Shown: positions 1 through 64,000 of the stretch, piece after piece | Numbering within the stretch: the stretch's first letter is position 1 | How the letters are laid out: each line of letters opens with the position of its first letter | Made by a program: the position numbers and the translations under genes | Notes under the pieces: generated by a model | What the model was told of the DNA's origin: nothing | The model's database searches: none | The model's input: only the letters and a program-made list of their open reading frames with translations | From: Candidatus Yanofskybacteria bacterium RIFCSPHIGHO2_01_FULL_41_26 | GTDB taxonomy: Bacteria > Patescibacteriota > Minisyncoccia > 2-02-FULL-40-12 > GWA2-44-9 | Length of the DNA stretch: 64,000 nt | Assembly (NCBI GenBank): GCA_001794055.1 | Contig: MGJB01000015.1 | Span: 4,264-68,263, forward strand | Direction: 5' to 3'

Positions 1-227
1 TGTCTTAACTGAAAATATCGATGCTTAACATGAAGTCTGTTTGAGCCCGGCTTTTTGGTAGCACCCCTTAATTTAGGAAATAGCTGCCAAAGACGGTTGT
101 CTCCGCCCCTAAAACCCTGTTTGATAGATGCTCCTGCTCGTCCTTTTTGGCCCTTTGTTCCGTGGCCGGAAAAAGTTCCTCTTTTTCCACCTCGTCCGAC
201 GCGTTTAGCCGACTTCCTTTTTGTATT

Positions 228-275
228 TGATTTTAATTCACTTAAGTTCATAAAGTTTGTAAAGTTATAAAGTTC
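228..275. repeat. Tandem ~9-bp repeats (TTNATAAAG x4-5) in ORF-free region downstream of rpsE
   Basis: Sequence aagttcataaagtttgtaaagttataaagttcataaagtaa read directly; no ORF in 1-300. Confidence 0.6.
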
Positions 276-302
276 ATAAAGTAATTTCTTTCTTTAAGAA
301 CT

Positions 303-908
303 TTACGAACTTATTTTACTTTTAACTCGCAATTTCCGTAAAGCGGAAATTGTGGCCATGGCAATATTAACTTTGTTGTTTGTTCTCCTCAAAAGTTTTC
401 CTGTTAATTTGGTAATACCCGAAAGCTTAGCCACAACCCTGACTGGTCCGCCAGCTTTTACTCCTCCTCTGGCCGGTTTTAACAACACAACAGCACTGTT
501 GTATTTAGCTTCAACTTGATAAGGAATTGTTCCGTCTTTAATAAGAACGGTGACTAAATTTTTCTTAGCTTGATTAAAAGCTTTCTGAACTGACTGAGCG
601 ACATCTTTTCCTTTAGCCATTCCGATTCCGACCTTGCCTTTTCCGTCTCCAATAACTATTGTCGCCCTAAAGCTAAACCTCTTTCCACCCTTTGTAACAC
701 GTGAAACTCTGGCAATATCCAAAACTTTCTGGTCATATTCAGATTTAGCCGCAAAACCACCTCGGCCGCCAGATCTCCTTCCGCGTCCTCCAAAACCTCC
801 CCGACCGTTGCCTCTTTGGCTTCCAAATCTTTTTGAAGCTTCTGCACGCGGCGCCGGTGCAATTGGTGCTACGGTTGTGTTTAAATTGTTTGATGTTTGA
901 TTTTCCAT
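303..908 (-). CDS. rpsE: 30S ribosomal protein S5
   Basis: 201 aa; Gly/Arg-rich N-term then conserved S5 core (VSRVTKGGKRFSFRA...GIGMAKGKDV); position after L18 in spc order. Confidence 0.95.
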   Translation of the reverse strand: MENQTSNNLNTTVAPIAPAPRAEASKRFGSQRGNGRGGFGGRGRRSGGRGGFAAKSEYDQKVLDIARVSRVTKGGKRFSFRATIVIGDGKGKVGIGMAKGKDVAQSVQKAFNQAKKNLVTVLIKDGTIPYQVEAKYNSAVVLLKPARGGVKAGGPVRVVAKLSGITKLTGKLLRRTNNKVNIAMATISALRKLRVKSKISS

Positions 909-916
909 ATAAGTTT

Positions 917-1276
917 CTAAATTTTAATTCCCCCCTTTTTTAATCCCTCGGCAACTGCTTTAACTCTGCCATGAAATTTAAATCCTCCTCTGTCAAATAC
1001 CGCTTCATTAATTCCCAACTCTTTTGCTTTCTCAGTAAGCATGTCCCCGATTGCACTAGCTTTGGCTGTTTTATCACCTTTCATTTTACTTTTCTTGGCT
1101 GAAACCACCTTACTATTCAATATAGTTTTTCCCGTTGAGTCATCGATAAATTGAACAAAAATATGCCTATTGCTTTTGAAAACAGAAACCCTAGGCCTTT
1201 CTTTAGTGCCTATTATCTTAGCGCGTACTCTACGATGACGCATGGCCCTATGTTGTTGTTTCGATTTGGAATTCAT
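917..1276 (-). CDS. rplR: 50S ribosomal protein L18
   Basis: 119 aa; RPRVSVFKSNRHIFVQFIDD motif typical of L18; operon position. Confidence 0.93.
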   Translation of the reverse strand: MNSKSKQQHRAMRHRRVRAKIIGTKERPRVSVFKSNRHIFVQFIDDSTGKTILNSKVVSAKKSKMKGDKTAKASAIGDMLTEKAKELGINEAVFDRGGFKFHGRVKAVAEGLKKGGIKI

Positions 1277-1331
1277 TTTTAGATTTTAGCTTTTAGGAAA
1301 TTTCCTAGAAGCTAGCAGCTAATGCCTATAC

Positions 1332-1886
1332 CTATCCGGCGGCAACCGCTTTTTTGCCGGCTTTTCTTTTGATAACTTCGCCCTGATATCTAATTCCGCT
1401 TCCTTTATAAGGTTCCGGCTTTCTCCATGACCTTATTTCTGCAGCTGTTTGGCCGACCAATTCATTGTCAATGCCCTGAATTCTGACAACATTTTTCTCA
1501 GCTTTAAAAATTATTCCTTCCGGAGCTTTAATGGTTACTGGATGCGAAAATCCCAAACCCATTTCTAAATCATTTCCTTTAACAACCGCCTTGTATCCCA
1601 CTCCTTGAAGTTCTAAAACAATTTCGAATCCTTCGGTAACTCCTTTTATCATGTTTTTAATGAGGGCACTAGCCAATCCCCAAGTTGCTCTATTCTCAAT
1701 GTTTTTGGGAATCACTTTTAAACTTTCTCCTTCAATATTTAAATCTATGTTTCCAGGAATAAATCTTTTTAATTCGCCTTTTGGTCCCTTAATTGAAATG
1801 AAATTGCCATCCATTTTTATTTGGACATCTTTTAATATGATCATCGGTTTTTTTCCAATTTTACTCATATGTTTACCAAACTTCAC
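1332..1886 (-). CDS. rplF: 50S ribosomal protein L6
   Basis: 184 aa; two-domain L6-like sequence, operon position between S8 and L18. Confidence 0.93.
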   Translation of the reverse strand: MKFGKHMSKIGKKPMIILKDVQIKMDGNFISIKGPKGELKRFIPGNIDLNIEGESLKVIPKNIENRATWGLASALIKNMIKGVTEGFEIVLELQGVGYKAVVKGNDLEMGLGFSHPVTIKAPEGIIFKAEKNVVRIQGIDNELVGQTAAEIRSWRKPEPYKGSGIRYQGEVIKRKAGKKAVAAG

Positions 1887-2277
1887 AAATTATTTCTCCT
1901 CCAAGGCCAGATTTTTTAGCTTCTTTTGAATTCATAACTCCTTTAGGTGTTGAAATTATAGCCAAGCCATATCCGGAACGGACCAGTTTAATATCTTTGG
2001 CTTTAATATACATTCGTCGTGAAGGATGACTGACAATTTTAACGCCGCTTAAGACTCCTTGATCATCACGATATTTCAGTGTGAGCTGAAGATACTCATG
2101 TTCGGCTTTTTTTGCTTTTTTATTTTTTCTTTCAACTTCAGAAACATATCCCGCTTCCTTTAAAATATTAGCAATCTTAAATTTAACCTTAGAAAAAGGC
2201 ATCGTCACTTGCTCACCTTTTACAGCTTGAGCATTCTTTATTCTTATTAACATGTCTGATATCGGATGGTTTACCAT
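1873..2277 (-). CDS. rpsH: 30S ribosomal protein S8
   Basis: 134 aa; N-term [16 protein letters not shown] is S8 signature. Confidence 0.95.
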
Positions 2278-2456
2278 GATGATTTTTTAACTCCGGGTAA
2301 GTGGCCGGCACTGGCCAATTCCCGAAAATGTATTCTGCACAAACCAAAACTCCTCATATATCCGCCTTTTCTTCCGCACATAAAACATCTTCGAACCATC
2401 CGGGTTGAATATTTAGGCTTTTTGTTTGATCTAGCAATTGTTGATTTTTTAGGCAT
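2271..2456 (-). CDS. rpsZ: 30S ribosomal protein S14 type Z (zinc-binding)
   Basis: 61 aa; CxxC...C/H pattern ([20 protein letters not shown]) of short Zn-type S14. Confidence 0.93.
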
Positions 2457-2459
2457 GCT

Positions 2460-2572
2460 CGGAGTGGGCTCCCATATTAGTCGCCCGCGAGGGGCCCCAT
2501 TCTCTTCTTCCCTGTCTTACTGCTAATCGAGAAGTAGAATGGGGACACGCGTCGGCGACTAATGGGAACTCT
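2460..2572. other. GC-rich imperfect extended hairpin in rplE-rpsZ intergenic spacer
   Basis: ctcccatattagtcgcc ... ggcgactaatgggaac outer arms and ccattctcttcttc ... gagaagtagaatgg inner arms are reverse complements. Confidence 0.5.
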
Positions 2573-2574
2573 AT

Positions 2575-3138
2575 TCACAACTGGAGCGAAGCTCCAGCCG
2601 GTTTTTTAATTGGTAATCCCATTTGTTTTAAAAGCTCAATTCCTTTTTCCCTATTTTTGGCCGTTGTAACCACAGTTACCTCCAGTCCGAATACGTCTTT
2701 CATGTTTTCGTAATTTATCTCCGGAAAAATGCTTGATTCTTTAATACCGAAATTCAAGTTTCCCATTTTATCAAAATTTTTGGCGTCTATCCCCCTAAAA
2801 TCTCTCGATCTTGGAAGAGCAATCGCAATCAATCTGTCCAAAAAATCATACATCCTCTTGCCTCTAAGCGTCACTGCAATTCCAACATTGACTCCTTCTC
2901 GCAACTTGAAACCGGAAATTGATTTCTTGGCTTTTTTGAAAACCGGCTTTTGTCCGACAATAAGCGTCAACTCTTTTGCTATTCTTTCAGCTGTTTTTTC
3001 GTCTTTGCCAAGTCTTCCAATACCGGTATTTACAACGACTTTCTCTATCTTTGGAATTGCCATTACATTCTTAATTCCAAAAGCTTTCTGCATGGCAGGA
3101 ATAACTGTTTTTCTATATTTTTCTTGTAATCTTGGCAT
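2575..3138 (-). CDS. rplE: 50S ribosomal protein L5
   Basis: 187 aa; L5-like (MPRLQEKY..., NYENMKDVFGLEV), operon position. Confidence 0.95.
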   Translation of the reverse strand: MPRLQEKYRKTVIPAMQKAFGIKNVMAIPKIEKVVVNTGIGRLGKDEKTAERIAKELTLIVGQKPVFKKAKKSISGFKLREGVNVGIAVTLRGKRMYDFLDRLIAIALPRSRDFRGIDAKNFDKMGNLNFGIKESSIFPEINYENMKDVFGLEVTVVTTAKNREKGIELLKQMGLPIKKPAGASLQL

Positions 3139-3152
3139 ATAATTACGAGGTA

Positions 3153-3461
3153 TTATTGTACCTCATTTTTACACTTTTTACAAATTCTTACCTTGTTCTC
3201 TCCTTCGAATTTATATCCAATCCTGGTCATTTTTCCGCAGGATTTGCAGACCAAGGCTACGCTCGATGCGCTTACTGCTCTCTCTTTGCTTATAATCTGA
3301 CCCTTCTGACCCTGCTTTTTGGCTCTAACATTCTTTTTTATCAAATTCAAACCTTCGACAACAACTCTATCGATGCTTGGTATAACCATGGAAATCTTTC
3401 CCGTCTTTCCTCGGTCTTTTCCATTCAGCATTATTACATTGTCTCCTTTTCGTAATTTCAT
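3153..3461 (-). CDS. rplX: 50S ribosomal protein L24 with C-terminal zinc-ribbon extension
   Basis: 102 aa; KOW N-term (KGDNVIMLNGKDRGKTGKI) plus C-term CKSCGK...CKKCK four-Cys motif. Confidence 0.92.
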   Translation of the reverse strand: MKLRKGDNVIMLNGKDRGKTGKISMVIPSIDRVVVEGLNLIKKNVRAKKQGQKGQIISKERAVSASSVALVCKSCGKMTRIGYKFEGENKVRICKKCKNEVQ

Positions 3462-3469
3462 AAAGTTGT

Positions 3470-3835
3470 TTATACTAATTCTTCGGCTAGTGACGCTATC
3501 GTGCCATATCCTCTTTCTTTAATTTCTCTTGGTATCGGCCCAAAAATTCTTCCACCCTTTGGCTCTTTTCCGTCTAAAATAACGACCGCATTATCATCAA
3601 ACCTGATATAAGTACCGTCTTTTCTTCGGAATGGTTTTCTTTGTCTGACCACGACTGCCCTTAAAACTTCTTTCTTTTTGACTAGCTTCCTTGGCTCGGC
3701 CACTTTCACCGACACAACGACAATATCTCCAAGTTGGGCATATCGATGTCTTGATCCACCAAGAACCTTAAAGACCCCAACCTTCTTGGCTCCTGAATTA
3801 TCCGCGACATTTACAATTGATCTAAGCTGTAACAT
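3470..3835 (-). CDS. rplN: 50S ribosomal protein L14
   Basis: 121 aa; MLQLRSIVNVADNSGAKK is L14 N-terminus. Confidence 0.96.
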   Translation of the reverse strand: MLQLRSIVNVADNSGAKKVGVFKVLGGSRHRYAQLGDIVVVSVKVAEPRKLVKKKEVLRAVVVRQRKPFRRKDGTYIRFDDNAVVILDGKEPKGGRIFGPIPREIKERGYGTIASLAEELV

Positions 3836-3841
3836 AAAAAA

Positions 3842-4117
3842 TTAATTAGATTTCTCTTTAGAATCTGATGCCACTTTTCCGGTAACAATCCATCTTTTTT
3901 CTTTGGATATTGGTCTGATTTCTTTGATTAAAACACGATCTCCGGTGCGATATTCATTCTCCTCGTCATGAGCTTTATATTTTGCTGAAATCTTAAAATA
4001 TTTTTTATATTTTGGATGTTTTTTCAAATTTGAAACCTTAACTACCACAGTTTTATTCATCTTGTCCGACGTAATTATCCCTTTAAGAACTCTGGTTTTT
4101 TTATTTTGTGTTTCCAT
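3842..4117 (-). CDS. rpsQ: 30S ribosomal protein S17
   Basis: 91 aa; S17-like OB-fold sequence, operon position. Confidence 0.92.
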
Positions 4118-4134
4118 ATTTAGAAATTAAAAAT

Positions 4135-4320
4135 TTAGGATTTTGACTTTAAAAAAGTCAAAATCCTTGCTATTTCTTTTTTGGTTTTTTTAATCTGACT
4201 ATAATCTTTCAATCTTTTTTCGCCAAGTTCAAAGTTAAATTGCAAAAGCTTCGCTTTCAAATCTTTCAGTATCATGCTCATTTCTTCTACCGTCTTGTTT
4301 TGTAAATCAATGTTTTTCAT
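4135..4320 (-). CDS. rpmC: 50S ribosomal protein L29
   Basis: 61 aa helical, operon position between L16 and S17. Confidence 0.88.
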   Translation of the reverse strand: MKNIDLQNKTVEEMSMILKDLKAKLLQFNFELGEKRLKDYSQIKKTKKEIARILTFLKSKS

Positions 4321-4321
4321 A

Positions 4322-4729
4322 TTACCGTTTTACAATTCTTGTTTTGATTGCAAGTTTATGCGAGCCAAGCGTTAAAGCTTTTTTAGCCTGATCTTCGGGC
4401 AATCCGTCTATTTCAAAAATTATCTTTCCGGCCTCAACCACCGCCACGAAATGGTCCAAGGTTCCAGCTCCGCCGCCCATACCAAGCTCTCCGCCATGAT
4501 TAGTACGAGGCTTATCTGGAAATACGCGCATCCAAATTTTGCCGCCTCTTTGAACAAATCTCGTCATAACACGCCTAGCCGATTCCAGTTGGTTAGCTTT
4601 TATCCAACTTGATTCTTCGGCTTTCAAGCCAAAATTACCAAAACTTAAATACGTGCCTCGGGTTGCTTTGGCTTTTAATCTTCCTTTGTGAACTTTGGGA
4701 TGTTTTACTCGTGCTGGTTGCATGATCAA
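4322..4729 (-). CDS. rplP: 50S ribosomal protein L16
   Basis: 135 aa; L16/L10e sequence (KGRLKAKATRG...GGKIWMRVFPDKP). Confidence 0.95.
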   Translation of the reverse strand: MIMQPARVKHPKVHKGRLKAKATRGTYLSFGNFGLKAEESSWIKANQLESARRVMTRFVQRGGKIWMRVFPDKPRTNHGGELGMGGGAGTLDHFVAVVEAGKIIFEIDGLPEDQAKKALTLGSHKLAIKTRIVKR

Positions 4730-4756
4730 AATTTCGAAATATCGATATATCGAAAA

Positions 4757-5389
4757 TTAAAATTTTTCTCCTTTATATATCCAAACTTTTACTCCTACTG
4801 TTCCGTATGTAGTGTGAGCAGTAGCTTTCGCATAATCAATATCTGCTCTCAATGTTTGTAGCGGTAAATTTCCTTCTTCTAAATGTTCCGATCGGGCTAT
4901 TTCGGCTCCATCTAAGCGTCCGCCGAGTAAAATCTTAGCGCCCTTAACCTGTTTGGAAGCTATAATTTTAGCCAAAGTCTGTTTCATTACCCTTCTGAAA
5001 GGAATCCTTTTTTCTATCTGGTCAACTATGGATTCGGCCATTATCATGGCGGATGCTTCCGGGTTTTTTACCTCTTGGATCTCAATCCTGATAGAAACTT
5101 TGTTTTTAAGAAGTTTCTGAATGGCATTTTTTAACTCCTCAACTCCGGTGCCTCCCCGCCCTATCAACAATCCTGGTCTGGCGGTAAAAATAATCACATT
5201 CAAGGCATCAGTGCCTCGCTCCAGTTCAACCCTATCTACACTAGTGCTCTTCAATTTTTTATTTAAAAAACCCCTGACAGCAACATCATCTTTCAGATAG
5301 GGCACGTATTTGCGTCCGCCAAACCAATGGGACGCCCAGTCCTTTTGAATTCCCGTCCTGAATGATATCGGTGATATTTTTTGTCCCAT
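4757..5389 (-). CDS. rpsC: 30S ribosomal protein S3
   Basis: 210 aa; KH domain N-term, GQKISPISFR start typical of S3. Confidence 0.95.
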   Translation of the reverse strand: MGQKISPISFRTGIQKDWASHWFGGRKYVPYLKDDVAVRGFLNKKLKSTSVDRVELERGTDALNVIIFTARPGLLIGRGGTGVEELKNAIQKLLKNKVSIRIEIQEVKNPEASAMIMAESIVDQIEKRIPFRRVMKQTLAKIIASKQVKGAKILLGGRLDGAEIARSEHLEEGNLPLQTLRADIDYAKATAHTTYGTVGVKVWIYKGEKF

Positions 5390-5390
5390 A

Positions 5391-5897
5391 TTAAATAACC
5401 TTTCTTCTAAATAATCTTTTTCCGAGATTGTTCAGAGTATTACCTTTCTTTCCTAATTCAGTTTCAACTTCTGGTTTCTTTACCCGAGGTTCAACCTCGG
5501 AACTTCTTTGAGGTTGAACCTCCTTATTCTTCTTCTCCGAAGCTTTTCTCTTTAATCCAATAACCCTTTCACCTAAAACAAGGCGGACCCTGCTTGTTTT
5601 CTTTTGAATTTCTCCAGCTCTTCCTTGAGCTTTAGGCATATATCTTTTTAATTTAATTCCTTCATCAACAATAAACGTCTTGATGTAAAGATTGTCTTTA
5701 ATCATACTAAAGTTATTTTCCGCATTAGCAATAGCAGAATTCAATAATTTTATTAGTGGCAAAACCGGTCTCTTCATCAAAAATTCCATCTGATTCAGAA
5801 CATAAACGACATCCTTGCCTTTAAGCAAATTGGTAACAGCCCGGACTTTTCTCGGTGATATTCTCAATCCGTTCAATTGTGCCTTAACTTCTGCCAT
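5391..5897 (-). CDS. rplV: 50S ribosomal protein L22 with ~50 aa basic C-terminal extension
   Basis: 168 aa; L22 core followed by K/E-rich tail. Confidence 0.9.
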   Translation of the reverse strand: MAEVKAQLNGLRISPRKVRAVTNLLKGKDVVYVLNQMEFLMKRPVLPLIKLLNSAIANAENNFSMIKDNLYIKTFIVDEGIKLKRYMPKAQGRAGEIQKKTSRVRLVLGERVIGLKRKASEKKNKEVQPQRSSEVEPRVKKPEVETELGKKGNTLNNLGKRLFRRKVI

Positions 5898-5906
5898 ATT
5901 TGGATA

Positions 5907-6257
5907 TTATTTTGGTTTAACGGCTTCTGTGGCCGGCGCTTTCGCTGCCTGAGCAGCATCAATTTCTTTCTGCTTCTGGGCGGCCTCTAGCTCTCTCTGC
6001 ATTCTTCCTCCATGTCTTACAAATTTTCTAGTCAGAGAAAACTCGCCCAGTTTATGTCCAACCATGTCTTCCGATACAAAAACAGGAACATGAACTCTGC
6101 CATTATGGACGCCAAAAGTAAATCCTATCATTTCCGGAATAATTGTGCAGTCTCTGGCCCATGTTTTAATAATCGTCTTATCGCCCAATCTTAACTTGCT
6201 TACCTTTTTCAGTAATTTTTCATCTACATATGGCCCTTTTTTAAGACTTCTGCTCAT
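5907..6257 (-). CDS. rpsS: 30S ribosomal protein S19
   Basis: True start taken at internal [10 protein letters not shown] (ATG at 6255-6257 immediately after L2 stop); ORF track start at 6404 overlaps rplB. Confidence 0.9.
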
Positions 6258-6258
6258 A

Positions 6259-7083
6259 TTATTTAATTCTTCTCTTAATAAATTTACTTGATTTTTTATT
6301 TTTGTTTCTAGTTTTTCTTCCACCGGTAATTTTTCCGTATGCAGTCTTTGGTCGCCTCGTTCCTCGGCCCTGTCTGCCTTCTCCGCCCCCATATGGATGA
6401 TCAACCGGATTCATAGCCGTACCTCTTACTTTAGGCCTTCTACCAAGCCATCGAGATTTGCCGGCTTTGCCCAAAACTATCGTGTCGTGTTCAGAATTAG
6501 AAACCTGACCTATTGAAGCATAAGAGTCGCCTAAAATCATCCTCGTTTCCGATGAAGGCATTACCAGCTGAACAAAACCCCCTTCGCTTGCCAGAACCAT
6601 GGCACCAGAACCTGCCGATCTAACAATCCTTCCGCCCTGTCCGGGAAATAATTCCACGTTATGAACCATAGAACCCTGGGGAATATTCTTTAGTTTCATT
6701 CTGTTGCCAGGCCTTATCGGTGCCTCAACTGCAGTAATTACCGTATCTCCAACCCTTAATTCCTGTGGAGCCAATATATATCTTTTTTCTCCATCGGCAA
6801 AATTAATCCTGGCGATTCTTGACGTTCGATTCGGATCGTATTCCAAAGCCGCAACTTTTCCCGGGACATTCAATTTGTCTGTTTGTTTGAAATCTACATC
6901 TCTGTACAACCTCTTGGCGCCTCCGCCTTTTCGAGGACCGGTAACTCTTCCTCTGTTGTTTCTGCCATATGATTTAGTAAATCCCCATTTGTGCGACTTT
7001 AAAGGTTCAATCTTGGTTAATTGGGAAAAATCATATCCTTTCATTCCTCTTCTGGAAGGTGTTGTTGGTTTATATATTTTCAT
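6259..7083 (-). CDS. rplB: 50S ribosomal protein L2
   Basis: 274 aa; L2 signature regions ([30 protein letters not shown]). Confidence 0.96.
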
Positions 7084-7087
7084 GATT

Positions 7088-7522
7088 TTATGGTTTCGCC
7101 TGTTCTATTGTCTGGCCTTTTTCTAAGCCTACGATTGCTTTTTTAAATTCCGATCTGAATCCGGGATGACGACCAAGGTCTCTTCTTTTTCTAGGCATAT
7201 TTAAAACTTTAACGCCCTTAACTTTAACATTAAATAGTTTCTCAACTTGTTTTCTTATCTGGCTCTTGTTAGAATTTCTGAAAACCTTAAAAACATATTG
7301 ATTAAACCCATTCAACAAAGAAGCTTTTTCGCTAACATAAAAATTCTTTAAAACCCTGTAAGCTTCAGCATTTCCCATAACCGGCAAAACGGGCACTGAC
7401 TCCTTAATTTCTTCTTTAATAACAACCTCTTCTTTTTTTGCAGGTTTTGTTTTTTTGGCTTGATTTTCCTGCTCTCGACTAGGCTCGCTTTTGGCGGCTT
7501 TTTTGAAAGGATTTAATAACAT
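7088..7522 (-). CDS. rplW: 50S ribosomal protein L23 (possible K/E-rich N-terminal extension or later start at MGNAEAYRVL)
   Basis: C-terminal 95 aa match L23; N-terminal 48 aa low-complexity Lys-rich. Confidence 0.88.
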   Translation of the reverse strand: MLLNPFKKAAKSEPSREQENQAKKTKPAKKEEVVIKEEIKESVPVLPVMGNAEAYRVLKNFYVSEKASLLNGFNQYVFKVFRNSNKSQIRKQVEKLFNVKVKGVKVLNMPRKRRDLGRHPGFRSEFKKAIVGLEKGQTIEQAKP

Positions 7523-7523
7523 A

Positions 7524-8183
7524 TTATTTATTGAATGTTTTATTCAAAGAATCTAAAGAATCTTTAACTAAAACTAGGTATTTATAGGAAAGAATTTCCA
7601 AAGGATTCAAATTTCTGGCTTCTACGGCTGAAAAGTTGGGTAAGTTTTTTGACGATCTTTTTATCTTATCTTCCATTGACGGAACTACAAGCAATACAGT
7701 CGATTTTTTACCTGTCTGACCGGCAGGCAGGCCCATAAGACTTGAAAAATTTTTAAATATTCCTGCCATTTCTTTTGTCTTTGCATTTTCCAAACTGACA
7801 TTGTCCAAGACAAAGAGTTGGTTGTCTCTGGCTTTTGAAGACAAAGTCATAAACAATGCCTTTCGCGCCATCTTTTTGTTAATTTTTTTCTTAAAATTTC
7901 TTTCTTTGGTCGGCCCAAAAGTTGCTCCTCCACCTTTCCATATCGGTGAACGAATGGAAGCATGTCTAGCTCGGCCGGTACCTTTTTGTTTCCAGGGCTT
8001 TTTACCTCCACCCCTAACCTCACCTCGGCCCTTAGCATGAGCAATAACCTGTCTCTTGTTGGACATTTGAGACGTTACAATCTGATGGACTAAGTCTTTG
8101 TTCATTTCTAAATTAAAAATCCTATCAGGCAAGTCAACCTTTCCAATGTTTTCAGCTTTTTGGTTGTATAAGATTGCTTCCAT
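7524..8183 (-). CDS. rplD: 50S ribosomal protein L4
   Basis: 219 aa; L4-like (GGGKKPWKQKGTGRAR), operon position. Confidence 0.94.
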   Translation of the reverse strand: MEAILYNQKAENIGKVDLPDRIFNLEMNKDLVHQIVTSQMSNKRQVIAHAKGRGEVRGGGKKPWKQKGTGRARHASIRSPIWKGGGATFGPTKERNFKKKINKKMARKALFMTLSSKARDNQLFVLDNVSLENAKTKEMAGIFKNFSSLMGLPAGQTGKKSTVLLVVPSMEDKIKRSSKNLPNFSAVEARNLNPLEILSYKYLVLVKDSLDSLNKTFNK

Positions 8184-8185
8184 TT

Positions 8186-8818
8186 TTATTGTGATTGAAT
8201 TATTAATAATTGTCCTCTGTTTCCGGGAACCGCACCCTTAACCGCAAGCAATCCGTTTTTAGCATCAACTCTCACGATTTGTAATCCTCTTGTTGTTACT
8301 TTATCAGAACCCATTCGTCCGGCCATTCTCATTCCTTTCAATGTATGCTGGGGGAATCTTTGGCCGATTGATCCTCCGTGTCTTGCAACATGATGATGTC
8401 CGTGACTGTGAGGCATACCTGAAAAACCATGTCTTTTCATAACCCCCTGAAAACCTTTTCCTTTTGACATGCCCGTAATTTTAACTTTGTCTCCGATAGC
8501 AAAAATAGAAACATCAAGCTTGTCTCCCACCTTCGCTGAAACAGCTTCGGCGGGCAATCCAACTTTTCCGCCAATTCTGAATTCTTTCAGATGCTGGAAA
8601 TTGCCGAGATTTCTAAAGTGTCCTCTTTGGGGTTTATTTATATTTTTAATTTTCTTGGTTCCCGTTCCCACTTGAACCGCTTCGTAGCCGTCTTTATCTT
8701 TAGTTCTAACTTGAGTCACAACATTCGATTCAATTTCCACAACTGTAACCGGGACGACTTTTCCGTCTTCCTCAAAAACCTGCGTCATTCCCAATTTTTT
8801 ACCTAATATGAATTTCAT
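8186..8818 (-). CDS. rplC: 50S ribosomal protein L3
   Basis: 210 aa; L3 motifs (GMTQVFEEDGKVVPVTVVE, KGKGFQGVMKRHGF). Confidence 0.95.
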   Translation of the reverse strand: MKFILGKKLGMTQVFEEDGKVVPVTVVEIESNVVTQVRTKDKDGYEAVQVGTGTKKIKNINKPQRGHFRNLGNFQHLKEFRIGGKVGLPAEAVSAKVGDKLDVSIFAIGDKVKITGMSKGKGFQGVMKRHGFSGMPHSHGHHHVARHGGSIGQRFPQHTLKGMRMAGRMGSDKVTTRGLQIVRVDAKNGLLAVKGAVPGNRGQLLIIQSQ

Positions 8819-8869
8819 GATTGGTTAGCAAAGCGTTTGTCATTGAAAACATATCAGTCCTTAGACACG

Positions 8870-8960
8870 TAGAATTTCCCAGCGAGAAATTCTACTCGGC
8901 TTCGGCTCGCTCATCCCTCACTGCGTTCGGGATACCTTGCCCGCTCGCCTGCAGATGGTC
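8870..8960 (-). repeat. Family-A GC-rich two-hairpin repeat (copy 1, inverted orientation)
   Basis: Reverse complement reads gaccatctgcaggcgagcgggcaagg-[hairpin atccc/gggat]-gagcgagccgaagccgag-[hairpin tagaatttc/gaaattcta]; same architecture at 14087 and 33990. Confidence 0.75.
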
Positions 8961-9176
8961 TATAGACTGACATGTTTTCAATTCCATAAATTTCCAACAA
9001 TAAAACCCAGATTTAGCTGGGGCTCATGTGTCCTGCTAAATTTATTTAACTTATTCGATTGTGATTTTTCTTAAAACCACTTATTTCAATTAAGGTTTTA
9101 ACACGGCAAGTGAATTTTTACAAACCGGTCCCTTCGACAAGCTCAGGGTTAACCGGATAAATTCTACTGTCTATAT

Positions 9177-9256
9177 TACCACCGCTTTTAGCGGGGCCCC
9201 GCCCAAGGCGGTGGCTACCTTATTCCTCTCCACTGTTTCCAATGAAGAGAGTAAAG
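9177..9256. repeat. Family-B structured element (two short hairpins + truncated long hairpin), copy A
   Basis: accaccgcttttagcggggccccgcccaaggcggtggctaccttattcctctc...; paralogous to 9797-9896. Confidence 0.7.
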
Positions 9257-9268
9257 AAATAATTTTGA

Positions 9269-9472
9269 TTAAAGTACTTCCAGGAAACTCCTTGCTTCTT
9301 TTAAAATCGCTTGTGCTTTTTTTAACTTTTCTATTCCGCCTTCTTGAATTGGCTCCGTTCCCTTTGTAGCTCTTTGCAACGATTGCTCAACAACTTTAAC
9401 ATCTTCTCTTATCTGAGCGACTATGTTTTCTCCTAAATATTCTTCTCTTTCAATTTTTGGTTCTTGTTCCAT
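9269..9472 (-). CDS. Hypothetical small charged helical protein (67 aa)
   Basis: ORF only; E/K-rich, no recognised domain. Confidence 0.4.
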   Translation of the reverse strand: MEQEPKIEREEYLGENIVAQIREDVKVVEQSLQRATKGTEPIQEGGIEKLKKAQAILKEARSFLEVL

Positions 9473-9548
9473 AGTTTTTTATTTAATGTATTAACACTTT
9501 ATTTCTTTCCACCTAAATAATAAAAAGAAAGCAATAATGTTCTAATCC

Positions 9549-9782
9549 TTACAAATTTTTGGTTAATTCTTCAATCTTTTTAAGTCTGTTAACCATATGA
9601 GCTTTTATCTCTCTTACCTCCTCGGAATCCACATCTTTTCCCTCTTTAAGTGTTGCAATTAATAAATCGCTATCTTTCCCAAAACTGGCCACTTCCTGAT
9701 CTATAATCCCCCTGCTTGTTTCACAATTTCTGATTTGCTCTTGTTTATCTGATATTAAATCTTTTTTCTTTTCTCTGTTCAT
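9549..9782 (-). CDS. Hypothetical small charged protein (77 aa)
   Basis: ORF only; 13-nt tandem duplication of start region (atgaacagagaac x2) just upstream. Confidence 0.4.
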   Translation of the reverse strand: MNREKKKDLISDKQEQIRNCETSRGIIDQEVASFGKDSDLLIATLKEGKDVDSEEVREIKAHMVNRLKKIEELTKNL

Positions 9783-9796
9783 GTTCTCTGTTCATA

Positions 9797-9896
9797 TTAC
9801 CACCGTTTTTAACGGGGCCCCGCCAAAGGCGGTGGCTACCTTATTCTCTCGTCCTAGTGAGTTCTATCGAACTAAGGCGAGAAGTAAGGGGGTAAG
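9797..9896. repeat. Family-B structured element, copy B (two hairpins + full long hairpin)
   Basis: accaccgtttttaacggggccccgccaaaggcggtggctaccttattctctcgtcctagtgagttctatcgaactaaggcgagaagtaagggggtaag; hairpin 1 covaries vs copy A (ccgc/gcgg -> ccgt/acgg). Confidence 0.75.
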
Positions 9897-10190
9897 TTAT
9901 TTTTCTGTCTGTGTAAGTTTGGCTACCTCTCTAAGAGATTCGTTTGCAGAATATACCTGATCATTATCTATTATTTTAGCAACTTCTTTTAAGATGACAC
10001 CACTAAACTTTATAGCTCCCACATCCTCTTTTTTTATTCCCGATACTGCCTGGGATAGTTCCTTTAATTCCTTAACCCTTGCCTCAAGTTTGGCTATTGA
10101 TTCGGCTATTGCCTCGTTACCCTCTTTAAACTCTCTGGCATCTTTTTGTTCAACCGATTCTTGTACTATTGTTGGATTTTCTATACTCAT
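9897..10190 (-). CDS. Hypothetical small protein starting MSIENPT (97 aa), paralog of 10572..10826
   Basis: Shares N-terminal 7 aa, upstream leader and downstream hairpin with 10572..10826; middle diverged. Confidence 0.45.
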   Translation of the reverse strand: MSIENPTIVQESVEQKDAREFKEGNEAIAESIAKLEARVKELKELSQAVSGIKKEDVGAIKFSGVILKEVAKIIDNDQVYSANESLREVAKLTQTEK

Positions 10191-10202
10191 GTTTTTATAT
10201 AA

Positions 10203-10262
10203 TTTACATTTTTAACTCTATATCGACCCCTGATGGCAGATTCAAGTTCATAAGAGCATCAA
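10203..10262 (-). pseudogene. Duplicated fragment encoding the last 20 codons of S10 ([20 protein letters not shown])
   Basis: Translation identical to rpsJ C-terminus at 10847-10909 with 9 nucleotide differences, all synonymous. Confidence 0.8.
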
Positions 10263-10472
10263 TTATTTTGACGCTATATTTAACGCGTCCCAAACTTTCT
10301 TCATTTGGACTTTAAGCTGGTCAACTTCCGCGCGAACATCAAGCTTTTTCTCAACTTCGTCAAATCGTCTGGAAACCATGCCTGCTAAATTAGCAACCTC
10401 ATCTTTAAGGTCTTCTTTAGTGGCCAATTTGCCTAATTGTTTGTCAAAATATTCTTTGGTAAGGTCTGACAT
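10263..10472 (-). CDS. Hypothetical small coiled-coil protein (69 aa)
   Basis: ORF only; heptad-like K/E/L pattern; stop overlaps start of duplicated S10 tail. Confidence 0.4.
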   Translation of the reverse strand: MSDLTKEYFDKQLGKLATKEDLKDEVANLAGMVSRRFDEVEKKLDVRAEVDQLKVQMKKVWDALNIASK

Positions 10473-10512
10473 GGTGGTTAAATATTATCTTGTTTAAACT
10501 GTTTTGTCTATC

Positions 10513-10570
10513 ACCTTATTCTCTCGTCCTAGTGAGTTCTATCGAACTAAGGCGAGAAGTAAGGGGGTAA
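10513..10570. repeat. Family-B long hairpin only, copy C
   Basis: accttattctctcgtcctagtgagttctatcgaactaaggcgagaagtaagggggtaa identical to part of copy B. Confidence 0.75.
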
Positions 10571-10571
10571 T

Positions 10572-10826
10572 TTATTTTTCAACAACTTCACCCAATAAAT
10601 TCGATGACTCTTCTATTAAATTTGCTGCTTGGCTCATACTATCGTTAATGCGCCCCAACTTAACAAGATCCTGTTCTGATAAATTTTCAAAATCACCCTT
10701 ATCAAAGATTTCTTTTAGGCGACTTAAGCAGGCCCTATTGCGATCAATTCTCAAAACCATGTCTCCTCTAAGCCTTTCACTCAAGTTAGTTTCTACTATT
10801 TTTTGTGTTGGATTTTCTATGCTCAT
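10572..10826 (-). CDS. Hypothetical small protein starting MSIENPT (84 aa)
   Basis: See 9897..10190; leader upstream overlaps true rpsJ 3' end. Confidence 0.45.
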   Translation of the reverse strand: MSIENPTQKIVETNLSERLRGDMVLRIDRNRACLSRLKEIFDKGDFENLSEQDLVKLGRINDSMSQAANLIEESSNLLGEVVEK

Positions 10827-10846
10827 ATTTTTATTTTCTATTAAAT

Positions 10847-11173
10847 TTACATTTTTAATTCTATATCCACACCTGATGGTAAATTTAGATTCATCAATGC
10901 GTCTATAATCTTCGGTGTCGGTGAATCTATATCTATGATTCTCTTGTGGGTACGCATTTCAAACTGCTCTCTAGAATTCTTGTCAATGAATGCCGACCGA
11001 TTTACTGTATACTTGGCAATCTCTGTCGGCAATGGCACAGGTCCAATCGGATGTCCGCCATATCTTTCAATGGTTTCAACAATCTGGGCAGCGGACTTGT
11101 CTATGATCTTATTGTCATAAGCCCGGAGCTTAATCCGTATTCTCTGTTTTATTTCTGTCGTTTTTTTAGCCAT
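10847..11173 (-). CDS. rpsJ: 30S ribosomal protein S10
   Basis: S10 core ([22 protein letters not shown]...); start placed at [14 protein letters not shown] rather than upstream MFFSSK. Confidence 0.93.
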
Positions 11174-11194
11174 TTTACTTGAAAAGAACATTTT

Positions 11195-11221
11195 GAAGCC
11201 CCGACTACCTGTCGGGGCTTC
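11195..11221. other. Perfect 11-bp stem hairpin in tuf-rpsJ spacer
   Basis: gaagccccgac-tacct-gtcggggcttc read directly. Confidence 0.7.
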
Positions 11222-11224
11222 AGT

Positions 11225-12427
11225 TTATTTATTAATTTTGGTCACGGCTCCGGCGCCAACAGTCTTACCACCTTCTCTGATGGCAAATCTCTGCTTTTCT
11301 TCCATGGCGATAGGGGCAATCAATTGAACTTTCAAATTTGCAGTATCTCCCGGCATGACCATTTCAGTTCCTTCCGGCAATAAGACTTCTCCGGTAACAT
11401 CGGTGGTTCGGAAATAGAATTGAGGTTTGTAACCCTTGAAGAATGGGGTATGTCTGCCACCTTCTTCTTTTGTTAAAACATATATTTCTGCCTCAAAATC
11501 GGTATGCGGGGTAATCGTACCCGGCTTGGCAAGCACTTGGCCTCTTTCTATGTCTTCTTTCTTGGTACCTCTCAAAAGTATTCCGGCATTGTCTCCGGCC
11601 AAACCTTCGTCTAATTGCTTATTAAACATTTCGATACCGGTGACAACAGTCTTCGCTGTCGGTTTAATTCCAACTATTTCAATTTCTTCGTTTAATTTAA
11701 CTTTCCCTCTTTCAATTCTTCCGGTTACAACAGTGCCTCTTCCTTCAATTGAAAAGATGTCTTCAATAGGCATAAGGAAGGGTTTATCGGTATCTCGGAC
11801 CGGATCCGGAAAGAAAGTATCCATTGCATTCATCAATTCCTTGATCGGCTTGGCATATTGATCATCTTTTGATTTAGATTCAAGGGCTTTCAATCCAGAA
11901 CCTCTGATAATCGGGGTTTTATCTCCGGGGAACTGATATTTATTCAAGAGCTCTCTGATTTCGGCTTCAACCAAATCAACCATTTCCGGATCATCAACCA
12001 TATCCACCTTGTTGAGGAATACGATTATATTAGGAACGCCAACCTGTCTGGCAAGCAAAATGTGCTCTCTTGTTTGAGGCATCGGGCCATCAGTGGCAGC
12101 GACAACCAATACAGCTCCATCCATCTGGGCAGCACCCGTGATCATATTTTTAATGTAATCAGCGTGGCCAGGAGCATCAACATGAGCGTAGTGGCGCTTG
12201 GGTGTCTCGTACTCGGAGTGGTGTAAGGCAATTGTAATACCTCTGGCTTTTTCTTCAGGAGCATTATCAATCTGATCTACTCCTTCCTCTCGGGCAGAAT
12301 AACCCTCGTCCTTCATTAAATTTAATACATGCAAAATACCCGCCGTTAGCGTAGTTTTACCGTGGTCAACGTGACCGATTGTGCCGACATTCAAGTGCAG
12401 CTTGTTTCTTTCAAATTTGCCTGCCAT
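11225..12427 (-). CDS. tuf: Elongation factor Tu
   Basis: 400 aa; [22 protein letters not shown] GTPase motifs. Confidence 0.98.
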
Positions 12428-12504
12428 CTTTTTATGATAACTTCGGAATCCAGAAGCTATCTATTATTAAACACGTAATATCTATTTTAGCGGAATACCA
12501 TAGA

Positions 12505-12819
12505 TTAGTCAACTGTTATCATCTTCTCTTCCTTTTCTATCTCGCTCTTTAGGGCCAAAATGTCTTTGTTTATCCTTTCCAGTATCTCAAGTTCGTTTTC
12601 AGGAAGAGCTGGTTTTGCGGGCATGGACCGGTCTTCGGAGTGACTTATTCCGTTGGTAACGGCATGATTTATCTTTATTTCCTTCTCTTTACCCCCCAAA
12701 ATTAAATCCTTATACATCTCATAACTTAGGATAGCAAAAGATGGCTCGCCATTATCCAACACCAAAACCGCCGTAGAGTGCTTCACCAGTTTTTTGAGTT
12801 CATCTACATTCATTGACAA
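12505..12819 (-). CDS. Phd/YefM-like antitoxin-domain protein with C-terminal extension (orphan)
   Basis: N-terminal AVLVLDNGEPSFAILSYEMYKDL matches Phd/YefM fold pattern; no adjacent toxin ORF. Confidence 0.5.
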   Translation of the reverse strand: MSMNVDELKKLVKHSTAVLVLDNGEPSFAILSYEMYKDLILGGKEKEIKINHAVTNGISHSEDRSMPAKPALPENELEILERINKDILALKSEIEKEEKMITVD

Positions 12820-12996
12820 ATTATTTGTTATATGTAATAATTGCTATATCCCGATAATGAGCACTGGGAGTAGGGTTTGGGGGAAGCCCCGACCGCCTTT
12901 GATAACCAGCCCATCCTTATTGGGATTTTTTGTTTCTACAACGATACAAATCTATATTATAGTATTAAAATATCAAAAAAAATGCAAACAAACGCT

Positions 12997-13131
12997 CCCC
13001 AGCCACATACCCCCGACTCGACCGATAGTCCTCGGCTTCCTGCGAGCCTCGGCTGTCTTCATGCTCAGCCCCTCACCAAGCACCAAGCTTCGGGGCCTGC
13101 GCAAGTTCTCCCTGGGAGTATGTGGCTGGGG
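12997..13131. repeat. GC-rich structured element closed by perfect 14-bp inverted repeat
   Basis: ccccagccacatac (12997-13010) pairs with gtatgtggctgggg (13118-13131); interior contains gcccc...ggggc hairpin and cgaagccgag-like motif in reverse. Confidence 0.6.
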
Positions 13132-13207
13132 GCTCAATTATTTTTCAAAAGAAACAAAAAAAGCGCCTTGGATGTCTTACGACAATCCTCGGCGCTGACT
13201 CAATTAA

Positions 13208-13906
13208 TTAGTCTTGGCCACGACTGACCTTTTTCCTCAAATCTCGATTTTGCTCAAAACGTTTTTCCCAAGTTTCAAAAAATGTCCATTTCGAAGAAGC
13301 TGAAACATTTGCCTCATTAATAATCGTCTCTAGATCATGTCTAAGTTCCAGTGCTACAGCCCCTCGATAACGCTGCCTATCGGAAATAATTTGTTTATAA
13401 AGGGCACAAATAGCTGCAGAAAGTTCTTGGATCTTTGCCTTATCATCCAAACGTTCTCTCCCCAATTCATCAATCCGGTCAAGCATCGCCTGAAGCGACG
13501 GATAGGTATTAATAAACTGAAGAGCTACTTCTACTTTTAGACCTTGAAGAACTTGTTCCAGGCAAACCCAGTCACCAGTCTGCTCACGACGCCAACTTCC
13601 GGCTATTCTCCAAAAGTCGGCTGCCGGACCATAGATCGCGCTTCGCCGACGAAATGGACCACGGTTAATCTCAATCACCGAACCATCGACACAAGACCAA
13701 TCAATCGCCCTTAACCTATTTGGACAAGAATAAACTTGTAAACCATAGCATGGATGATGTTGCCTATAATATATTTTCCGAAAACCCTTGAGCCAGCGGA
13801 AAAACTTTCTCCATTCATCCTTAAACAACAAGACAAGAACAGAGACTAACGCAAGCACACTTAAAACAACGAGTGCCCAAAATGACACGAAAAGAAAGCT
13901 ACTCAT
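13208..13906 (-). CDS. Hypothetical membrane-anchored protein (232 aa)
   Basis: N-terminal TM helix; no recognised domain; GC-richer than surroundings. Confidence 0.5.
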   Translation of the reverse strand: MSSFLFVSFWALVVLSVLALVSVLVLLFKDEWRKFFRWLKGFRKIYYRQHHPCYGLQVYSCPNRLRAIDWSCVDGSVIEINRGPFRRRSAIYGPAADFWRIAGSWRREQTGDWVCLEQVLQGLKVEVALQFINTYPSLQAMLDRIDELGRERLDDKAKIQELSAAICALYKQIISDRQRYRGAVALELRHDLETIINEANVSASSKWTFFETWEKRFEQNRDLRKKVSRGQD

Positions 13907-14086
13907 CTAACACCTCCAGCTCTGGGCCTGTTTCATCCCAGTGGTGGTTGTGGCTGCGAACGGCCATTCCGCCCGGAATTGGGCGAGACTTTCCATCCGG
14001 AGCAGTTAACGAACGGACTAAATCATACTACATTAAAACAAAAAAATCAAGATTTAACTCAAGAGCGAGGGCTTTGTGCAATTAGA

Positions 14087-14175
14087 GACCATCTGCAGGC
14101 GAACGAGCATGGTGTCTCGCAAAGCGAGACGAGTGAACCGAAGCCGAGAAAAATCGCCCGCTGGGGCGATTTTTC
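14087..14175 (+). repeat. Family-A GC-rich two-hairpin repeat (copy 2); second hairpin is a bidirectional terminator downstream of fusA
   Basis: gaccatctgcaggcgaacgagcatgg-[gtctcgc/gcgagac]-gagtgaaccgaagccgag-[aatcgccc gctg gggcgatt]+ttttt. Confidence 0.75.
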
Positions 14176-14204
14176 GTGTCGAGAATTGCATAAAGCCCGA
14201 GCGA

Positions 14205-16322
14205 TTATTTTTTGCCTTCTTTGATTAACTCCGCAATATTATTCGGCACCGGTTCGTAGTGATCAAACTCCATGTTGAATGTACCGCGGCCTTCAGTCAG
14301 AGACCTCACTGAAGTAGCATAACCAAACATTTCCGAGAGAGGAACCCTTGAGTCAATGACTTTTAAATTCATCGGGCTTCGGTCGTTGATACTTATGATT
14401 TGCCCTCTTCGAGATGAAATGTCTCCTGTGGCTTCACCCATAAAATTATCAGGAACAATAATTTCAACTTTCATAATTGGTTCCAATAAGACCGGCTTTG
14501 CTCGTTTGATGGCTTCTTGAAGTGCCATAGCTCCGGCAATTTTGAAAGCAATTTCAGACGAGTCAACGTCATGATAAGAGCCGTCATATAGGGTAACCTG
14601 TAAATCCACGATCGGAAATCCGGCGAGAACTCCTTTATCCAAAGCTTCTTTTACGCCCTTTTCAACTGGAGTAATAAACTCTTCAGGAATTGCTCCGCCC
14701 TTGATGGCATCAATAAATTCAAACCCCGCTCCCCGCTCTTTGGGCTCAACGCGCAGCCAAACATGGCCGTATTGTCCCCGACCTCCGGATTGTTTAATGT
14801 ATTTGCCTTCGGCTTGAGCTTTGTCGGAAATAGTTTCTTTGTAAGCAACCTGTGGACGACCAACATTTACGTTCACGCCAAACTCTCTCTTCATACGGTC
14901 AACGATAATTTCCAAATGCAATTCTCCCATTCCGGAAATAATTGTTTCTGCGGTCTCTTCATCGCTTTTTATTCTGAAAGTCGGATCCTCATCCGAAAGC
15001 TTTCTTAAGGCAATGCTCATCTTTTCCTGGTCGGCTTTGGTCTTCGGTTCTATTCGCAAAGAAATAACCGGTTCTGGAATTTCAATTCCTTCAAGTAAAA
15101 CTGGTTTTGCCGGATCGCAAAGAGTATCACCTGTTTTGGTGTCTTTTAATCCGACGGTAGCGGCAATATTTCCCGCATAAACTTCTTTTATCTCTTTCCG
15201 CTCGTTTGCATGCAAAAGCACAATACGGCTGATTCTTTCTTGTTGACCGCTTCTTGTATTTAAAACGTAGGAGCCGGAGGTAAGTTTTCCGGAGTAAACC
15301 CGAAAAAAAGTTAAAGCTCCGACAAACGGATCAGTTGCAGTTTTAAAAGCTAATGCAGTAAATATGGCATTATCATCCGGCTCCACTAGTATTGCTTCTC
15401 CAGTTTTTTTATCAGTCACCTTTGTCGGAGGCACATCTAATGGCGACGGCAGATAATATGCAACAGCATCCAAAACAAGTTGCACGCCTTTGTTTTTTAA
15501 AGCCGAACCACAGAACACGGGAAATATTTTATTGGCGATAGTTGCTTTTCTAAGTATCTTGCGAAGTTGATCAAGACCTATTTCTTTACCTTCCAAATAT
15601 TCAGACATTGTCGCATCATCATGTTCAACTATTTTTTCTATAGTTATGGCTCTTTCTTTTTTTGCTTCTTCAAGAAGGTAATCCGGAATCTGACCCTTTA
15701 TAACCTTCTCCCCCTTTTCACCTTCAAAGGTGTAATAATCTAAAGTTAAAAGGTCAATAATACCCTTAAACTGATCTTCGTGGCCATCAGGTATTTGAAG
15801 TTTTACAGCATACGGAGACAATCTTCCCAAAATTGACTGGAAGGAACGATCAAACGAAGCTCCCAATCGGTCAAGTTTATTAATAAAACAAACCCTTGGA
15901 ACTTTGTAGTCGTCAGCATATCTCCAGTTTGTTTCGGATTGAGGTTCCACTCCGGCAACTCCGTCAAAAACAACAACCGCCCCATCCAAAACACGCAAAG
16001 AACGCTTTACTTCAATAGTAAAGTCAATATGTCCCGGCGTATCAATAATATTTAATTTTACTTTTTCAGCTCCGCCAGCTGACGGATTATCTTTTGCATC
16101 GGTAGGAGTCCAGTATGCAGTAGTTGCGGCAGCGGTAATAGTAATGCCTCTTTCTCTTTCCTGTTCCATCCAATCCATTACAGTATCACCTTCATGAACT
16201 TCTCCTATTTTATGAGAGATTCCTGTGTAAAACAAAATACGCTCTGATGTGGTCGTCTTGCCAGCATCAATGTGAGCGATGACTCCTATATTTCGAATTT
16301 TATTAATTGGATAATCAGCCAT
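14205..16322 (-). CDS. fusA: Elongation factor G
   Basis: 705 aa; AHIDAGKTT, DTPGHIDF, full EF-G domain set. Confidence 0.98.
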   Translation of the reverse strand: MADYPINKIRNIGVIAHIDAGKTTTSERILFYTGISHKIGEVHEGDTVMDWMEQERERGITITAAATTAYWTPTDAKDNPSAGGAEKVKLNIIDTPGHIDFTIEVKRSLRVLDGAVVVFDGVAGVEPQSETNWRYADDYKVPRVCFINKLDRLGASFDRSFQSILGRLSPYAVKLQIPDGHEDQFKGIIDLLTLDYYTFEGEKGEKVIKGQIPDYLLEEAKKERAITIEKIVEHDDATMSEYLEGKEIGLDQLRKILRKATIANKIFPVFCGSALKNKGVQLVLDAVAYYLPSPLDVPPTKVTDKKTGEAILVEPDDNAIFTALAFKTATDPFVGALTFFRVYSGKLTSGSYVLNTRSGQQERISRIVLLHANERKEIKEVYAGNIAATVGLKDTKTGDTLCDPAKPVLLEGIEIPEPVISLRIEPKTKADQEKMSIALRKLSDEDPTFRIKSDEETAETIISGMGELHLEIIVDRMKREFGVNVNVGRPQVAYKETISDKAQAEGKYIKQSGGRGQYGHVWLRVEPKERGAGFEFIDAIKGGAIPEEFITPVEKGVKEALDKGVLAGFPIVDLQVTLYDGSYHDVDSSEIAFKIAGAMALQEAIKRAKPVLLEPIMKVEIIVPDNFMGEATGDISSRRGQIISINDRSPMNLKVIDSRVPLSEMFGYATSVRSLTEGRGTFNMEFDHYEPVPNNIAELIKEGKK

Positions 16323-16498
16323 TTTTTATAACTTGCTGGTCGCCCTGCTAGGCCTTCGGCCCTTAAGCAGTAAGCTCTTGTCTATCTACTTAGTTAAAAT
16401 CTCCACTTCTCCTTCATCATGTTTATATATGTTTCAGTCGAATGCTCAATTTTGCCTCGTATTTATCCAAGCCAGCTACGTTCTAAACTTTATTAACA

Positions 16499-16762
16499 CT
16501 ATGCGTGATTTTTCACTTTTTTCAGCCAAATTTTCTTAAAAAACGGCATGGTCAGTGTCGATAACATAAATGCTACGGCAGGCACTACCGCATTAAACCA
16601 TGGTCGCGAAATATCCATCACCCACAGATAAACACTGATTGCTAAATAGGTAAATAGTGTCAATAAAACCCGTCTCATCAAGCTTGTTTCCCAAGCCTTA
16701 TCAACTTCTACTTTCATGTTCCTGCTTTCTATTTTTTGTATCCTTTCTTCTAAATTATACAT
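16499..16762 (-). CDS. Small 2-TM membrane protein (87 aa)
   Basis: Two hydrophobic helices after amphipathic N-term; inserted between rpsG and fusA. Confidence 0.45.
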   Translation of the reverse strand: MYNLEERIQKIESRNMKVEVDKAWETSLMRRVLLTLFTYLAISVYLWVMDISRPWFNAVVPAVAFMLSTLTMPFFKKIWLKKVKNHA

Positions 16763-16771
16763 TTTTAAAAA

Positions 16772-16930
16772 CTTATGCGTTGGCCAAGTTCAAGGCAAAA
16801 GATGAGTATCGGGCGAGCCATAGTGTGAACTATGGTGAGAACGAAACGGAATCTTTTAACGCAGAAATTGGTCAACCGATAGGCGAGCCGCAAGCCCTTA
16901 ATACATTGGGCTTGGCTCGCGCATAAGTTT
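16772..16930. repeat. ~160-nt GC-rich element flanked by imperfect 17-bp inverted repeats
   Basis: cttatgcgttggccaag ... cttggctcgcgcataag; internal ccatagt/actatgg hairpin and ggcgagcc motifs. Confidence 0.55.
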
Positions 16931-16933
16931 TTT

Positions 16934-17401
16934 CTACCAGGCGAAGTGAGCAAAAGCCTTGTTGGCCTCAGCCATTCGATGTGTATCAGCCTTTTTCTTG
17001 ACTGCACCTCCAGTATTGTTAAACGCATTCATTAATTCTTCGGCAAGTTTCTCTTCTGTCGCTTTTCCTTTTTGACCACGAACAGACGCAACAATCCATC
17101 TGATAGCTAAGGTCGTTTTTCTTTCCGGTCTAACTTCAATAGGTACCTGATAATTAGCTCCCCCGATTCGGCGGGATTTTAACTCCATTTGAGGTCCGGC
17201 GTTGGCAATGGCTTGATCTAAAACTTCCATAGCCGGCTTATTTAATTTCTTTTCAGCTCTTTCAAGGGCTCCATACACGATCTTCATGGCAATCGTCTTT
17301 TTGCCGGAATACATTATCTTATTTATAAATTTAGAAACTAAAAGACTGGAATATTTCAAATCCGGTTCTACGTGTGTTTTATGTTTTATCGGTCTTCGCA
17401 T
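16934..17401 (-). CDS. rpsG: 30S ribosomal protein S7
   Basis: 155 aa; S7 sequence (MRRPIKHKTHVEPDLKYSS...). Confidence 0.95.
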   Translation of the reverse strand: MRRPIKHKTHVEPDLKYSSLLVSKFINKIMYSGKKTIAMKIVYGALERAEKKLNKPAMEVLDQAIANAGPQMELKSRRIGGANYQVPIEVRPERKTTLAIRWIVASVRGQKGKATEEKLAEELMNAFNNTGGAVKKKADTHRMAEANKAFAHFAW

Positions 17402-17407
17402 GTTATA

Positions 17408-17818
17408 TTATTTTGCTTTTTTGGCTCCATATTTTGACCTTTGCTGCTTCCTACCCTCTACACCACTCGAATCTAGCATGCCCCTTACTATATGATACCG
17501 CACGCCCGGTAAATCTTTAACTCTTCCACCCCTTAATACAACGACCGAGTGTTCCTGAAGATTGTGGCCGATGCCCGGAATATAAGCGGTAACTTCCATC
17601 CCATTGGTCAATCTGACCCTGGCGATTTTTCTCAAGGCAGAATTCGGCTTCTTTGGTGTAGTTGTCCTTACCGATAAACAAACTCCCCTCTTAAACGGCG
17701 CAGGGTAATAAACCGGTCTGTTCTTCAAAGAGTTAAATCCGTAAATCAAAGCCGGCGACTTTGTCTTCGCTCTGGCTATTTTTCTTGGTTTTTTCAAAAG
17801 TTGTCTGAATGTCGGCAT
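17408..17818 (-). CDS. rpsL: 30S ribosomal protein S12
   Basis: 136 aa; [10 protein letters not shown]..., PNSALRK motif. Confidence 0.96.
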
Positions 17819-18161
17819 GCAATAAAATAAGACCCTTAGGTCTTATGAAGTGTATCAGGATATCAGGCCAGCTGTCAATTATCTAAACGCAGAAGGTCTT
17901 CTCTCGCTTTTTCTGCAAGACGGGCCAATCCGCCATGAAAAGAGAGATCATATGGAGAAGGCCCACCAGAAGACCTTGATGAGTTGGTTCTCTTGGGCCG
18001 AGAACGATTCGCGCGTTCTCTTTGGCGCTTTTGCGTCAAACCGACAGAAGCATTCAAATCGTACGGACTAGGACTATTCACGTTTCACCTCAGTTTATCA
18101 ACTATTTGTACCGTGGGTAGATTAACACAATAAATTATTTCTTGTAAACCGAATCACTAAT

Positions 18162-18785
18162 TTAAAGATTAATCCCCGTTATGAGTCTGTAGAGAATTGA
18201 GACCAATGGCCACATCAAAGGGAAAATAAATATCAAAAACACAAACAATAATACCAGGCTATATCTGTAGAGAAAAACCTTAAGAGCGTTGAATCTGGCT
18301 GGAAGAAATGTCATCAAAAGCCAGTGGCCATCCAGCGGCGGTATAGGGAAAAGGTTGAAAATTGCCAGTACAAGATTTAAAAGAATTATAAATGAAAATA
18401 ATTGAGGTACCAGAGGAGATGTAAATATATCGGGAATTAAGCGTAAGCTTAATCCGAATATCAAAGCAAGAACAATATTGGAAGCCGGGCCGGCAAGGGC
18501 GACTTTGGCTGGACCGTATTTCTTGTCACTCAAATTTTGCGGATTATATGGGACAGGTTTGGCATAACCAATAAGGAACGGCGAACGCACCAAAAACAAA
18601 AGAAGCGGCAAAAGCACCGACCCAAACATGTCCAGATGTTTTAGGGGGTTCAGGGTCAAACGGTCGAGATTTTTGGCGGTAGGATCCCCCAAGAACTCGG
18701 CCATCAAGCCATGGCTAACCTCATGGATAACCACGGAATAAATCAAGACAACGACATAAAAAATTGGGAGTAGTAATGCTTCCAT
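18162..18785 (-). CDS. Site-2 protease family (M50) zinc metalloprotease
   Basis: HEVSHG (HExxH) and NLFPIPPLDG motifs, multi-TM. Confidence 0.8.
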   Translation of the reverse strand: MEALLLPIFYVVVLIYSVVIHEVSHGLMAEFLGDPTAKNLDRLTLNPLKHLDMFGSVLLPLLLFLVRSPFLIGYAKPVPYNPQNLSDKKYGPAKVALAGPASNIVLALIFGLSLRLIPDIFTSPLVPQLFSFIILLNLVLAIFNLFPIPPLDGHWLLMTFLPARFNALKVFLYRYSLVLLFVFLIFIFPLMWPLVSILYRLITGINL

Positions 18786-18832
18786 ACTTGAAATCCTAAC
18801 AATTTTAATGTATTATGTAAATCACTAATATT

Positions 18833-19015
18833 ATGGCTACCAAATGTCCGCAATGCGGAAAAAAACCAATAATGTCTACGACGAGAATTTTACTTCGCGG
18901 TCATTATAATCCAACCGCAAAGTCCAAGAGATACCCCAACCTCCAATGGGCAAAAGTTAATGGAAAAAGAATCAAGATTTGCACCGACTGCATAAAAACT
19001 CTCAATAAAAACTAG
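18833..19015 (+). CDS. rpmB: 50S ribosomal protein L28 (Zn-binding form)
   Basis: 60 aa; CPQCGKK...CTDC and NLQ motif characteristic of L28. Confidence 0.8.
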   Translation: MATKCPQCGKKPIMSTTRILLRGHYNPTAKSKRYPNLQWAKVNGKRIKICTDCIKTLNKN

Positions 19016-19023
19016 TCAGCCAT

Positions 19024-19097
19024 CGGGCCGTCGTATAATGGTAGTACGCGTGGCTGGGGGTCATGCAGCTGGAGTTCGATTCTCCACGGCCCGACCA
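19024..19097 (+). tRNA. tRNA-Pro (anticodon GGG), CCA encoded
   Basis: Manual cloverleaf: acceptor CGGGCCG/CGGCCCG, D and T arms fold, anticodon loop CUGGGGG with U33 and G37. Confidence 0.85.
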
Positions 19098-19115
19098 AAT
19101 GATTGTAGGATACGA

Positions 19116-19140
19116 ATAAAAAATGCGGACAAACGTCCGC
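19116..19140 (-). terminator. Rho-independent terminator after TonB-domain gene
   Basis: gcggac-aaac-gtccgc stem followed by T-run on minus strand. Confidence 0.65.
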
Positions 19141-19149
19141 GGAATGGTT

Positions 19150-19932
19150 TTATACAATTTTAAAATTTATAGTTACTGTAAGTATAACTTCTCTGACCTC
19201 GCCGTCGACAACAACCGGCTCATACTCCCATTTTTTTACCGCTTCAAGCGCAGCCGAATCAAGAAAAGGCACCAACTGAACTATTCTGACATTTTTTATT
19301 TTGCCATTTTTGCCTATTAAAGCTTCGACTATTACCATGCCCTCAATTCTAGCCCTCAACGCATTAATGGGATATTCCGGATGAACATATTTTATTCTTT
19401 TAAGCAGAGTGGGGTTTCCCTTAACTTCAACCGGACCTTTGGGCAACGAACCCGATGATGGATTCTGGCCAACAGTCCCTCCAGGGACACCTCCGGGTAT
19501 TCCTCCTGGAACTCCTTCACCTGCGCCAGGATAATCACTTGCGGTATCATCCTCTGTTTTTTCTTTTAATTTTGTGGGTTCTGGTTTTATTTTTTCCGGC
19601 GCCTCAATTGGAATCGACAAAGTTTTAACTTCCTTGGGTGTTTCGATTTTTTGTTCAACTAATTTTTTTAGAGAATTTTTAGCTCTCGGTTTTGGCCTCG
19701 GCGGAAGCGGCGGAGGTGGCGGTTTAATATTTTTTAAAAAGACTGGAGTCGGTAAACTGGACACAGAATCTGAAAAACGAACCGGCGGTTTGTTTGGGGG
19801 AGTAAAACTAAACCAAACTACCAATACAAGCACATGAACCAGTCCAGAAAAAACTATCAGATACCGAAACTCCTTCCCGTTGCCGACAACCAAAGTGCGA
19901 TGAATGGTATTTTCAAAGAGCCGGTTTTCCAA
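19150..19932 (-). CDS. TonB C-terminal domain protein with Pro-rich spacer and N-terminal TM
   Basis: PPPPLPPRPKPR spacer; C-terminal ~90 aa resembles TonB_C (YPINALRARIEGMVIVEALIGKNGKI). Confidence 0.6.
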   Translation of the reverse strand: MENRLFENTIHRTLVVGNGKEFRYLIVFSGLVHVLVLVVWFSFTPPNKPPVRFSDSVSSLPTPVFLKNIKPPPPPLPPRPKPRAKNSLKKLVEQKIETPKEVKTLSIPIEAPEKIKPEPTKLKEKTEDDTASDYPGAGEGVPGGIPGGVPGGTVGQNPSSGSLPKGPVEVKGNPTLLKRIKYVHPEYPINALRARIEGMVIVEALIGKNGKIKNVRIVQLVPFLDSAALEAVKKWEYEPVVVDGEVREVILTVTINFKIV

Positions 19933-19981
19933 TTTCGATCCTATGTTTTATACCCGATTACTGACAAGATATCACTAATAA

Positions 19982-20009
19982 CAAAAAACACCAAGAAAGG
20001 TGTTTTTTG
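19982..20009. terminator. Bidirectional hairpin terminator
   Basis: aaaaaacacc-aagaaa-ggtgttttttg. Confidence 0.55.
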
Positions 20010-20154
20010 TTGGGCCAATCTCTTGTTTTTCAAGTCTTCAGCTATTTACCAAAAGTGGTCTCCGCAGGGCAACTCCAAGGAGTTGCCGTCATATAAGAAA
20101 CCCGAGATAATTATTTGTTCTAAAGCTTGGAAACAAAAGAAGGGCCTATTCTCA

Positions 20155-20628
20155 TTATACTTCATCTTCTGCGTAGTAAAAGTGGATATCCGGCCGGGTA
20201 TAACTGAAAAGCTCGTTTTTTTTAAAGAATATCCCTATTTCTCTCTTTGCTGCTTTTTGATCCTCGGATGAGTGAATAATGGTAGCCGAAGTAGACATGC
20301 TATAATCCCCTCTTATCGTGCCGGGTGGAGCATTTTTACCATCCGTCGATCCGCACATAGTCCGAACTACCCTGATAACATCCAACCCCTCAAGCACAAT
20401 TAATACCACCGGAAGAGATTTCATAAATTTCTTAAGATGCGGCAAAAAATGCTTGCCTTTATGCTGAACGTAGTGTTTATCTAAAAGCAGGTCAGACATC
20501 TTTATCATTTTCATGCCCACCGGCCTTATCCCTTTCTGTTCAAATCTGTCCAAGACCTCACCGACTATCCCCCGATGAACAGCATCTGGTTTCAAAATTA
20601 TAAGTGTTCTTTCTTTTGTTTTATTCAT
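20155..20628 (-). CDS. ndk: Nucleoside diphosphate kinase
   Basis: 157 aa; LIILKPDAV..., GTIRGDY motif. Confidence 0.85.
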   Translation of the reverse strand: MNKTKERTLIILKPDAVHRGIVGEVLDRFEQKGIRPVGMKMIKMSDLLLDKHYVQHKGKHFLPHLKKFMKSLPVVLIVLEGLDVIRVVRTMCGSTDGKNAPPGTIRGDYSMSTSATIIHSSEDQKAAKREIGIFFKKNELFSYTRPDIHFYYAEDEV

Positions 20629-20660
20629 GTTGGTATTCTACATATTCTACACAAAATTAA

Positions 20661-20688
20661 CAAAAAGAAAAGCCGAGTTAGGCTCGGC
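20661..20688 (-). terminator. Rho-independent terminator after AAA ATPase gene
   Basis: gccgag-tta-ggctcggc stem with downstream T-run on minus strand. Confidence 0.6.
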
Positions 20689-20695
20689 GCATTAA

Positions 20696-21892
20696 TTATC
20701 TACTCGGACTAAATCCTGCCTGTTCAGCGTTTTCACAAGCCCTAAGTTGATCATGTAATCCTTCAGCAACTTCAATCAAAATCTCTTGGGTAACAACAGG
20801 TTTATCTCCATTTTTTGCTCTATTTACGGCAGCAAGGGTTGCTCCGACACCAACACCCTCCCCGACAAAAGCAGGTGTCATGCGAGAAGTCGCCTCGCCA
20901 ACTCTTTTCCAATCAATATTGGGATCAAGATATCCTGATGGAACAACAACCTTCAAAAGACGCTCCGTGTCTTCCGGGGTGAAAATGTCGAAATTAATTG
21001 TTTTATCTATCCGTCCCGGTCTTTGAAGCCCTCCCGCAATTTTATCTTTAAAATTTGTAGTAAGGACAACTAAGATTTCAGAGTCTTTTGATGTCATTCC
21101 ATCAATTGCCGACACCATCTTGGTCGTACCATAAAAATCACCCAAGCGTTGCTCTCGATCAAAATCTTCAATAACGAGCATAGCCGGAGGGTATTTTTTA
21201 CATAATTGGAGCATAAATTCAACTGCTCCAGACGCATCCTGACTCGTTGGTTCCAGATAATAAACAGTGAATCCATTTTCAATACCAAGCTTTGCCGCCA
21301 CAAGAGCAGCCATTGTTTTTCCTGTTCCAAATCTACCTTGAAATAAAACCTTGCGCCTAATACGCACACCGTCTCGGCGTAATTGTTCTGTCTTTTGCAT
21401 TAAGACGAAAAGATTGTCTTTCAATTCTTGCAACACTCTCGGATTATAGACAAGCGCATCTAAATCAACCTTACTCAAGTCCATAAATCCTCTTGAAGAT
21501 GTCACGGCCTTGCCCTTATACAGACTGGTGGTTTTCAGACTTGTTTTAACATTGTCCATAAAAGACTCTGCCTTGGCAATTTCGTTTTTATCTACAAAGG
21601 CTTGGATGGTCGAGCCGTCTAAAACAAAATCTCCTTCAATCCCCTTTATTCTCATCTGGCCCATGACGATCTTCTCTTCCTGATTTAGTCCGACTTTCAC
21701 CGTTGAAAAAGCGACGGGATTTCTTGGCAACCAGAACTTATCCTTGGTACCAAAAAATGGATCCGGGCCAAACATCGCCTTAGCAGTATTATTGAACGCC
21801 ACGGCTAAATCGATAGAATCATATTCAAAACCTCGCACAATAACAACCTTCTCTTTGGTCATTGCAGTTTCCTTGTAAAAATACGATTTCAA
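20696..21892 (-). CDS. AAA+ ATPase with uncharacterised ~170 aa N-terminal domain
   Basis: Walker A GRFGTGKTM, Walker B MLVIEDFD, Arg finger region RPGRID. Confidence 0.75.
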   Translation of the reverse strand: MKSYFYKETAMTKEKVVIVRGFEYDSIDLAVAFNNTAKAMFGPDPFFGTKDKFWLPRNPVAFSTVKVGLNQEEKIVMGQMRIKGIEGDFVLDGSTIQAFVDKNEIAKAESFMDNVKTSLKTTSLYKGKAVTSSRGFMDLSKVDLDALVYNPRVLQELKDNLFVLMQKTEQLRRDGVRIRRKVLFQGRFGTGKTMAALVAAKLGIENGFTVYYLEPTSQDASGAVEFMLQLCKKYPPAMLVIEDFDREQRLGDFYGTTKMVSAIDGMTSKDSEILVVLTTNFKDKIAGGLQRPGRIDKTINFDIFTPEDTERLLKVVVPSGYLDPNIDWKRVGEATSRMTPAFVGEGVGVGATLAAVNRAKNGDKPVVTQEILIEVAEGLHDQLRACENAEQAGFSPSR

Positions 21893-21985
21893 CTATTGTG
21901 CCATTAATTTAAAAAAATGCAAGCTTTAATTAGATCCGAGTAAATAAAAAGAAAAGCCGCCCAATAGACGGCAAAGACCAGAGAA

Positions 21986-23170
21986 TTAGAACATCACCCT
22001 GATATTGCAATATACCTTATCGTTTTTTCCGTTATCTTCGATATCGCGTTTATAGAAACCACCGAATCTGATGTTATCGACTGGAAAATAGGTAAGTGCT
22101 CCTGTCAGCCACTCCTTACCAGTACCAACTATATTTCCGGAAACAATATTGTCATAGAGAACTGCCGGTTGCCACCGATTGTTCAGCATATAGGAGACAG
22201 TGAAACCGTAGCCGAGAAATCCGTCAGACTTAACATTGTTGCCCACCAGAAGATAGTTGTCCTCATGTCCTACTCTAGCGGCGGCTTGAAGATCAAGTTG
22301 TCCGGCACGCAAGTTAAAGGCTGGGATCACCCAACGAAAATTATTATCCACCTGAGAATCCTTTCCCCCATTCTTAACATCGGTTCCTTCGTAATAGGTC
22401 ACTGAAAAGTTGGTACCATCGATCGGTTTGACATCGATGTTATATCTGACTCCCAACCAAGTGTTGAGAGTATCATTGCTCGTTGGAGTAACTACTCCGG
22501 ACGATAGACCAGCATAGTAGGTAACTTTCCCCAAGTCGCCATAAAGCATGGCGCCGGGACGGGCAGAAGAAGCGTTTACCGAAGCCTCGCCCTTGCCGCG
22601 TGATGGCTTGATGCCAAAGAATTCGTTCTGCTCGGGCGGAATGATCCTAAGGCGATTTGAGAATGAAGAATGATCCAACGGTGACAGATTGCCGATAGTC
22701 ACATTAAGAGCTTTTGTTCCAAACAAATTGTGAAAGCCAAATTTGTACCACGAAAAATGTGCACCGCTGGTAGTAATTTCGTTCTCAATAAAGATCGAGA
22801 TATTTTTGGTAATCGCGCCGGCTACAAAAAACTGCAGCCAGTTGGGATTGCCATAAACAACAGTCCTGCTCGAAACATGGGCGGAAACCGGAGTAATATT
22901 CAATCTCAATCCAAGAATGTCGGTAACGTTATCCAAAGACAAACGTTCTCCAATCTTGGTCTTGCCGGTAATAGCTCCATCCATATCACCAGGCACTTGA
23001 TAGCCGTTTCGCATGAATTCTTCACCGAATGAGTTGAGTCTGGGAAATCCTTGGTGGCACAAGCTGCATTCCGCCTTATACTTCCTCGCCCATTGCGAGG
23101 TTGCCAATACTGTACTGGGCCAAATAACCCCACACAGAACAAGAAGTCCGACTGACACGAGTTTCCTCAT
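21986..23170 (-). CDS. Secreted beta-rich protein with single CXXCH motif and C-terminal Phe (beta-barrel-like)
   Basis: Start moved to MRKLVSVGLLVLCG signal peptide; AECSLCHQG heme-type motif; alternating beta-strand pattern; ends ...RVMF. Confidence 0.5.
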   Translation of the reverse strand: MRKLVSVGLLVLCGVIWPSTVLATSQWARKYKAECSLCHQGFPRLNSFGEEFMRNGYQVPGDMDGAITGKTKIGERLSLDNVTDILGLRLNITPVSAHVSSRTVVYGNPNWLQFFVAGAITKNISIFIENEITTSGAHFSWYKFGFHNLFGTKALNVTIGNLSPLDHSSFSNRLRIIPPEQNEFFGIKPSRGKGEASVNASSARPGAMLYGDLGKVTYYAGLSSGVVTPTSNDTLNTWLGVRYNIDVKPIDGTNFSVTYYEGTDVKNGGKDSQVDNNFRWVIPAFNLRAGQLDLQAAARVGHEDNYLLVGNNVKSDGFLGYGFTVSYMLNNRWQPAVLYDNIVSGNIVGTGKEWLTGALTYFPVDNIRFGGFYKRDIEDNGKNDKVYCNIRVMF

Positions 23171-23275
23171 GGTCTCCTTTCGTTTGCTTAAAGATCTGTT
23201 GAACCCGGGAGATATTCCCAAATTCAACCAAAAGCCATCATACATCACGCTGAATAATTTTGTCAACCTTGGTAA

Positions 23276-23893
23276 TTAAGGCAAACCGCTCCAGCTTTTA
23301 TATTCCTTTCTCAAGCGTTCCAATTCATATGAGCTAATATTGTTATACACATCCAACCAATTAGTGCTTATCGCTTTCTGAGCAAAACTTAAACCAATAT
23401 TTCCCAGACAAACCTGTTCATGCAAGTAATTCTCAACAAGATCTTTTTCGCGAAAACCAGGTCCGCCAGCTGGCGGATCCGCCGCTTCGGGAAATAAATT
23501 CGCGATATCATTATTTCCTCCGAGAGCTAGCGGTATGAAGTGATCCGTTTCATATGAACCGAATGGCGGCGGATATGCCACTCCGTATTCCCTGTAAACT
23601 TTCTTTTTCAACGATACCGATACCGCCCGCACGGTTTTGGTATACCCCTTAACACAAATCTGTTCTCTTGTAACATTAGGAAATACCGCTCCGGGCGTAC
23701 ATTGCGGATCAGGCAAACTGCCGTTAATAATACAATTAAACGTTTTTGTCCGGACGGCTAACTGGAGTGGTTCCTCAACTATCGCCTTCTGAAAATTGAC
23801 GGAAACTACTGAATCCTGTCCAGCATAATATGCCGTCATGCCGGCAACGAAAAAAGCTATTCCGAACCATAGTGATTTTTTTGAAATTTTCAT
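23276..23893 (-). CDS. Secreted/membrane-anchored HNH endonuclease
   Basis: N-terminal hydrophobic segment; YETDHFIPLALGGNNDIANLF HNH signature. Confidence 0.7.
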   Translation of the reverse strand: MKISKKSLWFGIAFFVAGMTAYYAGQDSVVSVNFQKAIVEEPLQLAVRTKTFNCIINGSLPDPQCTPGAVFPNVTREQICVKGYTKTVRAVSVSLKKKVYREYGVAYPPPFGSYETDHFIPLALGGNNDIANLFPEAADPPAGGPGFREKDLVENYLHEQVCLGNIGLSFAQKAISTNWLDVYNNISSYELERLRKEYKSWSGLP

Positions 23894-25413
23894 TTATTCC
23901 TTCTTAATCTCCAAATTACAAATATGATAATCGCATATGCGCCAACAAGCGTAAACCATTTTATTGAAACATTAATTGCCGCAAACGACAACGAACCAAA
24001 CCATTTTATTACTTCTAATTGATACGTCCCTAAACCCAAAACAAGAAGACCGATTGCCCGTCCCAGCGGAGCAAAAATCATTCCGCCGACACCGGCTAAA
24101 AAACCAAAAAGCATTGTGAGAGGCATTAGTGGCAAAACCAAAACGTTGGCCAGCAAAGAAACAAGCGAAACTTGGTGAAAATAATAAATAATGAGCGGAA
24201 ACACAAGTGTTTGGGCAGAAATTGTCATTAATAATGATTCTTTCAATCCGGCTACTTCCGGAATTTTTTTGGCCCTCATTTCCATGGCAGGGTAAAAATA
24301 AATTAATCCAAGAACGGCGAGGAAAGACAACTGAAATCCAATATCAAAAACCAGAACAAACGGATTAAAAAATACCATCAGTCCGGCTGCCAACGCAATT
24401 CCGTTTCGGGCATCATAAAGCCGACCATAGCCATTCGCAAAAAGCAGGAGCAACCCCATTGTGGCGGCTCTGACTACAGAAGCGGAGGCTCCGGTTAAAA
24501 TTGTAAAAAACAAAATAACAACTACCGAAATCCAGAAGGCGCGCCTACGCCGCATTACTAACACAAGCGCCGCCAACAACGACTCGGCAATGATGGTTAT
24601 GTTATACCCCGAGATGGCCAAGATGTGGGAGGTGCTTGTTTTATTAAAGGCGTCTTTAATTGATTGGGGAATATCCTGACGGCTCCCCAACAGGATGCCG
24701 TTGATATAAGCCGCGTATGGCTCAGTTATAGATTTTTTTACCGCCAGTTCAAATCTGTCTTTAAGTCCAAATATTTTTTTGTACAAACTTATTTTTGTTC
24801 TCTCGAAAAATTCTAACTCATAATACGCCAAGGTGTCGTGAGCTGCATTAACCTTCGGAAAAGACATGATCGTGCGGACATCTTTGTTTTTGAGATATTG
24901 AATATAATCAAAGCCGCTGAAATTTTGCGGCATTTCTAAAAAACCGGTAATCGAAAGCCTGTCCCCGAATTGGCGTGCTGGAAAAGAATTCGTCCTTATT
25001 AAGGTCCGTTCGTTAACATTAAAAATTTTATCCGATACAACCAATTCCATTACCCTGAATATAAATTGAGATTTAAGTCCATTTACATCCGGCTCGTTGT
25101 CTACATAACCGTTAAGAATGACTTGGATGCCCTTTCCTCCGACTTCCACGTCAGCAAATTGATTTAAAATACTGTTGTCCAAATTAAACGAATTAAATCT
25201 AATAATGCCAAAAACAGTCGCGATAAGAATCGCTCCGGCAAGTAATCCTCTTCTAGAATATGCTCTGCGGTAACCTGAAACCGCAATCAACCCAATCGCA
25301 AAAATTAAAAAAACGAGTATCCATGTTTGAGATATCAGCAGAAATGAAGCAACAAAAACCCCGACCAAAAAAGCAACAATAAGATAAAACAAAATCTGGG
25401 ATTTATGCATCAA
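23890..25413 (-). CDS. comEC: ComEC/Rec2 family DNA internalisation channel
   Basis: 507 aa polytopic; competence-domain motif HILAISGYNITII. Confidence 0.8.
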   Translation of the reverse strand: MMHKSQILFYLIVAFLVGVFVASFLLISQTWILVFLIFAIGLIAVSGYRRAYSRRGLLAGAILIATVFGIIRFNSFNLDNSILNQFADVEVGGKGIQVILNGYVDNEPDVNGLKSQFIFRVMELVVSDKIFNVNERTLIRTNSFPARQFGDRLSITGFLEMPQNFSGFDYIQYLKNKDVRTIMSFPKVNAAHDTLAYYELEFFERTKISLYKKIFGLKDRFELAVKKSITEPYAAYINGILLGSRQDIPQSIKDAFNKTSTSHILAISGYNITIIAESLLAALVLVMRRRRAFWISVVVILFFTILTGASASVVRAATMGLLLLFANGYGRLYDARNGIALAAGLMVFFNPFVLVFDIGFQLSFLAVLGLIYFYPAMEMRAKKIPEVAGLKESLLMTISAQTLVFPLIIYYFHQVSLVSLLANVLVLPLMPLTMLFGFLAGVGGMIFAPLGRAIGLLVLGLGTYQLEVIKWFGSLSFAAINVSIKWFTLVGAYAIIIFVIWRLRRNK

Positions 25414-25743
25414 AAAATCGTATCAGGAATTATAAAAAGACTCCAGACGTCGCTCCGCTTCCCCACTTTTTTCAGAATCGCCCCTATCTGCCGGCAGACA
25501 GATCGTCAAAGTGACATAAAAAGGCTGAGCTTTTTTACAACCTAGAAAATTGGCAATAATTTATTTTAAATTAGATGCTTTTTGAAACCTTCGAAGTTCT
25601 GGTAAACATATCCCTTGAAACCAAGTTTTTCTGTGTTCCTACAGGCAAGACCTGTAGAAGTTTAAAATGGTAGTGGTTGGAGCTAATTACAATAAAGCAA
25701 AACCCTGCCCATTTGAGACCGTTTGCCTCCGAGGATAACACGA

Positions 25744-25762
25744 TTATCAAATTATTTGATAA
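25744..25762. promoter_or_regulatory. Perfect 19-bp palindrome TTATCAAATTATTTGATAA (candidate operator); related half-site at 25845-25853
   Basis: Read directly; lies in 490-nt ORF-free region between nrdJ 3' end and comEC start. Confidence 0.45.
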
Positions 25763-25911
25763 TTTACTTAATTCTAATAAATTTTAGCCGGAAAATCCCC
25801 TTGGGAGGAACGGATGCTAAGATTTGTTAAGTAAATTGAGAATAATTTGATAATCTGTCCGAAGGAGACCGAAGGCGCAGGCAATAGGTCGAGAATGGAT
25901 GGGGTTGAGCA

Positions 25912-28740
25912 TTAATTACACACCCCTGTCGTGGCGAAACAATTTGGGCATGAATAGCATGAGCCGGCGCGAACCATGAGCGTTCCACATTGGACGCAAG
26001 CTGGAGCATCTGCAATTAAAACATGTCCGGGGGCCTTGTTGTTTCCGCCAACAGAAGTAGAAGCAAGAGGCTTAGAAACCAGTTCAGCAAGCAACGAATC
26101 ACTCTTAGATTCATGGGCAACCGCCTCTTTTATCTCAACGGGCTCCATGGAAGCATGATCGGGTCCGAATAATTCTTCTCTATCCTCCGGCTTCAGATAT
26201 TTCATTCCTAAATATCTGAAAACATAATCCGTTACGGATTTAGCTGTTGGAATGTTCGGATTATTCGTAAAACCGGCAGGATCAAATCTTACGTCTTTAA
26301 ATTTTCTCACCAGTGTCTTTAGAGGGACTCCGGATTGAAGACAGACTGATATAAGCGTAGCAATAGTATTGAACAATCCTGATATTGTGCTCCCCTCTTT
26401 GGCCGCGATTAAAAATGTTTCTCCGGGTTTCATGGTATCGGGATAGAATCCGACCGTAAGATAACTTTCAAACCCTCCGACATTGAATTTATGAGTGATA
26501 GATGGTCTTTCGTCGGGTAGTTTAATTCTCGTATAGCCGTTAACTTTTTCTATAAATTGATTGTTCTCTTCTTTTTTGGTGTTTAAGGGTTGGATTGATT
26601 TGGAACCGTCGCGATATACAGCGATAGCTTTCAATCCTAAACGCCAGCCCTCCATGAAAACATTTTTAATATCATCCACCATGGCCTCAGCCGGCAAATT
26701 GACGGTCTTAGATATCGCTCCGGAAATAAACGGTTGAGCGGCGGCCATCATTTTCACATGGCCCATATAATGAATACTTCTCTTACCGTTTTGGGCTTTG
26801 AACGAGCAGTCAAAAACTGATATGTGTTCCTCTTTCAAATGTGGAGCGCCTTCTATGGTTTCTTTTTCCAATAAGTAGTTGGATATTTCTTCTGTCTGTT
26901 CATTTGAATAGCCCAATCTCCTCAAAGACAAGGGGATGTGATTATTAACCAGCTTCAAAGTGCCTCCTCCAACCAGCTTCTTATATTTAACGAGAGCAAG
27001 TTCCGGCTCGATCCCAGTAGTATCGCAATCCATTAAAAAAGCAATTGTTCCGGTCGGTGCCAATACTGTCATTTGGGAATTTCGTATGCCATACTTCCTT
27101 CCAAGATCCAAAGCATCGTGCCACACAAGACGGGAAACCGTCTGCAAATCTCTATCTTCAACTCCCAATATTTCTGAAGCTTCAAATAATTTTTCCGACT
27201 CGCCAAGATGTTTTGCCACAACTCTCAATGTTGGTTCACGATTTAATTCATATCCAGCAAAAGGCCCTTTAATATCCGATAAAACAGCCGACATTCTGTA
27301 AGCCTCTCCGCACATTAGAGATGTTATTTGGCCAGCCAGAATCCTTCCTTTTTCCGAGTCATAAGGAAGACCTAAAACCATTAAGGTTGCTCCAAGATTT
27401 GCGTAGCCTAGACCAAGTTGTCGAAAATTTCTAGAATTTTCACCTATCTTTTCTGTTGGATACGAGGCGTTGTCTACAATTATATCCTGAGCGGTAATCA
27501 TTACATCAACCGCCTTTCGAAACAATTCAACATCAAATTTTCCGCCCATTTTCAAAAATTTAACCAAATTCAAAGAAGCCAGGTTACAAGCGCTATTATC
27601 CAAATGCATATATTCACTACACGGATTGGAAGCGTTTATTCTTCCCGTATTAGGGCAAGTGTGCCATTCATTAATAGTAGTATCATACTGCATGCCCGGA
27701 TCAGCACTATGCCAGGCCGCATCGGCAATCCAGTCCATCAATTCTCTTGCTTTTATAGTTTCCACAATTCCACCGGTAGTAACGCCGATTAAGTTCCAAT
27801 AGCCATCAGCTTGCACCGCTCTCATGAATTCATCATTCACCCTGACTGAGTTATTGGCGTTCTGATATGGCAACAATGTGTAGGGATCAAAAATGTCAGC
27901 AGTAATTGAATCTTTAATTCCGCTGCTGATAAGCGCTTTGGTCATATCCTCAATTATTTTTTTGCAATAAACAAAATTCTTTATATCTGGGTGATCGGCA
28001 TTCAAAACAACCATCTTAGCTGCCCGCCGAGTAGTCCCGCCAGAACGAATCGAATTAGCAACTCCATCGGCCCCTTTCATAAATGAAACCGGACCGGATG
28101 AATAACCACCTTTTGACAAAGGCTCCTTGGATGAACGGAGCTTGGAAAGATTTGTACCGGCGCCAGAACCATATTTGAATATCCAACCCTCATCACGATA
28201 CCAGTCAAGAATTGATTGCATGTTGTCTTCTACGGCCAAAATAAAACAAGCTGAACACTGAGGACGTTCATGAACGCCGACATTAAACCAAATTGGACTG
28301 TTAAAGGCCGCATATTGATTTATCAATATCCAAGTCAGATCTAAAATAAAGTTTTCACAATCTTCAGATGAAGCAAAATAATCGTCTTTGAGTCCCCAGT
28401 AGCCGATCGTCTTTGCCACTCGGTCAATCATCTGTTTGGCGCTGTACTCTCTATCTTGAGTGCCAAGTTGACCTCTGAAATATTTAGAAGCGACAATATC
28501 CGTGGCCGTCTGACTCCAAAAACTTGGAACCTCAACGTCTTTCTGTTCAAAAACAACCGTTCCGTCACCTTTAGTGATCTTGGCCGTTCTTGTTTCCCAA
28601 ATAATTTCGTCATACGGATGTTTGGAACCAAAAAAACGAGGCCACTTAAGACCGCGTTCAGCTAAACCATTGTCAGTAAATAAATTTTCTTCCATGTATG
28701 TTCCACTATAGAAATTTATTCTATCTTTTTCAACCCCCAA
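25912..28740 (-). CDS. nrdJ: Class II (adenosylcobalamin-dependent) ribonucleotide reductase with C-terminal Cys-rich tail
   Basis: 942 aa; long alignment-like similarity to NrdJ-type RNR; C-terminus CVQCGTLMVRAGSCYSCPNC. Confidence 0.85.
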   Translation of the reverse strand: MGVEKDRINFYSGTYMEENLFTDNGLAERGLKWPRFFGSKHPYDEIIWETRTAKITKGDGTVVFEQKDVEVPSFWSQTATDIVASKYFRGQLGTQDREYSAKQMIDRVAKTIGYWGLKDDYFASSEDCENFILDLTWILINQYAAFNSPIWFNVGVHERPQCSACFILAVEDNMQSILDWYRDEGWIFKYGSGAGTNLSKLRSSKEPLSKGGYSSGPVSFMKGADGVANSIRSGGTTRRAAKMVVLNADHPDIKNFVYCKKIIEDMTKALISSGIKDSITADIFDPYTLLPYQNANNSVRVNDEFMRAVQADGYWNLIGVTTGGIVETIKARELMDWIADAAWHSADPGMQYDTTINEWHTCPNTGRINASNPCSEYMHLDNSACNLASLNLVKFLKMGGKFDVELFRKAVDVMITAQDIIVDNASYPTEKIGENSRNFRQLGLGYANLGATLMVLGLPYDSEKGRILAGQITSLMCGEAYRMSAVLSDIKGPFAGYELNREPTLRVVAKHLGESEKLFEASEILGVEDRDLQTVSRLVWHDALDLGRKYGIRNSQMTVLAPTGTIAFLMDCDTTGIEPELALVKYKKLVGGGTLKLVNNHIPLSLRRLGYSNEQTEEISNYLLEKETIEGAPHLKEEHISVFDCSFKAQNGKRSIHYMGHVKMMAAAQPFISGAISKTVNLPAEAMVDDIKNVFMEGWRLGLKAIAVYRDGSKSIQPLNTKKEENNQFIEKVNGYTRIKLPDERPSITHKFNVGGFESYLTVGFYPDTMKPGETFLIAAKEGSTISGLFNTIATLISVCLQSGVPLKTLVRKFKDVRFDPAGFTNNPNIPTAKSVTDYVFRYLGMKYLKPEDREELFGPDHASMEPVEIKEAVAHESKSDSLLAELVSKPLASTSVGGNNKAPGHVLIADAPACVQCGTLMVRAGSCYSCPNCFATTGVCN

Positions 28741-28993
28741 AAAAAGTTGATAAGTTGCGAAAACAAACAGACTCGCTCCGCCCTACACCTTATTTCAGCC
28801 CGTTACGATTGCTCCAGCGGCAATCTCCACTTGTCCTCACGACGGCGGGTTCTTCTGTCGTCTCATACTGTGCTTAGATTATCATATTCACATGACGGAA
28901 AGCCTGAACCTTGAATAAATTTTATAACCTACTCCTTCAGAACACCAAGCCCGCCTGTTGCGGGTCTGAAATAAGATGCCGGGCTGCGCTTAA
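28741..28993 (-). other. ~250-nt GC-rich structured 5' leader of nrdJ
   Basis: Long-range pairing cttatttcag ... ctgaaataag (10 bp) plus several internal hairpins (acccgc aaca ggcggg; gattgc...gcaatc). Confidence 0.5.
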
Positions 28994-29512
28994 CTAAATA
29001 CTATTTTCTTTGAGTGCTTTCTCTATGATTTTATTAATAAATTCTGTTTTGCCTGAATTGTATTTATCAAAATCATCTACAAACTCCTCTGCCAGTCGTA
29101 TTTTAAGTTCTTCATAATTTTTTCTAGCCTCGGAATTATTTCTTAGATAATCTCTAAACAATATGTGGTCGCGCCAATATATACTGGTAGGTTCAGTAAG
29201 AGACAGATGATACCAAAGATTCGGAGTTCTTTTTTGGAAGAACTTTCTGTCTGGAGTTTGTTGTTCAAGCTCCGGTGCATATTTATATTCCAAAGTTTCC
29301 AGAGATTCTATATATTTTTTAACAGCATTCAAATTATTAACAGCAGCCATCATATCTATAACCGGTTTTGAATCTAATCCCGGTATGGCAGTGCTCCCCA
29401 TATGCTCTATTCTCAAATCTCCAATTACAGAAATAATTTTCTGTTTTTCTTCTTCAAATAACCTTGGCCAATCTTTAGAGTATTTATCCAGTTTAATTGT
29501 CTTGAGTCCCAT
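28994..29512 (-). CDS. GrpB/UPF0157 family nucleotidyltransferase-like protein
   Basis: 172 aa; GrpB-like N-term (KDWPRLFEEEKQKI...EHMGSTAIPGL). Confidence 0.65.
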   Translation of the reverse strand: MGLKTIKLDKYSKDWPRLFEEEKQKIISVIGDLRIEHMGSTAIPGLDSKPVIDMMAAVNNLNAVKKYIESLETLEYKYAPELEQQTPDRKFFQKRTPNLWYHLSLTEPTSIYWRDHILFRDYLRNNSEARKNYEELKIRLAEEFVDDFDKYNSGKTEFINKIIEKALKENSI

Positions 29513-29836
29513 TAATGTATCTTATATTTCCTATCCCTGAAAGTCTATAGAATACTTAATTGATGTTCAAAACCGAGCTTTGAACATTCTATTTAAAAAC
29601 TCACTGCGTTTTCCAAGTTTGAGACAAAAGCGAAAACCATAACACTTTTTACATACCCGCAGGCGAGTCATGAACTGAAAGACGGACAACAAAGAGTCCG
29701 AAGTAATAGGTCAAACGTCGAGTGAAACGAGGAGGCAAGTGCGGGTTACCTGTTATTTTGGTAACTCTTTACAGACATCTTGAGGTGAATGACGAAGACG
29801 AGGACTGGATGGAAAAAGTGTTATGGCTGAAGTGAC

Positions 29837-30991
29837 TTATTTATTCATCTTTCTTCGAATGAAAGCCGGAATATCAAATTCTTCGTCATTCACCGAAGAA
29901 TCTACGAGTTCTTTGACTGCGGGTGTGCCGTTAATTTGGGAACTGGGTTTTCTGGAAACATTATCAAACATATTTTGCATGTTTGGTTTTCCTACCATTC
30001 CGTTCATTGGTAATTTGGGAGCATTTGGATAGCCGTTATTAAATCCTGTCGCCACAACAGTAACTTTCAATTCGCCTTTTTTGAGTTTGTCATCTATGAC
30101 CGCCCCAAAAATTACCCTGGCATCAGGATCAATGTGTTCGGTTATTATTCTAGCAGCTTCATTTATTTCAGCCATCGCCATATCAGTCCCCCCGGATACA
30201 TTGAATAATACTCCGCGAGCCCCATCTATCGAAACCTCGAGCAGCGGAGAATTGATCGCCATCTTGGCAGCTTCTATCGCTCTATCCTCCCCGATTGATT
30301 TACCTATGCCCATAAGCGCCGAGCCAGAACTGGCCATGATCGTTTTAACGTCGGCAAAATCAACATTGATTATCCCCGGGATAGTTATCAGATCGGAAAT
30401 ACCCTGAACGCCCTGCCTCAAAACATCATCTACTATCCCGAACGATTCCAGTAAAGGAGTTTTTCTGTCTATAACCGACAAGAGCCGATCGTTAGGAATG
30501 GTGATTAAAGCATCCACTTTTTCCCTCAAAATATTCCACCCATCTTCGGCTATTCTTGATCTTTGGGGCCCTTCAAAACTGAAAGGTTTGGTCACAACGG
30601 CTACTGTTAGCGCTCCGACATCTTTTGCAATATCCGCAACCACCGGCGAAGCTCCCGTTCCTGTTCCACCACCCATTCCTGCCGTAATAAAAACCATATC
30701 GGCACCTTTTAGGGCATTCATTATTTCTTCTTTCGTGTCTTCGGCAGCTTGCTTGCCTATTTCAGGATTCATTCCCGCGCCAAGACCGCGGGTTAAACTT
30801 TTTCCGATGTGGATTTTACTTGTGGCAGCGCTGTTGTGCAAAGCTTGCGCGTCGGTATTAATAGCAATAAATTCTACGCCATGAATTCTGGCTTCAATCA
30901 TCCTTGCCAAAGCATTGCAACCTGAACCGCCTACGCCGACGACTTTAATCCTGGCAAATGTTTCAAACGGAGGTTTAACTATTTGTCCCAT
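29837..30991 (-). CDS. ftsZ: Cell division GTPase FtsZ
   Basis: 384 aa; GGGTGTG tubulin signature. Confidence 0.97.
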
Positions 30992-31064
30992 AATATCTGT
31001 GTATTATCATAAATAAAAAAGCCACGCAAGAGACCGGAGCTTCGCTGTGGATAACTTTGGCCTA

Positions 31065-32312
31065 CTACGGCGAGAAATTTTTTAACCAACTCAATACCTT
31101 CTTAAATGAAGCCCCATCGGCAAACTTGCCGTTTCCACCCTTGGAACCTTTGTTTCCATTAAACTCTTCATCTATTCCCCAGATTATCAGTCCAGCCGCA
31201 ACAGCAAAAGAGGGGCCATCCAAATTATCAACTACTCCCGCCAGATTTAAAGGCTTAGCGATTCTTACGGGCAATCTCAATTTGTCTTTCACCATAGCCG
31301 CAAGGCCTGGTAAATTTGCCCCTCCTCCGGATAAAACAACTCCGGCCGGAAGCATTCCTTTGGAAATCTTCTTTAATTCATTAGTCACCATTTCCAATAA
31401 CTCTTGAGCGCGCGCATCAACAACTCTTATTAATTGTTTTCGAGGCAGAATAAAATCTTTTTCCGACATCAATTCAGACAAATCTATATTCCCTCTTTTA
31501 CGCAAGTCCTCTCCTTCTGAAGTCATTCCGTGTTCAACCTTTACTCTTTCGGCAACATCCATTGAAGTTCTTAACGCAACAGCCAGATCAGAGGTAATGT
31601 GTTTTGAACCAACCGGCAAAATAACACTGTGAAGCAGATCGGCCTCTTCAAAAACAGTAAGCGTAGAAATGCCTCCTCCAAAGTCAAGATTCAAAACTCC
31701 ATATTCTTTTTGGTTTTTATCCAAAACCGCAAGAGACGAGGCCAAAGGAGCAAAAACCAATCCGGCCACTTCTATATTATTTTCATTTACACACTTAGCG
31801 ACATTTCTTAAATAAGGAGAAAGCCCATCAATTATAAAAACCTCTGCCTCGAGGCGAACACCTTTCATCCCCAATGGATTTTTAACATATTCAGTTCCAT
31901 CTACTATATAGTTGCGCGGTATAACATGAATTATCTCTCTGTTAGCCGGCAAACTCACAACCGATGCCGCTTGTAAAACTCTGTCAATGTCATTCTGCGA
32001 TATTTCCCCATCAATCCGTGAAACGGCAATAACTCCTCGGGATATTTGATTTTTGATATGAAGCCCGTTCACGGCAAGATAAGCTCTCCTGATCTTGGCG
32101 CCGGCCATCGCTTCGGCTCTCTGGACAGCCGCTTGAACATTGTTAATTGTTTCCTCCATATCAACTACCATGCCCCGCCTTAAACCATTTGAAATGGCAC
32201 TGCCAATTCCTAAAATCTCGGTCGCCAAAGTATCGCGGTCTATTTTTGCGACTACTACTTTGATTTGCGAGTTTCCTATGTCAATTCCGGAGATTATATA
32301 TGGTCTTGCCAT
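31065..32312 (-). CDS. ftsA: Cell division protein FtsA
   Basis: 415 aa actin-like ATPase upstream of ftsZ. Confidence 0.9.
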   Translation of the reverse strand: MARPYIISGIDIGNSQIKVVVAKIDRDTLATEILGIGSAISNGLRRGMVVDMEETINNVQAAVQRAEAMAGAKIRRAYLAVNGLHIKNQISRGVIAVSRIDGEISQNDIDRVLQAASVVSLPANREIIHVIPRNYIVDGTEYVKNPLGMKGVRLEAEVFIIDGLSPYLRNVAKCVNENNIEVAGLVFAPLASSLAVLDKNQKEYGVLNLDFGGGISTLTVFEEADLLHSVILPVGSKHITSDLAVALRTSMDVAERVKVEHGMTSEGEDLRKRGNIDLSELMSEKDFILPRKQLIRVVDARAQELLEMVTNELKKISKGMLPAGVVLSGGGANLPGLAAMVKDKLRLPVRIAKPLNLAGVVDNLDGPSFAVAAGLIIWGIDEEFNGNKGSKGGNGKFADGASFKKVLSWLKNFSP

Positions 32313-32746
32313 TTTTCTAAAATTTTATTTTCCAAATCGAACATTTTTTTCTTGTCACTGATGGATTTCTCATGATCATAGCCCAATAAATGTAAGAATC
32401 CATGTATTGTCAGCCGTACCAATTCTTTTTTCAAACTAATATTTTGTCTTTCCGCTTCCTTAACTGCAAAAGGCAGACAAATAAATATGTCCCCTAAAGG
32501 AAGTATACCATATTTTTTAAATCGCGACTCTTCCAGCGGAAAAGACAACACATCAGTAACTTCATTTTTACCCCGATATTGCTTATTGAGTTTTTTTATC
32601 TTCACTTCTCCCACCAAATTAAGACTCATCTCCACATTTTTGTCTTTTATTCTAACTTCTTTGATTCCCGTACTCAAAATCTCACTAAAAAACCTATCGC
32701 CGGGAGATTTGTCTGATGTATTGTTTTTGAAAACTAAATCTAACAT
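32294..32746 (-). CDS. ybeY: rRNA maturation endoribonuclease YbeY
   Basis: HGFLHLLGYDHE metal-binding motif. Confidence 0.88.
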   Translation of the reverse strand: MLDLVFKNNTSDKSPGDRFFSEILSTGIKEVRIKDKNVEMSLNLVGEVKIKKLNKQYRGKNEVTDVLSFPLEESRFKKYGILPLGDIFICLPFAVKEAERQNISLKKELVRLTIHGFLHLLGYDHEKSISDKKKMFDLENKILEKWQDHI

Positions 32747-32806
32747 CAGGAAGATTTTATCACACTAAATAAAAAATCACCACAGACATGGCGATTTTTT
32801 ATTTAG

Positions 32807-33250
32807 TTATTTAGATAATTCTTCTTTCACTATCCGACTAACTATTTGACCGTCGGCTTTGCCTTTTACCTTGACCATTACTGCTCCGATTAGCTTGCCC
32901 ATTTCTTTAACATCTTTCACGCTCATGTCGGCAATTGTTTTCTTGACCTCACTTCTTACATTTTCTTCCGACATTTGCTCCGGCATATAAGCCATTAACA
33001 TTTCGGCTTCTTTTCTTTCTCCTTCGGCAAGCTCTGGTCGTCCGCCTTTTTCATATTGTTCTGTGGCATCTTTTCTTTTTTTTATCTCCGACGCAATAAC
33101 CGCCACCACATCATCGTCGTTAAGCTCGCTTCTTTTTTCAATCTCTTTATTTTTAACCGCAGACAAAACCATACCCAGTAAAGTTCTTTTCTGAGAATTA
33201 CCGCTCTTTAAAGCATCCTTCATTTCCTGTTGGATTTTTTCTTTTAACAT
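32807..33250 (-). CDS. GatB/YqeY domain protein
   Basis: 147 aa; YqeY-like N-term and helical architecture. Confidence 0.7.
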   Translation of the reverse strand: MLKEKIQQEMKDALKSGNSQKRTLLGMVLSAVKNKEIEKRSELNDDDVVAVIASEIKKRKDATEQYEKGGRPELAEGERKEAEMLMAYMPEQMSEENVRSEVKKTIADMSVKDVKEMGKLIGAVMVKVKGKADGQIVSRIVKEELSK

Positions 33251-33251
33251 T

Positions 33252-33518
33252 TTATAGATCTAATTTTTGTTTCATTTTGCGTTTCTCTTCTTCAAAGGTA
33301 TCTTCATCGTATTTGCCTAATTTTTCCAATTTCCTTCTTAGCTCGCTTAGATGCAAACCCATGATAGCAGCATTTTTTTCTTTTCTTTCGGTTTGTTTCT
33401 TTTCCCTGTGCTGAGATTTTTTAGCTTTAATCAAAACTCCGCTTTGCTGAACAAAACGATTAAAACGCCTTAATAAACTGCCCACGCTTTCATTTGGTTT
33501 TCTTTTTACTTCAACCAT
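33252..33518 (-). CDS. rpsU: 30S ribosomal protein S21 with C-terminal extension
   Basis: LRRFNRFVQQSGVL resembles S21 LRRFKR...GVL core. Confidence 0.75.
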   Translation of the reverse strand: MVEVKRKPNESVGSLLRRFNRFVQQSGVLIKAKKSQHREKKQTERKEKNAAIMGLHLSELRRKLEKLGKYDEDTFEEEKRKMKQKLDL

Positions 33519-33604
33519 AATTAACCTCCCCTCAAATGCTGTATATAGTATACAGTATTTTGTATTCAGTATAAAAATTTATACGAAACACAAGAGACTA
33601 AACA

Positions 33605-34024
33605 CTATTTTACGATTTTCGAACCAAGAGGTTTACCACCCAAAAGATGGATATGAAGATGAGAGACGAGTTTACCGCCATGCTCACCTTCGTTGATAAT
33701 GAGTCGGTAACCTTTTTCGTGAACGCCTAATTGTTTTGCAACTTTTTCGGCGACAAGAAGCGCTTGACCTAAAAGTGCCGCATCCTTTTGGTTGAAATCA
33801 TGAAGAGCTTCATAATGCTTCTTGGGAACAACAAGCACGTGCACCGGGGCTTGAGGATTAATATCCCTTATCACCCAAAACTCCTCGTCCTTATAAACAA
33901 CGTCGGCCTTCAACTCTCCTTTTATGATTTTACAGAAGACATCCTGTATCATAAGTTTTCGGAGAAATCGTAGAGATAGGGGTTTTGAAACCATCTGCAG
34001 GCGAGCGGGCAAGGTGGTCGCCAC
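33605..34024 (-). CDS. HIT family hydrolase
   Basis: HLHIHLLGG histidine triad. Confidence 0.88.
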   Translation of the reverse strand: MATTLPARLQMVSKPLSLRFLRKLMIQDVFCKIIKGELKADVVYKDEEFWVIRDINPQAPVHVLVVPKKHYEALHDFNQKDAALLGQALLVAEKVAKQLGVHEKGYRLIINEGEHGGKLVSHLHIHLLGGKPLGSKIVK

Positions 34025-34075
34025 AGGCGACCGGGCGAGCCGAAGCCGAACTGGAATTCTCGCCGGGAATTCCAG
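33990..34075 (+). repeat. Family-A GC-rich two-hairpin repeat (copy 3)
   Basis: accatctgcaggcgagcgggcaagg-[ggtcgcc aca ggcgacc]-gggcgagccgaagccgaa-[ctggaattc tcgccgg gaattccag]. Confidence 0.75.
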
Positions 34076-34096
34076 TGTGTTGAAAAACTCTTATCT

Positions 34097-35383
34097 CTAC
34101 GACTTCAAACGTTTCTTGACTTCATCCACTATCTTTTCCAACGGAATTGTCTCCTGAATTCCCGTATCCATCTCTCTCAAAATTATTGTGTCGTCCAATG
34201 CCTCCTTTTGTCCGAATATCAAGGCAAATTTAACTTCCAGCCTATTGGCAATCCTCAATTGCGACTTGATGCTGTCGCGACCTAATGAAGATTTGGTGTC
34301 AACGCCAGCTTTCCTGAAAGATTCAAAAAGAAGAATGCTTTTTCTTTTGGCCGCTTCTCCAAGTTGAACTAGAAAAACTTTAGGCTTGGCTTTTATCTCC
34401 GGAACGGAAATGTTTTTCTCCTTAAGCTCAAGAATAATTCTTTCTATACCCGATGCCCATCCTGATGATGGAGTTTTGGAACCGCCTAAAAGTTCAATTA
34501 ATTTGTCATAACGTCCTCCAGCAACTAAAGTTGATTGAGCGCCAATATTTTCCTCCGGCAGAATTTCAAATACGGTTCTTGTATAATAGTCCAACCCTCT
34601 GACCAAATGTGGATTCAATATATACGGCACCTTGGCTTCATCTAAGAACTCCAGAACATGCTTGAAATGCGCATGGCATTCTTCGTCCAAAAAATCAACA
34701 AATTGAGGCGTCTCTTTGGAAAGTTCTTTACATGCCTCCTCTTTGCAATCAAGTAATCGCAAAATATTTTCTTTGAATCTTACCTTGCAGTTGGCGCAAG
34801 ACTTTTTGAGGCGATTTTTGTAGTAATCTTTAAGGGTTTTCAAATATGCCGGACGGCAACTCTGGTCGCCAATGCTGTTTATGTGGACATTATAATTCTT
34901 CAATCCCAAACTTTCTATAAATTTATAGGCCAAGAAAATCAACTCTGCATCCACTGCTTCGGAACTGTCGCCAACAGTCTCAACTCCCAACTGAAAAAAC
35001 TGCCTGTATCTGCCTTTTTGGGGCTGGTCATGTCTGAACATTGGACTGACATAATAAAGCTTCACGGGATGAGGCTTCACATTCATGCCGTTTTCAAGAT
35101 ACGCCCTCATAACAGCCGCTGTTCCTTCGGGCCTTAAAGTCAAACTATCTCCTCCTTTGGTTCTTAACGTATACATTTCTTTCTGAACAATATCTGTTGA
35201 CTCCCCCACTGCGCGAAAAAATAAATCTGTTGATTCCAAAACTGGTGTCTCAATTTTTTCAAAACCATAAAACTCCAGCAGGTTCTCTGCCTTTTTCAAA
35301 ACATAGCGCCAATATTTCTGGTCTTCCGGAAGTATATCCTGCATTCCTTTCGGCGCCTGGATTGTTTTTTCTTTTTTAGACAT
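34097..35383 (-). CDS. hisS: Histidyl-tRNA synthetase
   Basis: 428 aa class II aaRS with HisRS motifs. Confidence 0.93.
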   Translation of the reverse strand: MSKKEKTIQAPKGMQDILPEDQKYWRYVLKKAENLLEFYGFEKIETPVLESTDLFFRAVGESTDIVQKEMYTLRTKGGDSLTLRPEGTAAVMRAYLENGMNVKPHPVKLYYVSPMFRHDQPQKGRYRQFFQLGVETVGDSSEAVDAELIFLAYKFIESLGLKNYNVHINSIGDQSCRPAYLKTLKDYYKNRLKKSCANCKVRFKENILRLLDCKEEACKELSKETPQFVDFLDEECHAHFKHVLEFLDEAKVPYILNPHLVRGLDYYTRTVFEILPEENIGAQSTLVAGGRYDKLIELLGGSKTPSSGWASGIERIILELKEKNISVPEIKAKPKVFLVQLGEAAKRKSILLFESFRKAGVDTKSSLGRDSIKSQLRIANRLEVKFALIFGQKEALDDTIILREMDTGIQETIPLEKIVDEVKKRLKS

Positions 35384-35402
35384 TTACAAAAAATCTATGG
35401 TT

Positions 35403-35993
35403 TCAATATACTATCGATGGGATCTTAATAATTTTTGTAATCGGCCAAGGTCTTAAAAATGCTTTGCCCGTCACGAGTGATCTGTTGACCGGACCCCAGC
35501 GTCTTGAATCAGAACTTTGAAGACGATTGTCGCCCAAAACAAAGTATTCATTATCATCCAATTTAATAACGGGACCGCCAAGGGTTTTCTGTTCCGAGGC
35601 CAAGTAATTTTCATTAAGAACAAACCCATCCGGTTTGTCTTTGTTGTAAATCGTAACCATATTGTTTTTAACCTCTATGGTTTCATCTGGAAGTCCAATT
35701 ATTCGTTTTATAAAAAATTGCGATGGGTCCAGAGGATACCTGAAAACAATCACGTCACCTCTTTCTGGAACTGAGAAACGATAACTTATTTCATTGACTA
35801 AAAGATAATCCCCATCTTCAAAGTTCGGCTCCATAGAAGCCCCCTTAACAAAAAACGGCTGTACCAGATAATACCTGATCGGCAAGATTATAGCAAGCGA
35901 AACAACAACGACTTTTATTGTCTCCCAAACAAAAGCAAGAATTTCAGATTTTGCGCTGGGAATTTGAGGAATTTGCGGTTCTTCTTCGTTCAT
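35403..35993 (-). CDS. lepB: Signal peptidase I
   Basis: GASMEP catalytic Ser box, N-terminal TM. Confidence 0.88.
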   Translation of the reverse strand: MNEEEPQIPQIPSAKSEILAFVWETIKVVVVSLAIILPIRYYLVQPFFVKGASMEPNFEDGDYLLVNEISYRFSVPERGDVIVFRYPLDPSQFFIKRIIGLPDETIEVKNNMVTIYNKDKPDGFVLNENYLASEQKTLGGPVIKLDDNEYFVLGDNRLQSSDSRRWGPVNRSLVTGKAFLRPWPITKIIKIPSIVY

Positions 35994-36037
35994 TTGGTTA
36001 TTTTAACAGATTTTTCATTGAATTCAAATGTTGCTCT

Positions 36038-36142
36038 GGCCTGGGTCATTTATCGGGCACGGCATAAATTCCTGTTGGAATTTTGCCTCGTACTCACTCC
36101 GTCGAGTTCCGTAAGTCCCTCCAAACGACCCAGGCCTGCGCT
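36038..36142. repeat. Element bounded by 10-bp inverted repeat ggcctgggtc/gacccaggcc
   Basis: Read directly; interior has tatcgggcacggcat resembling motif in 16772-16930 element. Confidence 0.5.
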
Positions 36143-36185
36143 TAGTTTTATCAAACAAAAAAGCGGGCGAGATTATCGCACCGCC

Positions 36186-36476
36186 TTACTCACATATATG
36201 AGACCAGGCAACGACAGTTGCCGCTAAACCAACAACAGCAAACACCACTTGAGCTCCTCCCAGCACCCAAAACCCTACTCCTAAAAGTACAATGTTCTGC
36301 CAAAATCCCTCTGGATTTGTGAAAGATCTTGCTCCCAAGAAAATCCACACGGGAATAAGAGCAAATACCCAAATAAAAACCGTAGCCACAAGACCAATAA
36401 TAAATCTCATCGCCATACCACCGATTTTAAAAAAAATAACTTTAATTATCCTAATAGGTAAAACAGTAAAAGTCAA
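36186..36476 (-). CDS. Small hydrophobic membrane protein
   Basis: ORF only, 3 predicted TM segments. Confidence 0.45.
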   Translation of the reverse strand: MTFTVLPIRIIKVIFFKIGGMAMRFIIGLVATVFIWVFALIPVWIFLGARSFTNPEGFWQNIVLLGVGFWVLGGAQVVFAVVGLAATVVAWSHICE

Positions 36477-36522
36477 GAGCTTAAATTTTGCATTTTTTTA
36501 ATAAACCCATATTATTATAACC

Positions 36523-37122
36523 ATGGTTTCAATAAAACTAATCATCGGGCTTGGGAATCCAGACGAGGAGTATCAAAATACCCGTCACAACGTGGGATTT
36601 ATGTTTTTGGATTACCTTGCCCGCCGAAGCCTTGGCGAAGGCGGGTCGGCAAAAAAGATTGGTACCAATGACTTTGAAGAAGATAAAAAACGCAATGCAC
36701 TAATATCTAAATCTAGAATTGAAAAGGTATCTGTTGTGTTAGTGAAACCACTTTGCTACGTAAACAAGAGCGGAGAGGTTGTGTCCAAATTAGCCAAATT
36801 TTACAAAATAAAGCCGGCCGATATTATTGTTGTTCAGGATGACCTTGATATTGAATTCGGTTCGTTTAAAAACTCCTTTGAAAAAAATTCAGGCGGTCAT
36901 AAAGGAGTTGAGTCAATCATCAAAGCATTGAAAACCAAAAAATTCTACCGCCTGCGAATCGGGACTTCAGTTCGAGCTCTCCTGAAAGCCCGCGAACAAT
37001 CCGACAAAAAACGAGATGCTTTTGTAATGAATTTTGTTCTCGCTAAGTTTTCACCTAAAGATCAAGACATCATTAAAAAAATGTTTCCCGCTATTTACGA
37101 ACGCCTTCTGCAAATTATCTAA
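36523..37122 (+). CDS. pth: Peptidyl-tRNA hydrolase with internal insertions
   Basis: IIGLGNP...TRHNVGF N-terminus; insert region coincides with palindromic GC element at 36619-36645. Confidence 0.88.
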   Translation: MVSIKLIIGLGNPDEEYQNTRHNVGFMFLDYLARRSLGEGGSAKKIGTNDFEEDKKRNALISKSRIEKVSVVLVKPLCYVNKSGEVVSKLAKFYKIKPADIIVVQDDLDIEFGSFKNSFEKNSGGHKGVESIIKALKTKKFYRLRIGTSVRALLKAREQSDKKRDAFVMNFVLAKFSPKDQDIIKKMFPAIYERLLQII

Positions 37123-37132
37123 ATCCTCTAAA

Positions 37133-37170
37133 CCAAAAATCCCCTGAGTTTGTCGAAGGGGATTTTTGGT
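37133..37170. terminator. Bidirectional rho-independent terminator
   Basis: aaaaatcccct-gagtttgtcga-aggggattttt. Confidence 0.75.
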
Positions 37171-37184
37171 TTATATACAATAAA

Positions 37185-37868
37185 CTATTCTTCTATTCTC
37201 CTCCTTAAATCTCCAATTACACTCTCGGCGTGTTTTACTCCACCAAGGCCAAAAGCCAAACCCATGGCCAAAGCACCCGCCGCGATCAAGCCCGTAATAA
37301 CGATTTTGATAATATCATCGGCGACTTTTAGTTGAGCCAAGGCTATCAAAAAAGAAAACACAAATACCGCCCACTTGGTCAAAGCTCCCAAAAAGTTAGC
37401 TGACATAAGACCGGCTGCTTTTACAGAAGCCTTTACTAATCCCTCCGAAAATTTAGCAACCAAGATGCCTATCAAAAGAATTATGGCCGCAACGATAACA
37501 TTCGGAAGATAAAAGACAACGGTTCTCAAAAACTCGGAAACCTGTACTAATCCCAAAATGTTTGTCGCCGCCATCAAAAACACCACCACAAAGAACCATT
37601 TTACTAACTCGTAAAACAACATCGGGGTGTTCAATTTAAAACCGCTCCTCTCCCAGGCCTGTCTAAAACCTACCTTGCCCAAAGCATTATCTACATGCAA
37701 TATTTTAACCACATGATAAGCTAATTTTCCAAGCAATTCAGCGACAAGCCAACCAACCAAAAATACAACAACTGCCGCGATCAATTGCGGCAAAAAAAGA
37801 GCTACTCCTCCCCAAAGAGTCATTAACGAATTTCTGACAATATCTGATGCTGCTACTACTTCAAACAT
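37185..37868 (-). CDS. Membrane protein with conserved TM-helix repeats (MscS-N-terminal-like)
   Basis: 227 aa polytopic; repeated hydrophobic helix pattern. Confidence 0.5.
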   Translation of the reverse strand: MFEVVAASDIVRNSLMTLWGGVALFLPQLIAAVVVFLVGWLVAELLGKLAYHVVKILHVDNALGKVGFRQAWERSGFKLNTPMLFYELVKWFFVVVFLMAATNILGLVQVSEFLRTVVFYLPNVIVAAIILLIGILVAKFSEGLVKASVKAAGLMSANFLGALTKWAVFVFSFLIALAQLKVADDIIKIVITGLIAAGALAMGLAFGLGGVKHAESVIGDLRRRIEE

Positions 37869-37887
37869 AACAACACCTCCCTCTGTG

Positions 37888-37918
37888 CCTCGCCGAAGCC
37901 TCTAGGGCGAAGGCGGGT
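37888..37918. repeat. Short GC palindrome cgccgaagcc-N5-ggcgaaggcgggtc (second copy inside pth at 36619-36645)
   Basis: Both copies read directly. Confidence 0.65.
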
Positions 37919-38008
37919 CTTTTTTCTCTTATTTTCACTTATACAGTATAGCATTTCGGAGTTTGGACTGGCATTTTTAAATGTGGATAACCCACCAGTC
38001 ATTGAACT

Positions 38009-38902
38009 CTACCAACTTCCAGAAGCGCCTCCGCCGCCAGAACTGCCACCGCCAAAACCCCCAAACCCACTGCCACCTGATCTTGAACTGTCCCCTGATC
38101 TTGGTCCGCCTCGACCCCCAATCCACCAAGGCAACGTCTGACCCGTTTTTTTTGCAACGGTATATTTTCTAGAAACAAGGCGATCAAGCCAAAGGCCTAA
38201 AGGTATTAAAATCAAGGCCGAAATGAATCCGGAAATTAAAGAAAAAATAAGACTGACAATAATAGCTATTGCCCCACCGACGATTCCCCCGCCCCACCAG
38301 GATTTGGAACGAGCTAAAATGCTTCCTGTCCACACAGAAAATATCCATAAAACCCAAAATAAAAATAAGATTGAATCGGCATCGAATCCTCTGCTGTTGT
38401 TTGGACTTGTGTTGGGTTTAAATTCTCCTTTTGTTATTGAAATGATGTTGTCCACTCCACTGTCAATGCCGCCGTAGTAATCTCCCTTTTGAAAAGCAGG
38501 CTTTAAGATATTTTGTATTATCCAAAAACTCTGGGCATCGGTCAGAGATCCCTCCAAACCATAACCGACCTCGATCCGCATCCGCCTATCATCACGGGCG
38601 ATAAGAAGCAAAATGCCGTTGTTTTTTTTATTTTTTCCTATTCCCCAATCCTCGAAAAGTTTTACGGCAAAATTTTCAACGGTGTCTCCGCCGAGATCGG
38701 CAATGGTGACCACTGCCAGTTCGTTGCTGGTATCTTTTTCAAAATTACTAATTTTAATTTCTAAAGCCTGTCTCTGTTCTACTGTAAGCATCCCCGCAAA
38801 ATCATTTACAAAACCGGTTTTAATACCAGGGCTCTGGTAAGCAAAAACAAGCAAGGGAACTAAAACAAAGAGACCGCTTAGCATCTTGGGGAGTCTAAGC
38901 AT
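38009..38902 (-). CDS. TPM-domain (TLP18.3/YgcG-like) protein with Gly-rich C-terminal tail
   Basis: FVNDFAGMLT...ELAVVTIADLGGDT...NNGILLLIARDDRRMRIEVGYGLEG. Confidence 0.8.
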   Translation of the reverse strand: MLRLPKMLSGLFVLVPLLVFAYQSPGIKTGFVNDFAGMLTVEQRQALEIKISNFEKDTSNELAVVTIADLGGDTVENFAVKLFEDWGIGKNKKNNGILLLIARDDRRMRIEVGYGLEGSLTDAQSFWIIQNILKPAFQKGDYYGGIDSGVDNIISITKGEFKPNTSPNNSRGFDADSILFLFWVLWIFSVWTGSILARSKSWWGGGIVGGAIAIIVSLIFSLISGFISALILIPLGLWLDRLVSRKYTVAKKTGQTLPWWIGGRGGPRSGDSSRSGGSGFGGFGGGSSGGGGASGSW

Positions 38903-38919
38903 GGATAATTTGAAATTGA

Positions 38920-39510
38920 TTAGAAATTAACCCCGGGAACTTTTTCTGCTCCGGATTGAGATTCAAAATACGGCTTTGCGCTAAATCCGTAAAGACGAAC
39001 AAAAACATTTGCCGGAAATCTTTTTAGTGTCGTATTGTAAGTCCTTACCGTATCATTGAACCTGCTCCTTTCCACGCTTATCCTGTTTTCCGTACCTTCA
39101 AGTTGGGCCATCAAAGTCAGAACGGTTTCCGAAGAACGAAGCTGAGGATAGTTTTCCAAAACAACAAGCAATCGGCCAAGAGAATTCTCCACATCATTGG
39201 CAGCTTTTACTTTATCGTCTGTGTTGGCAGCTCCGGCATAACGAGTTCTGGCTTCAGCCAAATCACCAAATACTTTTTGTTCTTGCGCCATAATGCCCTT
39301 TACCGAATTAACCAAGTTTGGTATTAAATCAAATCTTCTCTGATATTGGGTTTCGACTTGAGCCCATTGGCCGGCAATATTTTCATTCGCCTTGACCAAA
39401 CCATTATATAGAGACCACGAATACAAAACCACGACCACTACTATACCGACAATTATCCATGTAAATTTATTCATATTATGTATAGTAATACTTTTTAAAC
39501 ATAAGTTCAA
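38920..39510 (-). CDS. lemA: LemA family protein
   Basis: QWAQVETQYQRRFDLIPNLV LemA signature, N-terminal TM. Confidence 0.85.
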   Translation of the reverse strand: MNLCLKSITIHNMNKFTWIIVGIVVVVVLYSWSLYNGLVKANENIAGQWAQVETQYQRRFDLIPNLVNSVKGIMAQEQKVFGDLAEARTRYAGAANTDDKVKAANDVENSLGRLLVVLENYPQLRSSETVLTLMAQLEGTENRISVERSRFNDTVRTYNTTLKRFPANVFVRLYGFSAKPYFESQSGAEKVPGVNF

Positions 39511-39576
39511 CTGGAGCGAAGTTTTTAAGTTGAAAATAAAAAAGCTCCCCTTTGGGAGCCATCTGTTTTTAAATAT

Positions 39577-41022
39577 TTACCAGCTTCCAGAAGCGCCTCC
39601 GCCACCGAAACTGCCTCCTCCAAAACCGCCAAAACTGCTTGAACCTGATGAGCTGGAAGATGACCAGTTTGAAGAATTTGAGTAGTTTGAACTACTACTA
39701 TAAGAATTTCGCTTCGGCCTGGGATGTCGTTTTTCTTCGGCATCTTCTTTGTCCGACTTGGCCTTCGATTTGGCGCTTGCTACAAGCGCCATTGCCTCGG
39801 CAAACAGAGCGACCACTAGAAGCCAGTTGACCGACTGGTTATCGGCCGCACTTCTAGCCTTCCGATATTTGTCTTCGGCTTGATCAAGATACTTGCGGCT
39901 TCTGTCTTTCACATCTTTATGTTCCAATTCTTTCCGAGCTGCCTTGATGGAATCGGGAACCGAATCAATTAATTTCGAGCTTGTGGCCTTAGCGTCATTT
40001 ACTTCCTGAATTTTATTTGTAATTGCTTCAAGGAGTCCCGAGGACGTCGAGATCGCCGTGAGTAGTGTCACGATTTTGTTGTAAATCGTTTCCGAGTTCA
40101 TCCGATCGGAACTTCGATGCTCTTCCTGCAGTAATGCCAGTTTCTTTTTTTGACTTTCAAGATCTGCAGGCAACTTATTCAGGCGATTTTCAAGATTTGA
40201 CCAAACTTCTTTTGGATTGGTCTTTTGAAGTTGCTCTAGTTTTTCACGAGCTTTTGGAATTTTTTGTTCAGCTTCTTTGATATAATTTTCGCAATTCACG
40301 AGTGAGCGGATATTTTCATCATAAATATTTTTTAGATATTTTCGCCGAATCTCCGCTTTATAGATAAAAATTCCAATTACTATTAGCACAATAATTGCCA
40401 GTCCCGTTGGAATAGCAATACTAAGAAATGCCGCCACTTGTTCGTCCTGAAGCTTCTGTTCGGCGGCCGCCTTCTCTGCGGCAATTTTTCTTTCTTCAAG
40501 GCGTGCCTCAAAGGGCTTAATGCCTAGATTGGTCAGAATTGCATCAATACCAGCCATAATACCCTTGGTCAATTTGGCGTTCTTGGCTGCTGTAGGCAAA
40601 TCGACCGATTCCTTAAAATAAGGAATTATTATGTCTCTGATAATCCGTCCGCTTTGGACATCGGTTAGATCTGATTCCATTCCATATCCGACTTCAATCC
40701 TCATTTTTCTTTCATTAGGAGCAACCAGTAACACAACACCATTATCCTTCTTTTTATCTCCAACGCCCCACGACTGGGCCAGTCCGAGAGTGTAATCCTC
40801 CACGGTCTCACCTTCCAAAGACAGAACTGTTACTACAGCCACTTCAATAGATGTTTTTTCGCGATAATCCCGAAGTCGTGTTTCGGTCTGCTGTTTGGTC
40901 TCGGCTGACATTATATTCGCAAAGTCGTTCACATATCCGACTGGCTTAGGATAGTTCGGAACAGCAAATGCAATTGCGGCCACAATAACAAAACAAACCA
41001 TCAGAAAGCTTTTCTTAGCCAT
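39577..41022 (-). CDS. TPM-domain protein with long coiled-coil and Gly-rich C-terminal tail
   Basis: N-terminal TPM domain (GYVNDFANIMS...NGVVLLVAPNERKMRIEVGYGME); C-terminus nearly identical to 38009..38902 tail. Confidence 0.8.
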   Translation of the reverse strand: MAKKSFLMVCFVIVAAIAFAVPNYPKPVGYVNDFANIMSAETKQQTETRLRDYREKTSIEVAVVTVLSLEGETVEDYTLGLAQSWGVGDKKKDNGVVLLVAPNERKMRIEVGYGMESDLTDVQSGRIIRDIIIPYFKESVDLPTAAKNAKLTKGIMAGIDAILTNLGIKPFEARLEERKIAAEKAAAEQKLQDEQVAAFLSIAIPTGLAIIVLIVIGIFIYKAEIRRKYLKNIYDENIRSLVNCENYIKEAEQKIPKAREKLEQLQKTNPKEVWSNLENRLNKLPADLESQKKKLALLQEEHRSSDRMNSETIYNKIVTLLTAISTSSGLLEAITNKIQEVNDAKATSSKLIDSVPDSIKAARKELEHKDVKDRSRKYLDQAEDKYRKARSAADNQSVNWLLVVALFAEAMALVASAKSKAKSDKEDAEEKRHPRPKRNSYSSSSNYSNSSNWSSSSSSGSSSFGGFGGGSFGGGGASGSW

Positions 41023-41492
41023 TATCTGCTACCTCCCACAATAACCTCATCGGACAACTCATCAACGTCGTCATTTCTTCTTGGGAAATATTTCGCCAAT
41101 TGTCTTCCTATGCTTTCCACAACAGCACAAATTCCAACATGGAAGTTTCCATCTTTGAAATAAAGAGTCATAGCTTTTGCCATATTATCCCAGTATCCCT
41201 GCGGAAGCTTGGAATAAATTCCAGAGTCTCCAAGAATAGTGAATGTCCTCTCGTTCAAAACAATAAGAATCAGTATTCCTGTCTTATCGCGAGTTTTATG
41301 CATACCCGCCGTTTCAAAATCTCGAACGGCCTGTTCATGAACTCTGCCCATCAGATCATGATCACAGTCAAGAATAATCTCGACACGGATTTCTCCTGAA
41401 GTTTGCTTCTCGGCTTTGACAATAGTTGTTTCAATCTCCTTGAGCTGATCAGCAGAAAAATAATCTAGAACTTGTTGTTGTTTTTCAGACAT
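41022..41492 (-). CDS. TPM-domain-like cytosolic protein
   Basis: GEIRVEIIL...TGILILIVLNERTFTILGDSGI resembles TPM domain halves. Confidence 0.6.
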   Translation of the reverse strand: MSEKQQQVLDYFSADQLKEIETTIVKAEKQTSGEIRVEIILDCDHDLMGRVHEQAVRDFETAGMHKTRDKTGILILIVLNERTFTILGDSGIYSKLPQGYWDNMAKAMTLYFKDGNFHVGICAVVESIGRQLAKYFPRRNDDVDELSDEVIVGGSR

Positions 41493-42178
41493 TACTTTCT
41501 CAAGTCTCTAAAGTCCACCTTGGGAGCTTTATTGGCGCCTTCTTCGGCTTTAAAGTACGGAAACACTTCAAAACCAAACCAATTAGCGACAAGATTGGTC
41601 GGGAAAACATTTCTTGTCGAATTATAATCAGCGGCCGATTTGTTATAACGCATCCGTTCAACAGAAATTCGATTTTCGGTCCCTTCAATCTGATCCTGTA
41701 GCCTTAGAAAATTTTCGTTGGCTTTGAGTTCTGGGTACTTTTCCATTACCACCATCAGCCGCGTCATTGCGCTTGAAAGTTCGCCTTGCGTCTGCTGGAA
41801 CTGGGCCAGAGCCGCGGCATTTGGTATCTGGTCTGCCTTTATATTTACCTGGCCAACTTTTGCTCGAGCTTCGGTTACGGCAACAAAGGTTTCATTTTCA
41901 TGAATTGCATAACCGCGTGCTGTTTCCACAAGGTTCGGCACCAAATCCGCCCTGCGCTGATAGACGTTTTCAACCTGTCCCCAGCTAGCCCTGGTTGCTT
42001 CACTTTTGGTGACAAGAGTGTTATAAGAATTCAAAACAGTTCCCCCTACGGCACAACCACCGATAAGAATAGCCGCGACAATTACGCCAACAACCCCAAG
42101 TGTCCATTTGCCCATGTGGTTTTCTTCTCCTGTTTTTGTTAAAGATCCATTTGGCAGGGTTCGGAATGAACTCTGCAC
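41492..42178 (-). CDS. lemA: LemA family protein (second copy; true start possibly MGKWTLGVVG)
   Basis: SWGQVENVYQRRADLVPNLVE LemA signature. Confidence 0.85.
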   Translation of the reverse strand: MQSSFRTLPNGSLTKTGEENHMGKWTLGVVGVIVAAILIGGCAVGGTVLNSYNTLVTKSEATRASWGQVENVYQRRADLVPNLVETARGYAIHENETFVAVTEARAKVGQVNIKADQIPNAAALAQFQQTQGELSSAMTRLMVVMEKYPELKANENFLRLQDQIEGTENRISVERMRYNKSAADYNSTRNVFPTNLVANWFGFEVFPYFKAEEGANKAPKVDFRDLRK

Positions 42179-42316
42179 ACCTTGGATATAATAAATGAAT
42201 AAGTGGTTTTTGTCAAAATAAATTCCCAGAAAGAGCCAATTATTTATTATGCTTTAGTTTATATATCGCTAAGAATTATTAAGGTATTTAATAATGTTTA
42301 TAATTCTTTAATAATC

Positions 42317-42979
42317 TTAGATATCCCCACGGTATTTAGAGATTCCATTTGCCCATCCAGAGATTTGCCTAGCTAACATCGAACTTCCTTTCACTCTAAC
42401 CCTTAGAAGACTGCGTTTTGATTTTTTTAAGACGTAATAACGTGAAAAATTTGCTTGAGAAAATCCGGTTACATTGGCCCAGTAATCAACAGCTTCGTTT
42501 AATAGCTTCGGGCTATTTTTCCCAATATAAACATCCAGACTAATTTCTTCTTTCTTGACTCTTCCAATACCCTCAAGCCACTTCAAAAATAATTTTATTA
42601 AGTTGGGATCAGAACTTGTAAACCGGACTCCCTTTTTTAAATCACTATCTTGTTTGTTCAATAACCTTTCCCTCCAATATAAGACGACTCCCATCAGCCA
42701 CAATTCTCTTTTGGAAATTTGTCCAATATCTTTAGCGGAGGTTTTTTGTATCTCCTCAATTGCTTTGTGGGTTTTTAAAGTTCTTATTTTTGAACCTCTT
42801 TGAACTGCCTCAATTCTCTTTTTTTTCAATCTTACCAGCTGGGGTTCAGACAATTTTATGCCCCGAAACCAGTAAGAAAGAGTTGATTTTGGAACAGAAC
42901 AAAATTTTTGAATTTCTGAATACGAATACCCTCCTTTTCGAAGCTCAGTTGCAAAATCTTTGGGATCAGTTTTTTTCAT
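42317..42979 (-). CDS. HTH-domain protein, possible free-standing homing-endonuclease-like
   Basis: N-terminal helix-turn-helix-like GYSYSEIQKFCSVPKSTLSYWFRG; weak resemblance only. Confidence 0.35.
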   Translation of the reverse strand: MKKTDPKDFATELRKGGYSYSEIQKFCSVPKSTLSYWFRGIKLSEPQLVRLKKKRIEAVQRGSKIRTLKTHKAIEEIQKTSAKDIGQISKRELWLMGVVLYWRERLLNKQDSDLKKGVRFTSSDPNLIKLFLKWLEGIGRVKKEEISLDVYIGKNSPKLLNEAVDYWANVTGFSQANFSRYYVLKKSKRSLLRVRVKGSSMLARQISGWANGISKYRGDI

Positions 42980-43108
42980 ATGAACTAGGCTACTTATTTA
43001 CTACTAACACATTAGCACGGTTCAATAGACCTTGAAAATACCCTTATCCACAGCCAATATCTGAAGCTCTACATTGTTTTATATTTTTTATCTATTTGAA
43101 GTTCAAAT

Positions 43109-43771
43109 TTACTTTTGAATTACAAAGTCCATCCAAATTTTACCGAAAGGATCGTTAAACTTTTTTAAATCTATTATCTTAAAATCGGCTTTTTCGATAG
43201 ATTCTCTCAATTCTTGTTCTGTCCAGAACTTACGAAAACGTTTTTCTTTTTTACTGAAACCTTCTTTGATATACCACCCCTCTTTACTCTCCGATGATTC
43301 AGTAGAGCTGACAAGGGCAACTCCTCCTGATGTTAAAACTGAACTTATTTTTTCAAACATTCCAGGGATTTGTTTTTTTGGAAAAAGGTGAATGAAGGCA
43401 AACGCTAAAACTCCGTTGAATTTTTTACTGAATTCAGTTGTTAGAAAGTCCCCCACTATAATGTCTGATGCGGGGTTTCTTTTGCGAGCGTAGTCAGCCA
43501 TTTTAGAAGAAATTTCTATGCCGGTTGCCTGGAAACCTTTTTTATTTAAAACGCTTATTGCTAAACCGACGCCACACCCAATATCTAGTATTCTCCCATC
43601 AGATTTAATATAGCGCGAAAAATAAGACATCGAGTTTTCTGTAACCGGCCGAAGATCTTCCACTCTGGCTTCATATTCTGCTGATAAGGCATCATAGGTA
43701 TTCTTGTGGATTATTAGAGAATTCTTCATAAAAATTGGCTTTATTACTGATAAATACGAAATAAATACCAC
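43109..43771 (-). CDS. Class I SAM-dependent methyltransferase
   Basis: ILDIGCGVGLAI motif I. Confidence 0.8.
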   Translation of the reverse strand: MVFISYLSVIKPIFMKNSLIIHKNTYDALSAEYEARVEDLRPVTENSMSYFSRYIKSDGRILDIGCGVGLAISVLNKKGFQATGIEISSKMADYARKRNPASDIIVGDFLTTEFSKKFNGVLAFAFIHLFPKKQIPGMFEKISSVLTSGGVALVSSTESSESKEGWYIKEGFSKKEKRFRKFWTEQELRESIEKADFKIIDLKKFNDPFGKIWMDFVIQK

Positions 43772-44577
43772 TAGTATCTAGTTCGTGTTTCTACTATTTC
43801 GCAAAATTTCATGGCATTGAGCAGATTGTCTTTTAATATTGCGAATGTATTGGCATGTTTTGTTTCGTCAATAAACCCATTCCCGTAAAGCACAACTTTT
43901 ACTCGCGTCGTAATATCAAAAATAGCAATATATCCCACGAGCTTTAATCTTCCATAAACTTTATCGGACATCCGCGGCCTAAATTCATAACCCTTCAGCT
44001 TTAAAACCGGATTTGAAAGATTAAACGAAGCCGCTATCCAAGCAGAAATAAGTCGAAGTCTCATTGTGTTATAACCGCTTCCAACATCGTCATCTGTGGT
44101 GCAACCAAATTCATAAAGCTGTCCTGAGCGTTGGCCAACTTGAATGTTGCCTAGTGCAATAAAATTCCAGCCCTTAATGGAGGTCACTGGTCTTGGATCA
44201 CCATAGTGTTTCAGCCAACTATTTTGATCGGCAATTGCAAGCTTGAAATGATCTTCCAACGTCCAGATTGCCTTATGTGCCAACTTTATCGTATATCCTC
44301 CCAGCCAAGATTGATATTCAATTGAATTTGGATCGAAGCGAGAAGATTCACCGTTATGGACACTACCCATAGTAAAATAATTTGCCCCTTTTTCTACGTC
44401 AAGCCCGAACCTCTTCCATGTCTTAGTCATTTCACAGGCCATCCAGCCGTTGATATACTCACTGGGAATGTTTTGGAATATTAATTTATATCCAATCTCA
44501 TGCTCCACTTTCCTGAATCTCGGAAGCCAGATAAGCTGAAGAAGCCTAGCTAATTTTTCTAATATGGTCTCGATCAT
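43771..44577 (-). CDS. Hypothetical protein (268 aa), co-operonic with methyltransferase
   Basis: 4-nt overlaps on both sides; no recognised domain. Confidence 0.5.
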   Translation of the reverse strand: MIETILEKLARLLQLIWLPRFRKVEHEIGYKLIFQNIPSEYINGWMACEMTKTWKRFGLDVEKGANYFTMGSVHNGESSRFDPNSIEYQSWLGGYTIKLAHKAIWTLEDHFKLAIADQNSWLKHYGDPRPVTSIKGWNFIALGNIQVGQRSGQLYEFGCTTDDDVGSGYNTMRLRLISAWIAASFNLSNPVLKLKGYEFRPRMSDKVYGRLKLVGYIAIFDITTRVKVVLYGNGFIDETKHANTFAILKDNLLNAMKFCEIVETRTRY

Positions 44578-44912
44578 GGCTTGTTGTCAATTTTTGTGGG
44601 TATTTTTCCAAGTATCTTTTTAATCTTGAGTTTATTAAACCACTTCTTCCCTATTATTCGGGCTAGTTTATTCTGGGTTCTCTTTCTGCCAAAAATAATG
44701 AACAACCCCACAAAGAAAAGCCAGGAACCGGGAGTAAACGGCGTCAGTAATGAAATAATCCCCCATAAAATTAAAATGCCAGCCAAGACATCCCGAGAAT
44801 ATTCAACTAATTTTTTATAAAAATTTTTATATTTCATTTCAAAACTCAAAAATAGAAAAATATTGAAAATCCCAGCTTTTAATAACTTTCCAAAATGCAA
44901 CCACCAAATCAA
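44574..44912 (-). CDS. Small membrane protein (112 aa)
   Basis: Hydrophobic helices; first gene of 3-gene overlapping operon. Confidence 0.45.
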   Translation of the reverse strand: MIWWLHFGKLLKAGIFNIFLFLSFEMKYKNFYKKLVEYSRDVLAGILILWGIISLLTPFTPGSWLFFVGLFIIFGRKRTQNKLARIIGKKWFNKLKIKKILGKIPTKIDNKP

Positions 44913-45045
44913 CCCTCGGTTTATTTCCGTGTGTCATATTCATACAATGTGGCTGGACTATAGTGTCTAGTATTAGACCAATGAGGGTATTCTAAGGGTT
45001 TTTGGAGGTCTTTTCCAGAGTTATTTTGACCCATCTTGGTCGGAA

Positions 45046-45597
45046 CTATAATTTAAAAATTCTTAGGTTGTTACTATCCTTTCTCTCCTCAATGCTTGTG
45101 TTTTTAACTATCGGCAGAACTAACGATTCCATTTCTCCCTGGCACTCATAATCTGAAATAAAGTATTTTTCAGCTTCTTCCTTTGTACTCTCATCCAGAT
45201 TTATTGCAATCGTAATGTGAGGTTTAAAGTCAATCTCGTATTCTTTGGTGGAGTCGTCCACATAAGTACTATAATCTTTTAGGACCTTCTTTAATTCTTT
45301 CTGTAAATCAACAAGAAAATCATTTTCTTGAGCAATAAGCATGCATATATACTTTCCATCAGATCCTTTATCGACAACTACCTTATCAAAAACTAGCTTC
45401 TTATCAATTAACCTATTATTCTCTATTATTCTAATTATTGAGAATTGTAGATCATTAATCCGATTCTCATCAATATAGCGGGGCTGGATAAGGGTAATGT
45501 GAAGATCAACTGGCTCAAAGTATTTATTCAAAAATTCATCAAACCATTCCGGTTTTTTAGTGAGGCTTACTTTTATATAAACTGCAAATATTTTCAT
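45046..45597 (-). CDS. 2H phosphoesterase superfamily protein (LigT-like)
   Basis: Two H-x-T-x motifs (DLHITLIQ and KPHITIAI) with LigT-like spacing. Confidence 0.65.
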   Translation of the reverse strand: MKIFAVYIKVSLTKKPEWFDEFLNKYFEPVDLHITLIQPRYIDENRINDLQFSIIRIIENNRLIDKKLVFDKVVVDKGSDGKYICMLIAQENDFLVDLQKELKKVLKDYSTYVDDSTKEYEIDFKPHITIAINLDESTKEEAEKYFISDYECQGEMESLVLPIVKNTSIEERKDSNNLRIFKL

Positions 45598-45621
45598 AAA
45601 TTAAGCATCTCTCCCTAAATA

Positions 45622-46170
45622 TTATTCTAGCTTTTTGGCACCTAGGTTTTGAAAAGACCAAAGTCCATTTTCACTATCATTGGGTGGTTGAAACCAACCT
45701 ACGTGGTGGCTTTTATATTTATTAATATTGTTCTCAAAATAAATATTTAGCCTAATTTCACAAACTGAACTATCTAGATTTTTGTATTGGTTAAGTTCGT
45801 TCACTGGCGGAACTGGCAATGTATAGTATATGCCCTCCTTTGGCGGCAATGATAATTTATATCCGCGGTCGTTTCGACTTATTTTAAGATTGTATTTTTT
45901 ATATGCCCCTGTATCTGGGACAATTTCTGTAATGTACACGGCATGATTGCTACCATTTCGAAGTTGAAACTCCCAACAATAACCATCTCCAAGCTTCCTT
46001 GCTTGTAAAAATACTTCTGCAAACTTTTTTAAATCAAACTGTTGTTTAGAAATACGATATGCAAAAATTCCTATAAAAATTGTAGCTAACGCTGAAACAG
46101 CTTCCCAACTAAAAGTAGAGGCGATAATCCTAAATACAAGATAGTCAATTAGATTAAAGTGATAATACAT
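45622..46170 (-). CDS. Hypothetical protein with N-terminal TM (182 aa)
   Basis: ORF only. Confidence 0.45.
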   Translation of the reverse strand: MYYHFNLIDYLVFRIIASTFSWEAVSALATIFIGIFAYRISKQQFDLKKFAEVFLQARKLGDGYCWEFQLRNGSNHAVYITEIVPDTGAYKKYNLKISRNDRGYKLSLPPKEGIYYTLPVPPVNELNQYKNLDSSVCEIRLNIYFENNINKYKSHHVGWFQPPNDSENGLWSFQNLGAKKLE

Positions 46171-46208
46171 TTAAATAAGCTTTTAGGTCTACCTCGATAC
46201 TTCCAACC

Positions 46209-46282
46209 TTGGCTGCCAGGCTTGGATTCGAACCAAGATACACGCCTCCAGAGGGCGCGGTCCTACCGTTAGACGACCTGGC
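46209..46282 (-). tRNA. tRNA-Gln (anticodon CUG)
   Basis: Manual fold: U1-A72 acceptor pair typical of tRNA-Gln, anticodon loop CUCUGGA, T-arm cttgg/ttcgaat/ccaag, CCA encoded. Confidence 0.8.
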
Positions 46283-46352
46283 AAAATAACTTACTCATTC
46301 TACAACAAAAAAACCGTTTTTCCAACGGTTAATTTGACACCAAAACAAAACC

Positions 46353-47270
46353 TCATATCTTCAAGAATCGTCGAATGGCCACGAAACTTGAAGTCACTCC
46401 AATTAGAATTCCGATAAAGAAAATAAGGGGCACAAATTGGAAAATATTGGAAACAAAATAGCTTATTAAACTAACCCCGGGCATTAACCCTTCTACTTTG
46501 GGCGAGATAAAGAAAATGGCGGGATAGAATAACACTGTCACAACTCCTGCCGCCAATACCCCATACATCCCCCCTTCAACAAGGTAAGGCGCTTTGATGT
46601 GCCAATTAGAACCTCCGACCAAGCGCATTATCTCTATTTCCTGTTTTTGGCTGTAAATAGTAAGCCGAATAGTATTGAAGGTCACCAGAATTGCAATCAA
46701 TGCCAAAGCCATGGTTAACAAAAATCCCCAATTTTGGAGTCCGCCGGCAATGACTTGAACTCTTTTAATAACTTGCTCATTTTCATAAAAATTTATCTTA
46801 TCAACTAAACTCCTAAACTTATTTCCCTCAAGAAAAGTGACAATAGAAGCATATTGAGATGAATCACTCGCCTTTACGTTCAAAGATGCCTGCAGAGGAT
46901 TGTCATTCAATTCTGCTAAAGAATCCTGAACTAAAGCATCTCCGGCATGTCTTGCTTTAAATTCGCTCAAGGCCTGATCTTTTGAAACATATTCAACACT
47001 CTTTACAGCACTCACTGCCTGGAGATCCTTTTTAACTTGGTTTATTTCCTGTTCGGATGCATCGTTTTTGAAGTAAACGCTTACATCCACCTTTTCTTCC
47101 AGATTCGATACAACTTGAGAAGTAAGGTAGTTCAAAGACATCAGTCCGGAAAACAAGAACAGCACTAAAACCATAACGCCAGTGGTGCCCATGCTTAAAT
47201 AAGTATTCCTTTTGAAATTGGTCCAGCCTACATTAAAAACTCTTTTTGCTGTTGATTTAAAATCTTCCAT
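46353..47270 (-). CDS. ftsX: Cell division ABC transporter permease FtsX
   Basis: 305 aa; FtsX topology and MRLVGGSNWHIKAPYLVEG motif. Confidence 0.88.
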   Translation of the reverse strand: MEDFKSTAKRVFNVGWTNFKRNTYLSMGTTGVMVLVLFLFSGLMSLNYLTSQVVSNLEEKVDVSVYFKNDASEQEINQVKKDLQAVSAVKSVEYVSKDQALSEFKARHAGDALVQDSLAELNDNPLQASLNVKASDSSQYASIVTFLEGNKFRSLVDKINFYENEQVIKRVQVIAGGLQNWGFLLTMALALIAILVTFNTIRLTIYSQKQEIEIMRLVGGSNWHIKAPYLVEGGMYGVLAAGVVTVLFYPAIFFISPKVEGLMPGVSLISYFVSNIFQFVPLIFFIGILIGVTSSFVAIRRFLKI

Positions 47271-47271
47271 A

Positions 47272-47961
47272 TTAAATTACATATTTACCGTTTTCTACCT
47301 GATCTCTGACTATCTTCCCTTTCTCTATGCTTATAACCCTCCTACCGATAGCGTTTACCACTTCTCTATTGTGAGTAGCTAATATAACGGTCGTACCAAG
47401 TTCATTTATCTTCATCAATAATTTTACCACATCATAAGTATTCACCAAATCCAAATTCCCGGTCGGCTCATCGGCTAATATAATTTTTGGTCGGTGTATC
47501 AAAGCTCTGGCAATCGCTAAACGTTGTTTTTCTCCGCCCGATAATTGATGGGGAAAACTTTTGAGCTTATCCCCCAAACCGACAATTCCCAAAATCTTAG
47601 GGACATCGCTATTTACTTCGTCTTTATCTGCTCCACAAACTTCCATAGCAAAAGCAACATTTTCAAAAGAAGTTTTCGTAGACAAAAGTTTGAAATCTTG
47701 ATATACAGTTCCGATTTTTCTACGAAGCAAAGGAATCGCCTTGGAAGGAATTTCAGACATATTAACGCCGTCTAAAACAATTTCTCCTCGAAACGGCCTT
47801 ATCTCGCGAGTCAAAAGACGAAGTAGGGTTGATTTGCCGGCTCCAGCCGGTCCAATGATAGAAACGAATTCTCCGTCTTTAATATGCAAATTTATTCCGT
47901 TCAGTATCTCTATACTCTCGTCATTATCATAAATTGTAGAAACATCTTTAAATTCTATCAT
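47272..47961 (-). CDS. ftsE: Cell division ATP-binding protein FtsE
   Basis: Walker A GPAGAGKST, ABC signature LSGGEKQR. Confidence 0.92.
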   Translation of the reverse strand: MIEFKDVSTIYDNDESIEILNGINLHIKDGEFVSIIGPAGAGKSTLLRLLTREIRPFRGEIVLDGVNMSEIPSKAIPLLRRKIGTVYQDFKLLSTKTSFENVAFAMEVCGADKDEVNSDVPKILGIVGLGDKLKSFPHQLSGGEKQRLAIARALIHRPKIILADEPTGNLDLVNTYDVVKLLMKINELGTTVILATHNREVVNAIGRRVISIEKGKIVRDQVENGKYVI

Positions 47962-48707
47962 TTGTTTTTGGCTTGAATAAATTTATCCAAGTCGCCATCC
48001 AGTATCTTGTCTGGTTGGGACGATTTGATTCCGGTTCTATGGTCTTTAACCATCTGATATGGATTCAAAACATAAGACCTGATCTGGCTTCCCCATTCTA
48101 TCTCACGCCTTTCTGATTTCAATTCGGAAAGTTCTTCTATTTTGGCTTCTTCCATTTTCTGGGCCAGACGAGAAACAAGCACTTGCATGGCTTTTTCTTT
48201 ATTCTGGCCTTGAGACCTTTCCGACTGAACGGCAACTGCAATTCCAGTAGGGATATGGATTATTCTGACGGCAGTCTCCAGTTTGTTTACATTCTGCCCT
48301 CCTGGCCCCGATGAACGGAAAGTATCTATTCTTAAATCGTTAGGATTTATCTTCATGTCTTTGCTTACTAGCTCCGGTAAAATTTCAACCAAAGCAAACG
48401 AGGTGTGCCGAAGCCCTTTAGCTGAAAACGGCGATATTCTGACAAGTCGATGAACACCCGACTCCCCCTTCAGTGTGTCATATGCATTCTCGCCGATAAT
48501 CTCGCAAACAACGTTTTTAACCCCTTTCTGTTCTCCAAAAGATTGGCTAAGAACCGTAAATCCCCAGCCTTTATTTTGAGCATACCGTTGATACATCCTC
48601 AAAAGCATCGATGCCCAATCCTGGGCATCCACGCCTCCGGCTCCAGAATATACATATAAAAGAGCCTTGTTGTGTTCGTATTTCGACATAACACTCATAA
48701 TCATCAT
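47958..48707 (-). CDS. prfB: Class I release factor, RF2-type, lacking N-terminal domain 1
   Basis: 249 aa; starts at domain-2 motif GAGGVDAQDWASML; SPF codon-recognition motif and GGQ (SSGPGGQNVNK); only ~100 nt upstream with stops in all frames. Confidence 0.8.
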   Translation of the reverse strand: MMIMSVMSKYEHNKALLYVYSGAGGVDAQDWASMLLRMYQRYAQNKGWGFTVLSQSFGEQKGVKNVVCEIIGENAYDTLKGESGVHRLVRISPFSAKGLRHTSFALVEILPELVSKDMKINPNDLRIDTFRSSGPGGQNVNKLETAVRIIHIPTGIAVAVQSERSQGQNKEKAMQVLVSRLAQKMEEAKIEELSELKSERREIEWGSQIRSYVLNPYQMVKDHRTGIKSSQPDKILDGDLDKFIQAKNK

Positions 48708-48808
48708 ACTTCAAAAAAATTTGAATGTGAAGTGATTATGAAACATTGCCCTAATTTCAATTATATGTTTAATTACCACCAAACGAACCTTAACAACAAG
48801 GGTTCCAG

Positions 48809-50446
48809 ATGAGAGCTCTTTTGTGGGCAACGGCAATAGGCCTTGTGATCATATTTTTCTTTGGATCTCAAATCCACTATTTGACCGAATATTTAACGAC
48901 GAATCAATTTGTGATTCTTGTCAGTACCTGGTTTTGGTGGCTTAGTGAGATATCGCTTCAGATATTTTTTGCGGTAGTAGTACTTGTTATAGCCATGGTA
49001 ATTTTTAGGCGTCTAACGCAAAGATCAGAAATGGTTAAAGTTATCCCGAGAAAAAATGCCGACAAAACAAAAACTTCCATTTTTTCTAAAACCAAAGAGA
49101 TTCCTAAGCCGACTGTGCGTTTTAAAGACGTAGCTGGAGTAGACGAAGCAAAAGAAGAACTTATTGAAGTGGTTGAATTTCTTAAGAATCCTCAAAAATT
49201 CGGCCGCTTGGGAGGTAGAATTCCTAAAGGTGTTTTATTGGTCGGCCCTCCGGGCGTAGGCAAAACTCTTCTTGCCAAAGCGGTGGCAGGAGAAGCCGAC
49301 AAACCATTTTATTACTATACGGGCTCTGACTTTGTTGAACAATATGTCGGCGTAGGCGCATCCAGAGCCAGGAGTTTGTTTTTAGAAGCGGAAAAAAATG
49401 CCCCTTGCATTGTTTTTATAGACGAAATCGATGCCCTTGGTAAACGAACTCTATCTGCCTCAACTGGTGGAGACAGAGAATATGATCAAACAATAAATAG
49501 TTTTCTTTCTGAAATGGATGGCTTTGAAGCCAATCGAGGCATAATGATAATTGGAGCGACAAATCGTCAAGATAATTTAGATGATGCCTTTCTAAGGCCT
49601 GGCCGATTTGACCGGATAGTCCAAGTCAATCCTCCAGACATAAAAGGACGCGAAGATATTCTTAAGGTTCATACCCGGCCTCCGGTTATTCTTTCTTCTA
49701 GCGTAAACCTTAAAAATATTGCCAAAATAACTGCCGGTTTTTCCGGAGCCGATCTGGCCAATCTCGTTAACGAAGCGGCAATAAATGCCGTCAAAAAAGA
49801 TAAGAATGCTATTGAAACTAACGATTTCGAAGAAGCAAAAGAGAAAATTAGGTTAGGCAAAGAAAATAAGTCGTTGGCCTCTGTTCTTAGCGAGGAAGAA
49901 AAATGGATCACAGCTGTTCATGAATCTGGCCATGGAATAATTGCATCTGTTTTACCGGGAGCCGACCCTCTATACAAGATCTCCATTATTCCCAGAGGAA
50001 AAGCTCTCGGTATTACCGCTCAAACCCAAGAAAGAGATAAATACAACCTAAAGAAAAGCTATTTGGAAGAGTTGATCTGTATTCTTCTTGGAGGAAGAGC
50101 GGCTGAAGAAATTATACTAGGCGAAAAAGAAATTACTGCCGGCGCTCAAAATGATTTTGAACGCGCAACCGAAATTGCAATTCACATGGTTTGTGAGTTT
50201 GGGATGAGCAAGCTTGGCCCGGTTAATTATAGAGTAGAATTCGGGTTTAACAATTCAGGTATAGTGAGCGAACAAACCAAAAGAGACATCGGCAGCACCA
50301 TTAAAGAAATCCTGGAAAATGCATACCAAAAAGTTAAAGAAATCATTGATAAAAATAAACCAAAAGTTTTAAAAATAGCCAAAGCGCTGATGGAAAAAGA
50401 GACCCTGGAAAGAGAAGAGATAGAAACATTAATCAAAGAGTCCTAA
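48809..50446 (+). CDS. ftsH: ATP-dependent zinc metalloprotease FtsH (short form)
   Basis: 2 N-terminal TM, Walker A GPPGVGKT, HESGH zinc motif. Confidence 0.93.
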   Translation: MRALLWATAIGLVIIFFFGSQIHYLTEYLTTNQFVILVSTWFWWLSEISLQIFFAVVVLVIAMVIFRRLTQRSEMVKVIPRKNADKTKTSIFSKTKEIPKPTVRFKDVAGVDEAKEELIEVVEFLKNPQKFGRLGGRIPKGVLLVGPPGVGKTLLAKAVAGEADKPFYYYTGSDFVEQYVGVGASRARSLFLEAEKNAPCIVFIDEIDALGKRTLSASTGGDREYDQTINSFLSEMDGFEANRGIMIIGATNRQDNLDDAFLRPGRFDRIVQVNPPDIKGREDILKVHTRPPVILSSSVNLKNIAKITAGFSGADLANLVNEAAINAVKKDKNAIETNDFEEAKEKIRLGKENKSLASVLSEEEKWITAVHESGHGIIASVLPGADPLYKISIIPRGKALGITAQTQERDKYNLKKSYLEELICILLGGRAAEEIILGEKEITAGAQNDFERATEIAIHMVCEFGMSKLGPVNYRVEFGFNNSGIVSEQTKRDIGSTIKEILENAYQKVKEIIDKNKPKVLKIAKALMEKETLEREEIETLIKES

Positions 50447-50484
50447 AGGACTCTTTTTATTATTCATCTTGAGTTTAACAAAAT

Positions 50485-50560
50485 TGGAGCCGCCTCCCAG
50501 ATTTGCACTGGGGACCTTCTCGTTACGAGTGAGATGCTCTACTGGCTGAGCTAAGGCGGC
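50485..50560 (-). tRNA. tRNA-Thr (anticodon CGU)
   Basis: Manual fold: acceptor GCCGCCU/AGGCGGC, D arm GCUC/GAGC, anticodon loop CUCGUAA, T arm; one A-C mismatch in anticodon stem; T-loop UGCAAAU atypical. Confidence 0.7.
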
Positions 50561-50623
50561 ATTGATTATATTTAGGTAATTATATCAAAAAATTCTTTTT
50601 TTACAACGCATTTTTTGATATTT

Positions 50624-50660
50624 TGAGCGGGATAGTGGATGACCTTAGAACCTATTGGCA
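50624..50660. repeat. ~36-bp direct repeat, copy 1 (hairpin with conserved loop ttagaacctattggca)
   Basis: gagcgggatagtggatgaccttagaacctattggca vs copy at 50986. Confidence 0.7.
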
Positions 50661-50744
50661 AACCACATCCAAGTTATTTTCTATGCCGATTATGACACCA
50701 GAAAGTGCCAAACTAACCGATAATACAACGAGTGAAAATTAGTT

Positions 50745-50954
50745 TTATAAAGACTCGAGTTTCCCTTTTAGGTCATTAAGTACTCCAATAAGTCTCCGTT
50801 TGACTTCTTCTTGGACATCTCTCGATAACCCTCGGTTTTTTACATAATTAACTAAAGACTCAGGCTGCAAAAAACTTTCTTGAGATCCGACTAGAGATTT
50901 CATAATTTCATCTGCCTCAGATAATTGATGGCTTTCTAAGTTTTCTTTTGTCAT
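50745..50954 (-). CDS. Hypothetical small protein (69 aa) flanked by direct repeats
   Basis: ORF only. Confidence 0.4.
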   Translation of the reverse strand: MTKENLESHQLSEADEIMKSLVGSQESFLQPESLVNYVKNRGLSRDVQEEVKRRLIGVLNDLKGKLESL

Positions 50955-50985
50955 ATTATTAGTATATACTTTCCATCTTATTATA

Positions 50986-51021
50986 TCAAGTCTTGGAGCG
51001 GGATAGTGAATGACGTTAGAA
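50986..51021. repeat. ~36-bp direct repeat, copy 2
   Basis: gagcgggatagtgaatgacgttagaacctattggca; stem covaries (ggatg/catcc vs atgac/gtcat). Confidence 0.7.
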
Positions 51022-51057
51022 CCTATTGGCAGTCATCTAATGATTTGTTTTATATAC

Positions 51058-51450
51058 CTAACTTGCCAGGGAATCAGTGTTAACTATAGCTGGCATTAAG
51101 CCCACCGATATGCCAGTGCTAAACTGAGTAACGGCTGAAGAGACAAAACTGCCTACCACGAGCCTTACTTGCGGTTGTGGTATCGCAACTTCACTAAAAG
51201 CTGTAACTGCTAAATCGGGTTTATCCATAGCCCCAAAAGAAGCTAACTGGTTATTTGCATTCTCCATTATTGGGTTGGTTATGCTATCAACCTGTCCTTT
51301 TCCAAAAATAATCATCCCCACTATTCCTAAAATTTTTCCTACATTTTTTCTATTCATTACACTAAATTTATCATAAAAAAGAGTAAAAATCAATATCGTG
51401 TCCTCGTTTCGGTTCTGATAATCAAATTTTGTCTCATAGTACTCTTGCAC
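51058..51450 (-). CDS. Small hydrophobic protein (130 aa), candidate second effector
   Basis: Hydrophobic segments ILGIVGMIIFG and LVVGSFVSSAVTQFSTGISVGLMPAIV; immediately downstream of cyclase B. Confidence 0.45.
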   Translation of the reverse strand: MQEYYETKFDYQNRNEDTILIFTLFYDKFSVMNRKNVGKILGIVGMIIFGKGQVDSITNPIMENANNQLASFGAMDKPDLAVTAFSEVAIPQPQVRLVVGSFVSSAVTQFSTGISVGLMPAIVNTDSLAS

Positions 51451-51518
51451 AAAAATTTAATGTGGACTGTCAACAATGCATGATGGACAGTTTTTAAGAG
51501 CCCATGCACAACATATTT

Positions 51519-52289
51519 CTATATGGGCAACATAAATTTATTTTTATAGATATTTCTATCTTTCCAAGTAAACTTATTCCACATCGGCATTTTTATAAAA
51601 AAGTTCCCACTTCTAAATTTAATAGATTTATTTATTCTTTTGTAAACTTCTTCGGAAATACAAACCCTCAAGTCTTCTGTTGTATTAGACAAAAATCCTA
51701 AAACCGATGGCTTAGCCAGAGAAGATAGTTTTACTGCATAATTGGTGGCGTTTCCTACCCAGACCAAATCATTGTTATTTTCTCCTCGTATACCACCACG
51801 AACAACCAAAATTTTACCAACATCAACTCCTATTCCAATATCAAAATTCAATCCGAATAGTTTCTTATTTTCTCTAAAATATCCCTGAATTCTTGGCTTT
51901 AGAATTTCTTTTACAAACCAAGACATCTGTAGTCCAGCCCTGACAGCATTTGTGCATTTACTACTACCTATAAAAACTACAAGAACCCCATCTCCATTGA
52001 AACTTCGTAGTTCCCCCCCATTCCCTCTTGCTATTTGAGCAACTCCCCAAAGGAATGATTTATACATTTTTACTGCCGTTTCTCTGCGAAATGCATCAAC
52101 AATTTTAGTGGATTCTTTAATATCTATGAAAAGCATTGCAAGGTCAAGTTCCTTTCCATAATTTCCAAGTTGAATATCATCTATTTCGGGTATAACATAA
52201 CCAGAAGCAATCTCGTATTTATCTGTAAAGCAATTTCTTATCTGCTTTTCTAGTTCTTCCTTAGTAACCATATGAAAAAAAATAAACAA
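51519..52289 (-). CDS. Class III nucleotidyl cyclase (cyclase B), Pycsar PycC-like
   Basis: Cyclase homology domain motifs: LFIDIKEST (metal Asp), RSFNGDGVLVVF (second Asp), DLVWVGNATNYAVKLSS (transition-state Asn). Confidence 0.75.
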   Translation of the reverse strand: MFIFFHMVTKEELEKQIRNCFTDKYEIASGYVIPEIDDIQLGNYGKELDLAMLFIDIKESTKIVDAFRRETAVKMYKSFLWGVAQIARGNGGELRSFNGDGVLVVFIGSSKCTNAVRAGLQMSWFVKEILKPRIQGYFRENKKLFGLNFDIGIGVDVGKILVVRGGIRGENNNDLVWVGNATNYAVKLSSLAKPSVLGFLSNTTEDLRVCISEEVYKRINKSIKFRSGNFFIKMPMWNKFTWKDRNIYKNKFMLPI

Positions 52290-52767
52290 TATAGCCTAAC
52301 AATATCAGGGCGCTTCCTGACATAAACAGAATAACGGCATATTTAAAGCGAGTGTGTTTTTCAGAGGCTATTTTAGAATTAATATAAACCTGGTTCAATA
52401 ATTCGTTCTCGTATTTGTTTTCTGTTAAATCGTCTATCTTTTTCTGATAATCAGACTTAGACATATTATTAATACTGCCGAAATATGTTACAGACAAAGA
52501 TGATTGCGGGGCGTTTAGTTTAGGACTTACGGCCAATATAGACAAAACTATACTTATTAGAAAAAAAATAATCCCAGTCAGGGATATAAAGAAAAGGGAG
52601 AGGTCGCATATTAGATAGGTTTCCTCTATTGCTCTTAAAATATGTGGGGCGATAATAGTTAGTATGATTCCTTGAAATGCCAAAAATATACTAACCTTGT
52701 GGTCTGCCGAATTAATCCATCCCTGTATTCTATTCAGTGTATCTTTTAGAAATTCAGTTTTATTCAT
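52261..52767 (-). CDS. Multi-TM small protein, Pycsar PycTM-like effector candidate
   Basis: 168 aa with 3 hydrophobic helices; translationally coupled (4-nt overlap) to upstream cyclase and overlapping downstream cyclase. Confidence 0.6.
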   Translation of the reverse strand: MNKTEFLKDTLNRIQGWINSADHKVSIFLAFQGIILTIIAPHILRAIEETYLICDLSLFFISLTGIIFFLISIVLSILAVSPKLNAPQSSLSVTYFGSINNMSKSDYQKKIDDLTENKYENELLNQVYINSKIASEKHTRFKYAVILFMSGSALILLGYIVYFFSYGY

Positions 52768-53591
52768 TCATCTAATTTTAATATTTCTTGACAAAAGTTC
52801 TTTCCATGTATCTCGCACCATCTAACAGGAGTCATTCTGTACGCCTTGCTGAAATCAAAATTCTTGTCTTGTTGTACATTCATAGTATCCCAAGCCTTCC
52901 TTTTTACGTCATTAGGACATCCACAAGTATGAAGAACTGATTCAGAGTTATCTTTTAGGAATACATCGAATACCCTTTCCGAAACTATCAAATCATTTTC
53001 TCCTCCGATTGAAGCAAGTTTAGCAGCCATATTAACTGGCTTTCCAGCCCAAACCTCATTGCTTTTATCTGTTTTACCCTCCATTACTCGAATCCCGATT
53101 CGCTTTACCAGGACAGTTTTTCTGTCCATTCCTATATGACAACTTAATTTTTCCATATTTTCTGGCAATACCACTTCGTCAGCCATAACAAAACCTACTA
53201 TGGTTTTGAAGGTAATTGCTGATGCCAAGGCATGATATCCACGGTTACTGTTAAAAAGCCCGAATGCTCCATCGCCTCGCACGTCAATATAAGAGGCTCC
53301 GAATTCATTTAAGACTTTCACAGCAGTACCAGTAAAATATTGGTATATGCTTGCTGTAAATTTATCTTGTTTCTGTGCGCTCAGTTGAGTAGAGTTCTTC
53401 ATGTCTATATAAACACAGACGACATCATTAAGTCTCCACCAAGTATTAGATTCGAGAGGTACAGTGTCAGTTAGAGGAATTCTATCCTTCTGCTCAACCT
53501 GCTCTCCTTGCCTAAACCTTTCTGTGGTCGAATCTATAATATTCAGAACGCTCTCAAGGAATTGATTATTTCTATTTATACTCATGGGCAA
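52764..53591 (-). CDS. Class III nucleotidyl cyclase (cyclase A) with Cys/His-containing C-terminal tail, PycC-like
   Basis: VYIDMKNST, YIDVRGDGAFGLF, EVWAGKPVNMAAKLAS cyclase motifs; C-term HTCGC...WCEIH...FC. Confidence 0.75.
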   Translation of the reverse strand: MPMSINRNNQFLESVLNIIDSTTERFRQGEQVEQKDRIPLTDTVPLESNTWWRLNDVVCVYIDMKNSTQLSAQKQDKFTASIYQYFTGTAVKVLNEFGASYIDVRGDGAFGLFNSNRGYHALASAITFKTIVGFVMADEVVLPENMEKLSCHIGMDRKTVLVKRIGIRVMEGKTDKSNEVWAGKPVNMAAKLASIGGENDLIVSERVFDVFLKDNSESVLHTCGCPNDVKRKAWDTMNVQQDKNFDFSKAYRMTPVRWCEIHGKNFCQEILKLDE

Positions 53592-53678
53592 GAATATAGC
53601 AAAAACTGGCTGAAATAGCCAGTCTTATTATCAGAAATTAAAAAGCGGATTGATATTATCGCACCGCACTTTATTCGA

Positions 53679-53876
53679 CTAAATTTGATAGCCGAATAAT
53701 CTCCAGGTAGTTTCACTATTCGGATGACATTTCATCTGATGCACTTGAATAAGTGACCTTTTGACGTTCAGATGGCAAGACGGACATCTCAAGCAGCAGG
53801 ATTCTCTGGACCTAAAACTATTTGTGTTGTGATTATTACAATCGCATTGATGAGTACAGTCTCGTGAGTGTTTCAT
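53679..53876 (-). CDS. Doubtful Cys/His/Asn-rich small ORF (65 aa)
   Basis: Start abuts stop of upstream ORF; composition unusual; may be non-coding. Confidence 0.2.
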   Translation of the reverse strand: MKHSRDCTHQCDCNNHNTNSFRSRESCCLRCPSCHLNVKRSLIQVHQMKCHPNSETTWRLFGYQI

Positions 53877-54136
53877 TATACCTCCGATTTCATTGAACTT
53901 TCTTTCCAGAGAGATTCTTTTACCACATTTCCTTGTTCGTCTTTGAAAGCCACAAATATTAGTACGCCAGACCTTACACTGGCAACTCCTTGGACAAATT
54001 CAGTGAATACACGTCCATCGGGAAGAGTATGGCTGTAGAGTTGGATAGAAGGATTGGAGTCAGACCTTCCTAAATGATTTCTCTTGCAAGCCTTTGCCAT
54101 AAGTTCACATGCCCAAAGGTTGTGGGACACCATCAT
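53876..54136 (-). CDS. Hypothetical protein (86 aa)
   Basis: Part of 3-4 gene overlapping operon; no domain recognised. Confidence 0.45.
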   Translation of the reverse strand: MMVSHNLWACELMAKACKRNHLGRSDSNPSIQLYSHTLPDGRVFTEFVQGVASVRSGVLIFVAFKDEQGNVVKESLWKESSMKSEV

Positions 54137-54405
54137 GATTGGTGGCTCCTTTTAATATCAATACCAGAAACAACACAAACAGCTTGCATTGCAAATTTTA
54201 CTGGCTCTGGAACTACGAAACCATAGGGTGTAGCGTCCTTTGGCGGTTCGGCAACTTTTTCTATATTTAATCCGCTCCCATAACCTGCATAACTAGCAGT
54301 ACCAGTAATGAGCATTGCCCCATCATTCAGGACAAGACCCATACCGCTGTCGTTATTAAAAACAAACACATCGCCAGGCTTGAAGTTGGTTCTTCTTTTT
54401 GCCAT
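54133..54405 (-). CDS. Hypothetical protein (90 aa)
   Basis: ATGA overlap with neighbours. Confidence 0.45.
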   Translation of the reverse strand: MAKRRTNFKPGDVFVFNNDSGMGLVLNDGAMLITGTASYAGYGSGLNIEKVAEPPKDATPYGFVVPEPVKFAMQAVCVVSGIDIKRSHQS

Positions 54406-54408
54406 TCT

Positions 54409-54810
54409 TTACTCCTTCTCTTCCTCAAGATAGATATCCAGGTGATGTCCTCCAGCACAAAGTTTGATTTTCAGAACCTTGGTCTCTTTTTCAGACCATT
54501 GCACTGTGAGATGAAGTCTTTCGACCCCAGCCTCGGTTATTTTGGCTCTAACTCTTTGACAGAATACCTCTTGGTCAGGAAGTGGCATATGCGCAAATCG
54601 AGAAAAAACTTCCAAGTTATCAAAGAACAGTTCAGTACCCGTATCGACTGACGGAATACGGTAAGGTGGATTGCTTTTCTCTCCAGAGAAAGCCCTAGCC
54701 ATATTCTGTTCTCGCCATCCATCAGGAGATTCATAACCTTCAAAAAGGTCTTTCAAGTTTCCATGAACAGCATCCCTATAAGCAATGACTGGAACAGCGA
54801 CTTTTTGCAC
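54409..54810 (-). CDS. Hypothetical protein (133 aa)
   Basis: First gene of overlapping operon; higher GC than cyclase block. Confidence 0.45.
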   Translation of the reverse strand: MQKVAVPVIAYRDAVHGNLKDLFEGYESPDGWREQNMARAFSGEKSNPPYRIPSVDTGTELFFDNLEVFSRFAHMPLPDQEVFCQRVRAKITEAGVERLHLTVQWSEKETKVLKIKLCAGGHHLDIYLEEEKE

Positions 54811-55017
54811 GTTTTACTCCTTGAATACTGCTACAACATACTACCATAGATTAGAGTTTTTGCAAGTTTGAAAACCGCATTGGTCAATACTTTTTATGGA
54901 AATTACCTGTATTTTTAGTGTAATTTATATGTAAAATCGAGTAATTTGATGTTTAAATAAAGCAATTTCGAGGCATCAGAGAATATTAAGGATATATTAT
55001 AACCAACCATCTGGGCA

Positions 55018-55371
55018 TCAGAAAAAGTTGTTCCAGATTGCTTTGACTATATAAAGTCCAATAAGCAGAGTCGACATCATAAGAAGATAAAGTCCCAAAG
55101 ACAAAACACCTCTTTTATCATCTGCCAGCGTTGCCCCTTGTAATTTTCCAACAATGATAAGGGCTAGACTGACGATTGCCACAATGTATAAAGTAAGACC
55201 TACCTCTGGTGAATACATGTTGCTGTTGCAACTGGAAAAGGGCTTTATGCCTCTAGGAACCATAAAACCCGCTACCAGGTGCAACCTTTCGGTCGCAATA
55301 TGTGGGTTTCCCCACATAACGCAGTGCATGCCCTGATAACGGGATTTATATGCACTGCGATTTGATGCCAT
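55018..55371 (-). CDS. Hypothetical membrane protein (117 aa) flanked by ~30-nt direct repeats
   Basis: Repeats attataaccaa...tctgggcatcagaaaa at 54996-55026 and 55419-55472. Confidence 0.45.
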   Translation of the reverse strand: MASNRSAYKSRYQGMHCVMWGNPHIATERLHLVAGFMVPRGIKPFSSCNSNMYSPEVGLTLYIVAIVSLALIIVGKLQGATLADDKRGVLSLGLYLLMMSTLLIGLYIVKAIWNNFF

Positions 55372-56451
55372 GCCCCACAGTATCTTGTCGGGTTGTAGGC
55401 GGTTAAATTGTTAAATACATTATAACCAAATAGGGTAATTTTTCAATGAGTGGAATCTGGGCATCAGAAAATAAAATACTTGAACTTATTGCCCAAAAAT
55501 GTTATAATGTAAGAGTAGGCTTCTGGGAATACTCCCAAGGGGTCTGTGAGAACTCAAAAACGATAGTAGGTTGCACTAGCCCATCAGAGTTTCATTGGTT
55601 AAGCACTGATTGCTAGTATTATTTCTCCCATTGGGTTAGGCAAAAATCCAATGAAACTCCCCAGTGAGAGGAATAATGAAAGTAATCAGTGTTTTTATTT
55701 GGTTCAGCAAGGGTTCTGATGAAGATAAATTAATATTCCAAAATAGAGCAATCGAGCAGGGCAACAGTTCAACTACTGACCCTGGAAACTAAGGAGCATA
55801 AGACCTTACTACAATCCTTAGGGCGTGTTTTATAGGGTTTTGAGCAGAGAGGACTACAGATGAGAAACTCTCAAAGGCGGTATCGGGCACCTATCGCCAA
55901 GACTTGAAATAAAAGGCGGCAAAATGGAATGCTGGTTAGCCAGTAATTCAAATTAGCAAACTTATATAGTTACTAAAGCGAATCTGCAGTAGGCACACAC
56001 GACATTAAAGAAGGAGTGATGTGTGGGGCAGGATAAGGAGGAAACTACAAAGCATCTGATTATATTATTTAATTATTTTAATTCTGCATGACGACAGTAT
56101 AGGATTGGCATCTGGAATGTGGGCTTTTTTAAGAGCTGGACATGCCCGAGTCGCTTCGCAGGCTCCAGCCCTGAAGCGAAGCCCTACGAGGGCAGTCAGC
56201 GAGGACGTGTCCGAGATGAGACAGCCCGCCACATGTAGAGGGCGGCTTTTATATCACGACTCAACCTTATGCTGACGACATACTACCATTTGGAGTTTAA
56301 CTACTAGAACAAAACCTATCATAGGTTGCGAAATGTATGCCCAATATGGCTACTACTATAAACCTCGTATAAACAAAGAAAATAAGCGCATTTTTACTGA
56401 GTTTCTTCCGTAATATTGGGTTGTCATCTATTTGAATAGTTTCTTGGTGAG

Positions 56452-56688
56452 TTGTTGGTTGTTAGAATTAAGGTACCGCTGGAAGGCGGTTTTATGTTAT
56501 CAAAAAACGCATTACAAGAATTCAAGATTGTTTGGAAAGAAGAATTTGGCGAAGACTTGCCAGATAACTTAGCCCTTGAGGAAGGGGTCAATCTTCTAAC
56601 TCTACTCGACCAGATTTATCGTCCCGTCAAAAAAGAATGGATGGATGAAAAGGACAAGAGTGATTTTCCAGATTTACCCGCCCCTTAA
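56452..56688 (+). CDS. Small protein upstream of integrase (possible recombination directionality factor; speculative)
   Basis: 78 aa acidic ORF in integrase orientation. Confidence 0.3.
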   Translation: MLVVRIKVPLEGGFMLSKNALQEFKIVWKEEFGEDLPDNLALEEGVNLLTLLDQIYRPVKKEWMDEKDKSDFPDLPAP

Positions 56689-56794
56689 AAGAGTTTTGGC
56701 TGTATTTAGTTAACTTTAATTTTAAGCCAATTTTCCTTTGTATTCTCAGGTTATTTAAGGTAAAATGATAGTATAAAGCGAGTGGCAACCTAAC

Positions 56795-58540
56795 GTGAAA
56801 AACACATTAAACAATAAAGAAATAACCTACTTTCTATATTGCCGAAAGTCTACAGATGAAAAAGATAGACAGGTTTTAAGTTTAGACTCTCAAGAATCAG
56901 AGTCTCTAAAGAGATTTACCGACTTGAAGATTAAAAAATTGCCCAGAGAATCTGTGAGTGCCTTTGAGCCATACAAGCGACCAGTTTTTGCGGATATGAT
57001 TGAGCGCATTAAAAAAGGAGAAGCCCAAGGTATTGTTGCCTGGCATCCTGACCGACTTTCCCGAAATCCTATTGAGGCTGCCCAAATCATCTATTTACTG
57101 GACATAGGAGTCTTAAAGGATTTGAAATTTTGTAATTATTACTTTGACAATTCACCAGAAGGTAAAATGATGCTCCAAATTACTTTATCTCAATCAAAAT
57201 ACTCTTCAGATAAGTTAAGCGGAGATGTTAAGAGGGGTATAGATAAAAAGGTTGACCTTGGGTGGCGACCAGGATTAGCCCCATTAGGATATCTCAACAG
57301 CAAAACCCAAGCCAAAGGAGAACAGTTTGTCTATAATGACCCTTTGAGATTCGAGACTGTTAAGAAAGTCCTCAAGACAATGCTCACTGGTAATTTTACT
57401 GCTCCGAAGCTACTCAAGTATGCTAATGACGAACTTTGCTTGCGTCTTCCAGCGACTAAAAAGCGCCCCGAAAGAAAGTTAAGAATCAGCCACCTTTATC
57501 GAATTCTAACTAACCCATTTTACTATGGCTGGTATGAGTGGGTAGCAGGTAGTGGTAACTGGGTTCAAGGCAAGCACGAGGCAATGATTACAGAAGCAGA
57601 ATTTGACCGCATACAATTTCTGTTGGGCAGAAAAGGTAGACCACGCCCCAAAACCCATAAATTCGCTTTTACGGGCATTATGAAGTGCTCTTGTGGGGCA
57701 GGCATCACTGCGGAGGAAAAGTTTAAGAGGCAAAAGAATGGAAATACCCACCACTATATCTACTATCATTGTACCAGAAAAGTTAATCCCGAATGTATTG
57801 AAAAAGCAGTTGAATTAAAGGAATTAACAAGGCAGGTGAATGTCATTCTTGGTAGATTTACAATATCTGACCGTTTTCAGAAATGGGCGTTAAAGTATCT
57901 GCACGAATTAAGAAAAAAGGAAGCTACCGTCAGAGAGCAATCTATTAGTGCCAAGCATCGAGAGTACGAGAGGATAACGACTCAACTAGATAATTTAGTC
58001 TTAAAATATACATCGCCAGACAACGAGGATGGAAGGATTTTAAGCAATGAAGAATACGTGCCACTCCGTTCTAGGCTACTCAAATATAAATCGGGGTTAG
58101 CCTCAGAATTAGCCCAGCAAGATAAGAAAATTGAGGAATGGGTAGAGTTAACCGAACGAACTTTCAACTTTGCCCGCTACGCCAAGATTTGGTTCGCCAA
58201 AGGAGACTTGGAAACCAAGAAAGCCATATTTTCGTGTTTGGGTTCGGACTTCTTACTAAAAGACCGAAAAGTCGCAGTTAGTATGAGAAAACCTATCAGT
58301 TTTATCTTTGACGGACTTCCGAAAATACAAACTGAACTACAAAGGTTAGAACCTCTTGGAAATGAGATAAACATTAGGGATATTGAAATTTTCTCTCAAC
58401 AATTTCCCATCATGAGCGGGATACGAGAATCGGACTCGTGTCTCAACCTTGGGAAGGTCGCGTATTACCACTATACGAATCCCGCGTTAATACCCAAGCA
58501 CATACCAAAACCATTTTTTATAGTTTGGCATTTTGCTTAA
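56795..58540 (+). CDS. Large serine recombinase (integrase)
   Basis: N-terminal resolvase catalytic motif YCRKSTDEKDRQVLSLDSQE, recombinase domain, Cys-rich zinc-ribbon region (CSCGAG...YYHCTRK). Confidence 0.85.
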   Translation: MKNTLNNKEITYFLYCRKSTDEKDRQVLSLDSQESESLKRFTDLKIKKLPRESVSAFEPYKRPVFADMIERIKKGEAQGIVAWHPDRLSRNPIEAAQIIYLLDIGVLKDLKFCNYYFDNSPEGKMMLQITLSQSKYSSDKLSGDVKRGIDKKVDLGWRPGLAPLGYLNSKTQAKGEQFVYNDPLRFETVKKVLKTMLTGNFTAPKLLKYANDELCLRLPATKKRPERKLRISHLYRILTNPFYYGWYEWVAGSGNWVQGKHEAMITEAEFDRIQFLLGRKGRPRPKTHKFAFTGIMKCSCGAGITAEEKFKRQKNGNTHHYIYYHCTRKVNPECIEKAVELKELTRQVNVILGRFTISDRFQKWALKYLHELRKKEATVREQSISAKHREYERITTQLDNLVLKYTSPDNEDGRILSNEEYVPLRSRLLKYKSGLASELAQQDKKIEEWVELTERTFNFARYAKIWFAKGDLETKKAIFSCLGSDFLLKDRKVAVSMRKPISFIFDGLPKIQTELQRLEPLGNEINIRDIEIFSQQFPIMSGIRESDSCLNLGKVAYYHYTNPALIPKHIPKPFFIVWHFA

Positions 58541-58858
58541 CAGCTCTTCAAAATTTATTGGATCAGATTCTTTTTTCACATTCTTATCTCTATATACAAA
58601 AACCACTTCCTCGCCTTGGACTTTATAATTTAACTTCAAACGGGCTTCTTTTTCAAGGAAAGCCGGAGTTTGAAAATAATTCAAAAATTTATTAAGATAG
58701 TCGGTATCGTTTTGAACTTCTTTTATCTTGGTTTCGATATTTTTAACTTCGCCATCAATCATGCTCCTTTGAGAACCAATATTTATCGAGGAAAGGGTCA
58801 GCCACAAAACAAGAATACCGGACAAAACAGTAAATATTTTGGAATTTAGAAATTTCAT
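58487..58858 (-). CDS. ftsB: Septum formation initiator FtsB/DivIC family
   Basis: N-terminal TM, coiled coil, KEARLKLNYKVQGEEVVFV conserved motif. Confidence 0.7.
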   Translation of the reverse strand: MKFLNSKIFTVLSGILVLWLTLSSINIGSQRSMIDGEVKNIETKIKEVQNDTDYLNKFLNYFQTPAFLEKEARLKLNYKVQGEEVVFVYRDKNVKKESDPINFEELLSKMPNYKKWFWYVLGY

Positions 58859-59215
58859 GCTAACATTCTAACATGTTAAATCGAAAAACAATTAGAATAA
58901 TTTGGATACTTATATCAATCTTGGTTTCCTTGTCCATGGTCGGATTCCTCCTCGTCCCAGCATTTTATTAAGTATAACAAAAACTTCTCGGCCATACAGA
59001 TCAAGCTCCACCCCTCCCCATTTCCGACCTATTGCCTGCGCCTTCGGTCTCCTTCGGACAAAGAAGCGAAATTACCATTATGGCGAAGCGCTCATGGTAA
59101 TTTCCGTACATCCGTCAGCTCTTTTGTCGTATCGCGAAGATGTGATGAAGATGGGGGTTGGATGGGAGCGAAATATGAAACGGGGCTGAAACAAGATGCT
59201 GGGCGGAGCAAAATC

Positions 59216-61015
59216 CTACCTCTTCAACATCTTCAGAAAAACATCCTGGCCCAGATTGACTCGGCCGGTTTCTTTCATGCGTTCTTTGCCCCGTTTCTGC
59301 TTCTTCCACAATTTCATCCGACGGGTAATGTCGCCACCATACATGTGCTGGGTAACGTCTTTTTGTTTCGCCCGGATTGATTCGGCAGCAATAACCTTGC
59401 CGCCGATAGCCGCTTGGATGGAAACCTCGAACATCTGCGGCGGTACCACTTCTTTTAATTTTGTGACCATAGCCCGGCCTTCCTGGTAGGCCTTTTCTTT
59501 CGGAATTATTCTTGAAAACGGCTCCACCATATCTTTGGCTATCAAAATATCAAGCCGGATCAAGTCGCCTTCCTGCATATTTTTTGGTTCATAACTCATT
59601 GAAGCATATCCGGAAGAGACGCTTTTAAGTTTGTCGTAAAAATCAGTAATAACTTCTGACAAAGGCATCTCATATTTCAATAAAGCTGTTTCCTTACCCA
59701 AGTAGTCCGTTCCTTTATACACGTTTCTAAGGGTGGATATAAGTTCCATAACGCTACCCATATAAATGGTTGGCGTGAGTACTTCAAGAAAAACTATCGG
59801 CTCAGCGATTGATTTAATTCCAGAAAAATCAGGAAGCATTGAAGCAGAACGGACTTTTAATTCTTCACTATTCTGCATTCTCACGGCATATTCCACAGAT
59901 GGAGAAGAAATTATGAGAGAAAGACCAAATTCTCTTTTCAAGCGTTCGGAAATTATTTCCACATGAAGCATGCCCAAGAAACCAAGACGAAATCCCCGCC
60001 CCAATCCGACGGATGACTCCGGTTCATAAATTAAAGAGGCATCGGTTAATTTAAGTTTACTTAAAGCATCTTTTAATAAATCATGGTCCTCGCTTTTTTC
60101 GGGAAAGAAACTGGCAAAAACCATCGGCCGCGGTTCTTTATATCCCGGCAACGGCTTAAATTCCTTATACAAGGTTAAACCTTGTAAATTAGTCACGGTA
60201 TCTCCAACACGAATCTGTCCCGGATCTTTCAATCCGGTGGCAATATAACCAATCTCCCCCGATGACATGCCAATGTCCGAAGCAGTAAGATTAGGAGAGA
60301 AATAACCAGTCTCAAGAACATCGATTTTTACTTTAGTGGCAAAGGCCATTATTTTGTCTCCTTTTTTTATTGAGCCCTCAAACACTCTGACAAAAGCAAT
60401 GACGCCTTTATAAGCATCAAAAGTGGAGTCAAAAATTAAAGCTTTCAAAATATTTGGAGGTTGAACCTCTTTCGGAGGTTCAACCTCCGTAACGATTCTT
60501 TCCAAAACTTGTTCAACATTAGTTCCATTTTTTGCGGAAACCTCCAAAACATCTTCAGGTTCAATGGCTAATAAATATGCTAATTCTTCTTTAACCTGTC
60601 CTGTTCTAGCATTTGGCAAATCAATCTTATTCAAAACAGGAATTATTTTCAGGCCCTGTTGTTGAGCCAAATGAAGATTAGCCAAAGTTTGAGCTTGGAC
60701 ACCCTTGGAAGCATCTACGAGCAATATTGCCCCCTCAACTGCTGCCAAAGAACGCGATACTTCATAAGAAAAATCCACATGCCCGGGAGTGTCAATCAAA
60801 TTTAGAGTATAGTCAGTAGAATGTAGTGAGTAGCGCATCCTGACCGGCTGAAGCTTGATAGTAATTCCCCTTTCTCTCTCCAATTCCATAGTGTCCAAAT
60901 ATTGCTCACGCATTTTTCTTTTCTCAACTGTTTTTGTCAATTCTAAAAATCTATCGGCAAGAGTCGACTTTCCATGGTCTACATGGGCAATTATACAAAA
61001 GTTTCTTATGTTCAT
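59216..61015 (-). CDS. lepA: Elongation factor 4 (LepA)
   Basis: MNIRNFCIIAHVDHGKSTL..., LepA C-terminal domain. Confidence 0.96.
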   Translation of the reverse strand: MNIRNFCIIAHVDHGKSTLADRFLELTKTVEKRKMREQYLDTMELERERGITIKLQPVRMRYSLHSTDYTLNLIDTPGHVDFSYEVSRSLAAVEGAILLVDASKGVQAQTLANLHLAQQQGLKIIPVLNKIDLPNARTGQVKEELAYLLAIEPEDVLEVSAKNGTNVEQVLERIVTEVEPPKEVQPPNILKALIFDSTFDAYKGVIAFVRVFEGSIKKGDKIMAFATKVKIDVLETGYFSPNLTASDIGMSSGEIGYIATGLKDPGQIRVGDTVTNLQGLTLYKEFKPLPGYKEPRPMVFASFFPEKSEDHDLLKDALSKLKLTDASLIYEPESSVGLGRGFRLGFLGMLHVEIISERLKREFGLSLIISSPSVEYAVRMQNSEELKVRSASMLPDFSGIKSIAEPIVFLEVLTPTIYMGSVMELISTLRNVYKGTDYLGKETALLKYEMPLSEVITDFYDKLKSVSSGYASMSYEPKNMQEGDLIRLDILIAKDMVEPFSRIIPKEKAYQEGRAMVTKLKEVVPPQMFEVSIQAAIGGKVIAAESIRAKQKDVTQHMYGGDITRRMKLWKKQKRGKERMKETGRVNLGQDVFLKMLKR

Positions 61016-61249
61016 TTAGTAAAAGGGCAGGTCCTGGTCTTTGGGTTTCTTTTTTATCTCCTCGAGTTTGTCTCTGCATTTTTTACAAAAGGCAAAGTGT
61101 TTATTGCTTTCAACAACCAAATCTCTCTCGAGTTTTTCATTTTTTTGTGCATCAGCCATATTCTCAAGAAAAGCTTCTGACAAATGGCCAGTTTCAAAAA
61201 TTCTTGAAGTGTCAATAATACCTGCTTTTTCTTCAATGCTCAAACGCAT
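61016..61249 (-). CDS. Hypothetical small protein (77 aa) with CxxC
   Basis: ORF abuts lepA start and overlaps murJ end. Confidence 0.4.
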   Translation of the reverse strand: MRLSIEEKAGIIDTSRIFETGHLSEAFLENMADAQKNEKLERDLVVESNKHFAFCKKCRDKLEEIKKKPKDQDLPFY

Positions 61250-62786
61250 TTTTTATCTTTCTTATTAAAAATTCCCTCTCGCCAATCTTCAAAATACTTG
61301 AGAAAACAGCAAAAGTCAATATGCCAATGAATGAAAGCGTAATTATCTGATACAAACTTCCGAGGAAATTCAGGTCAAAATTTATGAATATATCGGCTAG
61401 GGTCATGATAAGTATCATTATCACGCAGATGTAAAGTAATTTTAGTAAATAAATACCAATTTCTTTAAGAGGTAACGCTCTTAAATCATATTTCAAGAAA
61501 GCCAACAGAATTAGCGCATTCAGGATGCCGGCCAATGAAAAAGCCAAAGGTAAGGCAAATATACTAAGACTCGGGAACAAATACCGAGCAAAGAAAATAT
61601 TAGCCGCCACTCCGGCGATACTGGCTATCACAGGAGTAAGTGTTTTTTGCATGGCATAGAGAGATCTCGCCAAGAAAGGAATGATACTTTGGGCAACAAC
61701 TCCGAGCATGAAAAATCCAAGGACATTTCCAGTCAACTGCATATCTCTGGGTCCGAACAATCCCGAACCAAGAACAATTTGTATCAGGTCTGTTCTTAAA
61801 TACACCATCAAAAATGAGATGGGCAAGATAATGAACAAAATTTTTCGCAATGTTTTGTTGATCCTTTCCACAAATAGAGTTCTGTCCTCTTCAAGCGCCT
61901 GACGGGAAAGGGTCGGAAATGAAGCCACTGCCGTCGAAATGCCGACCAACGAAATCGGCAGATATTGAAAATTATTGGCAAAATTCAAAACTGCCACACT
62001 CCCTGCCGATATGGTAGTAGCCAAGGCATTTAATATCATCCAGTTGATTTGAACCGCCGCCAAGCCGATTGTTCTCGGAATCATCAATTTAAGAATCTTC
62101 CGCATTCCGGCATCACTAAATCCCCACACTTTTTTCCATTTAAAGCCAAGCCCTCTTAATGCCGGTAACTGAACGAGAAGGTGGAGCAAAACGCCAAAGA
62201 CCACACCTTCAGCCAAACCAAGCGGTCCGAATTTCGGAACTAGAAAAATAGCACCGAAAATTATCCCCAGATTGTACATTATTGGGGCAAGGGCATACGC
62301 CAAAAATCTGTGGAAGACCTGGAGAATCGAACCGATAACAACGCTTACAGACAGAATCATGGGGCTAAAAAGCATTACTCTAGTAAAAAGAATCGTAAGT
62401 TCTCTTTTCTCTGGAGAAAATCCCGGAGCGATAAGCCGAATAAGCCAAGGAGCAAACATAAACATCACTCCGGCTGTCATGGCCATAATAGCGACTAGAA
62501 TGTTAAGAAAATTATTGGCCAGATCCCATTCTTCACCATCTTTCTTTGACTGATATTCTATAAAAACAGGAATAAAAGCTGATGTCACAGCTCCGATAAT
62601 TAAAAGGTTGAAAATAAGATCAGGGATATTAAAAGAAACATAATAAACATCCAGCAAATCCGAGGCTCCAAAACGAGAAGCTAATATCCTGTCCCTCAAT
62701 ACCCCCAGAACCCTGGAAAGTAAACCTAAAAAGGCGAGCATCGTGCTCGCCCCCAGCAAGGTTTTAGATTGTCGAGTCAGTATCAT
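61233..62786 (-). CDS. murJ: Lipid II flippase MurJ
   Basis: 517 aa, ~14 TM, MurJ/MviN N-terminal motif (RDRILASRFGASDLLDVYYVSFNIP). Confidence 0.9.
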   Translation of the reverse strand: MILTRQSKTLLGASTMLAFLGLLSRVLGVLRDRILASRFGASDLLDVYYVSFNIPDLIFNLLIIGAVTSAFIPVFIEYQSKKDGEEWDLANNFLNILVAIMAMTAGVMFMFAPWLIRLIAPGFSPEKRELTILFTRVMLFSPMILSVSVVIGSILQVFHRFLAYALAPIMYNLGIIFGAIFLVPKFGPLGLAEGVVFGVLLHLLVQLPALRGLGFKWKKVWGFSDAGMRKILKLMIPRTIGLAAVQINWMILNALATTISAGSVAVLNFANNFQYLPISLVGISTAVASFPTLSRQALEEDRTLFVERINKTLRKILFIILPISFLMVYLRTDLIQIVLGSGLFGPRDMQLTGNVLGFFMLGVVAQSIIPFLARSLYAMQKTLTPVIASIAGVAANIFFARYLFPSLSIFALPLAFSLAGILNALILLAFLKYDLRALPLKEIGIYLLKLLYICVIMILIMTLADIFINFDLNFLGSLYQIITLSFIGILTFAVFSSILKIGEREFLIRKIKNAFEH

Positions 62787-64000
62787 CTCGGACTAATTAT
62801 CATGTCTTTTTCCAATGGTCCGTCATAGTAAGATTTACCATCCATATAAAATTTAAAGTCTTTGACATCCAAACCCGGCTGTTTTTGGATGTATAATTGA
62901 TAGTCCCGGCCAGATGAGGGGACCATGTATTCCAAATCTAGGGTCTTTGTCTCGCCCGGATTTATTATCATCCAGAAACCGTATTCTGTTTTGCCTGCTT
63001 CTTTATAAATGGTCACGCCAGTTTCCTTATCGGTGTAGCTTTCCTCCTCAAACTTAGAGAGATCTTCATCTTTTTTGAAACCGGATTCAGTGTAGTCTAT
63101 CAATGGCTTAAATTCCGGCCTTGAATTACCGGTCAAACCGGTAAATTCAGAATCTTCCGGAACCAAAACTCTTATATAGGTCGGGTTTTGCTTGTTATAG
63201 AATCCATACTCGCTATTTCCTCCATTGTGCGTGCGAGTTATAGAAACATCATGCTTTACATTTCCATTTTCGGTGGTAGTTTGCACTTTCAGGAATGAGT
63301 CCATGACTAGATCGGTTTTAGATCCTTTCACGTTGCTGAAAGTAACCATGAGATAATCCGAATCGATATTTTTTACTTGGCCGGAAAATCCTTTATCCAC
63401 CGAAAAACTTTCTAAATTAAGATCTCGGAAATACATCAGAATATCCTTCCTTTCCATGCTTGATACCAACAAATTAAAAATTTCCAGCCACTTGCTCGAC
63501 TCAGCCGAGTACAGCTTTTCCAGCATACGAGGCGCAAGATCCACGATTATCTGCTTAGGCTGTTTGCGGTCTCCCTTATACTCAACTTCTTCTTGAAGAG
63601 AGGAAAATAAATTGCCTGAATCCAGAGTCAAATCATATTTGGTCATTTCAACAGGGCCGACAATATCCAGAATCTGGGCAACAATCTGGGGATTGAAAGT
63701 TATCACCCCATCAACCTCATAACCGGCTTCTTTTTTGAAAAAGGTGGTTATTTTTCTGGCCGATGTGGGAAAATCAATAAACCAATTTGCGTCCCTCATT
63801 CCCCAATTCGGAGTGATATGTTGAAGTTGAATCGGTGGAACGATAAGCTCCTGAAGCTGGCCATCTAGATTATAAACATCGTCAACTTTTAAATCTTGGA
63901 GCTTTCCATCCTTGAATGTAACTACCCCATAAGTTCCCGGAAAACCGCCGGTCGGCCTTAACTCCGAAGGATTCTGGAATAATATCAAATATTTTTTTAT
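62783..64000 (-). CDS. Hypothetical protein (possibly DUF4012-like), 5' end beyond window
   Basis: Reading frame stays open to window end (track start at 63988 is TTG); LRPTGGFPGTYG motif. Confidence 0.55.
   Translation of the reverse strand: MKKYLILFQNPSELRPTGGFPGTYGVVTFKDGKLQDLKVDDVYNLDGQLQELIVPPIQLQHITPNWGMRDANWFIDFPTSARKITTFFKKEAGYEVDGVITFNPQIVAQILDIVGPVEMTKYDLTLDSGNLFSSLQEEVEYKGDRKQPKQIIVDLAPRMLEKLYSAESSKWLEIFNLLVSSMERKDILMYFRDLNLESFSVDKGFSGQVKNIDSDYLMVTFSNVKGSKTDLVMDSFLKVQTTTENGNVKHDVSITRTHNGGNSEYGFYNKQNPTYIRVLVPEDSEFTGLTGNSRPEFKPLIDYTESGFKKDEDLSKFEEESYTDKETGVTIYKEAGKTEYGFWMIINPGETKTLDLEYMVPSSGRDYQLYIQKQPGLDVKDFKFYMDGKSYYDGPLEKDMIISPR

Follow-up and report, generated by a model that had tools for sequence, protein, structure and literature searches.

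Foreign DNA may become integrated into the genomes of transformable bacteria through one homologous anchor, the other end being joined at a microhomology of 3–10 bp (PMC6382021, citing de Vries & Wackernagel 2002). Further cases of such homology-facilitated illegitimate recombination (HFIR) in natural transformation are those of Prudhomme 2002 and of Meier & Wackernagel 2003, as summarised in PMC6382021. Here we describe a locus with a comparable pattern next to a ribosomal protein gene of an uncultured Candidatus Yanofskybacteria. The window, by which we mean the whole analysed stretch of 64,000 nt, includes the beginning of this organism's S10 ribosomal operon. Between rpsJ and rplC it holds, in addition to the 3' end of the working rpsJ gene (tail A), a second rpsJ 3' end (tail B). 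We consider it likely that tail B is a young non-coding relic of a second rpsJ allele, which arose by recombination between co-occurring Candidatus Yanofskybacteria lineages.

All features that were mapped are located on the minus strand and are listed in Table 1. The small ORFs have the database entries OGM98424-6 and OGN22371-3, which derive from MAGs of the Rifle aquifer. The rpsJ gene was taken in its 114-aa form; the ATG at 11170 is a possible alternative as the conserved start, and an exact look-up with a 107-aa form of S10 gave no match. A 68-nt repeat is present at 10513-10580 and at 9838-9905, the two copies being 99% identical.

Table 1. Features at the start of the S10 operon, from tuf to rplC (positions in the window)
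Feature	Position	Strand	Remarks
tuf	11225-12427	minus	adjoins rpsJ
block S (rpsJ, ORF84, hairpin H1, ORF69)	10264-11209	minus	100% identical to contig L007
rpsJ (ribosomal protein S10), working gene	10847-11191	minus	Pfam Ribosomal_S10, E=9.6e-32
tail A	10847-10912	minus	last 21 codons and stop of the working rpsJ
ORF84, orphan small ORF	10572-10826	minus	starts with MSIENPT, ends with EK-stop
hairpin H1	10514-10564	minus	copy of the conserved element H
ORF69	10263-10472	minus	small coiled-coil-like family, common in the rpsJ-rplC spacers of relatives
putative junction microhomology AAAATA	10264-10269	minus	last 6 nt of block S and first 6 nt of the rpsJ similarity
tail B	10204-10269	minus	last 21 codons and stop of a second rpsJ allele; no rpsJ body upstream
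ORF97, orphan small ORF	9897-10190	minus	first 7 codons (MSIENPT) and last 2 codons (EK-stop) as in ORF84
hairpin H2	9839-9889	minus	
palindromic element P1, GC-rich	9799-9836	minus	directly after H2
ORF77, small ORF	9549-9782	minus	no family match
ORF67, small ORF	9269-9472	minus	starts with MEQEPKIE
hairpin H3 (9218-9256), then palindrome P2 (9178-9215)	9178-9256	minus	H3 is a variant of H with a compensatory inner stem
structured leader upstream of rplC, 348 nt	8819-9166	minus	partly conserved in relatives
rplC (L3), next ribosomal gene of the S10 operon	8186-8818	minus	

The register of the two tails is offset by 643 nt, and tail B ends with a TAA stop codon at 10204-10206. In a codon alignment the encoded peptides are identical over the 21 sense codons and the stop. 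At the nucleotide level 15 of 66 positions differ, and all 15 differences are synonymous. An earlier note on this DNA had described the copy as 20 codons at 10203-10262 which differ from rpsJ at nine of 60 nucleotides, all of them synonymously. The alignment confirms a second S10 tail on the minus strand with a peptide identical to that of rpsJ, and also that the differences are exclusively synonymous; the extent of the copy has to be corrected to 10204-10269 (21 codons plus stop) and the counts to 14 of 60 or 15 of 66. The codon-level realignment and dN/dS estimate which that note had proposed yielded no non-synonymous difference: according to Nei-Gojobori there are 15 differences at 12.8 synonymous sites, i.e. 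saturation, and none at 50.2 non-synonymous sites. When 15 substitutions were placed at random, not one of 200,000 placements was all-synonymous; the pattern is highly non-random.

At the 5' side the similarity of the two tails breaks off sharply at the Lys codon of the tail, with none of 11 upstream codons matching. At the 3' side it extends across the spacer between the genes and into the following ORF, of which the first seven codons are included (repeat D6, 93%). The longest exact run common to both tail regions has 15 nt and extends across the stop codon (TTAAAAATGTAAATT). A stop closes the reading frame of tail B 33 codons upstream, and no ATG precedes the tail in this frame; an in-frame TTG is located 27 codons before the stop. 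A diversity-generating retroelement was rejected as the source of the differences, which are of the types T/A, C/T, G/C and T/C in both directions, and no reverse transcriptase is encoded in the locus.

A degenerate pattern for the tail peptide led to 30 metagenome loci, 29 of which represent other lineages of the same clade. Compared to the window, these 29 relatives are 85–90% identical in tuf and 70–90% in the rpsJ body at the nucleotide level. The 21-residue tail peptide is identical in 30 out of 30 metagenomic rpsJ genes, the tails of the relatives being only 73–92% identical in nucleotides to tails A and B. Thus, any two working rpsJ genes of this clade show tails which differ only synonymously, and selection on copy B is not needed as an explanation. 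The search among relatives for an rpsJ allele matching the copy, another suggestion of the earlier note, led to similar alleles. Tail B has its best matches in the working tails of L112 and L113 (92.4%) and of L128 and L133 (89.4%), compared with 77% to tail A; the best match of tail A among the relatives reaches 86%. Since tail B is nearer to the rpsJ of other lineages than to tail A, it is not a duplicate which diverged within this genome. A diverged in-genome pseudogene fragment was rejected on this account, and also because none of the 15 differences is non-synonymous.

No second or decayed fragment of an S10 tail or body was found in the spacers of the 29 relatives. The same is true for second tails among the best 80 S10 loci in a scan with one genome per species. 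The closest S10 in these 80 loci is only 80–81% identical, hence they do not provide a parental haplotype.

The copy might be constrained for a separate reason, as had also been proposed in the earlier note. The nucleotides of tail B could, for instance, belong to an initiation or regulatory region of ORF97 and have kept the peptide reading by accident. ORF97 begins 13 nt behind tail B in a placement parallel to that of ORF84, about 20 nt behind tail A, and the starts of these ORFs are conserved in nucleotides. However, A and B differ at almost all of their synonymous sites, as do the relatives among themselves, and a constraint at the nucleotide level would not spare synonymous positions alone. 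The substitution pattern therefore contradicts this possibility, which appears most improbable to us. The variation of synonymous tail sites across the 30 relatives, none of the other lineages keeping a second tail, argues against a separate constraint in general.

The second line of evidence for recombination comes from the region upstream of tail B. The metagenomic contig L007 has a tuf gene which is 86.7–86.9% identical to that of the window, with mismatches mostly at third codon positions. The last mismatch is at 11210. From 11209 to 10264 there is not a single mismatch in 946 bp, which cover rpsJ, ORF84, H1 and ORF69. The identity thus switches from about 87% to 100% at 11210/11209, within an alignable tuf-rpsJ spacer, as is characteristic for a homologous end. 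At the opposite end both L007, assembled by MEGAHIT, and L009, from another assembler, terminate at 10264 with ...GCGTCAAAATA. Where an assembly graph forks, contigs characteristically break off at the last base common to the branches. This suggests that a co-occurring haplotype has the block in common with the window and differs from 10263 onward; the position of the putative fork at 10264 is taken from these contig ends. Two side observations belong here. L009 has a 156-bp gap inside tuf (11304-11459). In L010 (ERZ27254756 k141_398965) a third tuf allele, about 88% identical up to 11309, is joined to sequence identical to the window across the junction. With a third tuf allele on the recombinant block, further exchange or some chimerism of short contigs is likely.

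Tail B begins to resemble rpsJ alleles at 10269, and the five nucleotides ahead of this position, GCGTC, are unlike the CACCG of rpsJ alleles. As block S ends at 10264 and the rpsJ similarity starts at 10269, the two parents would overlap by 6 nt, AAAATA, a length within the range of 3–10 bp for a microhomology end. The contig ends of L007 and L009 stand here in place of the first parent, called haplotype X in the following. The homologues of ORF69 in nine relatives end with ALNIKS-stop or KN-stop, and ORF69 of the window with ALNIASK-stop, its stop codon spanning the junction. In the ORF69 protein cluster, which has a single member, there was no native ORF69 with a different end. A heptanucleotide found at both ends of block S, TCAAAAT, was considered as target-site duplication and rejected, as the rpsJ alleles have CCGAAAAT at this place. 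The junction (10255-10275, minus strand) is furthermore a quasi-palindrome, AGCGUCAA-AAUAA-UUGAUGCU, which could form an 8-bp RNA stem with the ORF69 stop codon in the loop. Its left arm comes from the ORF69 side and its right arm from the rpsJ relic. The structure could be fortuitous or could have played a part in the joining.

If the join were an artefact, two variants of a mixed population would have been concatenated or strain variation collapsed. Several strains co-occur, and contigs do break in this region: one lacks 675 bp and another one diverges inside ORF97. However, no fewer than 12 distinct contigs, obtained from different samples and with different assemblers, cross the ORF69/tail B junction, as do two NCBI MAGs, overall with 99.9–100% identity and at the junction with 100%. 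The join shares 6 nt, and the longest exact repeat between the units, 15 nt, is below any assembly k-mer, which disfavours k-mer misjoining. An assembly chimera is therefore extremely unlikely, and judged from the contigs an artefactual arrangement of tail B is disfavoured. Exact-protein context look-ups with S10, ORF97, ORF69, ORF84, ORF67 and ORF77 gave contexts of the window type except for L006/L145, L008 and L007/L009.

The deviating contigs are of different kinds. L006/L145 (ERZ28563591 scaffold_24276) is the one without the 675 bp between H1 and H2, which comprise ORF69, tail B and ORF97, and is about 100% identical elsewhere. Either the two hairpin repeats, which are 99% identical, recombined and the part between them was deleted, or the assembly collapsed here. 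L008/L124 (JGI Ga0209343_10101856) follows the window to 9967 inside ORF97 and diverges from locus position 1860. The sequence beyond is unrelated and absent elsewhere in the window; it contributes a C-terminus resembling a solute-binding protein to a 222-aa fusion ORF. L008/L124 is probably a chimeric contig.

Tails A and B bracket the segment ORF84-H1-ORF69 as direct repeats 643 nt apart. This arrangement could also have been generated by a small integrating element which targets the rpsJ 3' end and carries a copy of it, the tails then being attL and attR. The 15-nt exact run across the stop codon could act as the crossover core of such an element. Yet, no integrase or recombinase is located between the repeats, and ORF84 and ORF69 have no significant Pfam match. 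The block shared with L007 spans the whole rpsJ up to 11209 instead of reaching from tail to tail. A scan of viral contigs with the degenerate tail pattern gave 0 matches, thus no attP borne by a phage or element was found, and second tails are missing in the 29 relatives and the best 80 genome loci, many of which have spacer insertions. We regard an integrating element as very unlikely.

It is also conceivable that tail B originated by tandem duplication within the genome and has been kept because it is translated, either from the in-frame TTG or by a −1 shift of ribosomes from ORF69 on CAAAAUAA. The frame of the tail is indeed the −1 frame of ORF69, a Lys-tRNA on AAA could re-pair with an overlapping AAA while the stop codon is in the A site, and the 8-bp hairpin at the junction holds this stop codon in its loop. 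However, UCAAAAUAA deviates from the canonical heptamer X XXY YYZ, the slip site lies within the hairpin and not ahead of it, and the tail frame is closed upstream and lacks an ATG. Moreover, the ORF69 relatives end without a tail, copy B is nearer to foreign rpsJ alleles than to copy A, and the arrangement is confined to one lineage. A duplicate maintained by translation is hence barely credible. Translation of the tail as an S10-like C-terminal tag on ORF69 is even less likely than the dedicated cassette site discussed below. Programmed −1 frameshifting as such was rejected, there being no canonical heptamer, no downstream structure and no tail in the ORF69 of relatives.

We return to recombination between two lineages as the likely origin of tail B. 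Haplotype X would have had the order rpsJ(tail A)-ORF84-H-ORF69, followed by further sequence, and haplotype Y the order rpsJ(tail B)-ORF97-H-P-ORF77-ORF67-H-P-leader-rplC. In the Y parent, the rpsJ body would have been joined to AAAATAATTGATGCTCTTATGAACTTG. In a recent event, the end of ORF69 from X would have become joined to codon 87 of the Y rpsJ across the 6-nt AAAATA, and the second crossover would have occurred in ordinary homologous sequence, a pattern that corresponds to HFIR. One complete rpsJ would thereby have been kept, and the last 66 nt of the other would have remained as a stump before ORF97. The synonymous differences would be older than the join, from a time when each tail was still the end of a functional rpsJ, on which purifying selection acted strongly in the respective lineage, and the stump would be too young for decay. 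With 0 differences in 946 bp, less than 0.1 substitutions are expected in a stump of 66 nt, so that its intactness needs no selection. This estimate of the age presupposes that block S and the junction are equally old.

X-type and Y-type layouts both occur among the relatives. L128 has the order rpsJ-ORF-H-ORF69-like, and L133 the order rpsJ-ORF-ORF69-like, with no complete hairpin in the H scan. The Y type is represented by L112 with rpsJ-ORF-H-leader-rplC. The parents themselves are less accessible. Haplotype X is seen up to the junction in L007 and L009, and its continuation beyond 10264 was not recovered in the exact-protein context look-ups. For haplotype Y, an intact rpsJ with tail B followed by ORF97 was not found in context look-ups or protein search; rpsJ alleles similar to tail B and layouts similar to Y are present among the relatives, though.

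The direction of transfer can be judged only tentatively. In no case was ORF97 preceded by an intact rpsJ, and homologues of it were absent wherever searched, which slightly favours an incoming block that overwrote a resident rpsJ. We lean, therefore, towards block S as the incoming part. That the Y part came in instead is possible, if somewhat doubtful. The earlier note had explained the copy by a distal cassette which was acquired by recombination from a diverged relative. Its core is supported by our data, in that tail B would stem from the working rpsJ of a diverged lineage, judged by the 92.4% identity to L112/L113 and the shared 946-bp block. The distal cassette as the acquired part finds less support; the data slightly favour the proximal block in this role, with tail B as the stump of the resident gene. 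One feature goes beyond a simple history with two parents. The first seven codons of ORF84 and ORF97 (93%) and the hairpins H1 and H2 (99%) are far more alike than the adjacent tails (77%), so gene conversion or a constraint at the nucleotide level has to be added.

The region in which these events took place is itself variable. The spacer between rpsJ and rplC has 240–1,150 bp in the relatives versus 2,029 bp in the window, and its content differs in almost every lineage. Searches among 5.8 billion proteins for homologues of ORF84 and ORF97 returned self-matches alone. The two ORFs resemble each other in their first seven residues, in the last two codons and in the following hairpin; the bodies are unrelated. 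The MEQEPKIE start of ORF67 recurs in unrelated spacer ORFs of relatives (9 listed, including L114, L120, L126, L131, L133 and L135). Where the DNA was inspected (L114, L120, L126, L133 and the window), the respective sequence, ATGGAACAAGAACCAAAAATTGAA at 9449-9472, is almost invariant in nucleotides. As synonymous sites in the neighbouring rpsJ are saturated, the constraint on this sequence is probably at the RNA or DNA level. In L120 (Ga0209542_10243070) we noticed two ORF69-like paralogues of 82 and 99 aa within one spacer, with a small ORF and an H copy between them, from which it follows that stacking of spacer units has happened more than once.

These properties led us to consider that the spacer is a dedicated hypervariable cassette site, within what is the cell's most conserved operon, at which orphan ORFs are swapped between lineages. 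The left arm of a cassette would be the rpsJ end plus the ORF start, the right arm the hairpin H, and tail B would be the left arm of a stacked cassette. In agreement with this, ORF84 and ORF97 are both orphans with common ends around unrelated bodies, H is duplicated wherever extra ORFs occur (window, L128, L120), and there is hardly a relative without a spacer content of its own. However, no recombinase was identified, and ORF69 and tail B are joined at a microhomology and not at H or another repeat. Furthermore, H shows covariation of the RNA type and a GAAA loop and is situated in the rplC leader; these traits are more in keeping with a regulatory RNA than with a site of recombination. Ordinary homologous recombination in the conserved flanks is sufficient to explain the variation. 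A dedicated cassette site is thus unlikely.

Hairpin H (CCUUACUUCUCGCC...GGACGAGAGAAUAAGG) consists of a bulged stem and a variable apical helix, often closed by GAAA. It is found in nearly all relatives (L112-L141), behind rpsJ or the small ORFs and before the rplC leader, and compensatory changes occur in seven of its 14 pairs. Its function may lie in the regulation or the RNA processing of the L3-L4 operon. P1 and P2 are two 92% identical copies of a GC-rich palindrome (CCACCGCC..GGCGGGGCCCCG..GCGGTGG). The insertion point is exactly between ...AAUAAGGUAG and UAAUA, after H, and the same insert is present in the relative L127; it looks like a small mobile palindromic element. The rplC leader (8819-9166) has a minimum free energy of −109.9 kcal/mol, with z=−6.3 compared to shuffled sequence. 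It contains inverted arms of 25 nt, at 8842-8866 and 8958-8982, around a GC-rich insert, and its partial matches in relatives are 74–94% identical. H, P and the leader had no match in Rfam, either at the gathering threshold or at a permissive one.

Some observations were made outside this spacer or in more distant organisms. In four other Patescibacteria (L029, L037, L038 and L041) rpsJ and rplC are 3.5–4.7 kb apart. Most of the non-CPR bacteria that were compared have fewer than about 130 bp at this place, and a few of them have 180–230 bp. In Patescibacteria, the break in the operon behind rpsJ may generally be a hotspot for insertions. The spacer between fusA and tuf is variable, too. In the window (12505-13906) it holds an ORF of 232 aa and one of 104 aa, the latter with a weak match to Phd/YefM antitoxins, and in L007 (L007 positions 994-3675) an 893-aa restriction-modification enzyme of the MmeI type instead. 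At 55281-55401 on the minus strand we found a full-length match to the LOOT RNA family (RF03000), with 66.5 bits against a gathering score of 46.4.

The relic is most likely an ordinary recombination scar, one more case of a known type. As such, tail B would be the clean natural trace of an exchange of DNA that took place very recently between two uncultured lineages of Candidatus Yanofskybacteria (Patescibacteria/CPR) with about 13% divergence. With one homologous and one microhomology junction beside an essential ribosomal gene, the S10 operon would not be recombinationally inert here, which calls for caution when rpsJ and tuf serve as single-copy markers for the phylogeny of these bins. In this clade, the stretch between rpsJ and rplC can be regarded as a variable island in which small orphan ORFs precede a structured RNA that is conserved and absent from Rfam. 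These surroundings, the orphan small ORFs and the conserved covarying hairpin upstream of rplC, are of greater interest than the relic.

Among the described systems, gene ends duplicated as attL and attR where islands or prophages have integrated, known for the 3' ends of tRNA, tmRNA and protein genes, resemble the window in that a displaced, intact-looking 3' end is found shortly downstream and in that the two copies differ through their separate lineage origin. Unlike in such islands, there is no integrase here, the intervening segment has 643 bp, the whole rpsJ is part of the shared block, and the join appears to be a microhomology inside the last codons of ORF69 and not a common core. Mosaic ribosomal protein and tuf genes share with the window the sharp switches of identity from about 87% to 100% along tuf-rpsJ, as in L007 and L010. 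In contrast to these, one end of the exchange would be illegitimate in the window, and a fragment of a gene would have stayed behind in place of a clean exchange of alleles. HFIR matches with respect to both ends, one homologous crossover and one join at 3–10 bp of microhomology, for which the 6-nt AAAATA would account. It also matches in that DNA from a relative of about 13% divergence would have been added beside an essential gene which stayed intact. HFIR has been seen experimentally, whereas the case in the window is reconstructed from metagenome contigs of an uncultured organism with one parental haplotype not found; the combination of its two putative ends would be that of HFIR.

Follow-up and report, generated by a model that had tools for sequence, protein, structure and literature searches.

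A mobile island at the end of tRNA-Gly(CCC) in a Candidatus Yanofskybacteria genome, with a putative attachment site inside its large serine recombinase gene

The window analyzed here, i.e., a stretch of 64,000 nucleotides from Candidatus Yanofskybacteria bacterium RIFCSPHIGHO2_01_FULL_41_26 (MGJB01000015.1:4264-68263), contains a mobile island of ~7.4-7.8 kb that sits at the end of tRNA-Gly(CCC) in the genome of this tiny groundwater bacterium (Table 1). The first-pass annotation had already proposed an integrative island with a large serine recombinase (LSR), flanked by ftsH and tRNA-Thr, and both the att repeats and the comparison with relatives agree with this proposal. In four Yanofskybacteria-like (CPR) relatives (L017, L018, L019 and L021), the gene order at the site is LepA-FtsB-tRNA-Gly(CCC)-tRNA-Thr-FtsH, with 58 nt to 1.4 kb between the two tRNAs. 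The insertion thus lies between tRNA-Gly and tRNA-Thr, the gap being 7,853 nt in the window vs. 58-1,439 nt in the four relatives, among which L018 is an empty site with a spacer of 58 nt and L017 carries an LSR-less scar at the same tRNA-Gly(CCC).

Table 1. Features of the island and its flanks (positions in the window).
Feature	Position	Strand	Remarks
ftsH	48809-50446		Pfam AAA + M41
tRNA-Thr(cgt)	50485-50560
Ancestral tRNA-Gly/tRNA-Thr spacer with hairpin	50561-50624		B arm of attB; flank, outside the island
Outer distal junction, attL type	50625-50742	+	Core GAGCGGGATA 50625-50634, P' arm, LSR tail remnant
69-aa ORF	50745-50954	-	Between the two distal att copies, in the 371-nt scar; no family match
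Inner distal junction	50996-51083	+	Core GAGCGGGATA 50996-51005, P' arm, tail
130-aa ORF, cargo	51058-51450	-	No family match
Pycsar anti-phage system	51519-53591	-	Two PycC + PycTM; GC 0.31-0.35
Second PycC	51519-52289	-	PADLOC E 1.2e-73
PycTM effector	52261-52767	-	PADLOC E 4.1e-42; Pfam PycTM 3.8e-18
PycC cyclase	52764-53591	-	PADLOC E 4.8e-97
Four overlapping ORFs (133, 90, 86, 65 aa)	53679-54810	-	GC ~0.42-0.43
Probable 66-aa two-TM protein	55018-55218	-	Downstream of LOOT; internal Met of the "117-aa ORF"
LOOT RNA gene RF03000	55267-55446	-	RNA 55281-55401
ORF-free stretch	55480-56450	+	Divergent promoter 55480-55508
Acidic two-helix protein, 64 aa	56494-56688	+	Conserved LSR partner
LSR ORF, 581 aa	56795-58540	+	Resolvase, Recombinase, Zn-ribbon domains
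T-loop-like motifs in LSR ORF	58242-58354	+	Degenerate GTTCGGACT 58242-58250 (-172); GTTAGAACCT 58345-58354 (-69)
tRNA-Gly(CCC), integration target	58414-58485	-	Inside the last 127 nt of the LSR ORF
DivIC/FtsB-like gene	58487-58858

The element is bounded by a 10-nt direct repeat, GAGCGGGATA, at 50625 and 58414, with a third copy at 50996. The proximal copy (58414-58423) is the 3' acceptor end of tRNA-Gly(CCC), a gene that the first-pass annotation had missed and that stays intact after insertion. Since the last 127 nt of the LSR ORF contain this tRNA, the right end of the element is at ~58413-58423 and not at 58540. Likewise, the overlap noted earlier between the recombinase and the convergent ftsB-like gene, itself a genuine gene, results from the ORF reading through the junction and the tRNA. 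Identity between the junctions is only 7-11 nt, which fits a serine recombinase. An element integrated at tRNA-Thr and spanning 50561-58540, as originally described, is extremely improbable: tRNA-Thr is the nearest gene on the left, but the 64 nt beside it are a spacer hairpin kept in all relatives, the direct repeats are identical to the tRNA-Gly 3' end and not to that of tRNA-Thr, no repeat of the tRNA-Thr 3' end is present at the right edge, and throughout the family the LSR is convergent with its target tRNA. The spacer sequence AAATGCGTTGTAAAAA.CGCATTTTTTG, which adjoins tRNA-Thr, is kept in L017, L018, L019 and L021 and forms inverted repeat I14 in the window. Hence, tRNA-Thr is the next gene past an intact ancestral spacer, and of the span first given to the island neither the leftmost 64 nt nor the right end holds.

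The third core copy marks an older 371-nt insertion scar that lies outside the present element, a case of accretion. A 39-nt direct repeat (50622-50660 and 50993-51031, 92% identical, with zero matches expected by chance) brackets the 69-aa ORF; the repeat-flanked gene described as a first cassette is therefore present, its nature being that of an earlier scar. At the outer junction the tail remnant is in frame (SGIVDDLRTYWQTTSKLFSMPIM..., stop at 50740-50742) and the T-loop-like motif has decayed to CTTAGAACC. The inner junction carries GTTAGAACCT at 51015-51024 and an intact tail, SGIVNDVRTYWQSSNDLFYIPNLPGNQC followed by a stop, in agreement with the family consensus. It is likely the partner of the present element.

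Everything in the island except the LSR and its ~62-aa partner, which form a conserved backbone, is exchangeable cargo. The AT-rich block recognized as Pycsar-like contains a PycC cyclase beside a PycTM effector, as required for a Pycsar system. It is followed, as also annotated at first, by a GC-richer block of four overlapping minus-strand ORFs, for which no Pfam, PADLOC or PHROG match was found; the 133-aa protein has 54 representative clusters, all unannotated. The second supposed cassette does have repeats, shorter than the first pair (17 nt exact at 55009 and 55455, plus ATTATAACCAA), but what these copies of a promoter segment flank is a LOOT RNA together with a module for a small membrane protein. 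Indeed, the N-terminal part of the "117-aa ORF" (55018-55371) proved to be the LOOT RNA gene, with a full-length covariance match (1-121; 66.5 bits vs. a gathering score of 46.4, E 7.6e-11), a promoter TTGAAA-16-TATAAT at 55446-55419 and a terminator hairpin at 55280-55267. LOOT was also found at L022, L024, L027 and L043. A co-oriented ORF for a small membrane protein comes after it in the window and at L022, L024 and L043, the L027 contig ending before any ORF. The 1.08 kb stretch reported as ORF-free was borne out (no ORF of at least 60 aa in 55372-56451). It possibly specifies a non-coding transcript, with fold z-scores of -3.3 on the plus strand and -2.6 on the minus strand; no Rfam match and no homologue in the other loci were obtained.

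The small size (5-10 kb), the tRNA site and the lack of detected replication or transfer genes would also suit a phage origin, as a decayed prophage or as a satellite, in which the LSR is simply used and transfer depends on a helper phage. Such an origin is nevertheless quite unlikely, because the island proteins tested gave no match to any PHROG family of assigned function, virion and morphogenesis families included, and the LSR relatives and the P' arm were absent from 2.9 million IMG/VR contigs. The only PHROG matches were to five function-unassigned families, of which the second cyclase hit three and PycTM two. Besides, the related elements carry defense/conflict cargo (RM, GmrSD, SUKH/LHH, DUF4238).

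The 581-aa serine recombinase annotated after a small acidic ORF was confirmed at the domain level. Its catalytic domain (PF00239, E 2.9e-17) and Recombinase domain (PF07508, E 2.4e-08, 34.6 bits vs. a cut-off of 21.1) were recovered, and the C-terminal domain of the A118 integrase (4kis/6dnw) matched at E 2e-06, while the zinc ribbon (PF13408) scored 22.3 bits, just under the cut-off of 25.3. Residues Y15, R17, K18, S19, R87 and R90 are invariant in 33 sequences, as are C298, C300, C326 and C334 of the zinc ribbon. The AF2 model of homologue P0031 displays a beta-ribbon and long helices (358-405 and 417-468) forming a coiled coil. No match to Phage_integrase, i.e., a tyrosine integrase, was found among the island ORFs. 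Taken together with the repeats, these features indicate that the LSR of the element probably inserted it at the 3' acceptor end of tRNA-Gly(CCC), with attP inside the LSR gene. The LSR clade comprises at least 2,898 proteins, and in 46 of 72 non-duplicate homologous loci the end of the LSR ORF overlaps the 3' end of a convergent tRNA, with 16 isoacceptors represented.

The position of attP follows from the ends of these proteins. The conserved part of the island LSR ends with ...FPIMSG (~58420), after which the ORF passes through the junction and reads antisense through tRNA-Gly and then the ftsB 3' end. The homologues are of three kinds at the C-terminus: the majority end at SG, some continue antisense across a tRNA (IRESNSCLNLG...), and a few, with no tRNA nearby, carry a tail [IL]V.DVRTYWQ..F.IP.L. 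Past both distal repeats of the window, the LSR frame continues as SGIV.DVRTYWQ..LFYIPNL, in agreement with the C-termini of the homologues lacking an adjacent tRNA. This in-frame continuation and the tRNA-free C-termini place the putative attP within the 3' end of the LSR gene, in its last codons, where ...ATG AGC GGG (M-S-G) is the complement of the tRNA 3' end. Seven other islands, 5-10 kb in size, have such a distal tail. In L034, L038, L041, L024, L063 and L092, the distal core with its tail was found 5.4-10.2 kb upstream, the targets being Gly, Ser and Leu tRNAs. Because the core lies inside the last codons, a crossover parts the LSR body from a tail of ~25-35 codons. Recombination in the 7-10-nt core would leave the LSR body beside the tRNA and send the tail to the far end of the island, so that integration would strip ~25-35 aa from the enzyme; the enzyme made from the circular form would bear the tail, and that made from the integrated form would lack it. 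The contigs with a native tail could, however, be tandem arrays or assembly joins instead of excised forms.

An immobile island, whose LSR is inactive or kept for another role and whose att repeats are relics, is unlikely. The absence of polymorphism among the Rifle contigs and the 40 junk codons of the integrated LSR ORF would be expected in that case, but the LSR has its full length and retains every invariant catalytic and Zn residue, and the inner distal tail is intact and agrees with the consensus. All 16 Rifle contigs carry the island at 99.9-100% identity, and hence give no sign of present-day mobility; neither an empty site in the same species nor a circular contig was found.

In the tail, V-R-T is always encoded by GTT-(A/C)GA-ACC, a pattern that points to constraint on the DNA. 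For the invariant Pro of F[YF]IP.L all four codons occur, as expected from constraint on the protein. It may be that the tail has no peptide function, its conservation reflecting DNA recognition in the P' arm, and that integrated and excised enzymes are equivalent. We consider this a real possibility, if the less probable one: the V-R-T codons do not vary at any of their three positions, the tail (AF2 pLDDT <50) and the last ~75 residues are modeled with low confidence, and most integrated copies end at SG and a stop, without a tail. On the other hand, [LF]F[YF][IV]P.[LF] lies 40-60 nt past the core, beyond a normal ~25-bp half-site, and is kept with synonymous Pro codons (CCT, CCC, CCG, CCA) in at least 15 independent tails.

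The T-loop-like motifs at -172 and -69 are at fixed positions across loci and are read in two different frames, with a codon bias toward GGT/TCG/NAC, and only two exact copies of GTTAGAACCT occur in the 64 kb. In P' the motif occupies +19..27, and in B' the tRNA T-loop occupies +14..22. Of the P'/B' registers tested, +5 is the best (70 of 153 matches vs. 12-57 at other shifts). It has been described that the zinc-ribbon-domain motif occupies positions 16-24 in attP vs. 11-19 in attB, i.e., a 5 bp offset (PMC3783163). The register observed here would fit this rule, and the predicted center would fall in the shared core. By analogy with the A118 model, the zinc-ribbon domain may read the T-loop TTCGAACC in attB and its T-loop-like copy, 5 bp further out, in attP. 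A zinc-ribbon-domain-type motif was seen in only one half-site per att site, none being recognizable in the P and B half-sites. For the Gly-type sites, a palindromic central dinucleotide (CG or GC) is among the predictions and would be unusual for an LSR. The -69 and -172 motifs are not accounted for by the standard attP model of roughly 50 bp.

In 61 of 75 loci, a gene for the small acidic partner (~62 aa in the family) precedes the LSR gene on the same strand. AF2 predicts a helical hairpin (pLDDT 80), for which neither a fold match nor a family match was found. Small directionality factors are known for some large serine integrases, such as the 64-aa Orf7 of TP901-1, and the partner is a candidate recombination directionality factor or regulator that may serve in excision. 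A more ambitious and rather doubtful reading takes attP-in-gene as a directionality switch, the T-loop-like motifs as accessory sites and the T-loop as a universal anchor. The tail-bearing LSR of the circular form would then integrate, and the tail-less LSR of the integrated form would excise together with the 62-aa partner. The three motifs (-172, -69 and +19) would act as accessory zinc-ribbon-domain sites in a res-like, higher-order attP, and retargeting to any tRNA would require changing only the acceptor-stem core in the last LSR codons.

The principal tools for large DNA insertions are large serine integrases, which have been regarded as avoiding tRNA genes (PMC7192596). This family would be a natural clade in which tRNA 3' ends are the regular target, at least 16 isoacceptors having been observed. 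It apparently pairs an anchor that stays constant (the T-loop) with a core that varies, a combination suggestive of how retargeting could proceed, and it would couple the C-terminus of the enzyme to its own integration state. A recombinase with a 62-aa protein would be a simple vehicle moving defense systems such as Pycsar between very small CPR genomes, and the orphan LOOT RNA gains a genomic home.

LSR islands are a known element type; for the tRNA-targeting, attP-in-LSR-gene design, which recurs in this large family, no earlier description was found. Like the A118/LI, phiC31, Bxb1 and SPbeta integrases, the island LSR has resolvase, recombinase and zinc-ribbon domains and a coiled coil, and it shares with phage-type large serine integrases a very short attP/attB identity and a recombinase gene beside attP. 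However, the phage-type enzymes mostly target protein-coding genes and have attP outside the integrase ORF, whereas this family targets tRNAs with attP inside the ORF; the island also lacks phage genes and has additional T-loop-like motifs at -69 and -172. SSV1-type (type I) archaeal integrases similarly have attP in the integrase gene, a tRNA target and a gene partitioned by integration. These are tyrosine recombinases with long identity segments, whose gene is split into two large parts, while the island has a serine recombinase that loses no more than its last ~25-35 codons. Integration-dependent immunity with attP in the 3' end of a gene was reportedly described by Broussard et al. in 2013 for mycobacteriophages BPs and Brujita. 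There too, proteins of the integrated and free forms differ in their C-terminus, but the split gene is a repressor and the integrase a tyrosine recombinase, in contrast to the island where the recombinase itself is split. The phiRSM group targets tRNA-Ser. Its enzymes are S-Core (resolvase-like) recombinases without the recombinase and zinc-ribbon domains, and its elements are inoviruses, unlike the island, with which it shares a serine recombinase as site-specific integrase of a small element (PMC7192596). In 2020, tRNA gene use by large serine integrases was stated to be unreported, with 14 of 297 predicted (PMC7192596). Finally, the tRNA islands of tyrosine integrases resemble this one in 3'-end insertion, tRNA regeneration, an integrase beside the tRNA, tandem scars and defense cargo, but their repeats are typically tens of nt long vs. 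7-11 nt in this island, which encodes an LSR and no tyrosine integrase.

Four relatives (67-77% identity) that cover the junction were retrieved from a one-genome-per-species collection with the FtsB-like protein, the order being LepA-FtsB-tRNA-Gly(ccc)-gap-tRNA-Thr(cgt)-FtsH-RF-FtsE-FtsX-tRNA-Gln in all of them. This comparison with genomes lacking the island, called for by the first-pass annotation, showed that the order is kept in all four while the tRNA-Gly/tRNA-Thr gap measures 58 nt (L018), 966 nt (L021), 1,316 nt (L017) and 1,439 nt (L019), against 7,853 nt in the window. The island of about 8 kb proposed in that annotation is a real insertion relative to these genomes, but its boundaries had been misplaced. 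Indeed, a hairpin adjoining tRNA-Thr is kept in 5/5 genomes (window and four relatives), hence positions 50561-50624, previously assigned to the island, represent an ancestral spacer. Directly past this spacer stands the core, GAGCGGGATA, which is identical to the 3' end of a tRNA-Gly(ccc) gene, and a third copy lies further inside (see Table). This tRNA-Gly had not been listed before and was placed by ARAGORN and Rfam, while the remaining features of the first list are all present in the window. tRNA-Thr as the integration target was ruled out by the match of the repeat to the tRNA-Gly 3' end and by the conserved spacer hairpin beside tRNA-Thr. The predicted element extends over 50635-58413 with tRNA-Gly as its predicted target. 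The 371 nt separating the distal core copies, which contain a 69-aa ORF, are a scar left by an earlier insertion. From these sequence comparisons, we consider it highly probable that a large serine recombinase (LSR) element inserted at the tRNA-Gly 3' end through an attP located in its own gene. Besides, the window FtsH (48809-50446) has 545 aa, versus 595-602 aa in the relatives L019 and L021; its N-terminus may be shorter or its start codon miscalled.

The recombinase carries the Pfam domains Resolvase, Recombinase and Zn-ribbon, its catalytic residues and four cysteines are invariant, and it resembles the A118 integrase; by sequence criteria, it is a large serine integrase. The AF2 model of a homologue, P0031, comprises a catalytic domain, a recombinase domain, a zinc ribbon and a long coiled coil, with low confidence in the last ~75 residues, tail included. 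In the AF2 model of the tail-bearing homologue, the tail is unstructured and yields no clue to its function. In both distal copies, the recombinase reading frame runs on past the core, and the predicted attP lies within the recombinase gene. Excision would produce a circle junction reading ...TTTCCCATCATGAGCGGGATAGTGAATGACGTTAGAACC and an empty-site junction reading ...CGCATTTTTTGATATTTTGAGCGGGATACGAGAATCGGAC.

At least 2,898 LSR homologues (E 1e-10 or better, among 8,000 candidates scored) were found, the named ones being Parcubacteria in every case. After the conserved ...RLEPL...FP.[LM]SG, their C-termini fall into three classes: the majority end at SG, some read on as antisense tRNA (IRESNSCLNLG...), and a few continue as [IL]V.DVRTYWQ....F.IP.L, which is the tail of the window's distal copies. 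Among 80 metagenome loci, the ORF end overlaps the 3' end of a convergent tRNA at 46 of the 72 non-duplicate ones, with 16 isoacceptors as targets (of Gly, Ser, Asn, Leu, Trp, Gln, Val, Glu, Arg and His). The tail is present without a tRNA at eight loci. L034, L038, L041, L024, L063 and L092 each have, 5.4-10.2 kb upstream of the recombinase, a core equal to the local tRNA end joined to an in-frame tail, and L024, like the window, has two distal copies. Identity at paired junctions is limited to 7-11 nt.

The inner distal copy of the window, like that of L024, keeps the consensus tail, while the outer copy is decayed in both, a pattern that fits the newest element adjoining the tRNA. The relative L017 has a scar without recombinase at the same tRNA-Gly site. 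On contig L103, a tail-bearing recombinase is followed by two further core-plus-tail scars, the arrangement that would be expected if composites excise via an outer scar (accretion). One L103 cassette between two att scars (6937-9220) carries Y1 (IS200-like) and IS1595 DDE transposases, hence insertion sequences ride within LSR elements. At L034, a group I intron (RF00028, 76 bits; 11657-11888) lies ~1 kb past the target tRNA-Gly.

Table. Features of the window and of related recombinase loci (L numbers)
Feature	Position	Strand	Remarks
tRNA-Thr(cgt)	50485-50560		ARAGORN + Rfam
Outer distal core copy	50625-50634		in-frame continuation SGIVDDLRTYWQTTSKLFSMPIM...
Inner distal core copy	50996		in-frame continuation SGIVNDVRTYWQSSNDLFYIPNLPGNQC*
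Pycsar	51519-53591		two cyclases + PycTM effector
Four-gene operon	53679-54810		includes Cys-rich 65-aa ORF and 133-aa protein
LOOT RNA (RF03000)	55281-55401	-	66.5 bits; with own promoter and terminator 55267-55446
ORF-free stretch	55480-56450	+	~0.95 kb; divergent promoter
64-aa partner ORF	56494-56688
T-loop-like motifs, window	58242-58250; 58345-58354
Core at tRNA-Gly 3' end	58414-58423
tRNA-Gly(ccc)	58414-58485	-	ARAGORN + Rfam; within last 127 nt of 581-aa recombinase ORF
T-loop-like motifs, L102	11117; 11220; 11308
T-loop-like motifs, L103	4448; 4551; 4639
LOOT, L022	1133-1259
LOOT, L024	8840-8956
LOOT, L027	24-145
LOOT, L043	1-98

The 9-mer GTT[A/C]GAACC is T-loop-like, and GGTTCGAACC is a palindrome. 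Inside the ORF, the 9-mer occurs at a constant distance from the tRNA end (-69 to -67), where its translation is RLEP or VRT, depending on the subfamily. A second location is +19, in the tail, and in tail-bearing loci the -69 and +19 copies are exactly 88 nt apart. A third copy, at -172, falls within the G-S-N codons of the CLGS.L motif, with GGT used in 49/63, TCG in 57/63 and NAC in 63/63 cases, adjacent codons being free to vary. The final ~200 nt of the LSR gene plus tail contain three GGTTCGAACC-type motifs, spaced by 103 and 88 nt, which are maintained by codon choice and not by protein sequence. In the tail, the V-R-T codons are GTT-(A/C)GA-ACC without exception, whereas all four codons are used for the invariant proline of the downstream F[YF]IP.L; hence, this region is under both DNA-level and peptide-level constraints. 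Dyad symmetry was also considered around the core, where TCC/GGA alone is shared, which is not convincing.

On the tRNA side, the T-loop complement TTCGAACC of the B' half-site lies 5 bp nearer the core than the motif of the P' arm. Over nine junction pairs taken together, this +5 register gave 70/153 matches versus 12-57 for other registers, and it puts the predicted crossover within the shared core. This is in line with the A118 integrase, whose zinc-ribbon-domain motif occupies half-site bp 16-24 in attP and 11-19 in attB (PMC3783163), i.e., the same offset. From the register match and the A118 offset, we infer that the zinc-ribbon domain would read the T-loop; if true, this would explain the use of many tRNAs by one family. 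The standard attP model assigns no role to the motif copies at -69 and -172.

An acidic protein of ~62 aa is encoded upstream of the LSR, on the same strand, at 61/75 loci. Its AF2 prediction is a two-helix hairpin (pLDDT 80); for the 64-aa window protein, a fold search gave no match at E below 1 and family searches were likewise empty. Since it is the only conserved gene of the elements besides the LSR, this partner is a natural candidate directionality factor. That the tail-bearing LSR of the circle integrates, while the tail-less LSR and the partner together excise, seems rather improbable.

Regarding the other genes, the Pycsar operon comprises one PycTM flanked by two distinct PycC cyclases (best PADLOC models PDLC00763 and PDLC02367), with overlapping ORFs; the two cyclases may form a heteromeric enzyme. 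No matches were obtained for a 130-aa ORF or for the four small ORFs that overlap, and among 1.8 billion proteins the family of the 133-aa protein has only 54 representative clusters, none of them annotated. The four-gene operon may be a novel defence or accessory module beside Pycsar. The ORF-free stretch has an extended -10 promoter of good quality (55480-55508), and it includes a hairpin of ~95 nt near 55600-55700 as well as a GC-rich 3' domain closing with a hairpin at about 56225-56250. Its folding signal is modest (z-score -3.3) and it has no Rfam match. Homologues of this stretch, of Pycsar and of the four-gene operon are absent from 80 related loci, hence all three are considered as cargo. 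Related elements carry other defence or conflict genes (RM, GmrSD, AAA_13, SUKH/LHH, DUF4238). No phage genes were found among the island genes, and neither LSR relatives nor the P' arm were found in IMG/VR.

LOOT, the sole cargo in common with related elements, recurs in those whose LSR is of the closest subfamily. A promoter-like region and the conserved terminator ACCYGTGGYGGGYTTTT accompany each full-length copy, of which there are four (window, L022, L024 and L027). A small membrane-protein ORF follows in the same orientation in the window (two TM), L022, L024 and L043, the L027 contig ending first. Rather than a free sRNA, LOOT could be a leader/attenuator or a stabilisation module of toxin-antitoxin type. 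A direct repeat of ATTATAACCAA and ATCTGGGCATCAGAAAA (54990-55025 and 55415-55471) brackets the LOOT/small-ORF module; a -10-like TATAAT lies on the minus strand of both copies, hence this repeat resembles a promoter segment that has been duplicated.

All evidence comes from metagenome assemblies, among which no same-species empty site, circular contig or polymorphism was found. Tail-bearing contigs, considered as possible circles, have no terminal overlaps. The window derives from a Candidatus Yanofskybacteria-like CPR bacterium, and contigs identical to it are present in several metagenomes of the Rifle aquifer. In several independent assemblies from Rifle, the contig is interrupted just upstream of the LSR or the small ORF, and two of these differ by 2 SNPs; these breaks may reflect strain variants, with one recombinase and differing cargo. 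The contig ends are located at 56004 (L007/L008), 56354 (L009), 56547-56551 (L004/L005) and 56789 (L010).

An attP inside the integrase gene is known from SSV1-type tyrosine integrases, and BPs-like mycobacteriophages have theirs within the repressor gene. In the literature searched, no description was found of tRNA-targeting LSRs, of attP inside an LSR gene or of CPR serine recombinases. The use of tRNA genes by large serine integrases was called previously unreported in 2020 (PMC7192596), and tRNA is unmentioned in a large LSR survey (PMC10083194). The island belongs to a large variant of serine-recombinase elements that is apparently undescribed. Judging from its sequence, the element would work like the integrase module of phages with large serine integrases. 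However, it differs from these in targeting tRNA genes, in having its attP inside the recombinase ORF, in bearing additional T-loop-like motifs and in being minimal and non-phage.

What the first reader, a model, noticed from the sequence alone, without database searches (positions are those of the whole stretch)
51058..53591. Tandem dual-cyclase Pycsar-like locus: cyclase, multi-TM effector, second cyclase, small membrane protein
Two separate class III nucleotidyl-cyclase homology-domain proteins (275 and 256 aa), each with the metal-binding Asp pair and the transition-state Asn motif, flank a 168-aa three-helix membrane protein. The overlaps of 4 nt and 29 nt point to translational coupling. 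A further 130-aa hydrophobic protein follows. A cyclase plus a small TM effector is the Pycsar (cCMP/cUMP) architecture; described Pycsar systems are two-gene units. A cyclase-effector-cyclase unit, possibly sharing one effector or signalling with two different cyclic nucleotides, would be a distinct arrangement. Cyclase A also has a Cys/His C-terminal tail of unknown role. The block is much more AT-rich than the core genome and sits in an integrase-bearing island.
Basis: partly seen in the sequence, partly recalled or inferred. Interest (0 to 1): 0.85.

Follow-up and report, generated by a model that had tools for sequence, protein, structure and literature searches.

The report
Pycsar phage-defence locus with two cyclases
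This is a genuine Pycsar anti-phage operon in which two different pyrimidine-cyclase genes flank one membrane effector gene; the layout recurs in many bacteria and has been noted in print, so it is a new example of a known system and its only open question is why it has two cyclases.

Summary
The three core ORFs exist as described, all on the minus strand. Cyclase A (52764-53591) matches PADLOC PycC at E=5e-97 and the solved clade D uridylate cyclase AnPycC (8JSZ) at E=6e-71. The middle gene (52261-52767) is a three-helix PycTM effector (E=4e-42). Cyclase B (51519-52289) matches a different PycC model (E=1e-73) and BcPycC (7R65, E=3e-29). Both cyclases keep the metal Asp pair and the Asn/Lys.

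Four details of the finding need correcting.
- The Cys/His tail of cyclase A is the published clade D zinc ribbon.
- The 130-aa ORF has no predicted membrane helix, no family match and no homologue in any of the fetched related loci (L001-L124), so it is not part of the system.
- The 29-nt overlap is more likely 11 nt.
- The AT-richness is marginal.

The two-cyclase layout is not unique. It occurs in 15 of 53 A-seeded genome loci and in 6 of 28 well-flanked B-seeded metagenome loci. It also occurs on plasmids of cultured Mycobacterium marinum and Arthrobacter, and a 2026 preprint notes "multiple cyclases".

TM-B is a common stand-alone two-gene unit, and the window's TM groups with those. Cyclase A therefore looks like an add-on upstream.

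Most likely mechanism (inferred): two independent sensor-cyclases feed one effector.

The parts
52764..53591 (-). Cyclase A: clade D-type PycC (uridylate-cyclase-like), 275 aa from the TTG start. The probable true start is the ATG at 53585 (273 aa). Catalytic D63, D107, N187 and K191. Pocket residues Y61, R105 and F110. C-terminal zinc ribbon C223, C225, C259 and H262.
   Evidence: PADLOC PycC PDLC00763 4.8e-97. PDB 8jsz AnPycC 5.7e-71 over residues 8-274, including CxC...CxxH. Residue positions. Gene callers use the 273-aa form.
52261..52767 (-). PycTM effector, 168 aa, three predicted TM helices. Its start overlaps the cyclase A stop by 4 nt (ATGA).
   Evidence: Pfam PF18967 PycTM 3.8e-18. 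PADLOC PycTM PDLC02364 4.1e-42. Hydropathy. Junction. Its nearest relatives are the TMs of two-gene TM-B loci, at 35-43% identity.
51519..52289 (-). Cyclase B: second PycC of a different lineage (here 'B2a', related to clade B BcPycC). 256 aa from the TTG start, or 250 aa from the ATG at 52271. Metal Asp pair and Asn/Lys are intact. Pocket residues are F/N/G where BcPycC has Y50/D94/R97.
   Evidence: PADLOC PycC PDLC02367 1.2e-73. PDB 7r65 2.6e-29. Alignments A1. Junction.
53600..53623 (-). Hairpin (ACTGGCT-ATTTC-AGCCAGT) followed by TTTTT, immediately upstream of cyclase A. It looks like a terminator for the upstream small-ORF cluster, which would make the Pycsar genes a separate transcription unit.
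   Evidence: Sequence read directly. The same stem was flagged on the opposite strand by the terminator scan. Function is inferred.
51058..51450 (-). 130-aa ORF (GTG start; an alternative call gives 111 aa). It is NOT part of the system: not hydrophobic, no family match, no homologue in related loci.
56795..58540 (+). Large serine recombinase (integrase) of the island. Context only, not part of the defence operon.
   Evidence: Pfam Resolvase + Recombinase + Zn_ribbon_recom. PHROG 95 integrase 3.5e-59. Homologues lie within about 3.5 kb of TM-B Pycsar units in 8 other loci.
50485..50560 (-). tRNA-Thr(CGU), on the left edge of the roughly 7.9-kb non-housekeeping block.
58414..58485 (-). tRNA-Gly(CCC), on the right edge of the block. 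It is overlapped by the 3' end of the recombinase ORF.
55281..55401 (-). LOOT RNA (Rfam RF03000) inside the island, 1.7 kb upstream of cyclase A.
   Evidence: 66.5 bits against a gathering score of 46.4. It is also present next to Pycsar plus a recombinase in L089 and L096.

Best explanation
A three-gene Pycsar abortive-infection operon, carried on a small tRNA-flanked island that also encodes a serine recombinase.

The core is a canonical two-gene unit: the PycTM effector followed by cyclase B. A clade D-type zinc-ribbon cyclase (A) has been added at its 5' end.

Proposed mechanism. Each cyclase works as its own head-to-tail homodimer and is switched on by a phage cue. Each makes a 3',5'-cyclic pyrimidine mononucleotide, most likely cUMP for both. 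Either signal opens or oligomerises the single three-helix PycTM in the membrane, which stops growth of the infected cell. Two sensor-cyclases wired to one effector would widen the range of phages detected, or raise signal output against phage nucleases and sponges. Thoeris loci with several ThsB sensors and one ThsA effector work in a comparable way (own knowledge).

Shown here: the identity of the three proteins, intact catalytic residues, operon structure, recurrence of the layout, and the modular origin.

Inferred: the nucleotide products, independent homodimer action, and the defence phenotype.
For: Identity:
- PADLOC and Pfam matches for all three proteins.
- Solved homologues 8JSZ and 7R65.
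- Both homologues, and EaPycC, crystallise as homodimers.

Catalytic competence:
- The Asp pair and Asn/Lys are kept in both window cyclases and in all full-length A-type relatives.

Modularity:
- From the B side, 22 of 28 loci with at least 900 nt of flank on both sides are plain two-gene TM-B or B-TM units.
- The top 44 matches of the window's TM all come from loci that contain a B-type cyclase, nearly all of them TB-order units.
- In the window's A subclade, A always sits 5' of whichever native order the B unit has: A-T-B with B2a, and A-B-T with B2b.
- The B partner switches between three lineages (B1, B2a, B2b) within that subclade.
- Other combinations also exist: B-T-B, T-B-B, and A plus two B.

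Same-signal argument:
- Cyclase A's pocket (Y/R/F) is a conservative version of AnPycC F60/K104/F109, which makes cUMP.
- A relative of the same A subclade is paired in L003 with a B1 cyclase whose pocket is identical to that of cUMP-making BcPycC, Y50/D94/R97.
- Clades A-D are reported to make cUMP.

Selection:
- The locus is 100% identical in the five independently assembled contigs I compared, out of at least 23 on record that carry the identical TM protein.
Against: - No biochemical or phenotypic data exist for this locus or for any multi-cyclase Pycsar that I could find.
- Cyclase B's pocket residues (F/N/G) differ at two of the three positions that form BcPycC's restrictive pyrimidine pocket. 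R97, which occludes guanine, is replaced by Gly. Its product cannot be assigned by homology.
- In the four unbiased (A-seeded) genome loci of the window's subclade, A is never found without a B-type partner. That would also fit an obligate partnership.
- Clade A PycC proteins naturally carry two fused cyclase domains, so hetero-pairing has precedent in this family.
- The NJ tree has no support values.
Confidence: 0.55

Rival explanations
1. A and B form a heterodimeric cyclase, as mammalian adenylyl cyclase C1/C2 and the fused two-domain clade A PycC do. The two interfacial sites would then be non-equivalent, with one catalytic and one regulatory or differently specific.
For: Class III cyclases act as dimers with active sites built from both protomers (established knowledge). 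Clade A PycC has two consecutive cyclase domains. The three genes are co-oriented and overlap. All four A-seeded genome members of the window's A subclade carry a B partner.
Against: There is no complementary degeneration: both proteins keep Asp-Asp and Asn/Lys. The B2a and B2b lineages mostly occur alone with their TM. The Asn/Lys-less B2b form also occurs alone, so its loss is not compensated by A. B partners only 30-35% identical to each other swap within one A subclade. The genes are separated by the TM gene. AnPycC and BcPycC are homodimers.
Confidence: 0.2
2. The two cyclases make two different cyclic nucleotides, for example cUMP from A and another cNMP from B. The single PycTM would accept both, or one product would regulate the other arm (the relay or amplification idea raised in the 2026 Pucsar preprint).
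For: The pocket residues differ: A has Y61/R105/F110, while B has F/N/G/L at the aligned positions. The loss of the bulky Arg that occludes purines in BcPycC could open B's pocket. Pycsar relatives are now known to make cGMP. The preprint raises relay-like signalling for multi-cyclase loci.
Against: There is one effector gene only, and it is of the lineage that normally serves B alone. For A to be useful, that effector must respond to A's product. A-type cyclases of one subclade pair with B1 (cUMP-type pocket), B2a and B2b alike. Published clades A-D all make cUMP.
Confidence: 0.17
3. The locus is an accidental fusion of two Pycsar systems after one effector was lost, and one cyclase is a functionless remnant.
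For: A-TM and TM-B two-gene units both exist elsewhere. The window order A-TM-B looks like two units sharing the TM.
Against: Both ORFs are intact with all catalytic residues. The same three-gene layout is kept at 56%/33%/60% identity in a Moraniibacteriota genome (L004) and in several metagenome loci. Multi-cyclase layouts arose repeatedly. The start and stop codons are tightly coupled.
Confidence: 0.05
4. It is a housekeeping cAMP/cGMP signalling operon rather than a defence system.
For: Pfam sees only a marginal Guanylate_cyc match, just below the gathering score.
Against: The PycC- and PycTM-specific models match at 1e-42 to 1e-97. The locus lies in a recombinase-bearing island between tRNAs. 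Its distribution across phyla is patchy, and it occurs on plasmids.
Confidence: 0.02

Closest known systems
Anabaena AnPycsar (AnPycC, clade D uridylate cyclase, PDB 8JSZ, with AnPycTM; Nat Commun 2024, PMC11224242)
   Same: Cyclase A aligns over its full length (E=5.7e-71). It has the same catalytic Asp pair and the same CxC...CxxH zinc ribbon. Its pocket is near-identical (F60/K104/F109 becomes Y61/R105/F110). The effector is also a PycTM.
   Different: As studied, AnPycsar is one cyclase plus one TM. Here a second cyclase of another lineage follows the TM, and the TM belongs to the lineage that normally partners that second cyclase, not the clade D one.
Burkholderia cepacia BcPycC (clade B uridylate cyclase, PDB 7R65; Tal et al. 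2021, as cited in PMC11224242)
   Same: It is the best solved match of cyclase B (E=2.6e-29). It is a single-domain PycC of similar length (229 aa) with the same catalytic motifs.
   Different: Two of its three uracil-selecting residues are changed, and the third conservatively: Y50 becomes F, D94 becomes N and R97 becomes G. The product of cyclase B is therefore unassigned.
Clade A PycC (e.g. PaPycC, PDB 6YII), with two consecutive cyclase domains in one polypeptide
   Same: Two cyclase domains serve one Pycsar effector.
   Different: There the domains are fused in a single protein. Here they are separate genes of lineages that also function alone, separated by the effector gene.
Multi-cyclase Pycsar loci already in public records: M. 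marinum E11 plasmid pRAW (WP_038582395, WP_242412440, with effector WP_038582389 annotated 'Pycsar system effector family protein') and Arthrobacter sp. NtRootC7 plasmid. The Pucsar preprint 10.64898/2026.08.12.744502 adds a general remark on such loci.
   Same: A zinc-ribbon A-type cyclase plus one or two B-type cyclases plus a single PycTM. The preprint states that some Pycsar-1 loci encode multiple cyclases.
   Different: Gene orientation differs: A is convergent with the B/TM genes in the actinobacterial plasmids. None of these loci has been tested experimentally as far as I could find.
Type I Thoeris loci with several ThsB sensors and one ThsA effector (own knowledge, not checked here)
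   Same: Several signal-producing sensor enzymes sit in one operon and feed one effector. This is the logic I propose for this locus.
   Different: The protein families and the signalling molecule (gcADPR) are unrelated.

Membership tests
[quoted passage not shown] | A PycC-family class III-type nucleotide cyclase | tested here: met
   Cyclase A matches PDLC00763 at 4.8e-97 and cyclase B matches PDLC02367 at 1.2e-73. The solved PycC homologues are 8JSZ and 7R65.
[quoted passage not shown] | Catalytic residues intact (two metal-binding Asp; transition-state Asn with a basic residue at +4) | tested here: met
   Cyclase A has D63, D107, N187 and K191. Cyclase B has D in 'FIDIKEST', D in 'NGDG', and N..K in 'NYAVKL'.
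[quoted passage not shown] | An adjacent effector gene of the PycTM or PycTIR type in the same operon | tested here: met
   Pfam PF18967 PycTM at 3.8e-18, above the gathering score. PADLOC PycTM at 4.1e-42. Three TM segments. The gene overlaps both cyclase genes.
[quoted passage not shown] | Synthesis of cUMP or cCMP on infection | not testable with these tools
   Requires purified enzymes and LC-MS. Only a homology-based prediction is possible for cyclase A (cUMP).
[quoted passage not shown] | Protection against phage by abortive infection | not testable with these tools
   Requires heterologous expression and phage challenge.
Clade D PycC (for cyclase A) | C-terminal zinc ribbon, Cys-x-Cys ... 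Cys-x-x-His (AnPycC C221, C223, C260, H263) | tested here: met
   C223, C225, C259 and H262 align with the AnPycC ligands. The motif is present in nearly all A-type relatives.
Clade D PycC (for cyclase A) | Pocket residues F60, K104, F109 | tested here: inconclusive
   The window has Y61, R105 and F110. These are conservative changes, and F/Y and K/R/Q/H variation at these positions is common in the family. The effect on specificity is untested.
Clade B PycC, BcPycC type (for cyclase B) | Pyrimidine-selecting pocket Y50, D94, R97 | tested here: not met
   Cyclase B has F, N and G at the aligned positions. The B1-type partners in other loci do have Y/D/R. I could not assign cyclase B to one of the published clades A-E because Tal et al. 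2021 was not available.
Heterodimeric class III cyclase (C1/C2-like) | Complementary degeneration: one subunit keeps the Asp pair, the other keeps Asn/Arg and the specificity residues | tested here: not met
   Both window cyclases keep the full set. The Asn/Lys-less B2b lineage occurs without any A partner in at least 6 well-flanked loci.
Pucsar (cGMP-producing sister branch) | Guanine-recognising pocket (PfPucC E118, K195) | not tested
   No PfPucC sequence or structure was available in the PDB copy searched. Only the text of the preprint was read.

The most novel reading that the evidence does not exclude
The clade D-type cyclase of this subclade is a dedicated 'add-on' module that has no effector of its own and docks onto different B-type Pycsar units. 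In this locus the two cyclases either make different cyclic nucleotides or act as a heterodimer. The single PycTM would then integrate two signals, as an OR gate, an AND gate or a relay. That would be signal-integration logic not yet demonstrated for any cyclic-mononucleotide defence system.
Probability: 0.2. Interest if true: 0.7.

Novelty: new member of a known kind. Interest (0 to 1): 0.35.

Why it matters
The locus adds a clear Pycsar example. It comes from an uncultured groundwater-type bacterium with a small genome; assignment to the candidate phyla radiation is my inference from the nearest relatives, not a tested result.

The comparative data gathered here frame a tractable question that nobody appears to have tested: why do a fifth to a quarter of these Pycsar loci carry two or three cyclases for one effector?

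Two observations give a concrete hypothesis that standard phage-challenge and LC-MS experiments could settle. One zinc-ribbon cyclase subclade always rides upstream of otherwise self-sufficient TM-B or B-TM units, and it swaps partners. This suggests extra sensor-cyclases that broaden phage recognition.

In itself, however, the locus is an ordinary member of a known defence family.

Tried and rejected
1. Pseudo-heterodimer idea. Some B-type partners (L001, L002 and relatives, 'B2b') have lost the transition-state Asn and Lys while keeping the Asp pair. This looked like C1/C2-style complementation by A. I rejected it because the same Asn-less B2b cyclase occurs alone with its TM in at least 6 loci with ample flanks.

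2. The 130-aa and 69-aa ORFs as system components. I rejected both. They have no family matches, tblastn found no homologues in L001-L124 (the iterated HMM search of L001-L053 also found only themselves), and neither has a predicted TM segment.

3. Compositional island argument. The GC content is only marginally low and lies within the window's own range.

4. att-type direct repeats at the island ends. None was convincing. The one notable repeat (39 nt, two copies) flanks only the 69-aa ORF.

5. Literature. Tal et al. 2021 (PMC9070634, its DOI and its PMID) is not held. I therefore could not verify my recollection that it reports co-occurring cyclase clades, nor map cyclase B to clades A-E. 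Searches for 'two cyclase', 'PycC1/2' and 'clades C and D' together with Pycsar found nothing relevant.

6. Viral contigs. No relative of cyclase B was found.

7. Complex structure prediction. Not attempted, because the structure tool takes single chains from the window only.
Full report
OBSERVATION

The cyclase A stop and the 168-aa start share ATGA, a 4-nt overlap. The 29-nt overlap between the 168-aa gene and cyclase B holds only for the TTG start. The PycC profiles begin at Met7 (ATG at 52271), which gives an 11-nt overlap and a 250-aa protein, and independent gene callers are split between 250 and 256 aa. Cyclase A probably starts at the ATG at 53585 (273 aa).

A hairpin followed by a T-run sits just upstream of cyclase A at 53600-53623. 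This suggests the three genes are a transcription unit separate from the small ORFs upstream.

WHAT THE GENES ARE

- Pfam sees only a marginal generic cyclase domain in both cyclases. The defence-specific PADLOC models are decisive.
- Cyclase A matches PycC PDLC00763 at 4.8e-97.
- Cyclase B matches a different PycC model, PDLC02367, at 1.2e-73.
- The middle protein matches PycTM at 4.1e-42 (Pfam PF18967 at 3.8e-18, above threshold). It has three hydrophobic segments.

Against solved structures:
- Cyclase A matches the clade D uridylate cyclase AnPycC (8JSZ) at 5.7e-71 over its whole length.
- Cyclase B matches the clade B uridylate cyclase BcPycC (7R65) at 2.6e-29.
- Both keep the two metal-binding Asp and the Asn with Lys at +4.

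The Cys/His tail of cyclase A (C223, C225, C259, H262) aligns with the zinc ligands C221, C223, C260 and H263 of AnPycC. That zinc ribbon is conserved in clade D and needed for AnPycC activity (PMC11224242). It is therefore not an unknown feature.

The 130-aa ORF has no family match in four libraries and no segment reaching a membrane-helix hydropathy threshold. An iterated HMM search of L001-L053 found only itself, and tblastn against L001-L124 found no match. I exclude it from the system.

HOW COMMON IS THE TWO-CYCLASE LAYOUT

I seeded a scan of one genome per species with cyclase A, which returned 53 loci. ORF calling with iterated HMMs shows that 15 of them carry a second, B-type cyclase beside the zinc-ribbon A-type cyclase and a single PycTM. 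Four gene orders occur:
- A-TM-B: the window, L003, L004, L039, L050 and L052. In L038 and L045 no TM ORF was detected between A and B.
- A-B-TM: L001, L002, L006, L007, L010 and L029.
- TM-A-B: L005.
- TM-B-A: L012.

These loci come from Gammaproteobacteria, Bacteroidota, Dehalococcoidia, Omnitrophota and Moraniibacteriota. The fraction is a lower bound, because many contigs end near the genes.

I then seeded a metagenome scan with cyclase B relatives, which returned 71 loci. Among the 28 with at least 900 nt of flank on both sides, 22 are plain two-gene units and 6 carry two or more cyclases. The multi-cyclase forms include B-TM-B and TM-B-B.

Plasmids of cultured bacteria show the same thing. 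M. marinum pRAW has an A-type zinc-ribbon cyclase, a B-type cyclase and a gene RefSeq already names 'Pycsar system effector family protein'. An Arthrobacter plasmid has one A-type cyclase, two B-type cyclases and a TM.

[quoted passage not shown] Clade A PycC proteins are reported to contain two fused cyclase domains.

The arrangement is therefore recurrent and has been noticed. I found no experimental study of it.

ANATOMY AND ORIGIN

The B-type partners fall into signature groups:
- B1 has the same pocket as BcPycC (Y/D/R).
- B2a is the window's type. It has F/N/G in the pocket and the motif 'GNATNYAVKL'.
- B2b lacks the Asn and Lys.
- B3 is found in Bacteroidota.

B2a normally occurs as TM-B and B2b as B-TM, without any A-type gene.

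The top 44 matches of the window's TM all come from loci that contain a B-type cyclase. Nearly all are TB-order units, at 35-43% identity for the closest.

In a neighbour-joining tree of A-type cyclases, the window falls in a subclade whose members are all dual. A sits 5' of whichever order the B unit natively has, and the B partner changes between B1, B2a and B2b within the subclade. Two caveats apply. Only four members (L001-L004) come from the unbiased A-seeded scan, and the tree has no support values. Other dual loci arise elsewhere in the tree.

The simplest reading is that the window holds a self-sufficient TM-B Pycsar to which a clade D-type cyclase has been added upstream.

MECHANISM

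I favour two independent homodimeric sensor-cyclases feeding one PycTM effector (confidence about 0.55).
- Both enzymes are catalytically complete.
- Their solved relatives are homodimers.
- The modules shuffle freely.
- Cyclase A's pocket (Y61/R105/F110) is a conservative version of the cUMP-making AnPycC pocket.
- A cyclases of the same subclade pair with B1 cyclases that have the BcPycC cUMP pocket. That argues for a common signal.

The heterodimer rival (about 0.2) lacks the expected complementary degeneration. I first thought the Asn-less B2b partners showed it, but the same proteins occur alone with their TM.

The two-signal rival (about 0.17) stays open. Cyclase B replaces two of the three residues that make BcPycC's restrictive pyrimidine pocket, including the Arg said to occlude guanine.

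Nucleotide products and the defence phenotype are inferred, not shown.

CONTEXT

The block from about 50.56 to 58.41 kb lies between tRNA-Thr and tRNA-Gly.
- On its left are ftsX, ftsE, prfB and ftsH.
- On its right are divIC, lepA and murJ.
- Inside it are a large serine recombinase, unannotatable small ORFs and a LOOT RNA.

Recombinase homologues lie within about 3.5 kb of TM-B units in eight other loci. tRNA genes adjoin many of the TM-B units examined.

The 'island' reading is therefore supported. The AT-richness argument is weak: the block has 34-35% GC, and housekeeping bins of the same window reach 33.9-36.4%.

The region is 100% identical in the five independently assembled contigs I compared, out of at least 23 on record that carry the identical TM protein.

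VERDICT

This is a real and correctly recognised Pycsar locus and a new member of a known kind. The dual-cyclase feature is a common, previously remarked but functionally untested sub-architecture. Interest is moderate to low (0.35). The most novel reading still open is signal integration by two different cyclases, which I put at about 0.2.

Noticed in passing
window 55281-55401 (-); L096 1075-1199; L089 2231-2349: LOOT RNA (Rfam RF03000), a motif whose function I do not know and did not look up, lies in the island 1.7 kb upstream of cyclase A. It recurs in two other loci that also hold a TM-B Pycsar unit and a serine-recombinase homologue. It may be a component of this family of integrative elements.
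   Followed up: partly
window 50622-50660 and 50993-51031; partial copy 58345-58375: A 39-nt direct repeat (92% identical) flanks the 69-aa ORF. Each copy lies just upstream of a promoter-like site, one before the ORF and one before tRNA-Thr. A 14-nt core of the repeat recurs next to tRNA-Gly at the other end of the island. None of these matches is expected by chance.
   Followed up: partly
window 56556-56558 (inside the 78-aa ORF 56452-56688); L131 1-257, L132 contig end: One independently assembled contig (L131) is identical to the window up to position 56556 and then continues with unrelated sequence. Another (L132) ends at 56558. This breakpoint is 240 nt upstream of the serine recombinase start and may be a strain variant or a recombination site.
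   Followed up: partly
L105, L107, L108, L113, L116, L117, L118, L121 (and L001, L002 with an A partner): A lineage of PycC-like cyclases ('B2b', with motifs FYIDMRKSR / SFNGDG / LYVAVEL) has lost the transition-state Asn and the +4 Lys but keeps the metal Asp pair. It still occurs as a stand-alone two-gene unit with PycTM. Whether and how it is catalytically active is unclear.
   Followed up: partly
window 53679-55371 (-): A cluster of five small co-oriented ORFs (65, 86, 90, 133 and 117 aa; the 86-, 90- and 133-aa ORFs have overlapping or abutting ends) lies between the Pycsar operon and the recombinase. None matches Pfam or PHROGs, and none has a homologue in the other loci.
   Followed up: partly
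window 55400-56450: About 1 kb next to the LOOT RNA has no ORF longer than 56 aa on either strand. The two best promoter-like sites of the region diverge from 55419-55508.
   Followed up: no
window 58414-58540: The 581-aa serine recombinase ORF reads through the tRNA-Gly gene on the opposite strand. This is consistent with integration into, or next to, the tRNA gene.
   Followed up: no
L126 (Arthrobacter sp. NtRootC7 plasmid AP024638, 142916-149692): This plasmid carries a Pycsar locus with three cyclases (one zinc-ribbon A-type and two B-type) and one TM protein, next to a DNA invertase and a transposase. All of these genes are annotated only as 'hypothetical protein' or 'guanylate cyclase'.
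   Followed up: partly
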